A stretch of DNA of 49,592 nt from Trichosphaerium sp. ATCC 40318 (taxonomy: Eukaryota; Protista; Tubulinea), in the NCBI GenBank assembly GCA_038496445.1, contig JALMLS010000269.1, positions 1 to 49,592 on the forward strand, in the 5' to 3' direction. A program made the translations under genes and the position numbers. This document shows, in pieces, positions 1 to 49,592 of the stretch (within the stretch, counting starts at the first letter, position 1; each line of letters starts with the position of its first letter). A model generated the notes under the pieces. That model searched no databases. It was not told where the DNA came from and worked only from the letters and a program-made list of their open reading frames with translations.

Positions 1-153
1 TTGTAAGTTTATACTTGACACTATTTTATTTACATTAGTACTTTTTAATATATTTATACTTTTTTACTTTTATATTACACAACCATTTATATTATATTAT
101 TGTATTTTTTATGCTTACACTATTATTGGTATTATTATATTACATATTTCAAT

Positions 154-918
154 ATGTAGCTTCGCTACATAATCTTATCCACTATCATACTGCTTCGCTG
201 AATAATGCATTCCACTTTAATAGTTGCAATTTGTTTTGTTTCATTATAATATTTTGGATTTTCTCATTTTTCCACATAAAAGCGCTTTGCTTCAAAATGC
301 ATTCCACTGTGAGGTTTGTATATGTACCGCTTCGCTGAATAATGCATTCCACTTTTAAATGTTACAATTTTTGTTTCATTATAATATTTTGGATTTCTTC
401 ATTTTTTTGCATAAAGCGCTTCGCTTCAAAATGCATTCCACTTTGAGGTTTATGCATGTACCGCTTTGCTAAATAATGCATTCCACTTTAGATATTATAT
501 TGTTGTTTCACTACAATATCTTGGATTTCTTCATTTTTTTCGCATAAAGCGCTTCGCTTCAGAATGCATTCCACTTTAAGCACCGCATATGTGCCGCTTC
601 GCTGAATAATGCATCCGATATTAGGTGTCGCATGCGTACCGCTTCGCTACAGTATCTTAGATTCTTTTAATTTTTTTTTCGCATTAGATTTTGTAATATG
701 GCGCTTCGCTTCAGAATGCATTCCACCATAATCTCTGCATGCCTACCGCTTCGCTACATAATGCATTCCACTTTAGGTCCCGCATGCGTGCCGCTTCGCT
801 ACAAATTGTTGGATTCTATGAGTTTTTTGCTTTTTTGCCGCTTCGCTACAGAATGTTGTCGTTGTGACCCTATAATATATCGCTTCGCGATATATTTCTA
901 CACAGTGCTTCGCACTGT
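154..918. repeat. Subtelomere-like degenerate tandem repeat (~45-bp subunit, ~135-bp higher-order unit) built on CCGCTTCGCT...AATGCATTCCACT
   Basis: GCTTCGC at 159,192,329,418,551,596,641,703,748,793,840,882,907 (plus two GCTTTGC variants); many spacings of ~45 bp; recurring aatgcattccac. Confidence 0.85.
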
Positions 919-1010
919 TACATAGTACTATATGTATAAGTATTGGCAACATACGTTGCCTACATGCTGTTTAGCAACAGCATAGATCCTAATCCCTAAC
1001 CCTAGGGTAT
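874..1010. other. Cluster of short perfect hairpins/palindromes
   Basis: aatatatcgc-ttc-gcgatatatt (874-896), acagtgc-ttc-gcactgt (902-918), atagtactat, ggcaac-atac-gttgcc (945-960), atgctgtt-tagc-aacagcat (964-983), accctagggt. Confidence 0.8.
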
Positions 1011-1235
1011 AACCCTAATCGTTATTTTGGTATATTAGGGCTAGGGTTTGTAACCCTAATTGCAATCTGTAACTTAGGGTTAGGGTTAGGTTTGCAGCCC
1101 TAATGATTGCTATATTCTATTGTTGACTAGGGTTCAAGTTTACTCATGAACTTCCTATTAGGGTTAGGGCTAGGGTTATAGCCCTAAAGTTTATTAGGGT
1201 TACATTAGTTGCACATGACTAGGATTAGTGTTAAG
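988..1235. repeat. Degenerate telomeric-type repeats (TTAGGG and CCCTAA intermixed)
   Basis: ccctaaccctaggg, ttagggctaggg, ttagggttagggttagg (1075-1090), ttagggttagggctaggg, several ccctaa. Confidence 0.8.
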
Positions 1236-1686
1236 GTTGCAGTAAACACTATTGTTCAAAGAATAGGAGATTAAAACATATTGTTAATGTTAAAATAGAT
1301 TAGGTTTTTGTTATAACTGTATTGAATTTGATTTATGTGATAGATGTATTTTTTATATTTAAACTTAATCCAGATTACTATACCAACATTATTTATATGT
1401 TATTTATAAAGTTGAGATTGGTTGAACCAACTATATATCTTTATCATTTATTACTACTTTATTCAGTTTTGCAAAAATGCTTTAACCAAGTATGCAATTT
1501 AGAAAAGCTGTCTTCAAATAACAAACATTAAAATTAAATTACAATCATTATTATGATAACAGCAAGTTGTTTTTTGATGATACTATTGATTTACTGGTAA
1601 TCATAAAGGCAAACAAACAATAATTACAGCAAACTTTTTATTTACAATGCAAAAAAATAGTAAGTAATAAATTACACCAAGTATTG

Positions 1687-4296
1687 CTACTAAATGTTAG
1701 CCACAATAAAATAAAACAAGAACTTGCCTGAGTGAACTTGCCAGCTTTACCACCTTGTCCTCTTTTACGTGCACCTTGTGTATTCTTTTTCTTTTTGCCT
1801 CCTTTAATTTGAGAGTGTTGAATGTACTTCCTTGGTACATTCTTTTCATCAACAAGCAAGTCTTCAACCTCTTGGCTTACCTTGCCCTACAAACACCTTG
1901 AGTATGTCACAATAATGATTGTCACAAACATACCGAAATAACAACTTCAATAGCATTGCTACCTTTAGCAGCATCTGGGTTTTTTCGGACAGTGGAACTA
2001 GCTGCAAATTGTGATCCAAATTCTTTTGACATTTGCTTTGGTGTAAGCCCAAACGCTTGTAGATTCTGAATGCGTGTCATATGCCTACGGCCGCCTTGGA
2101 TGACTTCTGTAATTACAATAATTGGCTTCACAGCACCCTTCCTATAAACTAATTAGCACGTTGCAAACAATCATGGTGAGAGCTGTACTTTATTTGACGG
2201 AACCCGTCAATTGTTATAGAATGGCATGGAGAAAGCTTTGTCTTGAACCTATGTCCGCAGTCAACGTGAGGGACAGGTACAAGTAGCGTACTTTGTAATG
2301 AACTGACGTTTTTCCATAGCAGTGTTGGCTTTGTCTCTCAGCTGAAGTGCTTTGCATAAATCTTCATCTAGTGTAACAAATTGCTTCTTCTGAGGATGCT
2401 GCAAGTTTTCTTTCTTGATATAGTCCCAAAGCCTGTCTTGACACACCTTCAATGTGAATACTTCTTTTGTACTACAATGAAAGTGAGTTAGTCAGGAACA
2501 ACTAAACAGCAAAGCGAAAATGTCACAAACAAAAAAACACTGAGCGCTGCACGTACACGTCAACATCAGTGCCAACAAATAGGAAAGCAAACGGTTTAGG
2601 GAATCGCCAAAGTTCGACAATCGTCAACCTACACACTTGTAACTAACAACATACACGCAAGATCAAAAAAAAATAGAAGAAAATTAGTATAAACGTGTGG
2701 CATACTTGGATGGGCTGACTTCCTCCTCTACTTCTTGTTCTTCAACCACAAAATCTTTGTAGTCAGGGTGATTGACATTGATCGTTTTAATATTGATAAC
2801 CACCTCGTTCGTTGTTGAGTCTTCAACAGGCTTTTCTTCAGTTTTGATTAGTCTATCCTCTGCCATCTGTGCAACGAATACGCCTATTTTACCAAAAGAA
2901 CTCTTCTTGATGTCCAATGGGAATTTCTTCTTCTCATTTGCTTTCATGTGGTGACCATATAACGCATTGACAGAGATGGGTAAGTCCTCTTGAGAAAGTT
3001 CCTGCTTAATAGCCAAGAAAAAGCACCGGCGGAATTCGGCATCCATCATTTTTTGAACATCCTCCGCTTTGATTTCCCCTTGTGTTTCAGGTTCTTCCAC
3101 ATCATCAACTGTCTCTTCATCATCTTCAGCGGCATCAGTCGCTTTATCTACTGCTCATAAGCTAAGACAATTGACGAAAAAATACATGGTAAACAACAAA
3201 AAAAGAATTTGCGACACAGCGCTGTTCTCAGTTGCAACAAGTCAAATGTGTTACCTTCACCGTCTTGGCCGTTACCTTCAGCATCTTGGGTTTCACCTTC
3301 GACAGGAGCAGCGTCTGCGTCCTTATTTTCATCCTCTGCAGGCTTGTCTGTAAAAACAAGATAAATATGACAAAACAGGGAAACTAGCTTACCTTTTTTC
3401 TGCACTACAGGCGCTGGAGGTGTAGGTGGTTTTGTCTTGCTACCGTACATCCTTACAGAGATTAGCAAAAGACAGTTGGTACACTACGCACCAAAGATGG
3501 TCTCTGTAAAAGTGGAGTACTTTCAAGCCTTTCCCACGCATGCCTTCTTTACGGACGTGATCCAAATTGCACAATGTCTTACCTACAGCAATAGGTTTCC
3601 TTGTAAAAAAAAAAATAAGCGCTGACGTCAGAATGGAGCACGAGGAAATACGAGCGTCATTTGCAATGACAACGGCGAAAAACAAGAAGAAAAAAAAAAT
3701 GTAACGTGAAATCAACTATAAAAGTAGTACTAAAATACGTACTCGTGTCCCTCGATTGTAACACTCCAGGTCTCACCAGCTTCAAACTCGCCAAAACCCT
3801 CAATGCCGCCTTCTGGTACTTCGACGCCAGCAAGCATCAAATCTACGCGAAACTGCGTCAGAATTACAGTTATCTAACAACAACAAATAAAAACGTACCG
3901 GCGCCTTTGAGAATGAACGCAAACACATGCTCTTTTATTACCATAGTCTTCAAAAACACAGGGAGTTTCCAAGCGGCGTACACTAAACAAAAAATTATTA
4001 GTTTGGGGTTTTTTTTTTTTTTTTTTTTTTGACTTTAACAAAACCGAAATAAACGCGCCTGTAGGCACCAAATCGCCTCTAGTTATCTCCACGAACAACG
4101 GTTCGTCGTTAACACAGTAAATGGTTGATTTATCCTTCTGACCGATACGAGTTATTGTTCCCTTCTTCGGGAACAACGCGTCGATGGCAGCTGGGTCGAG
4201 GGACGGGTAGCATTCTAAAATTTTTGCTTTTATTCTTCTCTTCTCTGAGCTCTTCAAATTAGATTGCTTAGACGAATCAAACCCCTTCTTCCACAT
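1687..4296 (-). CDS. EIF2D: Translation initiation factor eIF2D (ligatin), multi-exon
   Basis: N-terminal MWKKGF..LKSSEKRRIK..VPTVYAAWKLP..KGADLMLAG (DUF1947/PUA); SWIB-like LWDYIKKENL; C-terminal SUI1-like RRHMTRIQNLQAFGL..FAASSTV. The 3' end is 1687 if a GC-AG intron at 1690-1727 is spliced, otherwise 1638. Confidence 0.9.
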
Positions 4297-4935
4297 GATG
4301 TCGTGTTGTATACGAGCTGAATGAACGAGAAAGAACAAGAAAAAATCGGTACGCCAACGCGGATAAAAAACATAGAAATTTTGTCACAAAAGAATGCCTA
4401 TTACCTCTATTTCGCCAAAAAGTTCAAAATTGGCGGCGCAACCGCCATTGAAGGACGCGAAGAACCAAAACGCTACTGCCGAACCACGACTTGGTTTTTA
4501 GCGAGTTCAAATAAGCCACCCGCTACGCAACCGTATCGCAGGGCTTCGTGAGAGATAGTGTTTGTATTGGTACTCAATATGGTCTATGATTGTAATGGCG
4601 TTACCATACATCGCATAGCGATTGGAGAGGTACATACCCAGTGCCAAATACCAACGAAGTGCCTACCCTCCACAAAAACGTCAAAGGCGACCAACATTTA
4701 ACAAAAAGGATACAGTCCGGTTCGTTTCCCCGCTATACATACCCTACACCTCCTCTGTTTAGTGCTGAAGAGCAGCCACGCAACGTCAATGTTGGTTGTC
4801 TATGCTCGGCGTGCAACCGCTAGTGGCGAACGACGTGAGTTGTCTGTGCTTGCTTGGTTAACGAGAAAGGGCTCGCGATGATAATCTGTTTTTTGTGATT
4901 GGGACATGCACAATCGTTCTTTTAATCAGTTGTAT

Positions 4936-5017
4936 GGCATGATGTCCGAGTGGTTAAGGAGTTAGACTCGAAATCTAATGGGCTCTGCCCGCGCAGGTTC
5001 AAATCCTGCTCATGTCG
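4936..5017 (+). tRNA. tRNA-Ser (anticodon CGA)
   Basis: Acceptor stem GGCATGA/TCATGTC+G; D-loop TGG; anticodon arm ttaga-CTCGAAA-tctaa; long variable arm gggc-tct-gccc; T-loop GGTTCAAATCC. Confidence 0.97.
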
Positions 5018-5028
5018 AATAAGTTCTC

Positions 5029-5033
5029 TTTTT
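5029..5033 (+). terminator. Probable RNA Pol III oligo-T terminator of the tRNA
   Basis: T5 run 12 nt after the tRNA 3' end. Confidence 0.6.
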
Positions 5034-5177
5034 GCCGCAAAGCGCCTTGCAGTTCTTCTACTGAAGCGGTAGTAGTAAATTTTTTCTTGTACAAACTTTG
5101 TTCGAAAAAAAACGTGTGAATTTCAGCATTTTTTACCAAAACTTACATAAAAATTGTATTCTACCCAAATTCTCCAC

Positions 5178-7390
<2,213 letters not shown>

Positions 7391-7685
7391 TTACAAACCT
7401 GTATCTACATCAACACGCGCTCTATGTGTCACAGTTAATACAATTTTTTTTTTTTCAATTGTGGCAAACCAATAAAAAATTATGTTTAAATACCAAGTAG
7501 TTCACCTAGTGAGTGGCGTAACGCATACAATAAATCACAACGAGCATAATCCTTAGGGCTTTTAGAGTACAACACGTGTTTTTTGGCTAAACGAAGAAAA
7601 AGTCTGTCACTGTAAAGTCAAACACCAAAATTTTCGTTACATTGAGTCCAGTAAGTCTGGTGCGCGTTGTTTATTGAGAAATTTG

Positions 7686-10600
7686 ATGTCTTACATCAAA
7701 ATGATGTATATCAGGCAAATAGCAACTCTTGTCGCGTGTACACTATTTACGTACGCTTTGGCGTATAGTGACGGTACTGTAGACTACAAATGGTAAAAAC
7801 ATGCGCTCCTAATTGGTCTAACTAAACAAACAGGAAAAGCGTACCTATTGGCGGAGGTGGCTTTAACGATGGTCTAATATTTCACCCGAAAGGCGCGTAT
7901 AAATGCATACGAACGTTGCAACTTCCAGAAAAACCAAAAAAGCCTGCAGTGCTAACTTGTTGGTTTAGAAAAGGACCTCATATATATGAGAACGGATGTT
8001 GGCGGGTGCTACAGATGGATAGGCGAGAATGGCGACAAGAATTGGGAACCGTTGATGGACAATTTCACGTACCATAATAAGAATTTTTATGGAGTAGAGA
8101 GTATAGCGATTGATCCTAGCGACCCTGATATATTGTATGCTGCAGCTGGTACGTCATATACGAGCCAGGCCGAGCAAGCTTACGTGACGTACCATCCTAA
8201 TAAACCACTGTAGGTATGTACGATTATTGGTCACCTAGCGATGTACTTAAGTCAACTAACCGAGGAAAAACATGGAGTCGTACTGGCCTCAACCTCAAGT
8301 ATGTATAAAGTCGTGGGTGGGAAGTCATTTGCGCTGATGAAATATAGAATGGGAGGTAATATGGATGGTAGATGGGCTGGTGAGAAGCTTGTTGTACACC
8401 CTACAAATTCAAGTATTATCTATTTTGGATCAAGGTACATTAGCGTACAACTGTTGCAGCTTACTCATGTAGGTGGGACGGTTTATGGAGATCAACGGAT
8501 GGATCTGCTACTTGGCAACCACTACATCAATTTCCGACAAAAGGGACTCCGCCTTATGGTATACAATGCTGGTAGCTAAGCTGCTAATAAATTTGCATTA
8601 GGTATAAATTTTGTACACTTTGGAAATCAGCTTCCTCTCAAAGTATATGTCGGTGTATGGAATAGAGGAATATACGAATCTAGCGACTCTGGTAACACTT
8701 GGCAATATATGTCTGGATCACCTTACATGCCGTGGAGGATGTCTCAAGTAATTCGATTGAGAAAGGTATAAACTAATATGACTTTTAGTCTACGAATGGC
8801 ATTATTTATGTCAGTGACGATATTGGCGTGTTCAAATTTGATGGCACGTGTATAAACTTTACAATTACTTTTAATTTTGCTTCAGAAAAGTGGTACAATG
8901 TAACGCCTCATTTGAGTGAAAGCGCACCTTTCTGTGGTGTAAGCGCAGATCCCTTCGATCCTAGCGGAGATACTGTAATTGCTGCACAACGTGGTGGCAA
9001 CGCGCCATACTATCGCTCTACAAGTGCGTTTTGGCATAAATTGATGTTGTGTGACATAGCGTAGATGGCGGAAAATCCTGGTACAATCTTGGAGCTAAAT
9101 GTTGTGGCAACCACGAAACTAAGCAAGTTCCTTGGTATGTAGAACCATTCCTAAAATATTCTGTTTGTGTAACAATCAAAAAAAGGTGGCCATGGTGGTA
9201 TGCTACTATATCTGTCGATTCGTTTGCATATGATCCACACCACAAAAACAAAGCGTGGATGACAAATATCCTTTATATTTTCAGCAGTTTTTTGTTCGCT
9301 TGATGTTGTCTTTAACCATCTAAAACGATTGGGGTACATGGTTCATAGAGGATGTATCTAACCAATTATACAAACATTGGTTTGCATACACAAAAGGAAT
9401 AGAGGAGGTTTTTGTTATCACTGCGCATTCTACTAGTGATGGAAACCTCCTTGTCGGCACAGCGGGTACCTTTTTTCACCATTTCTTAGAGCATGCTAGT
9501 TTATCAATTAACCACGCACAGACGTTGATGGTTTTTGGTATGCTGCAAACAATACATTCGACAAGTACCCTCAGAAGTACTTTAAAACTATGGGCATCGA
9601 CTTGGGAGACACAACATCGATTGACTCTGCTGCCACCAAACCGAGCTTGGTAGTGAGATCAGGTGAGTAAAAGAGTGAATGGGCTCATCTTTTTATAACA
9701 TAAACCAGGTAGTGACGGTGGAGGCTATTCTACTGATGGTGGAAAGGAATGGAAGTTCTTTAATAGTTTCCCTGTACATTGCACCTAAATTATGAGGAAA
9801 TATGTAACATCAGACCTAGGTTCGTCCCACCTACCCACTCGGTGGTACAGTAGCGGTTTCTTCTGACGGAAAGACAATAGTATGGCAACCTTTCAAGCAA
9901 TATCCATTCTATACAACAGACATGGGCGAAACGTGGCACAAAACAAAGGTGCGATTTTGCTTCAACGCTGGCTATCTTAGTATGGTGTTAGGGAGGACCG
10001 ATGAACAGTGACCACCAAGATTTTGAACTGGGATTGTCTAATGTTGGTATTGACAATGCTTACAACACGCAATTGGTTGCAGGTATTCAAACGTAGCTTC
10101 TCATTTTGTATTTAACTTAAGGAAGATCGATTCAATTCTAGCATCTTCTATGCATACAGTGCTGGTAATTTTTATAAATCTGAAACACGTAGTGAAATTT
10201 GGAAGATTGTATCAACAGTACCTGGTTCGAAACGAGCATGATAGTATACTCTTGCCAACAATTATTTAGGATACAATGCTTCAAATCATGTAATGCTTGT
10301 TGCTTCTACATATGTTACTGGAGAGGTTTGGGTATCCTCTGGTTTGGGCGGTTTATGGAACACAATAGATGGAGGAAGTACTTTTAGGTTTGTAGTATTG
10401 TATGTGCTGTGAGGTGCTAAAATCAAGTAGGAAGATAAAGAGTGTTTCTAATGCTTTAATGGTAGCTCTTGGTGCTGCTCCGCCACACAAGAACTACCCA
10501 ACAGTTTATGGTACACTAGTTGTAACTGTGTTTTGATTGATTTTAATTAACAATCCAGTTATGGGAACTGTTGATGGTGTAGATGGCATTTTTAGAAGTG

Positions 10601-10749
10601 ATGACAGTGGCGAACAATGGGTACGCATTGATGTGGCTTCTGTCTCTTGCGGCGATAACCCATGGACATTACTTGGGGACTCACAAGTATATGGCCGAGT
10701 ATATTGCGGAACGCTTGGACGCGGCTTGTTTGTTGGAGATGAATTGTGA
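7686..10749 (+). CDS. Secreted glycoside hydrolase family 74 (xyloglucanase-like), many exons
   Basis: Signal peptide; YKWKSVPIGGGGF..FHPK..YMRTDVGG (catalytic Asp); GVESIAIDP; GGNMDGRWAGEKL; second catalytic Asp in TADVDGF; BNR boxes (FRSDDSGEQW); end GRVYCGTLGRGL. Confidence 0.9.
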
Positions 10750-10934
10750 ATATCACATGAGTGAGTTTGGTTCTTTTTTGACAGACAAGTGCAAGAAAAT
10801 AAAGCAGCAATTTTACTGTACGAACAACAGAATGTTGCAATATATTAGTTGGTTGCGCACACGTGCGTATGCAGCGTAGAACGCTCTTGACTTGTACAAA
10901 CAAGTCAGAGTAAGGGGTTAAACATAGTAAATTG

Positions 10935-12054
10935 ATGGCAGTGAGGGTTTTTAGCGCAGGCACCGCGAATTCTAGGGCGCATTACACAAATTTCAAGTTT
11001 TATGCCGGTACATAACTCAACACGCGTCTTTGAGGTAATGTACGCGTAGGGGAGATAAATTGTAAACCAGACAATATTTCTATTCTACAGACTCACGAAA
11101 GCCTCTTTTATAACTACAAAGAGTTAGAAAATAGGCACGGCTATGTCCAGTGGCTTTTTCCTTTGTTTAAAAGTAAGTGAAATATCAAAACGGTTTCTCA
11201 AGTATCAAACTAGACAGCGGCATGAACAGCAGTGCGTGGAGACTCGAAAAAGTGCGAAGCTAGAAGGTTACAACATTAGCAACCGTTAACAGCCAAACTA
11301 AGGAAGAGGCTCACAGAATGCGTTCTGAATTGAAGATCGCACGCCGTATTGTTGTGTCGTATATGTAATACCTGCGCGTCATTTTGTGGCTAGACCTAAT
11401 TGTTCTTTAAAAAAAGGATGATGCTTGATTTCTTTGGCATGAGATTAGTAGATTTTGCCACAGGTGAAGTAGGACGTAAAGAGGGATGGGAGGTACGAAT
11501 TGAATGAATCACAAACAACGCAATGACGCGCTTTAGTATCGTTACATCAACATGCAAGAGAGAAGGCACAACAACTTGAGAATTTGTACGTGTACATTTC
11601 CTTGGCCGTAGTTGCAGATTTGCACGTGCAAACAACATTACACTAACTGCCGTAGCTCGCATATTGAAATCACTTGGCCATTTGGGATTCACTAGGTAAG
11701 ATACTAACGCCATAAATAGTCGCAGTTTAATCGATATAATGCAGATACAAACAACCGTTCATTGACCATTTGACACAAGAGGTTGAAGAAGGTAGACTGA
11801 GGTGTAGATCATCATTGACACGCTATTGGAGACCCACACTTGATCTTGATACTAAACGTTATAAGGTGGACACTTTAGAAGATGCAGAGGATAGAGAGGA
11901 TAGCATATTTCTGCAACATGTTGACAATGATACCCCAAAGTTTTACAATTTTGTAGCATCGTATGGGAGGCTTCAATCGATGCTAGAAGAGAGAAGGCGT
12001 ATTTCAAAGGAAAATGACCTAAAGATGTTACAAAGATACAAGCCAAAATATTAA
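10935..12054 (+). CDS. OGFr (opioid growth factor receptor) domain protein
   Basis: Spliced motifs NFKFY, ELENRHGYVQWLFP, MMLDFFGMRLVD..TGEV, HNNLRI/RILKSLGHLG; both ends approximate. Confidence 0.8.
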
Positions 12055-12412
12055 CGGCACTTAAAAAACACACATGCTAGAGCATATAGTGTCAGTTGTT
12101 CCGCTGTACTTAACATTCCTTACATCGAACCTTGGTACCTTAATCAGCTAACAAGGAGCAACTTAATTCTAGCATGCTTCTCTACTAAAAACAACTCGAG
12201 AATATGTGCTTAATAAAACGAAGAAAAAAAATACTTTAACCATTCCCAAAACCAAATAGACCTGAATCGCATGCACCACATGTGCGTTGAATATAATAGT
12301 AGCCAAGGTAAAATGATGTGTTGCGCAATTGTTGTATCAGATTTGGGTGTTCAAAGAATCATCCTAAACTTTTGAGCCAACTTTCTGCATATTATTATTA
12401 CTGGTTTTCCAA

Positions 12413-13948
12413 ATGCAACGCCTCATAGTTGTTGTATTGTGTGTAGTGTTATATGGCGCTTACAGTCAAATTCATGAGGATTACACAGCTGTATCGAAGC
12501 AGTTCGCTCTAAACAGCGCAAAGTCATTCCAACTTGCAAGTGTAGACGTAAAAAGCGTAGAAGCTACAGAACAAAAGCTTTTGCAAAACAGCAACAAATC
12601 ACGCCCTTTTAAATACGGTCATCCTATCGACGTAGAAATCGACTTGAAAAAGCAAGGCTCAATGCAAGTTTACAACGGTGCGTTCGATTACGAATTTTAA
12701 TTATCCGCATTAGTGTACTCACCTTTCTGTAGGCATGCGCGTGTACAGATTGAACATCCGTACAGTTGATGCTGTAAGCACAAACATAATGTACTCAAGT
12801 TTCCACTTAACGCCAGGAGCGCGTTTTTATGTGCACGGAATCGAACAAACTATTGGTGCATTCACAGCAGCGAACAACAAAAAATCTGGCAGATTTGCTA
12901 CTCAAATCGTTATGGGTGACAACGTAGTCATCGAACTAAACGAGCCTGTCGATGAGCATGACAGTAAAGTAATAGTTACAAGAGTGGTACACGGATACAA
13001 GAGCGTTGCTGGGACTGCTGGTTCTTGTAACATCAACGTAGAATGTCCTCTAGGAAAGTACGTTCTTTGTTAAATTGCTCCCAAAAAAAAAGAAGAAAAA
13101 AACAAGTTTTTGTGTTGACGACGTTGTTTGTAGTGATTGGGGTAAACAAATACGCGCAGTAGCTATGCTTGCCAATAGTTATGGGGGGTATTGCTCTGGT
13201 ACTCTATTAAATAATGTTGAGAATGATGGTAAACCTTACTTTTTGACTGCAAATCACTGTGTTTCGGACAAACCAAGCAAGGTGGAATACACGACTTTTA
13301 TTTTCAATTACCAAGCGTCAACTTGCCTTGGTTATAGTACGTACACTTTTATTGCGTTGTCTTTACTCATACCTCCATCTTTTAGCCGCATCAAAGAAAG
13401 CTTCTGTATCGGGTGGAACTATTCGTGCTCGTTCACATAACTCTGACTTTTGTCTCATTGAGTTGGATGAAAGAGTACCTCTCAGCTATAACCCATACTA
13501 TGCTGGATGGGATAGAGACACAAGGCCTTCTCAATTGTCTGTTGGTATTCATCATCCCAACGGGGATATCAAAAAGATCAGTCTCACATTTAGTACTTTA
13601 AAAAGTGCCAGAGCGCATGGTGCTTCAGTATGGCGTGTTGGTAGTTGGGATAAGGTACGAAAGAAATCTTCATAGGTTTTTTTAACCCACGTTGTTACTT
13701 ACTTTGATTGTTAGGGTACTACTGAACCAGGATCATCTGGAAGCGGTCTATTTAATGCACAGGGACTCCTCATCGGTCAGCTTTATTCAGGCACTGCAGG
13801 TTGCTATAATACAGGAGGTTATGACAACTATGGAAAATTTTTAACATCTTGGGATGATCTGAGCAATAAAAATGCTCGCTTAAGCAGTTGGCTAGATCCT
13901 TTTGGTAAAAATCCACAAAGTATTGAAGGATTTGATCCTCTAGAGTAA
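12413..13948 (+). CDS. Secreted lysyl-endopeptidase-like (Achromobacter protease I/Lys-C type, trypsin fold) serine protease
   Basis: Signal peptide and prodomain; GSCNINVEC; CSGTLLNN..PYFLTANHC (His); SDFCLIEL (Asp); GIHHPNGDIKKIS; TEPGSSGSGLF (Ser); WLDP. Confidence 0.9.
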
Positions 13949-15783
13949 CCTTGCACTTGAGTTACAACATTGTAATAAAACAAAAGCATTTTAGTTTTTT
14001 ACTTGTATTTATTTTACCATCTTCGAACAAAAACAGATCGCAGCATGACTCGCCTATCAAATACTGATACAAATACACTGATGGTACTACATCACCTTGG
14101 AGTGTTCCACTTGATACCAAAAAAGGACGATTTTAAGATTGGTTTTCGTGTTGTTTTTTATTTTAGAGCAAAGGATCCTAACAGTTGTACAAAATAGCAA
14201 TTTTGGTGACGTATTTGGCAAGTGTCTGAACTACATTTTTAATTCATACTTTTTTGTTGGACAAGCGACGCTATAGGCATTTAGTTTAATGGCAACGGCT
14301 ATCTGAGAAATCAAGGAAACTAATGTTGCTTGCAACAACTACAGCAGAAATCTGCTTTAATAAAGCGACTTGGTTATCTTACAACTGGTCATTGTTTATC
14401 ACGTGCTGTTTGAAGTGCTTGCTTCCGGTAGCAGTTTTAGTAGTGTTAACACTCGCTATGCTTCATATTACGAAACCAGATAACCACATTAACAAAGAAA
14501 AATTCAAAAACAAAACAGCCTCTACGACATTCCAAAAGAAAACTGAAGTCGGGTGTCCTAAGTTTGAGATAGCTACGTACAAAGCTAATAGCTAGTAATT
14601 TGCTTGCAAAAAGTGCCGGACAAAATATGTTCGTAACAAAGGAAGAATTCTAAGCTTCAAATGTACTAATAATGATCTACCTCATGCAATAAAATTTGCA
14701 AAGCTACGCAACGGGCAAACGGAGAAAATATATGCCCACTTTTAATATGAAATAGGTTCACATACGAAGCGTTTCTTTCGTGGTTCTTTGTGTCTACACG
14801 AGGTACCAAAGAATAGTATGGGTACGCGAGAGTAGGCAAAAGGTAAATCCCGAGTTGACGTTTCAATACAATACGATTGTGTAGCAGTATACTGTCCATA
14901 CTCTTTCACTTGTTCGTAAGGGAAACTTGTTTGAAAAGGGACAGAGGTGAACTAAAACGGAAAAAAGATTCCACGTGTCATAGATCGTACATACGAAAAA
15001 AAAAAAGTAGGAGAAACTTGGACAGAGCGACGCAATTTATACCTTGGTATTGAACGTGACTTGGTGTTTTGGGTTGGCGGTACACTTACCTTTTTGTGCG
15101 TACCTGCTAAAAAAGAATATTCATTTGTGTTTTGGTTGCCGCTTGTGTCGGGTAATGCTGGAGAAGTTCGGGTAGTCATTTCGGCGCAGGGCCTGTAAAC
15201 TACATTTTTCGGTTGGTCAATCCCCCGAATACAGTTTCTCGCTATCTCAACGCTGTCATAGACTCTATAGACTACTACAGACGCAAGGAAGAGTCGCTTT
15301 ACTTACGGATTGAAGTTGAACTCATGTGATTTTCTATCGTGTTGTTTAATCTCTTCCTACGGGCACTCTTGGCTATTTTCAAAAGTAGCGCTGTGATACA
15401 ATGATACGCTAGTACCCAAATCGTATCACAATATAACAGCAGCGAAATAAAAAGCCCAAAGTTGAGGCCTCATAAAAAAAAAAAAGAACTAACTAAACCA
15501 AGAACAACCGAGTAAGTGTTGTACCTAAATCACGTTTTTTTTTTTTGAGCACAGTTCGCTTTTTTTCTGCACCGCTTTACATCGCTCCAAATTCTCTTGT
15601 ATGTTTTTAACAAGTTATTGATATCGTCGCTAGCAAGTAACTTACTTACGCTAGGGTGTTTGTCCGAAAAAGGGTACACAAGCTTTTTTTTGAAATTTAA
15701 TCAAATTTCCAGTACGTAACAAAAAGTTTGCACACAAATTTCTCCTCTCAACACAAGTAACAACAGCTCACCAAACGGCTACA

Positions 15784-16993
15784 ATGAGAATGAACGGATT
15801 ATTTCTTGCTTTCTTATGTCTATGCGCACTTGTATCACTAGTATCAGCTCATGGACGTCTTACAGTACCTGAAACAAGGGACGTACAAAACGGTAGACGT
15901 AGAGACCAACAACATGCCCCAGTATTCCTTCAAAACGGCGATTGGGTATCAGGACACGTGTGCAGAGATCTTCCTTTTGTCGGCTCGACAGCAACTTACC
16001 AAGCCGGAGGAACTTACTCAACAGAATGGTTCTTCGAAGCTAATCATCCTGGAGATTGCTTTTTCTACCTCTCCTTCGACAATGAACAAACATGGGCTAA
16101 AATCGCCGAGATTCGCGACTGCCACCTTATAAGCGGATGGGATATGACAATACCTTCATGGGTTCCTAGCGGTCCTGCAGTACTTCGTTGGGAATGGTAT
16201 GCTCTTCAACAAGTCATCAATGTTGAGCACTATCTTCAATGTGCCGACATCACGATTACAGGAGGAAACACAGGAGCTGTTGCTTGGACCCCAGTCGTCA
16301 CTATTCCTGGTCACCTTCCTTTGGATGCCAGTGGTTACAGACTTGTATACGATGTAAACGCACCTTTCTTCTTCACTGGACCTGCAGTAGCACAATACAT
16401 TTCTGGCGGTACAACACCACCACCGCCACCACCTACAATGGGAACTCCACCAACAATGGGAAGTACTCCACCTCCACCACCAACAATGGGAAGCACTCCA
16501 CCACCTCCACCAACAATGGGAAGTACACCTACACCATCTGGTAACGCTTTCTGTCCAACAATTTCAAACGTTGAAATCAACAGTACGTAGCGCTTTCTCT
16601 TTTTTGTTTTTCTGCCTTTATTCTTGAAATTTATTTCGTTTAGACTGGGGTAGTGGTATGAACGTCGTTGTCTACCTCACAGCACCAACAAGTGGCGCAC
16701 CAATTACATCTGTCAGAGTAAGACAAGTATCTCCAGGTGGCGCTACAACAGACAACTGTTGGTCATCAACTGGCGCAGTCACCTCTGCATCTGCAACTGA
16801 AACTGGCACTAAATTCGTACGTTCTTTTTTCTAAAACAACTTCTTTTTGAATTCCACTGACTTTGTTCTTTAGATCAGCTTGTACAATCCTTGGGTAGCA
16901 GGTAGTGCGATTCCTATACTTGGTTGCGCATGGAGTGTTGGTGACAACAACATTGCCGTATCTGTAATTGAAGTAAACGGCAATGCTTGTTAG
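15784..16993 (+). CDS. Lytic polysaccharide monooxygenase-like protein + P/T linker + CBM2-like module
   Basis: Signal peptide ends VSA|H (His-brace H1); second His in ANHPG; LRWEW; EHYLQCADI (axial Tyr); C-terminal module C..WGSG....VNGNAC over 3 exons. Confidence 0.85.
16417..16530 (+). repeat. Coding minisatellite (PPTMGST) in LPMO linker
   Basis: Four copies of ccaacaatggga(agt)ac-like units. Confidence 0.85.
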
Positions 16994-17355
16994 AAGCGAA
17001 GTTTTTTTCATAATAAACACAACATTTTTTACCCTAACTTGACTTCACAGTTTTTTAGTACTGTTTGTTGCCTTTTGTTTATTAAAACAAGTACAATAAA
17101 AGTACGACCCCCTAATTGTTTTCGCGAGGAACTTAGTCAGAACATATCGCTGTTTCATGTGGAAACAGTTTATTACGTAGACCTTGTGGAACCTTGTGGA
17201 TGTTTATTGTACATAGCTTTTTTTTTCTCATCTGTACATCATTTTAAGACTAATTCTACAATTCCCATGAAATTCGTTTTCTACGAGTAACTTCCATACT
17301 TTTACGCCTCTTTGGATCTTAAAAATGGATTAGCACGTGTGAAGTAAGTAAAGGA

Positions 17356-20300
17356 TTACAACTTTGGCAATTGAAGCCTAAAGTTGTACAGCGATAGTTC
17401 ACGTGTCATTTGTCGTTTCGTTTTTTTTAAAGTCGTACCTTTTTTCTTAATGAACGCATTGTACAAGTTTTTCAGTTGCCATTTCACGTGCGTTGTAGCT
17501 TCTTTGAATATATCACGAGATGATAATGTAACGTCACGCATATTTGATTTTATTCTTGACGTTATATCTCTATTAAATTGTATGAAAGAATCTGATTTGT
17601 TATCATCTATAAAAGTTCTGAATATTCTCTTTGCTGCTCCACATACACTTGCTTTGTCTTTATAAGCTGTTTGATAGTATGTATTAACCTGCATGAGAAA
17701 GTCTAGAAGAGATTCTTGACGCTTGGTAGCGAGGAATGCCCGGAATTTGTTATAAAGGTCTTTGTTCTGTACGAGTTTGCTTAAATGGAACTTTAGCAGT
17801 TTTGGCTGAGGAGAACTTGACTTTTTTCTTTGTCTCTGTGCGCTCTTCGCTTCACTAATCTGTAATAGTTGTAGTAAAGATTCTTGATTATAAGCGATTG
17901 TAGCAAAGACAGTAATATTGCCGAGATATTCGAGGAGTTTCTTGTTTGACTTGAACTTGTATGAAACTTTTTGGCATTTTAGAATATCACTGAACACCAA
18001 GCCTAGGCAAGACATTTTTTCCCAATTCACTATTTTACCTTCATTGCGAATATAATCAGGTTCTTCTTCAATAACCGTAAGATCGCTCAGAATAATTCCT
18101 ACAGCAGTGTGAATGCACGCCAAAATAATGAAGTGAACAGAAAAAGCATACTTTGGTATGGAACGCAGGGAGGTTTCAAGTCTTTTAGCGTATTCCTATA
18201 AACTAAAGACGAATGATCTTGTGTCATTAGTTGATAGCACGTGTTCAATATAGTAAGGTACTTCCCAGGAATGTCCTTTAAAAAAATTCACGTGATAAGC
18301 ACAAAACCAAAGCGTGATTAAAAAATGAACTTACTTTCCAAAGTTTTTGAAGTCCTTGTACCACAGGCTTATTTATTCCAGTGTAAACCTGCATTAAGCC
18401 TTCGTACGAATAAGTTGGGCTTATGAATGAACGCATTAATAAGCGTACCTTGAAAGTTCTGTAGTTGGCGTAAAGTGTCCATCAAAGATATGAACTTCAT
18501 TATTTTTGTAGTTCTGTTTCTTCTATTTGTCGATAGAACAATCTCACTGGCCACCCAATTGCTCATTTGATCGAATCTTCTCATAATACTAATCCAATTT
18601 AATATGACAACAGAAAGGTCCAAAAGTTAAAGTTTACGCTCGTATGGCTTTGCGCCCAGTGCTTTCTGCAGAAGCAATAGATTCTTCTTCGCAGTTATTA
18701 TTATTGTATCGATAATAGTCTGGAATTTTGACTTCCTAGTACTTATCAGCAACGTTAGCGTAAGTGATGTTTATACCCTGAATAGCGAATGGTCTATTAG
18801 TGTCATGTGATGAGCTAGAGTTGTCGTGTCTTCATTTAAAAAGTTAAACTTTTTTGATACATGAGGTTCAGGTATTTCTATATTCCAGTCCATCTCGGTC
18901 TTATAAAGTTCTTGTTGATTACTCTAAAATCAATAGAGTTTAATTTACGAATAAAACAAGTATACGCTTACTGTACAATACATGAGAATTTTGTTCACAT
19001 GTGACGCTTCCTTCTAAATACAGCAGTTAAATAAAAACTAGCAAAAAACTACATCGGAAGTGGGAAGGAGTTTCATCGATGTTTGTTGCTACGTACGCTA
19101 TTTTCATTTGCTAAAAGTTCGTAAAATAGAAGCATAGCGCCATCAACCTTTTCCCACTGCGAAATCGCCCGTAGCGTGAAGTATTTTAGTTCGATCCATT
19201 TTTTTAGAACATTTATTATTCTGTAAACAATCACGGTTAGCGCCTCTTGGTATCACGTGGATAAAGCTTTTTTGTTAGACGTTAAAAAAAAAAGAGTTGT
19301 ACCGAAGTTGTACAGCTTTAACTTCTTGTTCTCCCTTAGCACGTTTGAGAAGCTTTGAAGGATAGCGGTAGCTATAAGAATCAAGGGGTAAATCGTACTC
19401 AAAATACTGCAAAAAGAAGTTCAAAACAAAAAAGACAAGGTGAGGATACTGATCAAACAATCTATGTAAGAAATCTACAGGCGAAATAAAATAGTCATGA
19501 GTTAGCGAGAATGTTGTTATATACTTCATATCTAAGCGTATATTATGACAAAACAGCGTCTAAAAATAAAGCTAACCTTGGTATTCACTTTGGTTGGCTA
19601 ATCTTCCTATTAAATCATCTACAGAAGCTGTTTGAACAGCTATACTATTCCGAGACATAGCATATCGTTTCCTCTCCATTAATGAAGGAGAGGCGCTACT
19701 GTTTGTCCAATCTAGGAGAAAATTATAACTACAAAAAAAAACACCACGTGTTTCGCGCTAATAGTTTTACACGATCAACCATACCCTCCGGAACATCAGT
19801 TAAAACATCCTCGCGGCTTCCAGTATATGACTTTATTGAAGTCATTGAGCTGCTTCCAGATAAAAACCCTCCACGCAAAGACCCGTTACTGCTCCCTGGC
19901 GTGAGGCTTAAATTAGGAATCAAGTCTATGAATAGCAAATAAGTTTTAATACTTCACAACCGTGACTTAGCTTCACCTACCTTTTATTTCGTTGAAATCA
20001 GGTCTCCCGTCTGGTTTCTGCTTCCAGCATCGTTTTATAAAGCGTTTCCAATCTCTGGGACAGTGTTTAGATATTTCTGGTCTTCTACCTTTTGAAATCT
20101 AGCCAGCCTATAAGTCACGTGATTGTCATGAACAAGTACCAAGTGAGTCCACGAGAATGAGCTGAAATCACTATAAGGTGGGCTTTTCGCCCACACCTCA
20201 GCCATGAGAATACCAAAAGCATAGACGTCAACTGCTGGTGCAAAAAGTACAGGTTCATTTGCTGTCTTTTGTAGCGTTTCGGGTGGCATACATCCAAAGT

Positions 20301-21384
20301 GGCCTGTAGATGCCGTAAAACTATTGTAAAATAATTGTGTTAATTCTCTATTGGTTAGGAACTGTTACGTACATTGAAGAGTGGTTATGTTGTAGCGATT
20401 TACTTAGACCATAATCTGTTATGCGTATGTGAATTCCACTTGTTTCTTCGTACTTTTATTGTGTGGTATATTTAGTTAAAGATATTTACTTATACACGTG
20501 TCCATACCATAATGTTTCCGCTGTGTAGGTTTCTTCGAAACATTAGATTTAAGAAAAAAAAACACAATATTTTTGTGCCTGTGTACAATCCCTTTAGAAT
20601 GAAGGAACGCCATGCCATCCGCTATTTGAAGGCCAATCTTTATTGAATTGTTAGTGGTACGGCGTGAGATATGTTAAATTAATAAAATGGGGATGTACTA
20701 TGTTAGCATCTTCGCCAGTCATGTCACCTTCGTATCTCGATAAATATTTTTGCAAGTTGCCTCCTTTATAATACTCTGTGATTAAATAGAGTCTTCTCTT
20801 TTTGTACAGGCATACGCCTAGAAACTGAGAAACGTGTGGATGCGTCAACTTCCTGAATAAATAGACTAGGTTATTCGGAAATTGCTGTTTGCTCTTTTTT
20901 TTTTAACATTTCGACAAAATTGGAGTTTTTACCCACTAATAAATTGGGATTGTACTTCTTGAGCGTACCTACACATGTCTAGATCTAACACAATATCTTC
21001 TAGTGAGTTCTTTTTTTCTAACACCAAATCGTGCGTATCAATCTTCTTTACAGCCACTTGAATACCTTTTAATTAAATTAACACCTTACAACACAAAAAA
21101 TCCAACGAAAATTATCTGACCTAATAAAAAACACTAGTGTTTGCTGAAAAACGTGACAAATCACGTTTTTATTACACTACTTCTACAGCATCACGTCTTG
21201 TTTTTAGTCACGTGCCTTTTGGTTTCCATTTCATTATGCAGGTCGTGCCGTACGCGCCTTTACCCAATTGTTGCATGTTATCTAAATCTAATTGCGTTGT
21301 TGGTATTTGTTGTACTTTTTGCATCCTTGGTCGATTTCTCACTTTCGTTCTACCCGCAGGCTCGCTTTTTATACCATGGGACAT
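17356..21384 (-). CDS. TKL-type (pseudo)kinase - RasGEF_N - RasGEF - RGS multidomain protein
   Basis: LGKGAYG, VAVKK, HRNLHSGN, TDYG, DVYAFGI; REM domain (FSLTHDYFISP..FL..L); CDC25 domain (FDQMSNWVASEIV, LQNF, PPCVPY..LSDLTVIEE, VNWEK); RGS-like KFRAFL..ESLLDFL..AKRIFRTFI..IFKEA. Confidence 0.85.
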
Positions 21385-21762
21385 TATACGCTACTGTTAG
21401 AAAATAACCAGGCGATAACAAGTTGTGAAAGTGTAGAAAAAACGCTTCAACTTTAAAGGTAAGGTCGATTAGTATGTGACTAACTTAACGCACTATCAGA
21501 GCAATAACGCTTTTAATACTCACCCACGTGATACAACTCGTCAGGGATAACCTAACACTAAATCGCAGTAAGCAACGAAAAAAAAGTTCATAGAGTTATG
21601 ATACAATCAACGAGATTATGCGTAACGCCATGCGAATGCTTATAAATTGTCTAGGGTTCTCAGAAACGAGTTTTGTTGAACACAATTCTACCTTACTTCA
21701 ATCATTGCCTTAACCCTTGAATAGTAGTTAAAGGTGCTAAAAAGCACGTAGTGATTCGCAAG

Positions 21763-24700
21763 ATGGTACGTAAACCACATGCCGATCATAAAGGAACTAT
21801 TTTCTGCAGACCTCTACATTGCCAATTTCATTATGCGTTGGGTGGTTCTATACGCTCATAATGCGCAGTTAGCGCTTTGCGCTTGCTGTTATTAATTTTT
21901 TTTAAATAGCAACAAGCCATAGTACAGCCAAACAAGGGCCTTACCGAGCTACAAATAGCGGAGGTAAAGAAAGCCTTTGCTATGTGCGACCAAGATGGAA
22001 ATGGCGTAATAGACGCCACAGAATTACGTGTGCTCGTAAAATCAATTTTGGGCGACCCACAAGAGTCAGAGTTTCAAAGTATTTTAAAAGCTGTTGACAA
22101 GGACGGCAACGGAGTAAGTTTATTACAATCACTTTTTAAATGCTATCAGGGCTGTTATAGATTGATTTAAATCAAATTACGACAAAAACACAATCAATTG
22201 GCGGTCTTTTTTATCTTAAGTTCATCCTCTTAGCAGATATACAACGTTTTATGGCGTATTTATTGCTATTAGATCATTGAATGGCCAGAATTCTTGAGCG
22301 CGATGCAAGATTGGTTAAAAGCAGATGCAGAAACTCAACCAGCGTCAAAACGCAGGAAGATAAAACAAGCCGATGTACTACCATCTGTACCCTTGCAAAA
22401 CAAAGAAATTCTCCACATGATTTTTTTTTGCTGAGCTTTTTTTTTGTTTTTCTTTCTTTCCTTGTGTGTCAGAGAACTAACGTATACGTGTAGCAAAGGA
22501 CTGATATACATCAACAAATTAAAGGATTCTTTGGTCAATTCAGACAAGGAGAAAACTACGAGAGGATAAGGTAAGAGAGAAAGACATTTTGGCTTTTTTT
22601 TTTTTGACTTTCCTTTTTTGATTAGAGCAAACTTGGCGTTGTATGGATCTGATACTGTCAATACAAGTACGGTTTTGTGGTTATAGTATTTAAAGAAACT
22701 AACAGTATCTAGAACAACAAGATGCTCGTCTTAGAGCTCAATACCATATAAGTCAGAGTCCACAAGCAAAGGTAAACTACTTTGTTTCAGCTTAAACTTT
22801 TTACCTTTCTAAACGTTGTTGTAGCTCAGCTTTCTACAAGAATATCGAGAAACATTAAACAATAAATGGGGTGGTATAGTCGAAGCAATTTGTAGTAATT
22901 CCCCTGAGCGTGCGACACAAGGCATGACTATTTTAGCTCAATTGCTCAGTGTTGTTGAAGTACGGAGAATAAACAACATACTCAGTTACCTTGTTTCCTC
23001 ATGATAAAATATAGGTATTTGATTCTCCTATACAACGACGTGGTGTAGCAAGCGAAATCGGAACACTATTCAACATGTTGATTGAATCTAACTTGGCTCA
23101 GAAATGCTTGACATTTCTACGTGAAACAAGTTATCCAGAATTACAGGTAGGCTTTCTCAAAGTTTTATTATCTTTGAGCTGATTTATTGTACTAGTATCT
23201 AGCACTAAAGTGTATCAGTTACTTTGCACCAGGCCCTCGTATTGCATCAACACCAGAGAATTCACGTCATCACCCAGCGGCTATGTACTACAAGAAATTC
23301 ATTATAATTGAAGGAGGTGTACTTAATATTTTGAACCTTCTTCAAAGTAATGTACCAAAGGTGGTCGAAGAGGTATGTTATTTTTATGTTTATATATGAA
23401 CTCACGTCCCCCAGGCGGTTGTTTGTATAAGTGCAATAGCCTCTGATGATCCAGATTGTCGTGATTTAATGTTGCGTACAAATGCAGTACCTCTATTGGG
23501 AAGGTTAGTGTATTGCCACATTAATAACATCTCAATTTACTGTTAGGCTTGTACTGCCAAATGCTGGCGTCTCGATTCTTCGCAAGCTTAGTTGGACGTT
23601 TAGTGTGTTAGCAGGTGTAACACATCCAAGTACTAGGTAATCAAATCACACCGTGCTCATTAACTGACATACCTTTAGACCTCCAAAATGGGAAGTTGTT
23701 AGACCTATTTGTCAATTTGCAACCAAGTTGCTATTTTGTGAAGATACCATCATAGTTGGGAATGCTTTAAAGACCCTTAGTCTTATTTTACCGGGAATGG
23801 CTCCTGATGCAGGCATTATTAGACGTATCATTAGTCTCCTTCGGTACGAGCCTTCACATGTTGTTTGTTTGGTTTGACAGAGATTTCTAGTGTCCGTGAG
23901 AGAGTTCCAATACATTTAATTGTTTGTTGCTTGGGCGTTGTAGCAGATTTGGCTAGGTTTGATACACAATTAACAGGGATCCTGTTGCAACATGGATTAC
24001 TCAAAGAACTGCAATTACTCTTGCGAAGCAAACATGAAGGTATAAAAAGACACGTGGCAGTTTTTGTTATTGACTCTATTTTTGTCAAGATGTTCGCCTT
24101 CGTAGTTGTGATGTTGTTATTGTTTTGGCCAACTTACGCGGTCAAATACAAGTACGACACTTCTGATTCGACTATTAAACTGACTAGCCCTTAGCCACTA
24201 TTTACTGAGCGTATTGTTGATGGTATAATCGCACTTGTTGGATTGAGTACGACTGATACATTTTATCTAAATGAGGTTTTCTAATACCACTTTCTTAGAC
24301 GATGAGGTTACAAGAGCGAAGCTAGTGAAAGTACTCAAGTTTGTCACTCGAGGAACACCAAGTCAGATAAGGTATGCTTTAATTAAAACCGACCCAAGGC
24401 AGATGTCTTAACATGAATAACTTTAGATACCTTGTTGATAAAGACATTATTCGTATCTTGTGCAGATTGTTTAATCATTTCAAATCATACGACTCTGTCT
24501 TAAGTGATGTGTATAAATATGTTCGTGCAACCTTTAACTTTGAGTTCATACGTGATACTCTCACTGCTCTGGAGAATATTTTGAATATTGGTGAAATGGA
24601 GGTAAGGATATAACTGAACGAATGATTTTCATTTTCTTTTTGATGATTTTTCTTTTGGGCTTGGTTTGACTTTTGTCATTTTTCAGTAATGTATATTTAT

Positions 24701-27123
24701 TCTTGGTCAACTTTAGTTTACTGTAGCGCTAATTTTAAAATAGGCAGAGGGTACTGGAATGAATAAATACGCGTTGAAGTTTGACATGGAGTGTATTGAT
24801 AAAATGAAGTACGTAACCAAAACTTGGCCTCAAGCTCTCTTTCTTTTTGTGTTATGAGAGTTATTTGTATTTTCTTTCTAACGATAATTTAGGAATGTGT
24901 TGGATATCATACGTTTGAATAAAAAGACAGATGTTGGTAAGTTCTATAAACGATTTCTTAAAAAAATAGTGAACCTAATCTTTTCGTTTAGATTCTTGGC
25001 GTCAGAGGCTTCCTGGAGAGATGTCAGTACGTGATACATTGTAATTGAGTTGAATACAATGACATACACAGTCTATTTTTTAAGGAGGCGGCCTTGTGTT
25101 TGACGTTTGTTCTAAACTAAGGGAACTAATTATTGTTAGGTTGAGGCCAAGATTCAATCATTATTCTATAAAATTAGAATGGTTTACGTCCATTGTCGCA
25201 ATGATCCTGAGTCTCTTCCTATTATTAAAATGATAGAAGCGTCTTGGAAAGACCACTTTGAACAAAAACTTCCTGACAAGCCTGTCGTTCCTAAGGTAAC
25301 AGAAAAAGAGACAACAAACTCCTATTTTTTTCTCTTTCTAATCAATCCTGAAGGTTATCCTAAAATGTATTCTTGATGAGGATATTCGTGTTGTAGAAGT
25401 AAAGGAAAATATAAAATTCGAGAAACTAAAAGCTGGTTTACAAAGGAAATACAACAAGGAACTCACAATACAGTACAAGGTACAATACAACAGTTTTCGA
25501 GAACAAGAACCAAAGAAACTTGTTTTTAATCAACATCTTCTTACTGCTTTTGTTCAGGATAATGAGGGCGATCTTATCACTATTGATGGTGACGGTGTTT
25601 TGCGGAAGGCCTTCACTATCAGGACTGGTTCTACTACCGTAAAATTGTTCCTCAAAGACAACAAATCTGCAAAAGGTGATCTTTTTTATGAAGAATCAAA
25701 TGCAGAAGCTTTGGATAGTGATGATGATCAGTTTGATATGATCGGTACATATTCATCTTTCCCATACTTTAACCGTATACTCATTACTTTTTTTAAGTGA
25801 GACGTGCCAAAAATAAACCAACACAAACTCCTGAAAATCCTACTTTTGGAGATTTGTTTTCATCTCAGAGTAGCATGGATATCTCAAGCAATTCTGTAGG
25901 CAGTAGCCAATCTCTTTTCTCTTCAGGTACTGTTAGTAAGTCTAAGACTACTCCACCAAAGTTAAAGAGAGAGCCGAGTATGAATTGGCTCACTGCTTCA
26001 GCCTTGCCTCCTGCAGACAGTCCGTAAGTGCAATTTTTAGAAAGTAGATATTTCTTACCTCTTTCTCTTTTTTGTTGCCTTCAATTTTATTCATTCTCTA
26101 TCTAGTACCCGCCCTAAGAAGAGATCCAGAGATGGAGAGGTTAAGGAAGATAATAATATGTCTATCAGCATGTCTACTGGAACCGCAACTCCATCGCCTT
26201 CTATGGGTAAAACAAAAATAGTATTCGGTTTGAGTTTCCGTAATCATATTTTAGGTAACTCGACTGACAGCTTTTCTGCTGGATTAGAAGATATAAAAGC
26301 TATACAAAAAATGGGCGTATTGCAGAGTTTAGAAGATGCTACAAAGTGTAAGTAAATCACAACAAGCAGCTACATAGTTCTTGTAAACGTCAAAGCACAA
26401 CTAATACAGCTGTGTAGTTGACAAAAAACAATTGGATGATCTGTACGATCAATGGGAAGGACAGGCTGACGATAATGGCCTCTTGGATAGAAAAGCATTC
26501 GAGAAGGGTTTAGAGCAGATGGGTATCACAGGTACGTCCCAAAAAGGGACAAATATGAAAGGCGCACAAATAAGTTTGTTAATAGAAAATCTTAGATCCT
26601 TTACTTATTGATCAGAACTTTGCTGCATTTGATGAAGATAAGAGCGGACAAATTGATTTTAAAGAGTTTGTTGTTGGGTTATCTGTATTGTTGCATGGTT
26701 CAACTGAAGAAAGACTTTTATGTACGTAGTGTTAAAGCAACCGGTCTAAGGGGTTTTTTTCTCTTTTTTTTTGGTTCAAAAGAAAACTGATGTTTGTTGT
26801 CTTACTGTTGATTTAGTTATGTTCCGTGCATATGATACTGCAGGCGAAGGCTACTTAACAAGACAAAATGTTGGTAAAATATTCAGGGCAAGTCTAGCTT
26901 CACGTGGAACTAGGGTAGACGAAACCAAAATCGAGAAAATTGTACGATTGCTATATCTTACCAAGGTTTGTGTTCTCATTTTTTTTATTAGATTGATGAT
27001 GTATTCACAGCTATTGATACAAATAGTGATGGAAAGCTAGACTTTAATGAATTTAAAGATGCAGTTGATGCTAATCAATTGATGGTTAGTTGCCTTATAC
27101 AACTACCAACAGGCAGATCTTAA
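21763..27123 (+). CDS. Calmodulin-like EF-hand pair - importin-alpha-like ARM repeats - PB1 - recoverin/calcineurin-B-like EF-hands
   Basis: DQDGNGVIDATEL and DKDGNGIIEWPEF; ARM-like YPELQYLALKC, LRKLSWTFSVL, LTALENILNIGE; PB1 K..DIR...QYKDNEGDLITI; FDEDKSGQIDFKEF, YDTAGEG, DTNSDGKLDFNEF; start approximate. Confidence 0.8.
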
Positions 27124-27740
27124 CATTGGTTTCTTTTTTTTGTAAAAGCTGTTCAAAAACAAGCAAACGACGAAAAAATAAACAGCTTTTTGGGTACAAC
27201 TTTTGGTACCACGTTGATATTTAAATTAAGGATAACCTTGTTAAAAATCCATGCATGGAGTTGTAGCAACATTCGAATTTCTCTTTCCGTGTCGAACAAA
27301 TTGGAGCTACTGTAATGTCAGGCTCTGTACATTAATCATGTAGTTAGTTGTTAGTATAGTTTACGTTCGTTACCTGTTCGTAACCTCACATGTAAGTTAC
27401 ATTTCACTTTCATAATCCCTCAAACATCCTGATATCGACTCTGCTGTTCTTCTTTCTTGTGATTGTGTTTCCCGAAATCTGATTTGCTACTTAGAGTACT
27501 TGCAAACATCATAGAGGCTTACCAACCGCAAAAGGGCTTTCTCAATAAAAGCTCACAGATTGTGAAATAGATTGACAACGTTACCTAATTTATAAAACGA
27601 GCTTTCAAGAACACGTGATGCGCCCCTTACTTACTTTTTCTGTTATATTCTATGTTCTATGTTTGACAACTCAAGCTAACAGTACGCTCCAACAACCGAA
27701 AAAAAAATGACAATTTCACTTTTTAATCATTTCTGCATAG

Positions 27741-28495
27741 CTAAACGCAGTGTGGCTAGTACTACTGCTGTTTGTGAAAATGAGAAACGTATTGATCTTC
27801 CAAACGGAAGTAAGTACGTGGGGTGCTTTAAAGAAGACAAATTTGACGGTTTTGGCGTGTACACGTGGTCTGATGGTAAATTCTACCATGGAGCTTGGAA
27901 AAGCGGAGAACGCAACGGTTATGGCGTACTCACGTGGAAAACAGGCATGAGGTATGATGGAGAGTGGTTAGAAGGAAAATACCATGGTAAAGGATCTGTG
28001 ATTTACCCAGACGGCGAAAGTATAGAAGGTTATTGGGAACGAGGAGAATACAAGGGGAAAAAAAAAGAGCAAGAGGTAAGGGAAAAAAACACCCTTTCTA
28101 AGTTTGGAATTGCTTTAAACGCTATTTAGGATATTACTGGCGCTAACGACATAGGTAGTGATGGATATGATAGTACTCTGAAACTGTGGGTAAGCGTTTT
28201 ATCAGAGTTATCACCAAATCAACAACAGTTTGTTTACAATTTGTAGGTTTTAGGTCCACTTTTCTTGTTGATGTTTGTGTTCGGTTTGATGACTTTAAGA
28301 TCGTTTTTTATTCGAAGCAATAGAGTAAGTATTCCCAACGCTTCTCCTAAAACAGTACAGCCTATAAAGGAAGTGAAAAATGAGTCAAGTTTAAGTGATT
28401 CTAAGATCGAACCAGTTACTGAAAAACCAGATCTTACACATCTCTTCGAGACTTATGATTATATTCAAAAATTTCATAGTCTTAAAAATGAATAA
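27741..28495 (+). CDS. MORN-repeat protein (5' exons unresolved)
   Basis: Four MORN repeats Y.G.W..G...G.G..TW.DG in ORF 27707-28129. Confidence 0.8.
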
Positions 28496-29149
28496 AACAC
28501 AAGTCAAAAGAACAAAACAAACGAAGAACAATGAAGAAGAAAAAAAATGTACAAAATCAAATCAAAAAAAAAAAAAAGTAAATAAATCACGTGGTGAAGC
28601 AATTACTGTCAAAAATAATTGATAATATTACTAAAAGAACACTAAGTTATCCAAACATATATCGTTATGGTAATGTTATGGACATATTCTTTCAGACCTT
28701 ACAAGACTTGACAGTTCTGAGAGAACTAGCACAATGTGAATCTGTTTACATGTCACTAGTGTTTAGGATGCAGGCGCAATCAGCAATGTGTACCTGTCAC
28801 TTGACCCTTATGTACCTTAAGTGCAAGTAATGTTTCAATTGCAACGCAACGAAATAACTTAAGCAAAATGACCATAGGATTTTATCAGGTGCGCACGTAT
28901 ACGCTACACAAACCAAATAAAGCATCAAAGAGCTGAAGGGGAATAAAAAAAGGTACGAAGGCTTTTAGAATAACTACACGCTAACACAAACCATGCATTT
29001 ACGACACTCGCTAACGTGTTTGAGAAGTTTCTGTTCAAACCCAATCAGCACGGATTTACTTTCTTCCTTTGCTAACAGCTCTACCCTACGATGAAACGCA
29101 GGGCGCCCTCATGGTCAATCGCGACTTCGTAACTATTTCTCAGACAGCT

Positions 29150-29580
29150 TTGTGCCAATCCAAAGGTACGCATAACGTTGCGACACAAAAGCGCTCATGG
29201 TACCAACCGGCAGTAATACCACAAAGCCATCAGAGATTAAACTCATTATTAGGACTAGTAACTGAAAACATTAGGAGCTCAAAAATCTCTTCTGTAACCA
29301 ATTGCGTTGCTACTAGGTACTGTAAAGCGGAAGAGTCCAACATCTTCCTCAAGGATGGAATCACAATTGTATGTGTAAATGTTAAAGTCAGTTTTAGTAA
29401 ACCCAAAGTCATACGACACTCATCGCTTTGAATCTGGTTGGAAGTAGTGTTTGATCAACTCAATTGATTAGCCTTATCAACAGCCGCAAAATTATCATGA
29501 TAGAACTTGTTGTTGATTCATGAATTGCAAAACCATTGTTCAAATGCACAATTTTTCTCTAGGGTTTATCGTCCCAATTG
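29150..29580 (-). mobile_element. Possible decayed piggyBac-like transposase remnant
   Basis: Minus-strand peptides WDDK and FYHDNFAAVDKANQL..MTLGLLKLTLT, then Cys/His-containing LCG..W..FCVATLC..WH, broken by stops; resembles the piggyBac YN..MGGVD..DQ motif and C-terminal Cys-rich domain; no TIRs found. Confidence 0.3.
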
Positions 29581-31320
29581 AGACATTCAGCGTGGAACCA
29601 TATATCACAGAGCTATATATGTACGGAACTGTACTATATGAGAGTGAAAGGCACACATAGCATTGTGAAAAGACTAAAGTTGCCGCCAACGCAATATTTG
29701 CTTGTGTACAATTTCAGTACACACAGGGAAATGTATGTCACTAATTTTAATGACATTGATATTCTCAATGGGGTCTTATATTGAACACTCTAGGTCACTT
29801 GCCTATTCTCCAACCATATCACATTATTTTGTATATTCTCAGGTGGTGTGTGATCAATTCATGGACACTGCTAAAAGAGAAAAATGTGGACGCTGTGAAT
29901 TTTATCATGTCCTGGCCTATCAAATGCTTCAATATGAGATATTGCTGTTTGTATACAATATTGAGCATGATTTCCATACCTGTAAAAAAGAAACAAACAA
30001 TTAAAAGTTGACTGTTGTGTGTATGGGTGCGTTGAAAAAAGTTGAAATTCAAATGAACCGGGAGTTTTTTTCTTATGAACCCGCCAAAAGACTCAAACAC
30101 CCCATGTTGTATGCTGAGATGAATTGATTTTGTGCTCGCACAGTTTTTTTCTCCACTTCTTTGCTCCCAAATCCACTATGTTCCTATGAATTTCATGACA
30201 CGATGTATTGTAGTTCGGATTGGTTGTTTGGAATTGTGCAACAAGTTGTTTTTTCTTCTGTATGGTAAAACACGTGATTCCAAATGTTTTTTTTTATTAA
30301 CCATTTAGATAGACTTGTTTTGTAGGTGAGCACACTGTTAGATTGAATGCGCTCAAAATAACCCAAGTTAGGGCTTGATATTCGTAAACACTCTGGTAGC
30401 GATATTTTTGCGTCTAGGAGAACCTTACAGCTGTTTTCAGTCATGTAGTTCAATTTTTCTCGTAGATTGGTCAAATGTTTCTGTTTATTGTCTAGTTTAC
30501 GTTTTTTAGTTGCTGCACGTGTTGAAGTACGGTTTGTACACGCCACCACAGGTAGGTACTTGAAAATATAACGAAGCAAGTATATGGTGGTTTTACAAAA
30601 ATCACGTGCGTGTAATAAAATAAAAACGCTTCGTAACAATTCCTCTGACCAGTAAACCGTGTTATGCAGCCCTTTCTGCCGTAAATGCGTTAGTCTTGTT
30701 TACAAACTTGTTGCCACCTCCACTGCGAGTTGCTCATTGTACAATAGCGAATACGTGACATCTAAAAATCAGCAGGTGAAACCAGCACAGATAGAAAAAC
30801 AAAAATAAAGAGAATAAAATCTACGCCACTGGAATAAACAACATGTTTTTACAACCGAAAAGATACGACAGCACAACATTCTTGTATTTTGGCGTCTGGT
30901 TCTCGTTATTATTTCTGGTTACAATAACGACATTATGATAATACCCTTTGTGCTTGCCTATCGGGGTAAAAAATAGCCCGCAAAAGGATATTCGCCACTT
31001 ACGAGCAACAAAGTTGAGCGAGGGTATTCGCACTATTTGGTGAAATATTTGAAAAACCTGTGTTTCGATGAAGGTACATGGCCTGTTTTGTCTCCAGGTT
31101 GTAACTCCGTTTACTTAAATAAACAGATTGAAGGTCTCCAAGTGGTTAAAAAAACTATTGTACAGGCAATCACGTTCTTGTGCGAATCAGTTAATTTCAA
31201 AAAAACCACAAAACCAGAACCGTAACGCAAATTACAATAACACTTCACTGAAAAATCTCATGTGTCAAGTAACACCAACTTAATACTGCTTTGTGATAAC
31301 CTCAAGAGTGACAACACGTC

Positions 31321-34300
31321 ATGGCAGAATCACAGAGTGACAAATACCAACGTTTAGATAAGGAAGAACCAACCAACATCCATCTCCCCATAATTGAAAT
31401 TGTGTTTTCTTTTGCAGGTTTGTAATGCTTGCTAAGCAAATAGTTGACAAAGTTTAGCACGAAATGGATACAATGAAGTTGTATCAATCTTACTCAAAGC
31501 CAACGCCAATGTTGATGCTGTTGATAACTATGGAAACACAGCTTTAATATGTGCAGGTAACATGATATGATGAGATACAACATGTACATATCTCATTCTA
31601 CTATTTAGCACAAAAAGGATACAATGAAGTTGTATCAATCTTACTCAAAGCCAACGCCAATGTTGATGCTGTTGATAACTATGGAAAGACAGCTTTAATA
31701 TGTGCAGGTAACATGATATGATGAGATACAACATGTACATATCTCATTCTACTATTTAGCACTAAATGGACACAATAAGGTTGTATCAATCTTACTCAAA
31801 GACAATGCCAATATTGATGCTGTTGATAAATATGGATGCACATCTTTAATATGGGCAGGTAACATGATATGATGAGATACAACATGTACATATCTCATTC
31901 TACTATTTAGCACAATATGGACACAATGAAGTTGTATCAATCTTACTCAAAGCCAACGCCAATGTTGATGCTGTTGATAACTATGGAAACACAGCTTTAA
32001 TATGTGCAGGTAACATGATATGATGAGATACAACATGTACATACCTCATTCTACTATTTAGCACAAAATGGACACAATGAAGTTGTATCAATCTTACTCA
32101 ACGCCAACGCCAATGTTGATGCTGTTGATAAACATGGAAAGACAGCTTTAATATATGCAGGTAACATGATATGATGAGATACAACGTGTACATATCTCAT
32201 TCTACTATTTAGCACGAAAAGGATACAATGAAGTTGTATCAATCTTACTCAAAGCCAACGCCAATGTTGATGCTGTTGATGAAAATGGATATACAGCTTT
32301 AATATGTGCAGGTAACATGATATGATGAGATACAACATGTACATATCTCATTCTACTATTTAGCACGAAATGGACACAATGAAGTTGTATCAATCTTACG
32401 CAAAGCCAACGCCAATGTTGATGCTGTTGATAACTATGGAAAGACAGCTTTAATTAATGCAGGTAACATGATATGATGAGATACAACATGTACATATCTC
32501 ATTCTACTATTTAGCACTAAATGGACACAATAAGGTTGTATCAATCTTACTCAAAGACAATGCCAATATTGATGCTGTTGATAAATATGGATGCACATCT
32601 TTAATATGGGCAGGTAACATGATATGATGAGATACAACATGTACATATCTCATTCTACTATTTAGCACGAAATGGACACAATGAAGTTGTATCAATCTTA
32701 CTCAAAGCCAACGCCAATGTTGATGCTGTTGATAAATATGGAAAGACAGCTTTAATATGTGCAGGTAACATGATATGATGAGATACAACATGTACATACC
32801 TCATTCTACTATTTAGCACAAAATGGACACAATGAAGTTGTATCAATCTTACTCAAAGCCAACGCCAATGTTGATGCTGTTGATAAATATGGAAACACAG
32901 CTTTAATATGTGCAGGTAACATGATATGATGAGATACAACATGTACATATCTCATTCTACTATTTAGCACAAAAAGGATACAATGAAGTTGTATCAATCT
33001 TACTCAAAGCCAACGCCAATGTTGATGCTGTTGATGAAAATGGATATACAGCTTTAATATGTGCAGGTAACATGATATGATGAGATACAACATGTACATA
33101 TCTCATTCTACTATTTAGCACAAAAAGGATACAATGAAGTTGTATCAATCTTACTCAAAGCCAACGCCAATGTTGATGCTGTTGATGAAAATAGATATAC
33201 ATCTTTAATATGTGCAGGTAACATGATATGATGAGATACAACATGTACATACCTCATTCTACTATTTAGCACGAAAAGGAAACAATGAAGTTGTATCAAT
33301 CTTACTCAACGCCAACGCCAATGTTGATGCTGTTGATAAATATGGAAACACAGCTTTAATATGGGCAGGTAACATGATATGATGAGATACAACGTGTACA
33401 TATCTCATTCTACTATTTAGCACAAGAAGGACACAATGAAGTTGTATCAATCTTACTTAATGCCAACGCCAAAATTGATATTGTTGATGAAGATGGAAAT
33501 ACAGCTTTAATATATGCAGGTAACATGATATGATGAGATACAACATGTACATATCTCATTCTACTATGTAGCACAAAATGGATACAATGAAGTTGTATCA
33601 ATCTTACTCAAAGCCAACGCCAATGTTGATGATGTTGATGAATATGGAAATACAGCTTTAATGTGTGCAGGTAACATGATATGATGAGATACAACATGTA
33701 CATATCTCATTCTACTATTTAGCAATAAATGGACACAATGAAGTTGTATCAATCTTACTCAAAGCCAACGCCAATGTTGATGCTGTTGATAAAAATAGAA
33801 AGACAGCTTTAATATGTGCAGGTAACATGATATGATGAGATACAACATGTACATATCTCATTCTACTATTTAGCACGAAATGGACACAATGAAGTTGTAT
33901 CAATCTTACTCAAAGCCAACGCCAATGTTGATGCTGTTGATAAATATGGAAACACAGCTTTAATATGTGCAGGTAACATGATATGATGAGATACAACATG
34001 TACATATCTCATTCTACTATTTAGCACGAAAAGGAAACAATGAAGTTGTATCAATCTTACTCAACGCCAACGCCAATGTTGATGCTGTTGATAAAGATGG
34101 AAAGACAGCTTTAATTAATGCAGGTAACATGATATGATGAGATACAACATGTACATATCTCATTCTACTATTTAGCAATAAATGGACACAATGAAGTTGT
34201 ATCAATCTTATTCAAAGCCAACGCCAATGTTGATGCTGTTGATGAACATGGAAATACAGCTTTGATTTATGCAGGTAATATCGCAAATGAGATAAAAACT

Positions 34301-36808
34301 ATGTTTATTTACTATCATTTGAGATTTTGACTATATGTCAATGTTAATGTTGAAATTAATCAAACCTAATGCAAATAATATTGATACTATTGATGAAAGT
34401 GAAACCAACAAGAATTCAGGTATTACATTACAAAAAATTTGGTGAAATAATAGCTAACACTGTAAGTAGTAGTAACTCCATGCCAAAGAAAGTGGCAAGA
34501 CTTTATGTTCATTTTAATTAGAGAAGTGGTATCAAATACACCCTCAGCTGTTGAAAAATTCGTAACTTTCTTAAAATACTGTCCAAGTGGTAAACAATGC
34601 CATCCACTGTGGAGATACTGTAAAAAGCACTATTCGCAAAATGTCGACATAGAGGGGAGAAAACAGTTTGAAGAATGGCTTCACCGTTTGGTACACTTTG
34701 CTGAATACCAATACCTTAAACTAACCATTACAACGTTTAGCCAACGCGGTATTATTTCAAACTGGCAATGGAAAAAGGTATTTGTCATTTAATTTGTTCC
34801 GCATGCGATCCCAAAGTTGTACTGTCTCCGGTACGATATCTTCACTGCTAGCATCTACACTACAAACAACATTCTTTTTCTACAGGAATTCTGGAAACAA
34901 GATGGGCAATCAATGCAAGGTATTCTGCATGATATGCCCAATGATGCCTGGGTCAATAACAGTCAAGATGAATCCTTAAAAGAAGAGTGTACTGAAGGTA
35001 AGAAGCGTGGTGATATAATACTAAAAAAAGTTTTCAAAAGGATTAAAAGGTGAAAACGCGTGGAGCCTGAATCCGCGATTGTATTTTGCAAATAATTGGG
35101 ATAGATCTAACACGTGCGTTCAATTACTTTTTATTAGTTCTAATATTACAACAAGAGGCATTGTTGCAAAGGCGACACACTACAAAACACTGAATCTGCT
35201 TGATGACAACGACAAAGTGGCAGTCAGAGAATTCAACATCCTCAAACAGGAGATGTCAAAACTACATGGCTGTGACAATTACGAAATCATTGAAGCGACT
35301 CTCGTTTGTAATGACATCTTGACAGAAAACTTTGGTCGAATCAACGAAATACTGACGCACAGACATCAGTACGGTTGCTCCACACTTCATAGGCATTTCC
35401 GTGATTCTAAACATGCATCTATTAGAGAACTGCCCAAGTTGTTTAAAAAACAAAATTGGCAAACTGATAGTACCTACAAGGAATACAAAGAGACTGTGTA
35501 CCAAAAGTGCAACGCCCTCACTGATTTTAATGATTGTTATACTGAAAAAAAAGATAAGGTAATGTTCTTGGTACTCTTGCACTACAAACATTTTATTTAG
35601 TTACCAGTGATATTGATGGTCCATGGAACAACCGAAGAAGCAGCTAAGAGTATTGCAAAGGCTGGTTTTGGAACTGTGAGTTCTTTAGACGCTGGTTACT
35701 ATGGTCAAGGGATATACTTCACTGTACGTTATTACCCAATTATTGCAGGTGGTCAATATTCATTTTCGCCAATAGAGAAGCATAAAGTATGCCGCTTCAT
35801 ATGATTTATCAGGAAGAACTGCAAAAACACTGGTTTTAAGTCTTGTTACTCCTGGGAACGTTTATCCGGTAAGCAAACAATAATATTGATGTGGATATTC
35901 TTTACTTACTTGATGATAAAAAGCATGATCCCCTTGTATGTAAAAAAACTGATGAGGGTACCAAAACCATGAATGAAAGCTTGCACGGAAGGCCAATAAA
36001 ACCAGGCTACCAAAGTCATTATGCATTGGTAGACCACGCTGGTAAACTTCTGCCAGCAGATAAACTTAAAGATGCAGTATACGATGAGCTGGTAGTGGCA
36101 CAAGGTACAGCAATACAATTGAAAAATGTGATTAAATTCTCAAGCACTATTTTAGATACTCAAGCTGTTGCTCGGTACATCATCAAAGTTACAAACAAAC
36201 ATAAAAAAAAACGTAAAACTTCAAAAACCAAGAAAGGTAATAAAAAGACAAAGAAAGAGAAAGATCAAGCTTCAGAAGTAGATACTGATGGCTCAGCTGG
36301 CGAGCTATCTGATGATGAACTATCTGATTCTGACGACACTTTTATTTCTAACCGGTATAATTTTATAGTATCTTTTAAACTTAAGTTTTGTACTAGAAAA
36401 CTGTGGGCTGCCCATGATGATTCAACTGATGATGAACAACCAAGTTATAATTATGCCAATCTCAAACTAGAATTACAAGAAGCAAACAGCGAGGTAGAGA
36501 AACTGAAGAAGAGCCTGGCTGAACTTCATCGGAATTCACAGAAAATGAATGCAAACAAAGAACAGCACATTACTGAATTGACTGAAAGAATCAAAGACCT
36601 CACAGGAAGCAATAACACCCTAAAGCTAGACAATATCAACCTCACAAGAAGCAACAACACCCTAAATCTAGACAATATCAACCTCAAAGAAAGCGTCAAC
36701 AACCTCTCCGAAGGTGTCCAAGATCTAATGCGAGACAACACTAGCCTAAAGGAGAAGAATGCTATTCAACTGGCAAAAATAGCTCTCTTTGAAAGTACAG
36801 CAAAGTAA
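31321..36808 (+). CDS. Ankyrin-repeat (19 one-exon repeats) - helical region - PARP-like ADP-ribosyltransferase - basic/acidic tract - coiled coil
   Basis: Exon 1 31321-31417; 19 phase-1 exons of 99 nt from 31458 to 34274, all open; ART motifs VHGT, AGYYGQGIYFT..KYAASY, SLVTPGNVYP, GYQSHY, YDELVV (H-Y-E); C-terminal heptads. Confidence 0.88.
31458..34274 (+). repeat. 151-bp exon+intron tandem array (19 exons, 18 introns)
   Basis: Exon starts at 31458+151n through 34176; intron gtaacatgatatgatgagatacaacatgtacatatctcattctactatttag nearly invariant. Confidence 0.98.
36597..36686 (+). repeat. 42-bp coding tandem duplication (two heptads) in coiled coil
   Basis: LTGSNNTLKLDNIN / LTRSNNTLNLDNIN. 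Confidence 0.85.
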
Positions 36809-37110
36809 TTCTAATGCATCTGTTGTAAACAAGCAACATTTATCAATAAACAACCACAGTTTAGTTTTCCTCACAAATTGTACTTTGTTTCAAATCCAAC
36901 ATGTATGTGCACATTTAAAAGTACCAAAATATTTTTTTAACTCAAGTTTTATGAAACAAGAAACACACTCAAGTTCAGTTCTGATTTCCACAACAGATCT
37001 ACATGTCAATGCACGCATTTTGTATTTGAAACTGACAAAAGATGTGTAAACATTCCTCATTGTTGGCTCAAAAAAAACCAGAAAGAAGACCTCAAAAAAC
37101 GCACGTGTGT

Positions 37111-37566
37111 TTATGAAAACCAGAGTGGAAAAATTATTTTTATCGTCGGATTCTATGCACTGATACATGTTGCATTAGTGTGCAAAGAATCAGCATCAAA
37201 ATCGGTCTGGTAAGCCAAAAATTTTCACTTTTTTGTCAATTTTTTGCTTCAAAAACGGAGGACGTTTACATTTCAAAAAAATTGCAAATACGCGTATTGA
37301 CATGTTGGTGTACTATGTAAAAAATCAGAGCTGAACTTGACCGTGGTTGACATAAATGTTACTTTTCTTATTTTTTTCTGGAAATTTTTTCGTTGATCAA
37401 ACGCAAGGTAAAAGTTCTTCGTTTTTGAAGCAAAAAATTGACAAAAAAGTGAAAATTTTTGGCTTACCAGACCGATTTTGATGCTGATTCTTTGCACACT
37501 AATGCAACATGTATCAGTGCATAGAATCCGACAATAAAAATATTTGCTCCACTCTGGTTTTCATAA
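37111..37566. mobile_element. MITE/foldback element with ~147-bp terminal inverted repeats
   Basis: 37111-37257 is a near-perfect reverse complement of 37420-37566; flanked by a TGTGT direct repeat (37106-37110, 37567-37571). Confidence 0.85.
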
Positions 37567-37899
37567 TGTGTTTTTCTGTAATCAAAAAATCTACAATATA
37601 CTATTTCCTACTTATTAACACATGTTAGTTCCTCACCACTTGTACTTGGCTCAAAGAATTGTGAACAACTGGATTAAAACAGTAAAAAATTACTTTTGGT
37701 ACAAAGTACTTTACCAGATATACAAAATAAGTAGATGGTGTGAATTAGCGAGCACGCTTATATCAAAAGCCTGTCTATTCCTTGTACACTATCTCGTTAT
37801 TCACCTACTAATTTCGGTTTTGGCTAGCCAACCAATGGCAGATATAGTACATTCTTTCATTCTTTTTGGTTCTCTTTTTCTTATTTATGTACTGCATGT

Positions 37900-38750
37900 A
37901 CTTCTAAATACAGAGGCTAGTGATGGAGGGGATAACCCTTTGAAGAGTGATTGCGTTATATGGAAGTGTGAAAACGTCAAAGACTACGAACAACAAAGTG
38001 CATCTTTTTGAAACTACCTTCTGGAACACGTTCTTTTTTGCGAACCAGGTTTTTCGCCAGGTTGTCAACATCTTTGTATTGTACTACTAACGGTCTGTTA
38101 TACTAACTTCATAATGTAGCGTGATAGACCAGGTAGAACTCCTGAAGATCTCAGAGAAAGCTATCTTCAATCAATCTTGAAGCGGTTTCCAAACTATGTA
38201 TGTTCTATTTAGTAACACCATTCTTACTTTGTAATTTATAGCCATATGCAGTTCCAGAGAGGTTCTTTGTAATCTCAGCTTGGCTTGAAAATAGCACAAA
38301 ATACGATTTTCCAAGGTTGGAACTAGCTATCATTAATTACGCACCAGCTGTACGAAAAAAACTTGTGACAAAGTTTTAATAGAGCGATTTTATACGCAAT
38401 ACAAGGTTGCTCTCCAGAAGCTATTAACTTAAAAGCTAAACTATGTTATGACAGGCTACCAATATACGTGCTAATGTCTGGTTTGACTAGCGCAGGTTCT
38501 TCTGCTATACCTTTGACATCCTTTTTGACTATACCCGCCAGTGTAGCTGAAGACAGTGCATTCCAGATTATGTCTAAAATGGTGCTATCATTTCTACCCA
38601 TCATTGGACCTGTATTATCTGGATCAATGAGCGCCTCAATCACATACTTTGCGGGAAGCACATACATCACGCAATGTATTGAGCTTTGCAAATAGATGAG
38701 AAGATTGAGAATGCAAAGAGAAAAAATATGTAGAAAAGTTGCTTAAATAA
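37900..38750 (+). pseudogene. Probable immunity-related GTPase (IRG/IIGP)-like remnant
   Basis: FFVISAWLENSTKYDFPRLE..INYAPAVRK and hydrophobic C-terminus SAIPLTSFL..FLPIIGPVLSGSMSASITY resemble IRG C-terminal halves; frames disrupted; no intact P-loop seen. Confidence 0.35.
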
Positions 38751-39496
38751 ACTTCATTTTGTATTGTTATTATTTTCAGGTTCCGTGCCTTTAGTAGCAG
38801 GTTGTAACAGAAGATGGCTTATCATCGTACAACAACTATGTTAACAATGGAGGAATACTTAAGCGATTGTTCATTGCTGTTTACAAAGCGAGCGTGAATA
38901 GAAACGCATTGAGCGTTAAGATACTGGTTTATTTTTGTGTGCAGTACTCAAGATTGATAAAGCTAAGTTGACCGTCAATTGTTATTTCTTTCAGATTCAA
39001 TACCATTGACCCTAGTATTTTTAGGCCTCTTGATGTTGCAAACAAAAAGCCTTCGTCGAGTGTATAAGCATTTGATGATCACTCGCAACCGGGAGGGGGT
39101 AATAAAAGGATCTACGGCCAGGGATAGACATCAAACAGTCCGTTTCTCACCTACCTTTTACAAACCATGAAACTCCAAGGAGAAGTTGCAATGGTCGAAA
39201 AAGTTTGACCCGCCACGTGGAAATTATGTAGCAGTTCCGAAGTTTCTGTACTTTCGAAACTTTCTTGGTATAATTCTCAAAAGCACAGCTGTGTGTAAGT
39301 GCGGTGTTTGTACATATTACGTCTATAAACGATGCTTGTCTTTGCCAAATCATTGTCCTTCTAGTTCTGAAGATGTACCAGTCTTCGACTTTCCAAAGAC
39401 AAAGCAAACAGCAGGTATTGTGATGTTTTAACAAATGGAAAAAAACTGCTGTAGGCATAAAAACTGTGTTACTGTAACAAATCAGTAACAACACAA

Positions 39497-41280
39497 CACC
39501 AGAACCGTAATACAAATAACAATAACTTACCCGAAAAATATCACCTGTCAAGTGACACCAACTTAATACTGCTTTGTGATAACCTCAAGAGTGACAACAT
39601 GTCATGACAGACTCACAGAGTGACAAAAAAACCCAATATCTAAGTTAAGAACCAAACCCTCTCTATCGTTAGAATGTTCGTGTAATTGAACTTGTGATTG
39701 CTTTCGCAGGTTTGTATTGGTAGGTGCATAAATAGCTAACCAATCATAGCAACAAATGGCCATGCTGAATCTATAACAAAGTTAATCGAATCCAATGGCA
39801 ATATTGATGTGTTAATGGTAATCAAAGCCAGATCGGAGATAGACCACGCATAGACATCGCTTGTATATTCATACATGAGAATAAACATACTTGATTTTAA
39901 GGATGCAATCAGCGTCAAACTGAAATACATACCGGTTGATTCTAAAGCACCAGCACTCTGTAAAACAGTACTAACTATAGAATCAGAAAAAGAAAGTACA
40001 AGTGTACTATCACCCACGTTCAAAATACTCTCCAAGGCTGTGAGGACATCACGAATAAAGGCAAACTTGTAAATTGGTTCGATATACTTATATGCATCAG
40101 CCAATACACGATCAAAACCCCGTAACATATCACACAATCCACAAAGCACACGAATGATACCACTTTTTACAAACATGCTAAAACTACAATTCAGTAAGCA
40201 CCTTTGTAGATGTTAAGCTAATACGTACTCCACTGTACATGCTACACCTTGGGCCATATAGCTAACAACTTTAACTAGTTTAACTCTAGTAACTTCATCA
40301 CCTAACGCCCAATTAAGTTACTAAACCTTAGGTAAGAAACGCACGTCTTTGAAATAGTGCGATTATACTGTTAACAGACTTGAATAAACTGTGGCTACAA
40401 ATAGTATTAGTAAGGTAAGATTAAAATTGGTCTTCATACAAGACATTCTCCTCGCATTTGTACCAATAGAATAATAAGGTCACAACTGCTTAGTTGGATA
40501 TCTTCACAAAAAAGCTATCCAACATTGATGCTTTTAATGTAGCTGGAGATACAGGTTTGATACGTGCAGGTATTGAGCAATACAAGTCGCTCACACTATT
40601 ATTTAGCACGATATGGACAAAATTGTATCATTTCTAATCGATCTGTTGATAAACATGGAAATACAGGTTTAATTTGTGCAGGTAACAGATAGATGAGATA
40701 AACATGTACATATCTCATTCTACTATTTAGCACAAGAAGGACACAATGAAGGTGTATCAATGCTAATTAATGCCAACGCCAATATTTATACTGTTGATAA
40801 ATCAAAGTGGAAACACACCTTTGGTTAATGCAGGTAATATCACCGTATCACATTAGATATTGAGTCATCAATTTGACGGTCTCTAGTTGTATTAGATCAA
40901 TAACCTAGCATTTTTCGGATTTAACAAAGTTGTATCAACGCTAAACTAAATGTTGATGCACATGGAAACACAGCTTTGCTTAATGCCGGTAGTATCATAC
41001 ATTAAATACAACATGAGAGCTCACACTACTATTTTTTTTTTAGTATTAAACGGTGACAACCAAATTGAAATTGTATCCATGTTAATCCATGTCAATGCCA
41101 ATATTGAGGCTGTGAATGTATGTGGAAAAACAGATTTGATTTGGACAGGTAATATCACAACAAGGTAAAATACATGTTATTCACGTTACTATTTAGCACA
41201 AATGGGATTCAATAAAATCGATCAATTTTAGTCAAAGCCAATGCCGATATTGACGCTGTTGATAAAGCTGGAAACACAGA
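39497..41280 (+). pseudogene. Decayed paralog of the ankyrin gene 5' region
   Basis: 39497-39800 aligns with 31212-31520 (shared caccaacttaatactgctttgtgataacctcaagagtgacaaca, exon 1, intron 1); degenerate ankyrin exons 40520-41280 with indels and stops; intron 40682-40730 matches the array intron. Confidence 0.85.
39815..40515 (-). pseudogene. Intron-containing fragment of an ARM-repeat paralog of the 21763-27123 gene
   Basis: DIQLSSCDLIILL, DEVTRVKLVKV and FIRDVLTALESILNVGD match DVRLRSCDVVIVL, DEVTRAKLVKV and FIRDTLTALENILNIGE, with introns at matching positions. Confidence 0.85.
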
Positions 41281-41429
41281 GCACAGGACCTTCACATTTT
41301 TAACTGTCTAGACGGAACTTACAAGAACTAGCGAAAGTGACAAGATCTGGCACTGCTTATTTTTGTTTAATTAATAGCACGACCCAATTTTTTGAATTAA
41401 AAGAATCTGTGGCAATAAAACGGGAGATT

Positions 41430-41565
41430 CAGATTATGTACTGTATCTCTATCTCAATAGCCTCGAGTTCAGAACCGTTTGAGTCAGCATACTGTCTTAT
41501 ATATCATCCAACAACTGCGCCAGTAGTTACTCTGTCTTTAACACTGCCGTCGGTGGTAAGTACTG
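41430..41565 (-). mobile_element. RNase H-like remnant (possible retroelement relic)
   Basis: VLTTDGSVKDRVTTGAVVG*...DSNGSELEAIEI resembles the TDGS and N..EL.AI motifs; in-frame stop. Confidence 0.4.
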
Positions 41566-41981
41566 AGACTCCTGTGAGGTTGTGTTCCAGAGATGTACTC
41601 CAACTTTAGCTCTTGGGGTGTTTTAGACGTCTATAGAAATAATATTTCTCTGTCTGGACCCTTGTACTATTAGTATTCACGATGACTCCAACGCGAACTC
41701 CAATAGCATCCAATAAGGAATATACTATTCACAGGCGCTGTAAAATCACGTGGAGACCAAAAGCCCTTCTGTTGTGAATGAATAGGCACATTCACCAGTA
41801 TTCAATATTCATGCCTAAGCTTGGGTTCGCACTAAAAGGGCAATTCTTTGGCGGCTTTAAAAAAGGTTTTTATTTACAAGGGAGTATAACAGTGGGTACA
41901 CTAGCAACCGCCACGAAGTTGAAGTACGAGATGGAGAGTGGAATCCAGAAGTTTCACTTGCTCAAAAACCAAAAACCGCAC

Positions 41982-42138
41982 TTTAAGCTTGTACAAGATC
42001 GTTGTCTACATAAAAGGCTATTTAGGTAACCTAACAACGTGATTCTAGTACTTTACCTTACCAGCAGCGTCTAAACCCAATAACAGTATTCTGGACCTGG
42101 TTTGGACGCCCCAACAGTTTTCCTAACGCGCTCCCCAT
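41982..42138 (-). pseudogene. Truncated ARF-family GTPase pseudogene
   Basis: MGSALGKLLGRPNQV[+1 nt]RILLLGLDAAGK | intron | TTILYKLK; no downstream WDVGG or NKQD exons found. Confidence 0.8.
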
Positions 42139-43592
42139 TGATAGAACTTGTGTCAAAAGTTATGGCACGTCGTATGATAGCATTAAGAAAGAGTAAACCT
42201 CTTACTGAACGATCAATTTACTTCAGAATGTCCGGTCAAACTTCACATGCATACGCTTTTTCACGTATAGCAGATGGACGTGAGATCTTATCCATGATTA
42301 TTCTGGAGAACGGAGTCTAGCTTTCAAAGAAAAGACGACGTAGGTGCCACTGCCAAATGTGTTTTAAAAAAAACAGTGCAAAAACTTTGTTTTGGCATCG
42401 CTGCACGTAGGTGATGCTACGGTAGCAGTATTTTGAGTGTTTGCAACAAAGAGAGCAAGGATAACAATACAGACTATACAGTCACGTCACAGTCAATGTA
42501 AACAATACAGCTTTTGATCTCTGTGCAACTCAAGTCTAACTACCTTGTTTGTCCAAGTTTAAACGGCACACATCATCTGTATTATGATAATACCTAATGT
42601 AACGTGCGTACCTGCAACTGAACGAAACCTAGCATAAAGATAAAAGTCTTCCAAAAAAAAAAACTACCGTTAAAGAAAAGTCATGACTATGCTTCTTGTG
42701 GAGGAAGACCTAAGCTGCAACAACATAGGAGTATTAGCTTGAACTTTGTTTGGCTTTTATTGTAGAGGTATCCCATTCGTAGGTGATAAGGGTTTACTGT
42801 TACCTTGTGCAGCTCCGTTGTGGTTTTTGGTCTTTTCTCCATCGCCCATACTCTACCTGGCGTCTATACAACAAAGGTAACGTTAATTTAATTTCTTGCG
42901 CAACTTCTTATCTTTTTCAGTAGCACACTCTAACTAGACAGCACCGAGGGATCCTTCTTTAAAACTCTCACTCAAAACCACTTGTTATTTTGTCCCATTT
43001 TGTTTTAAGGTTACAACGCTCACGGTGCACGCATATACAGTGTTGAGATTGCGTTTAATGTTATTGCAGAACTAGTTGTTTTTTTTTTGTGTCTAATAGT
43101 CACACGCGCGTGCTGAGGTTGCTACGGTGTTAGTTGAGCAAAAAAAAAAAAGCGAAAGGGCGTTTTGTCGCAAGTCGTTGCTTTACACATGCAACTGGGC
43201 ACGTAGCAGAAATCAACTGTGGTATTACTTCATTCAGGCATTAGCTTGTTTCACTGTTGGCTTTATTTATGTCTATACGCATACCACGGTATAAAAACCA
43301 AGTGTAAACGCAAATAATGTAAGGTTTCAAGATATCTGTTTGTAAAGGTTTTTTACACCTTCCGTTTAGTGGCCATTGACGTATGATTCGCTTACTAGGA
43401 CTAACTGATCAGATAAGTAGTCGTGTCATACCTCCCAATGTGGCCTTTTGAAGATATTCAGTTAGCGAAGACTCAAAGCGCGTTCACCTGTTACATGGTT
43501 CAACAACAAATCAATTTATCTACGTATCACGTCTCCTGAGCTTGATCTTAAATAGTTTGCCACTTAAGCGAAACTCTCACTATAATTGCACA

Positions 43593-44259
43593 ATGAGCAC
43601 GGCAGCACCTCCTCGCAGTAATAGGGCTGCGTCACAGAGTTTAAAAACACGCATTGGGTTATTCGCTGTCAAATTAAAAGAGTTTGACAAAGAGTACTGC
43701 AATACGCGCACAGAGTTCGATGAAGAGCAGGCGGACAGCCGTAAAGAGTTTGAAGAGCGCTATAAAAAAATAGACGCTAAACGCCAGGCACGTTTCAAAA
43801 AGAAAGCGGGTTCTTTATGCGGAAACCTTCTGCTCCTTGCGACCGTAGGGCTGCGTTAAAGGGCGAGTTGAAGTTGAAAGCGTTTTGTTACTCTAAACTT
43901 GTTTAAAACTGCGTTTGTGGAAACCATCTGCTTTCTTGCGACCGTAGGGCCGCGTTAAGGGCGAGTTGATGTCGAAAACTGTCGTTGGTATCAAGTTGGC
44001 AAATCTTTCTTTATTTTTGGTTTTAATCACTAACAGCGTGTGCCAGGCTGCTACTATGGAGATTTTACGCGGTTTAATAACCCAAAACGATGATTTAAAA
44101 GGTATAAAAAGAAAATACGACCAAGCTATGGTTGAGAACGCTCAACTCAAGAGAGAACTGCAAGTACTTAAAAAATTCAAGAGAACAGTTTCTGGAGCAC
44201 TTGATGAAGCAAATGAACAATCAGAAGACGCTGATGTCGTTCTCCTACAGAAGATATAA
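43593..44259 (+). CDS. Hypothetical coiled-coil protein, 2 exons
   Basis: Charged helical ORFs joined in phase 0 by intron 43806-44046 (GC donor, CTAAC branch point, CAG acceptor). Confidence 0.6.
43821..43977. repeat. ~59-bp GC-rich direct repeat (2 copies) in intron
   Basis: ggaaacc.tctgct..cttgcgaccgtagggc.gcgttaa.gggcgagttga at 43821 and 43919. Confidence 0.85.
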
Positions 44260-44865
44260 AGGCAAAAATTACGTTCTCCAAAGTGACATCTTTTTTCGAA
44301 GCAGTTTCACGGACATGAACAGCTAGAGAGCTTCCTTCCTTCCGTAATCAACGGGTTTTGATTGCATTCACGCGTCAGGGCGGCATAGCGAACCTGGAAC
44401 GATTCGAAAGTGAAGGGAAAAAAAAACAACCTTTCATGTGGCGAAGAGCGTTATGCAACTTTGCAAAAAGATCTAGTAATTGTGGTGATATTGTAATCAA
44501 CCACATTTCACTATGACAATGAAAACAATAAAAAAAACGATCAGATTTTTTTCGAAATTTGATTCTTCTCAATCCATCACCAAGACTTTGTCTTTTTCTT
44601 CATATACAAGTCTTTTAATAATTTGCCATTTATTGGTTACAAAAAATCCAAATCGCAGTCTACTACTAAGAGAGACAGTACTGAATAACAATCGCAATGT
44701 ATGAATCCAAATCCAAACGTTTGAACATAAAAAAATGCGAACACCACACTTCTTTTAAAAGAGAGACCATTAAAAAAAAGTTGGTTCATCAAGGAAGGTG
44801 GTATTAAATCAATAGCAGCCCAAACATTTAGTTCTTTTTTTTTTGTTTGTTTTTTTGAAATTTGT

Positions 44866-47323
<2,458 letters not shown>

Positions 47324-47447
47324 TGTGGTATTGTTTAGCTCTGGAAAGAAGATTCAAACGCTGCTTAAACGCACTTTTGTTAGACTTATGCCAAAAAGCT
47401 AACCGTTTGTTGTTTACACAACTGCCGTAACTGTATAACATAAGCAT

Positions 47448-48851
47448 ATGTCTAGTACAATTCTAGTGAGCGGAGGTAGCGGTTTTATTGGCAAGCGTTT
47501 AGTTGCGTCTCTAAAGAACAAAGGACACAGGGTACACATATATGAAAGCGGACTATAACAATCAGTTAATACGAAACGTACTTACGTAACTGTTCAAATG
47601 AAATGGCACAAAAATGACCTTAAAATAGTAAAACCGCTCTATTTCTACCTTTCCAAAACAGTGAAAGTGACATTTATCATTTCCGCGTTATAAATCGTCA
47701 AAAAACAATCTCAAACGTCTTAAAATACGTCATGACGCTTAAAAGCCTTGTAGGTGCTCGTTGTATCGCGTAGCGCCAAGAAAGGGGATGTCACATGGGA
47801 AACAGTTAACAAAGGAAAAATTCCTGATTGCGACGCAATTATCTCTCTTCAAGGTGCGGGTATTGTTGACAAGGTATGTTAATGTCCTTCGTATATAGTA
47901 TAGTTATGGTTAAAAGCTTGGTTTAGAGATGGACAAAGGAGTACAAGAAGGTGTTGATAGACTCAAGAGTACAGACCACAAAAGCCTTACTGAACGCTGT
48001 CAAAAAGTCAAAAAAGAAACCCAAACATTTTATTGCAACTTCGGCTGTTTGGTGCGTAAAGTCTTTGTTCTGCCTGATGGAGTATTCATAACTATTACAA
48101 ATATAGCTTCTATCCAACAGAACAAGATGAAGTATATGATGAGACATACGACGGACCACCAGCTGAGAACTTTGGAGGTTTTTATTAAATTGAAAATCAC
48201 GTGCATTTGTTAATGCTTTATTAACAGGTAACATGGATTTTCAACTAGAAAATACTGCCTTGATTACATCAAAGGATATAAATACACCACTTTCTATTGT
48301 TCGCATGGGTGTAACACTAGGTGAAGGAGGAGGTAAGTGTAAAAAGTATTTTTAGTATACCGCTAATGTTCTTTTCCTGAACAGGACCTTTTTCACTACT
48401 TCAGCTTCCTCTTGGTTTGTATGGTGGAAATATTGGTACTGGTAAACACCATGTTCCTTGGATACACGTAGGTATGTAATTATATTGATAATTGGTAATA
48501 AGCTTACACGGTTAGATGATGCTGTGAGGGTATATGAGCATATTTTAGAAAAAGAAATCAAAGGCATTGTCAATGCTGTTGCACCAACGCTCACAACAAA
48601 TAATGACATGTCAAACGCTATAGCAAAACGAGGTAAATGGACAGTACCTACACCATCAGTGATCATGAAAGCGGTAATGGGAGAAAGTTCTATACTTGTC
48701 ACAGAAGGCCAAAAGGTAAAAGTTCAAGTTGTTTTTTTTCCCTTTGATTGTATTTAATGAATTGTAGATTACGCCAAAACGATTACAGGAGACTAATTTC
48801 CCATTTTTGTACCCTACTATAGAACGTGCTATGGAGAATTTAGTAAAATAG
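47448..48851 (+). CDS. SDR39U1: SDR39U1/TIGR01777 (YfcH-like) epimerase family protein
   Basis: ILVSGGSGFIG, RWTKEYKKVLIDSRVQTT, VRMGVTLGEGG, GGNIGTG..PWIHVDD, GIVNAVAP, EGQKITPKRL..F.FLYPTI. Confidence 0.9.
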
Positions 48852-49267
48852 AAATTGCCTTGATACATAAGCTTCTGTCAACACCCTTTTTGAAATTTTA
48901 TTTGTTTTTTTTTGGGTTTTCTTTATGCACCCATGAAAGTTGTACTGAAGATAGTTAAATTCTTTTAGTTTACTTTATTTCTCTACATGCTTTAATAAAC
49001 AGAGCACTCGGTCCTCGTCTTTTAGCAGTTCTAAAAACAAAAGCGTGGATAGCAGTGTCGTTTTACCAACCTCACAGCGAAACTACTATGTAAAGATGTA
49101 TCGTCGTGAGCATATAATGAGCACAGTGCTTATTAGACCTTGGTTTTATATCTAAATTGGCGCAGGTACTACTTAGTCTAGCGCTCAATAGTATAGCGCC
49201 TAAGAGTATTAATTTGGTCAACCTAGATTCTTGAAGGAGTAACTTTTTTGTGTTTTTAACTAACAAG

Positions 49268-49592
49268 ATGCAAAGAATTGCGCTTCAACTTTTCTTTGTA
49301 GTTGTTTTTACTGCTTCCTTTGGTTACGCATGGAACGTAACAAATGGCAAATTAATGGATCCAAACGGAAATCACGTGCGCGTACAAGGCGTTTCTTTAT
49401 CTTGTACAGAGTTTGACTCTCCTATTGACACCGTACGTTCTTTCCTTTTTTTCTTTTTGTAGGTACCTTTCGGCTCTAACTATCGTACCAGAACGCCGAT
49501 GGTTCCCTTGTTTGTCCTATGATAGCCAACCGAACGGCTTCACCTTATTTAAAGGAGCTACTCAGCTGGAACACTCAAATTATCCGTATTCC
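49268..49592 (+). CDS. Secreted GH5 cellulase-like protein, partial (runs off window)
   Basis: Signal peptide; VTNGKLMDPNGNHVRVQGVS; LLSWNTQIIRIP. Confidence 0.7.

Follow-up and report, generated by a model that had tools for sequence, protein, structure and literature searches.

A gene of Trichosphaerium sp. ATCC 40318 joining 19 ankyrin exons with seven hypervariable codons to a PARP-family domain: a candidate fast-diversifying recognition enzyme

The window analyzed here, a stretch of 49,592 nucleotides from Trichosphaerium sp. ATCC 40318, carries on its forward strand one intact, spliced, lineage-restricted gene, which we rebuilt as 32 exons at 31321-36808, encoding 1308 amino acids from ATG to TAA. 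All 31 introns are 40-57 nt long and bounded by GT..AG, and no stop occurs across the 1308 codons. The encoded parts are, in order, an N-terminal cap, 19 ankyrin repeats, a C-terminal cap, a 140-aa linker, a PARP domain, a basic/acidic tract and a coiled coil; the first two thirds of the protein are an ankyrin solenoid of some 20 repeats, and the C-terminal third is the PARP-family part. An earlier note on this DNA had proposed a fusion of an ankyrin array with a PARP-like ADP-ribosyltransferase, and the single intact gene model bears this out; the outer coordinates of the note coincide with its ATG and TAA. A tblastn search of both strands gave no ankyrin or PARP match in the rest of the window.

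The array is a single tandem repeat at 31453-34278 (period 151, 18.7 copies, 93% matches; Tandem Repeats Finder). Cutting it at splice signals recovered the 19 ankyrin exons that the earlier note had described, each of exactly 99 nt (33 codons) and with the translated consensus AQNGHNEVVSILLKANANVDAVDKYGNTALICA; they span 31458..34274 on the forward strand, the first at 31458-31556, then one every 151 nt, and the last at 34176-34274. AG and GT flank the exons throughout and the phase is 1-1 in 19/19, while the 18 internal introns, of phase 1 and 52 nt each, are near-identical and each interrupts the structural beta-turn/helix-1 unit of an ankyrin repeat. A single exon matches the Pfam family Ank (PF00023) with 23.0 bits (cut-off 21.1) and E 9e-5, and the best solved matches to the unit are consensus/designed ankyrin proteins, which align to it without gaps; ankyrin-1/2 (4rlv) is also among the solved matches. 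On average, two units are 91% identical in nucleotide sequence and 80% in amino-acid sequence, and the conserved beta-turn Gly26 is replaced by Arg in two of the 19 units. The sequences of units 3 and 8 (identical), those of units 6 and 11 (1 nt different) and a drop in unit-vs-unit mismatches at lag 5 point to a probable recent block duplication within the array.

A 151-bp tandem repeat whose copies are 91-93% identical is difficult for an assembler, and the array length or unit order could, in principle, be wrong because a shorter or different repeat was mis-assembled; RNA and metagenome contigs connect units that are not neighbours (e.g., 33668>34174 and 32160>33731), and contig depth is zero in three 183-bp bins of the array. 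Yet we regard such an artefact as extremely improbable. Specifically, the period is exact throughout, 18 of the 19 units are distinct, and the duplicated blocks are imperfect copies, unlike the product of a mis-join. The odd joints stem from de Bruijn contigs of related sequences (90-99% alike), which are no guide to the locus, and the per-codon pattern described below would survive a different copy number.

The array is capped on both sides. Exon 1 (31321..31417, forward strand) consists of the ATG plus 32 codons, is preceded by in-frame stops, and ends in a helix-like 'IVFSFA' that replaces TALIxA and caps the first repeat on its N-terminal side. It is followed by a 40-nt GT..AG intron. In one RNA contig (X2 record 7), which spans 31321-31417, the loose end past 31417 continues like the beginning of an ankyrin exon; a close relative therefore splices this intron. 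On the other side, a degenerate C-terminal capping ankyrin exon (DFDYMSMLMLKLIKPNANNIDTIDESETNKNS; 34324..34419, forward strand) keeps phase 1-1, a continuous frame and GT..AG borders, and on direct reading of the sequence resembles the ...ILLKANANVDAVD... core of the repeat units. The conserved linker of about 140 aa follows at 34467..34997 on the same strand in three exons (34467-34690, 34741-34830 and 34886-34997), whose borders we adjusted to RNA contigs (one piece begins at 34467, and joints lie at 34682>34740 and 34830>34887). It contains Cys and His, carries the motifs CPSGKxC...LW..C, LPTRxYFKLAMEKGIC and FWKQDxQxMxGI..D.P.DAW, and is 52% identical to the homologue P0002 over its extent; it matched no Pfam family, and its Atlas score (0.68) is uninformative.

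The PARP-family catalytic domain, assigned by Pfam, profile and the AF2 fold of a homologue, occupies six forward-strand exons within 35041..36104 (35041-35113, 35156-35368, 35426-35558, 35601-35723, 35776-35868 and 35924-36104). The exon at 36156..36354, on the same strand and with RNA-joined introns, encodes the last PARP beta-strand (DTQAVARYIIKV), a Lys-rich tract (KHKKKRKTSKTKKGNKKTKKEK) that resembles, and may be, a nuclear localisation signal, and an acidic Ser/Asp tract; the basic/acidic tract is also found in P0002. The terminal exon (36397..36808, forward strand) encodes a predicted coiled coil of about 125 aa and the TAA stop. It holds an internal repeat of 42 bp x 2.3 (36597-36691), gives weak coiled-coil-type Pfam matches (TSC22, TPR_MLP1_2 and CEP63), is matched by X1 contigs over 36409-36755 with zero mismatches, and its coiled-coil region is kept in P0002 through the last residues.

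Most of the introns outside the array are seen spliced in RNA contigs of related organisms. RNA joints confirm the PARP introns 35369-35425, 35559-35600 and 35724-35775 and the downstream introns 36105-36155 and 36355-36396; the 35868|35924 junction is seen as an RNA loose end and in record 4, and the 76-nt spacing in X2 record 10 agrees with introns 34998-35040 and 35114-35155. Spliced junctions between ankyrin exons appear as loose ends of RNA contigs at 32160, 33972 and 32060. No RNA contig of this exact gene was seen to run from the array into the PARP exons, the depth at 34249-34431 being about 1. A homologous transcript contig (L001) has at least seven ankyrin repeats, different in sequence from those of the array, upstream of a PARP part, with an N-gap separating the two, and P0007 combines ankyrin repeats and PARP within one predicted protein.

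Sequence comparisons and a modelled fold identify the C-terminal part as a predicted PARP-family catalytic domain with H-Y-E triad residues. A 41-aa exon alone reaches 18.2 bits (E 0.0019) against Pfam PARP (PF00644; curated cut-off 26.7), and the homologues P0001 and P0002, which are 52-54% identical to the gene over the PARP domain, reach 36.5 bits (E 4.6e-9) and 30.9 bits (E 2.4e-7), respectively. The family profile matched PARP12 first (3e-8), then PARP10, ZAP and PARP4, with PARP15 also matched. With a probability of 1.0, an E of 3e-9 and a target TM of 0.60-0.68, the AF2 model of a homologue's PARP domain (pLDDT 58 overall, 70-84 in the core) matches the folds of PARP10, tankyrase 1/2 and PARP12. 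The domain carries the family signature PGYQSHY and the catalytic-type residues His 979 (HGT), Tyr 1008 (GQGIYFT) and Glu 1098 (DELVV), of which the His and the Tyr align to those of PARP12. The Glu is invariant in the family alignment and directly precedes the strand aligned to PARP12 FVIFEKHQ; from this adjacency, and from E988 of PARP1, we take it to be the third triad position. These residues suggest catalytic activity; in some members of the family, the triad His is replaced by Gln.

Almost all variation among the ankyrin units falls on seven of the 33 codons, with residue sets R/Q/L/I at position 2, N/K/Y/E at 3, H/Y/N at 5, K/N/E at 24, Y/H/N/D at 25, N/K/C/Y at 27 and C/W/Y/N at 32; the codon table agrees exactly with the seven positions and residue sets of the earlier note. 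Entropy is 1.3-1.8 bits at these positions vs. 0.74 or less at all others, and the 19 units carry 17 distinct seven-residue signatures. The variable sites are enriched in Tyr, Asn, His, Lys, Trp and Arg, a composition typical of binding surfaces. The introns are near-invariant, as had been claimed, with 3/52 segregating sites and a pi of 0.012, vs. 30/99 segregating sites in the exons (Fisher p 3.5e-4), although part of the intron conservation could come from splicing constraint in very short introns. At the seven codons piN is 0.30, vs. a piS of 0.052, and omega is about 3-6 (p 0.008 to 8e-8, depending on counting), while at the other 26 (scaffold) codons it is near 1, in agreement with the predominance of non-synonymous change that the note had reported. 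Specifically, minimal counting by hand from the codon table gave at least 32 non-synonymous vs. 8 synonymous substitutions, and the conservative minimal-count test gave a hypervariable omega of 2.8 (p 0.008) and a 6.9-fold excess of the hypervariable codons over synonymous plus intron sites (p 3e-7). Counting on a tree, which overstates independent events because the repeats are related by duplication and recombination, gave 56.5 vs. 7.5; 37.5 of the non-synonymous changes were at hypervariable codons (omega about 6 against the 7.5 synonymous overall, p 8e-8), 6-fold above scaffold non-synonymous change (p 8e-12). A regional mutation or conversion effect is excluded by the alternation of hypervariable and invariant codons, which interleave codon by codon while the adjoining introns are the most conserved DNA.

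It is important to note that scaffold omega is near 1 and not well below it, so part of the signal could reflect recent relaxed evolution. Taken further, the whole pattern might be the neutral by-product of a very recent tandem amplification with relaxed constraint on exposed residues, in a gene that is perhaps decaying, and the Gly26 replacements and the signs of block duplication are in line with this. However, neutral sites cannot surpass the neutral rate, and the seven codons exceed synonymous variation 3-6x and adjacent-intron variation 7-26x. Further, frame, splice sites and scaffold are kept in 19/19 exons, the reading frame is open to its end, and the residues at the variable sites are those of binding surfaces. 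We consider a neutral origin quite improbable, and diversifying selection acting on a recognition surface is well supported.

The likely position of this surface follows from the alignment to designed ankyrin proteins (DARPins), in which the hypervariable sites fall on DARPin positions 2, 3, 5, 10, 13, 14 and 16. The DARPin library of Binz et al. 2003 reportedly includes positions 2, 3, 5, 13, 14, 26 and 33. The mapping to the DARPin-randomised face put forward in the earlier note holds, therefore, for five of the seven sites (2, 3, 5, 13 and 14) but not for positions 10 and 16, which vary here and lie outside the library, whereas positions 33 and 26 are not variable in the natural array. Judging from the canonical ankyrin structure, the seven codons would form a beta-turn and inner-helix (concave) recognition surface. 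As in DARPins, the consensus scaffold is fixed and diversity is placed at beta-turn and helix-1 positions; in contrast to DARPins, the scaffold reads TALIxA rather than TPLHLA, there are 19 repeats rather than 2-3, and the array is a natural gene with an enzyme attached.

Alternatively, the gene may encode a housekeeping, tankyrase-like scaffold enzyme whose solenoid recruits several endogenous partners, the differences among repeats reflecting specialisation to self ligands; the 24-repeat domain of ankyrin-B/R, with different self ligands along its groove, would be the model. The combination of ankyrin repeats, PARP and an oligomerisation module parallels tankyrase in its logic (PMC9688111), ankyrin-1/2 is among the solved matches to the repeat, the basic, nuclear-localisation-like tract is conserved in P0002, and the gene is intact with transcribed relatives. 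However, old specialised repeats should have diverged at synonymous and intron sites as well, which is not what the piS and intron pi given above, far below piN, show. The distribution is also very narrow, the part of the protein that precedes the catalytic core having only two matches among 1.84 billion representatives, and the different repeats of the L001 homologue speak against a conserved set of endogenous partners. We judge this alternative rather unlikely.

We favor instead an account, which we think probable on balance, in which a diversified ankyrin groove captures ligands for modification by the PARP domain; the gene is a strong candidate for a fast-diversifying recognition enzyme, as far as its sequence can tell. 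Unequal crossing-over and gene conversion among the 151-bp units would drive the evolution of the array, and since all units are symmetric phase-1 exons, the frame is preserved whichever unit is gained, lost or swapped. Selection would keep amino-acid novelty on the binding face, and the resulting long, chemically varied groove could capture one or more protein ligands. The PARP domain, oligomerised via the coiled coil, would then ADP-ribosylate the captured ligand or itself, with substrate recruitment as in tankyrase ankyrin clusters. The earlier note had envisaged an NAD-consuming effector, which appears less likely than substrate-directed ADP-ribosylation for a PARP with H-Y-E and an ankyrin platform, as opposed to a TIR/SIR2-type NADase; target recruitment is thus favored over NAD depletion.

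What the enzyme would recognize is best guessed at from the selection signature and from the occurrence of this PARP subfamily at the C-terminus of Roc-COR and receptor-like proteins, because of which a role in biotic or genetic conflict is our leading functional guess. The relatives come from marine transcriptome-type contigs and a marine metagenome, which makes the protist origin named in the earlier note plausible, and in environmental relatives the same PARP module is fused to Roc-COR, FG-GAP/EGF and TSP1. The partner might be a virus, an intracellular bacterium or a selfish element, or the system might serve non-self recognition; the immune receptor, giant-virus defence and allorecognition roles suggested earlier are likewise conjectural. 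Non-self receptors with hypervariable ankyrin faces (PMC4986451), receptor arrays with one exon per repeat (PMC3341825) and PARPs engaged in host-virus conflict (PMC4038475) provide precedents.

A further, very doubtful reading is that the array is a built-in diversity generator, combinatorial exon skipping or somatic/clonal unequal recombination varying the ankyrin surfaces per cell. With 19 symmetric phase-1 cassettes and identical splice sites such a device could work, and a unicellular marine eukaryote would then possess an anticipatory recognition system of the Dscam or VLR kind whose output is ADP-ribosylation. The contigs that join non-adjacent units fit this reading, and paralogues plus assembler collapse explain them equally well.

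Among known systems, tankyrase (TNKS1/2, PARP5a/b) shares with the gene an ankyrin region N-terminal to a PARP domain with the H-Y-E triad and a self-association module, and its catalytic domains are among the best fold matches, as good as PARP10/PARP12. However, no tankyrase is among the sequence-profile matches at E 0.01 or better, the domain being nearer PARP12, PARP10, ZAP and PARP4. The tankyrase SAM domain found no match in the linker exons or in full-length P0002, with all coding sequence from array to PARP accounted for; a coiled coil after the PARP domain stands in its place. Further, the 19 near-identical repeats contrast with the five diverged ankyrin repeat clusters of tankyrase, and the sparse, fast-changing family with the strong conservation of tankyrases, which only animals and choanoflagellates have (PMC9688111). 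Tankyrase identity was rejected on the missing SAM domain and the uniform repeats, the same differences that the earlier note had drawn. Among solved proteins, the catalytic domain is closest in sequence to the vertebrate mono-ADP-ribosylating PARPs (PARP12, ZAP/PARP13, PARP10/14/15), an antiviral clade under recurrent positive selection in host-virus conflict (PMC4038475). These likewise couple a target-recognition module to a PARP domain, but use CCCH zinc fingers, WWE and macrodomains where the gene uses ankyrins, and have an H-Y-I/L/Y triad where the third residue here is Glu.

The nearest analogues are the fungal NLR ankyrin arrays and the brown-algal exon-per-repeat receptors. Fungal NLR/HNWD-type receptors have ANK, TPR and WD repeats of high internal conservation, with variation at binding codons far above the synonymous level (Dyrka et al. 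2014; PMC4986451), and the gene shares their strong inter-repeat similarity, binding-face selection, and signs of concerted evolution and block duplication. The likeness claimed earlier stands for this pattern of repeat evolution but not for the architecture: no NACHT/NB-ARC NTPase was matched by Pfam in the non-repeat exons or in P0001/P0002, the linker is too short to hold one, and NLR identity was rejected on these grounds. Also in contrast to the fungal receptors, the effector is a C-terminal PARP rather than an N-terminal HET, HeLo or PNP, the repeats are single exons separated by introns, their amino-acid identity lies just below the 85% criterion of PMC4986451, and RIP is not implicated. 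The candidate receptors of Ectocarpus (ROCO-LRR and NB-ARC-TPR), which evolve by exon shuffling (Zambounis et al. 2012, PMC3341825; PMC11378527), share with the gene one repeat per fixed-length, symmetric-phase exon, in-frame gain, loss and swap, hypervariable ligand-binding positions and a marine eukaryotic host. The inactivated or inverted repeat exons that are a hallmark of shuffling in Ectocarpus are absent from the 52-nt near-identical array introns, and the gene has no Roc-COR or NB-ARC, even though Roc-COR is elsewhere a fusion partner of related PARP domains. Compared with the brown-algal receptors, the array here is one of ankyrin repeats and its output is a PARP domain.

The earlier note had described an ankyrin-repeat array in the gene at 31321-36808 (+), and this array is indeed present in the sequence. 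Tandem Repeats Finder reports a single strong, indel-free array with a period of 151 bp (18.7 copies at 93% matches) spanning 31453-34278; cutting this array at its splice signals yields 19 exons of exactly 99 nt each, starting with 31458-31556 and following every 151 nt up to 34176-34274; and one array exon alone passes the Pfam Ank threshold, while among solved structures it matches consensus and designed ankyrin proteins best, in gap-free alignments. All array exons have AG directly before them and GT directly after them, each of the 18 internal introns measures 52 nt, and the exons are all in phase 1 at both ends, the split codon being invariably GCA (Ala). The translated unit consensus is AQNGHNEVVSILLKANANVDAVDKYGNTALICA. 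Units 3 and 8 (exons 31760-31858 and 32515-32613) are identical across all 151 nt and represent the most divergent unit type (ALNGHNKVVSILLKDNANIDAVDKYGCTSLIWA), at 10-21 nt from each other unit, with introns matching the consensus intron; no RNA contig covered these two units at ≥90% likeness. The exact 24-nt core of the repeat exon had no match in metagenome contigs, and a 9-bp stem in the 52-nt intron was dropped as a meaningful hairpin, being no better than shuffles (z -0.38).

Seven of the 33 codons of the unit (2, 3, 5, 24, 25, 27 and 32) carry three to four residues apiece, with an entropy of 1.3-1.8 bits vs. at most 0.74 bits for all other array codons, 14 of which are nucleotide-invariant, and 17 distinct seven-residue signatures occur among the 19 units. 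Nonsynonymous diversity (piN, Nei-Gojobori) is 0.30 at the seven codons vs. a synonymous value of 0.052 for the whole exon, and the diversity of the 18 introns is 0.012, with 3 of 52 sites segregating. dN/dS across the 19 units, which the earlier note had proposed to check per codon, gave omega values of 2.8 to ~6 for the seven codons. The higher value was obtained by counting changes on a maximum-likelihood unit tree (37.5 nonsynonymous ones in the seven codons vs. 7.5 synonymous ones in the whole exon, p 8e-8), and such tree counts are inflated by recombination between repeats. Hence, a second test was based on the minimum number of mutations explaining the codons seen, and it gave the lower value (19 nonsynonymous vs. 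8 synonymous, p 0.008); by the same count, the seven codons exceed synonymous plus intron sites 6.9-fold (p 3e-7). The other 26 codons have an omega of ~1. Neutral drift following a recent amplification would be an improbable source of this pattern, given that neutral sites are unable to vary several-fold faster than adjacent silent sites and that the gene is fully intact.

Along the unit, D23 is fixed, 24-25 are variable, G26 is nearly fixed, 27 is variable, T28 is fixed and 32 is variable; across the unit border, A33 and A1 are fixed, 2-3 are variable, G4 is fixed and 5 is variable, and this mosaic adjoins the introns, where the array's DNA is most conserved. Because variable and invariant codons alternate singly beside these introns, the mosaic cannot stem from mutation or gene conversion that differs by region, whereas it can stem from selection at the level of individual residues.

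The gap-free alignment to designed ankyrins (GHNEVVSILLKANANVDAVDKYGNTAL vs. GHLEIVEVLLKxGADVNAxDxxGxTPL) sets the register, and places the seven hypervariable sites at positions 13, 14, 16, 2, 3, 5 and 10 in DARPin numbering. The DARPin library of Binz et al. from 2003 reportedly has six fully randomised positions, including 2, 3, 5, 13 and 14, and five of the six (these same five) are hypervariable here; DARPin positions 33 and 26 are not variable in the array. The claim that the variable sites map "largely" to the DARPin-randomised face is thus fair, with five of the seven sites coinciding and positions 10 and 16 not. The randomised positions make up the concave binding surface of DARPins (PMC8229355). 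Position 10 should face as 13 and 14 do, since it lies one helical turn ahead of them on the inner helix, and position 16 would be the start of the outer helix.

Alternatively, the array could be mis-assembled and its copy number wrong. However, 18 of the 19 units are distinct, and block duplication is imperfect (no differences between units 3 and 8, one base between 6 and 11, and fifteen between 7 and 12); further, the per-codon pattern would outlast any change in copy number. The exon chain was assembled by hand in two revisions, and the final gene model opens with an ATG at 31321, closes with a TAA at 36806-36808 and comprises 32 exons; it encodes 1308 aa with no internal stop, all 31 introns being 40-57 nt long with GT..AG borders. 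A first model with linker introns of 104, 108 and 88 nt was rejected on the basis of RNA joints and homologue alignment, and these introns were replaced by introns of 47, 50, 55, 43 and 42 nt plus an additional one of 57 nt.

The locus was compared with RNA assemblies from three related organisms (A, B and C) and with contigs from one marine metagenome run. Since most of these contigs are only 90-99% alike to the locus, they represent paralogues or close relatives; pieces from organism A are identical to 36409-36755. Joints in the RNA contigs confirm the introns 35369-35425, 35559-35600, 35724-35775, 36105-36155 and 36355-36396, a loose end together with record 4 confirms the junction between 35868 and 35924, and contigs support the acceptor at 34467 and the introns 34691-34740 and 34831-34885. 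In one contig, exactly 76 nt separate 34994 from 35156, as predicted after removal of introns 34998-35040 and 35114-35155, and loose ends attest splicing from exon 1 to an ankyrin exon and from ankyrin exon to ankyrin exon. No single contig of A, B, C or the metagenome run was seen to lead from the array of this exact gene into its PARP exons. The predicted ankyrin-PARP fusion has good indirect support, which comes from the continuous frame and phases, from L001, a homologue's transcript contig in which at least seven ankyrin repeats and a 10-N scaffold gap are followed by the linker-PARP-coiled-coil protein P0002, and from P0007, a relative with Ank and PARP domains within one predicted protein. 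The L001 repeats are register-shifted and much more diverged, and their entropy profile is uninformative on same-site variability. Four of the 12 introns 3' of the array (35114-35155, 42 nt; 35369-35425, 57 nt; 36105-36155, 51 nt; and 36355-36396, 42 nt) are divisible by three and contain no in-frame stop, so that the last 305 codons read as one ORF; retention of these introns would add 14-19 residues without breaking the protein, and they may reflect chance or be a source of isoforms.

A conserved 140-aa linker separates the array from the PARP domain; it has no match to a known family in Pfam, and its Atlas feature score (0.68) is uninformative. For the 140-aa stretch upstream of the catalytic core, a search of 1.84 billion cluster representatives gave just two relatives. 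Over its own whole length, linker and coiled coil included, P0002 shares 52% identity with the gene, and both P0002 and the homologue P0001 pass the Pfam PARP threshold. A seven-member family profile matched the solved structures of PARP12 (E 3e-8), PARP10, ZAP, PARP4 and PARP15, and an AlphaFold model of modest confidence (mean pLDDT 58, core 70-84) matches the catalytic domains of PARP10, tankyrase and PARP12 with probability 1.0. Because HGT contributes its His and GIYFT its Tyr at the aligned catalytic His and Tyr positions, and an invariant Glu (DELVV) occupies the third triad position, the domain has, as judged by alignment, the same H-Y-E arrangement as PARP1, PARP2 and tankyrase. Three members of the PARP-family alignment (P0003, P0005 and P0006) have Gln for the catalytic His (QGT for HGT) and keep the Tyr and Glu; these may be paralogues with altered activity or inactive ones. 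The PARP domain is followed by a lysine-rich tract (KHKKKRK...), which may serve as a nuclear localisation signal or as a patch that binds nucleic acid or PAR, then by an acidic Ser/Asp tract and ~125 residues of coiled-coil character. The coiled-coil exon contains a 42-bp x 2.3 tandem repeat at 36597-36691 (NNTLKLDNINL motif), and organism C contigs are without 131 nt of this exon (joint 36545>36677); therefore, coiled-coil length differs among relatives.

When contigs from metagenomes and metatranscriptomes were scanned for the two signature motifs of the family, 143 relatives were recovered. In the long ORFs among them, all on environmental contigs, a PGYQSHY-type PARP is C-terminal on Roc-COR GTPases (L028, L053 and L021), on FG-GAP/EGF receptor-like proteins (L024, L010 and L012) and on one TSP1-repeat protein (L009), the receptor-like and Roc-COR proteins being up to 2298 aa long. 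Given these arrangements, the PARP subfamily behaves as a portable output module on varied sensor or switch domains, and the proteins together suggest a PARP-output signalling family that is seemingly undescribed. Viral contigs scanned with the PARP family profile gave one weak match (59 residues, E 9e-6), which is no evidence for a viral homologue or decoy.

Elsewhere in the window, the very AT-rich start carries 133-, 152- and 45-bp tandem repeats around a recurring CCGCTTCGCT / GCGCTTCGCTTCA motif at 188-828 (on to ~920), and no telomeric repeat was seen in the first 1000 bases. The exons at 2684-4338 (-) encode an eIF2D-type translation factor (Pre-PUA E 2.8e-18, eIF2D winged helix E 3.2e-18), which is a housekeeping neighbour. 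A 268-aa ORF at 15784-16590 (+) has chitin-binding type-4/LPMO-like proteins of early-diverging fungi as its nearest Atlas clusters (score 0.94) and includes a 30-bp proline/threonine-rich tandem repeat (16447-16536); an RGS-domain ORF lies at 17356-18123 (-; E 1.8e-13), and a MORN-repeat ORF at 27707-28129 (+; E 3.7e-18), on the same strand as the ankyrin-PARP gene and 3 kb upstream of it.

Taken together, the gene encodes an ankyrin solenoid of ~20 repeats whose presumptive binding face shows excess amino-acid change at particular residues. A PARP domain with catalytic residues is attached to this solenoid, with a coiled coil after it. We propose that the array would grow, shrink and reshuffle via unequal exchange of 151-bp units, with the frame always kept, and that selection would retain novelty on the binding face; the ankyrin groove would bind protein ligands, and the PARP domain, oligomerised, would ADP-ribosylate the captured ligands or itself. 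A regulatory, tankyrase-like scaffold with endogenous partners is possible, but it would leave unexplained why introns and synonymous sites are far more uniform than the seven codons. For the output of the proposed sensor, we prefer target-directed ADP-ribosylation, as in tankyrase, over the NAD depletion put forward in the earlier note, because PARP-family enzymes work by target modification and an ankyrin platform would recruit substrates. Our best guess is that the gene would act in conflict, be it with viruses, intracellular bacteria, selfish elements or non-self. This guess is based on the signature of selection, a distribution that is both narrow and patchy, the modularity of the family, and precedents in fungi (PMC4986451), brown algae (PMC3341825) and vertebrate PARPs (PMC4038475).

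The gene differs from tankyrase, as had been claimed, in having no SAM domain and uniform repeats; in addition, its PARP domain appears by sequence profile to be nearer to PARP12 and PARP10. The proposed likeness to fungal NLR/HNWD receptors holds for the mode of repeat evolution, which is common to both, but not for the architecture: without an NTPase, the gene is not an NLR. The exon-per-repeat layout is shared with the ROCO-LRR and NB-ARC-TPR genes of Ectocarpus, although these have intronic dead exons and the ankyrin-PARP gene does not. We found no published description, in the open-access literature, of a gene in which a hypervariable ankyrin array and a PARP domain are directly joined. 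Little is known of immune-like recognition in unicellular eukaryotes, and the accepted signature of diversifying receptors, a homogenised repeat scaffold with hypervariable contact residues, has hitherto been seen mainly on NTPase-switch proteins, i.e., NLRs of fungi, plants and animals and ROCO/NB-ARC proteins of brown algae. Its presence here directly on a PARP enzyme, without an NTPase switch, suggests a simpler "bind and ADP-ribosylate" logic, and would carry over to a distant marine lineage the association of PARPs with genetic conflict that is known from vertebrates. The gene also offers a concrete, testable object, with seven defined positions per repeat, one defined catalytic Glu and sister architectures (Roc-COR-PARP and EGF/FG-GAP-PARP), and, as a natural analogue of a DARPin library, could reveal which scaffold positions nature varies. 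Known systems already combine a homogenised repeat scaffold with contact residues that are diversified; what is new is the PARP output, the lack of a switch domain and the lineage.

Follow-up and report, generated by a model that had tools for sequence, protein, structure and literature searches.

Symmetric 99-nt exons, each encoding one ankyrin repeat, in an amoebozoan gene with a predicted PARP-like domain

Results and Discussion

The window analyzed here is a 49,592-nt stretch from Trichosphaerium sp. ATCC 40318 (contig JALMLS010000269.1). It contains an expressed gene in which an array of 19 ankyrin repeats is followed by a predicted PARP-like domain. Our preferred explanation, which we hold with good confidence, is that the array has grown and been homogenized by duplication of one module in register, that selection acts on the binding face, that the gene gives one main mRNA product, and that its diversity lies in the germline.

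Architecture of the array

The array spans positions 31458–34274 of the forward strand and is made of 19 exons of 99 nt each, with 18 introns of 52 nt between them. Exon starts fall at 31458+151k and intron starts at 31557+151k (k=0..18 for the exons). Tandem Repeats Finder reported a period of 151 bp at 31453–34278, with 18.7 copies, 93% matches, and a score of 4847. Slicing the array at 31458+151k places AG before and GTAA after each 99-nt exon. All exons are phase 1-1, because the initial CA of an exon finishes the codon opened by the final G of the previous one. A reading made earlier from the letters of this DNA (called the sequence-only reading here) had claimed uniform 99-nt phase 1-1 exons, and this is true of 19/19. 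It had also claimed that gain, loss, or skipping of a unit would leave the frame intact, and this follows from the length and the phase. Its description of the splice sites as practically identical needs a small correction: they are nearly identical, but the last donor reads GTAATA and one acceptor reads ATGTAG.

The introns are even more uniform. The 52-nt consensus found 18 matches at ≤3 mismatches, against 0 expected from shuffles. Only four variants occur, and 12 of the 18 copies are identical. A representative intron (31557–31608, + strand; 52 nt, GTAACA...ATTTAG) would, if retained, lead to a stop after four codons, and its 52 nt are not divisible by three. In 19/19 exons, the exon is an integer multiple of the repeat, with a constant intron position and phase, as in the class II repeat-protein genes of Street et al.

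Ankyrin fold, intron position, and binding face

Three single array exons scored 24.0–26.9 bits against the Pfam Ank family (PF00023; gathering score 21.1), and array exons were also over the Pfam cut-off for Ank_4. When compared with solved structures, their top matches were DARPin and ankyrin chains; the E-values against DARPin chains, summed over repeats, went down to 4e-51. Residues 1–23 of the array exon correspond to positions 11–33 of the Ank model, which assigns the intron to the codon for model position 10. This position is the second Ala of TPLHxAA. The intron is thus within helix 1, as had been proposed, but at the C-terminal end of the helix and not in its middle. The further proposal that the intron divides the binding patch was confirmed: exon n carries DARPin positions 2, 3, 5, and 10, and exon n+1 carries 13, 14, and 16.

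The array has seven hypervariable codons, and in the sequence alignment these coincide with the paratope positions of DARPins. Codons 24, 25, and 27 align with those DxxGx positions at which DARPins vary, while AAxxG aligns with codons 2 and 3. The array resembles DARPin libraries in having a constant consensus framework and variation at DxxGx and AAxxG. DARPins are synthetic, whereas the amoeba array is natural and keeps position 33 (V) constant. It also has two extra variable positions, which are the H of GH and the residue preceding the last Ala of helix 1.

The complete gene

The RNA evidence used here consists of assembled Logan contigs, in which near-identical repeats are not phased and rare variants are dropped. 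The gene that bears the array lies at 31321–36808 (+) and has 32 exons encoding 1308 aa, with a frame that is open throughout and 31 GT..AG introns of 40–57 nt. In the predicted product, an N-cap precedes the 19 ankyrin repeats, which are followed by a C-cap, a linker, a PARP-like H-Y-E domain, and a coiled coil. The promoter-proximal region and 5′ UTR (31197–31320, +) are duplicated downstream. This second copy of the 5′ region (39482–39627, +; repeat families D16 and D17) matches 31197–31344 with 82–90% identity. The 5′ end of a paralog transcript is located at ~31285, where an X1 contig starts and is preceded by the template-switch-oligo tail GTACGGGG. Exon 1 (31321–31417, +; ORF reading) contains the ATG and an N-terminal capping half-repeat (...LPIIEIVFSFA) and ends in phase 1. 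X1 and X2 contigs reach 31417 and then enter the ankyrin-exon start CAACAAATGG...; intron 1 (31418–31457, +; 40 nt, GT..AG) is placed by the ORF reading and by these RNA contigs.

On the other side of the array, the final exon is followed by a 49-nt intron (34275–34323, +) that has diverged from the array intron. Next comes a predicted degenerate C-terminal capping ankyrin exon (34324–34419, +; 96 nt, phase 1-1, DFDYMSMLMLKLIKPNANNIDTID...), a hand model with an open frame. With exon 1, it makes a pair of degenerate half-repeats flanking the array. The Cys-rich linker (34467–35113, +) consists of four exons (34467–34690, 34741–34830, 34886–34997, and 35041–35113) whose borders and joints come from X2 contigs. 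Its reading is colinear with the paralog proteins P0001 and P0003.

The C-terminal domain is predicted to be a PARP-like ADP-ribosyltransferase domain (35156–36354, +). It is encoded by six exons (35156–35368, 35426–35558, 35601–35723, 35776–35868, 35924–36104, and 36156–36354). The spliced model has the H-Y-E residues as H (MVHGT), Y (GQGIYFT), and E (YDELVV). In the window, one exon matched PF00644 with 18.3 bits (E = 0.0018), against a gathering score of 26.7. The colinear paralogs P0001, P0003, and P0004 are over this score at 31–45 bits, with P0001 at 36.5 bits. RNA contigs have GT..AG joints at four of the introns (35369–35425, 35559–35600, 35724–35775, and 36105–36155). Introns 34691–34740, 35114–35155, 35369–35425, and 36105–36155 are open or in frame and were placed by RNA joints together with P0001 and P0003. 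The last part of the gene (36397–36808, +) comprises an acidic/basic stretch of low complexity and a coiled-coil tail with the stop codon, as judged from the ORF and weak hits to coiled-coil families. X1 contigs over 36503–36848 are 100% identical to the gene.

The paralog transcripts P0001, P0003, and L001 encode contiguous ankyrin repeats and then the same linker and PARP domain. In related proteins, the PARP-like effector domain comes after LRR or Roc-COR modules. The joining of ankyrin repeats to a PARP-like effector domain suggests a receptor-like function, and makes recognition or immunity a plausible role for the gene family in amoebae living alongside bacteria and giant viruses.

Variation among the units

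Differences between the units are very unevenly distributed. The pairwise differences per site are 0.27 in the seven hypervariable codons, 0.038 in the framework codons, and 0.012 in the introns, so that the density in the hypervariable codons is 23 times that in the introns. Mean identity between copies is 91% for exons and 98.8% for introns, and 18 of the 19 exons are distinct. Variable columns make up 3/52 in the introns versus 14/21 in the hypervariable codons (Fisher p = 1.5e-7). All 7 nt that distinguish unit 5 from unit 13 lie within hypervariable codons. Compared with the exon consensus, the codon differences are nonsynonymous in 86 cases and synonymous in 10. The pN/pS ratio is 2.9 for the hypervariable codons, 0.85 elsewhere, and 1.9 overall; this is a within-array comparison and is affected by conversion. 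Synonymous divergence (0.045–0.05) exceeds intron divergence (0.012), with small counts on both sides, which leaves room for extra constraint or conversion acting on the introns.

The concentration of differences at seven codons of the concave face indicates probable diversifying selection for ligand specificity. In pN/pS and in difference density, the array has the signature of diversifying selection described for receptors of the Ectocarpus type. Like the repeats of fungal NLR-type proteins, its units are near-identical, with hypervariability limited to the binding surface.

Duplication history and neighboring copies

Units 3–6 (31760–32363, +) are the source or the copy of a segmental duplication, at an offset of five units from units 8–11 (32515–33118). 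The four pairs have 0, 4, 5, and 1 differences per 151-nt unit and 0, 4, 4, and 1 within the 99-nt exons. Intron and framework variants also recur in units with different hypervariable codons. The idea of remodeling in unit register, already present in the sequence-only reading, is borne out by this duplication and by the shared variants.

On these grounds we propose that repeated tandem duplication of a 151-bp module (a 99-nt exon and a 52-nt intron) built the array, either by unequal crossing-over or by slippage during replication, in unit register. Since the module consists of whole codons between introns of the same phase, each gain or loss would be in frame, and the phase would stay uniform. 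The uniform phase would then be a survivorship property of duplication, with no design behind it. Recent duplication and/or gene conversion would hold the introns and framework codons nearly identical, and amino-acid changes would build up and persist at the seven concave binding-face codons. Such a history would make the locus an unusually clean natural case of repeat-protein growth, with in-register copying of modules and divergence confined to the ligand-contacting residues, much as in a DARPin library.

About 6 kb downstream of the 19-repeat array lies a decayed sister array (40480–41290, +; repeat families D12–D15). It is a relic of a related ankyrin exon/intron array, with exons that are truncated and contain stops, and with a 49-nt intron that equals the array intron in its 3′ 28 nt. 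The window has no further arrays of this kind.

It is highly improbable that the array is an assembly artefact or a very young tandem expansion that is neutral, with variable positions that owe nothing to selection. The intron identity does point to recent expansion or homogenization, and the decayed sister array tells us that such arrays do die. Against this, the excess of differences in the seven codons over the introns is mostly nonsynonymous and falls on the ankyrin binding face. The reading frame is intact across the 1308 aa, and contigs from an RNA run match the 3′ exons perfectly. An artefact would also not be expected to yield 18 distinct exons differing at structured positions.

Other sources of the intron identity and of the codon variation were considered. 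Introner-like mobile introns were rejected, as identical introns are limited to the 151-bp tandem register and the nearby relic. For DGR-like targeted mutagenesis, a template repeat and a reverse transcriptase are absent nearby, and on inspection the codon variants have no adenine-specific pattern. A 9-bp stem in the intron (GAUGAGAUA/UAUCUCAUU) was discarded as the cause of intron conservation. Its MFE of −7.3 kcal/mol gives z = −0.38 versus shuffles, and the stem is broken in three intron copies. The relic copy of this hairpin has z = −2.6.

Splicing and the question of isoforms

RNA contigs stop or pass into the next exon exactly at the predicted borders 31417, 32060, 32160, and 33972. Most contigs over the array are 90–95% identical to it, which points to paralogs as their origin. 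These paralog contigs carry, for example, exon starts WNG and exon ends ALIHA, both of which are absent from the 31321–36808 gene.

One X2 contig has a GT..AG joint that skips 505 nt (three exons and four introns) and connects an exon-15-like end to an exon-19-like start. Taken at face value, this joint would speak for regulated cassette-exon skipping, in which any donor could be spliced to any downstream acceptor, so that one gene would yield numerous receptor isoforms, all in frame and with novel repeats at the junctions. The symmetry of all array exons and their near-identical splice sites would permit it, and because the intron splits the paratope, every skip would yield a new hybrid repeat. 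Alternative splicing of LRR exons has been reported for Ectocarpus ROCO genes (PMC11378527). We nevertheless consider such skipping unlikely. The 141-nt contig maps ambiguously, with 8 mismatches in 93 nt; the mismatches, and a short side of 25–32 nt that also fits exon 14, suggest that it stems from a paralog or from a chimeric path in the de Bruijn graph. Joints 32160→33731 and 32907→33570 have unmatched letters and ends other than GT..AG, and were set aside as paralog or chimeric paths too. Among the assembled RNA contigs, which cannot phase near-identical repeats, no isoform series was seen for the array. Length variants of the array DNA did not come to light either.

Short introns favor the pairing of splice sites across the intron (intron definition), and the 40–57-nt introns throughout this gene would favor such pairing across each of them. 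Since the 203-nt “intron” left by a one-exon skip would still be short, intron definition would not strictly bar skipping. In PMC6335736, exon skipping is described as far commoner in bilaterians than in other eukaryotes, which also counts against it here. Under the germline explanation that we prefer, the tiny introns would be excised one by one through intron definition, giving one main product if splicing is constitutive, as we assume. Diversity would then exist among units, among paralogs, and probably among alleles, on an evolutionary timescale.

Somatic rearrangement of the DNA, by unequal sister-chromatid exchange or by excision of 151n-bp circles, would give receptors that differ from nucleus to nucleus or cell to cell. 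The long near-identical runs are good substrates for recombination, and the array bears a record of past duplication in unit register. Trichosphaerium has many nuclei and a complex life cycle (PMC10521059), and the same hypothesis was proposed for Ectocarpus (PMC3341825). In brown algae, however, no somatic recombinants had been found after more than 10 years (PMC11378527). A scan of JGI metagenome contigs with the 3′ half of the intron plus the exon start gave 0 hits. The distinctness of all but one exon and the resolution of one ordered array in the assembly suggest a dominant stable form. We therefore regard somatic rearrangement as extremely improbable.

The broader notion that the array is a working diversity generator, with cells or nuclei of a clonal multinucleate amoeba expressing different in-frame subsets or rearrangements of the 19 cassettes through exon skipping or somatic recombination in unit register, appears very unlikely. 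If true, ankyrin-PARP receptors of many kinds would come from one locus, and the amoeba would have a protist counterpart to diversification of the Dscam or VLR type. The sequence-only reading had spoken of “built-in combinatorial diversity”, whether Dscam-like or somatic. This gains no support from the assembled contigs over the array, which are mostly paralogous and contain a single, ambiguous joint that skips 505 nt. At 2.8 kb, the locus is a compact test case for whether such arrays give rise to somatic or isoform diversity.

Relation to known repeat arrays

The resemblance to Dscam1 of Drosophila lies in the tandem duplication of frame-compatible exons. Dscam1 differs in that one exon per cluster is chosen in a mutually exclusive manner, with docking/selector RNA pairing, and thousands of isoforms are observed; RNA elements and isoforms of this kind are not reported for the amoeba array.

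The analogy to Ectocarpus drawn in the sequence-only reading is apt. Brown-algal ROCO (LRR) and NB-ARC-TPR genes have one exon per repeat, introns of the same phase, intense duplication and shuffling of repeat exons, and ligand-binding residues under diversifying selection (Zambounis et al. 2012, PMC3341825; Teng et al. 2024, PMC11378527). They too are candidate intracellular receptors from a lineage that is neither animal nor plant, and diversity by splicing or somatic change has likewise been speculated for them. In brown algae, LRR (72-bp exons, phase 2) and TPR take the place of the ankyrin repeats found here, and the effectors are Roc-COR or NB-ARC instead of a PARP-like domain. Alternative transcripts are reported for brown algae but not for the amoeba array. 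The introns of the latter are tiny and almost identical, and they divide the paratope of the repeat.

In Tetrahymena, a protist family of LRR genes has equal-length exons in tandem with a single intron phase. Clonal origin and unequal crossing-over have been invoked for these arrays, which evolve fast in high-turnover regions (2019, PMC6564038). The exons are 90 bp, phase 2, and encode LRR in thousands of genes, and the authors stated that they were aware of no other eukaryote whose exon/intron features were as uniform (PMC6564038). The amoebozoan ankyrin array is a comparable case, with near-identical intron sequences in addition. The principle of one repeat in one symmetric exon is thereby extended from LRR and TPR in brown algae and ciliates to ankyrin in an amoebozoan.

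The WD40, ANK, and TPR repeats of fungal NLR-like genes, such as HNWD of Podospora, undergo concerted evolution with a few hypervariable, positively selected surface positions, and unequal crossing-over reshuffles their number and order (Paoletti et al. 2007, PMC1805685). The fungal effector architecture is NACHT or HET, and that of the amoeba gene is PARP-like. We know of no introns between the fungal repeats, which would thus lack the exon-cassette aspect.

Class II repeat-protein genes (Street, Rose and Barrick 2006, as cited in PMC4585158) share exons that are multiples of the repeat unit and local duplication of intron/exon modules. These genes, including those for the membrane-binding domains of vertebrate ANK1–3, have ancient, diverged arrays whose introns are long and unrelated. 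In human ANK1, most of the 24 repeats are on 99-bp exons. Our literature search returned nothing usable stating that each ankyrin repeat of ANK1–3 is a 99-bp exon. In the amoeba array, by contrast with class II genes, the units are 93% identical, the 52-nt introns are 98.8% identical, and the variation is on the binding face.

Architecture of the array and its gene

Tandem Repeats Finder gave a single dominant array in the window, at 31453–34278 (18.7 copies with a period of 151 bp, 93% matches, score 4847). Slicing at 31458+151k yielded 19 segments of 99 nt, each with AG before it and GTAA after it. These ankyrin exons (31458–34274) are separated by 18 introns of 52 nt; each 151-nt exon-intron module is called a unit here, numbered 1–19 in order. 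Every array exon starts with CA, which finishes an Ala codon opened by the final G of the preceding exon; all exons therefore have 33 codons and are in phase 1-1. The sequence-only reading, which described 99-nt, phase 1-1 exons with nearly identical splice sites, was right in this for all 19 exons. The introns exist in four variants only, with 12 identical copies, and their consensus GTAACATG...CTATTTAG finds 18 matches at ≤3 mismatches compared with 0 expected from shuffles. Retention of an intron leads to a stop four codons on.

Single array exons match the Pfam Ank model with 24.0–26.9 bits (gathering score 21.1). The Pfam alignment places exon residues 1–23 at model positions 11–33, and the intron therefore lies within the codon of model position 10. 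In the TPLHxAA-type helix, which reads TALIxA|A in this array, that position is the second Ala. The intron had been placed within helix 1; the helix is correct, and the site is its C-terminal end rather than its middle.

The array belongs to a forward-strand ankyrin-PARP gene, modeled with 32 exons and 31 GT..AG introns of 40–57 nt, for which the length of the array introns is usual. The model runs from an ATG at 31321 to a stop at 36808 (1308 open codons). Exon 1 encodes a putative N-terminal cap, and a degenerate, putative C-cap exon (34324–34419) follows the array. A Cys-rich linker leads to a PARP-like ADP-ribosyltransferase domain, in which the H (MVHGT), Y (GQGIYFT) and E (YDELVV) residues are readable. 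A charged, low-complexity segment and then a coiled coil close the gene. Within this coiled-coil tail, a 42-nt unit is repeated in tandem and in frame (36597–36691, 2.3 copies, 92%), a second, small case of in-frame unit duplication in the gene.

Joints in RNA contigs back the introns at 35369–35425, 35559–35600, 35724–35775, 36105–36155 and others. The model was also guided by colinear paralog proteins from the protein database: P0001 (JGI), P0002 (MMETSP0405, Trichosphaerium sp. ATCC 40318) and P0003. The last of these is carried on a transcript contig (L001) with at least 7 contiguous, more diverged ankyrin repeats directly before the same linker and PARP domain; the ankyrin-PARP architecture is therefore transcribed and spliced. 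The PARP-like domain family is large (1138 representatives at E ≤ 1e-3), and in other proteins the domain comes after LRR, Roc-COR or EGF/TSP1 modules. Five database proteins (P0008, P0018, P0024, P0033 and P0011) have the same domain type C-terminal to LRR, Roc-COR (ROCO), EGF and TSP1 modules. Judged from such sequences, the domain appears to behave as a portable effector module joined to varied repeat "sensor" domains.

The G+C content of the window is 37.9%. The draft genome of Trichosphaerium sp. has 37.69% G+C, short introns (mean 75 bp) and 8.7 introns per gene; long-read data and single-cell transcriptomes accompany it, and the genome paper mentions neither ankyrin nor PARP (PMC10521059). 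These figures and the RNA contigs described below make Trichosphaerium, or a species very near to it, the most probable source.

Splicing of the array

Contigs assembled from a small RNA run (X1) are 100% identical to 36503–36848, and a template-switch-oligo tail is seen at 31285. RNA contigs from X1 and X2 extend to 31417, where the start of an ankyrin exon follows. Further RNA contigs break off at precisely 32060, 32160 and 33972 or run on from there, with sequence of the ends or starts of exons of the neighboring type. As far as contigs can show, the array introns are removed from the RNA. Many array contigs are 90–95% identical and contain the motifs WNG and ALIHA, which are absent from this copy, and thus come from expressed paralogs. 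They confirm where the family is spliced; which isoforms this gene makes is outside their reach.

The sole skip-like joint, 33668→34174 in X2, has GT..AG borders and spans 505 nt (three exons and four introns). We gave it no weight as exon skipping: the contig is 141 nt long and differs at 8 of 93 nt, and the short arm fits exon 14 as well. Assembly of k-mers through repeats like these may yield chimeric contigs.

Tiny introns are recognized across the intron (intron definition). Outside bilaterian animals, exon skipping is reportedly far less common (PMC6335736). Taken together, these two points would predict one main, fully spliced product for the gene. The built-in combinatorial diversity proposed in the sequence-only reading, by isoforms or by somatic rearrangement, is in our judgment unlikely even when both routes are summed.

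Variation among units

The units differ mostly in their exons. Mean pairwise identity is 98.8% for introns and 91% for exons, and the variation is clustered at exon residues 2, 3, 5, 24, 25, 27 and 32 (the seven hypervariable codons). Pairwise differences per site are 0.27 in these codons, 0.038 in framework codons and 0.012 in introns; the variable columns number 14/21, 16/78 and 3/52, respectively (Fisher test, introns vs hypervariable codons, p = 1.5e-7; introns vs framework codons, p = 0.02). Relative to the consensus, 86 codon differences are nonsynonymous and 10 synonymous, with a pN/pS of 2.9 in the hypervariable codons and 0.85 elsewhere. Units 5 and 13 have the same backbone, including a framework variant and the flanking intron variants, and all 7 nt by which they differ fall in hypervariable codons. 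The intron at 31557–31608 and the 17 others are, at 0.012 differences per site, even more uniform than synonymous sites in the adjoining exons (about 0.05), on small counts.

Alignment to chains of designed ankyrin repeat proteins (DARPins) places exon residues 24, 25 and 27 at the x positions of DxxGx that vary between DARPins, and residues 2 and 3 at the xx of AAxxG. We take residues 24, 25, 27, 2 and 3 to be the randomized positions 2, 3, 5, 13 and 14 of the DARPin design. Within one structural repeat, the variable residues are thus divided between two exons, with DARPin-type positions 2, 3, 5 and 10 in exon n and 13, 14 and 16 in exon n+1. The proposed splitting of the binding face by the intron therefore holds.

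The simplest account would be that an exon-intron module was tandemly duplicated in register. Recent expansion and/or gene conversion may have kept the backbone uniform, and the binding face may be under diversifying selection. The uniform phase would arise because one module was copied, and it is also a condition for the survival of the copies; it is no evidence for a purpose-built device.

History of the locus

Units 8–11 repeat units 3–6, the four 151-nt pairs differing at 0, 4, 5 and 1 nt (0, 4, 4 and 1 in the exons); a segment has thus been duplicated at an offset of five units. Within exons, the 5′ and 3′ variable blocks are found in several combinations, as are the blocks flanking an intron; the array is therefore a mosaic. 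The variable-block combinations across the array give no sign that exchange was restricted to introns. Unequal crossover, suggested earlier as a source of new surfaces, is supported in an evolutionary role.

The region 31197–31344, which holds the gene's promoter, 5′ UTR and first codons, is duplicated 8.3 kb downstream at 39482–39627 (82–90% identity). This second copy stands upstream of a decayed forward-strand array of related ankyrin exons and introns (40480–41290), and both lie about 5–6 kb downstream of the intact array. The relic includes exons that are truncated or contain stops: one is cut to 75 nt, and in another a small insertion is followed by an in-frame TAA. The 3′ 28 nt of a 49-nt relic intron are equal to the array intron. 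By its sequence, the relic seems to be a sister copy that is dying out. Such arrays arise and die locally. A 9-bp intron hairpin had no statistical support in the array (z = −0.38); it is intact in the relic's intron copy (z = −2.6). On the opposite strand, an ORF at 39736–40176 resembles that at 24413–24613, and the locus seems to belong to a larger, partly inverted segmental duplication.

Comparison with known systems

Genes built solely of unit-length repeat exons are described as a recognized class (Street et al. 2006, via PMC4585158). The ROCO-LRR and NB-ARC-TPR genes of Ectocarpus have one repeat per same-phase exon, with exon duplication or shuffling. These candidate receptors are under diversifying selection, and somatic recombination was hypothesized; later work found alternative transcripts and did not find somatic recombinants (PMC3341825, PMC11378527). 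For the 90-bp LRR exon arrays of Tetrahymena, the authors were aware of no like uniformity elsewhere (PMC6564038). Concerted evolution together with hypervariable binding positions is a hallmark of fungal HNWD and NLR repeats (PMC1805685, PMC5100051). Particular features of the present array are its ankyrin repeats, an amoebozoan host, a PARP-like partner domain, tiny near-identical introns and an intron that divides the paratope.

Other features of the window

Upstream of the ankyrin-PARP gene, a forward-strand ORF at 27707–28129 encodes MORN repeats (Pfam MORN, E = 3.7e-18). Both ARAGORN and Rfam identify a forward-strand tRNA-Ser(CGA) gene at 4935–5018. At the start of the window (188–828), sequence rich in CGCTTCGCT motifs repeats in tandem at 133-, 152- and 45-bp periods. 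A 30-nt tandem repeat that looks in frame, CCACCAACAATGGGAAGTACTCCACCACCA (16426–16536, 2.7 copies), probably encodes Pro/Thr-rich protein in another gene.
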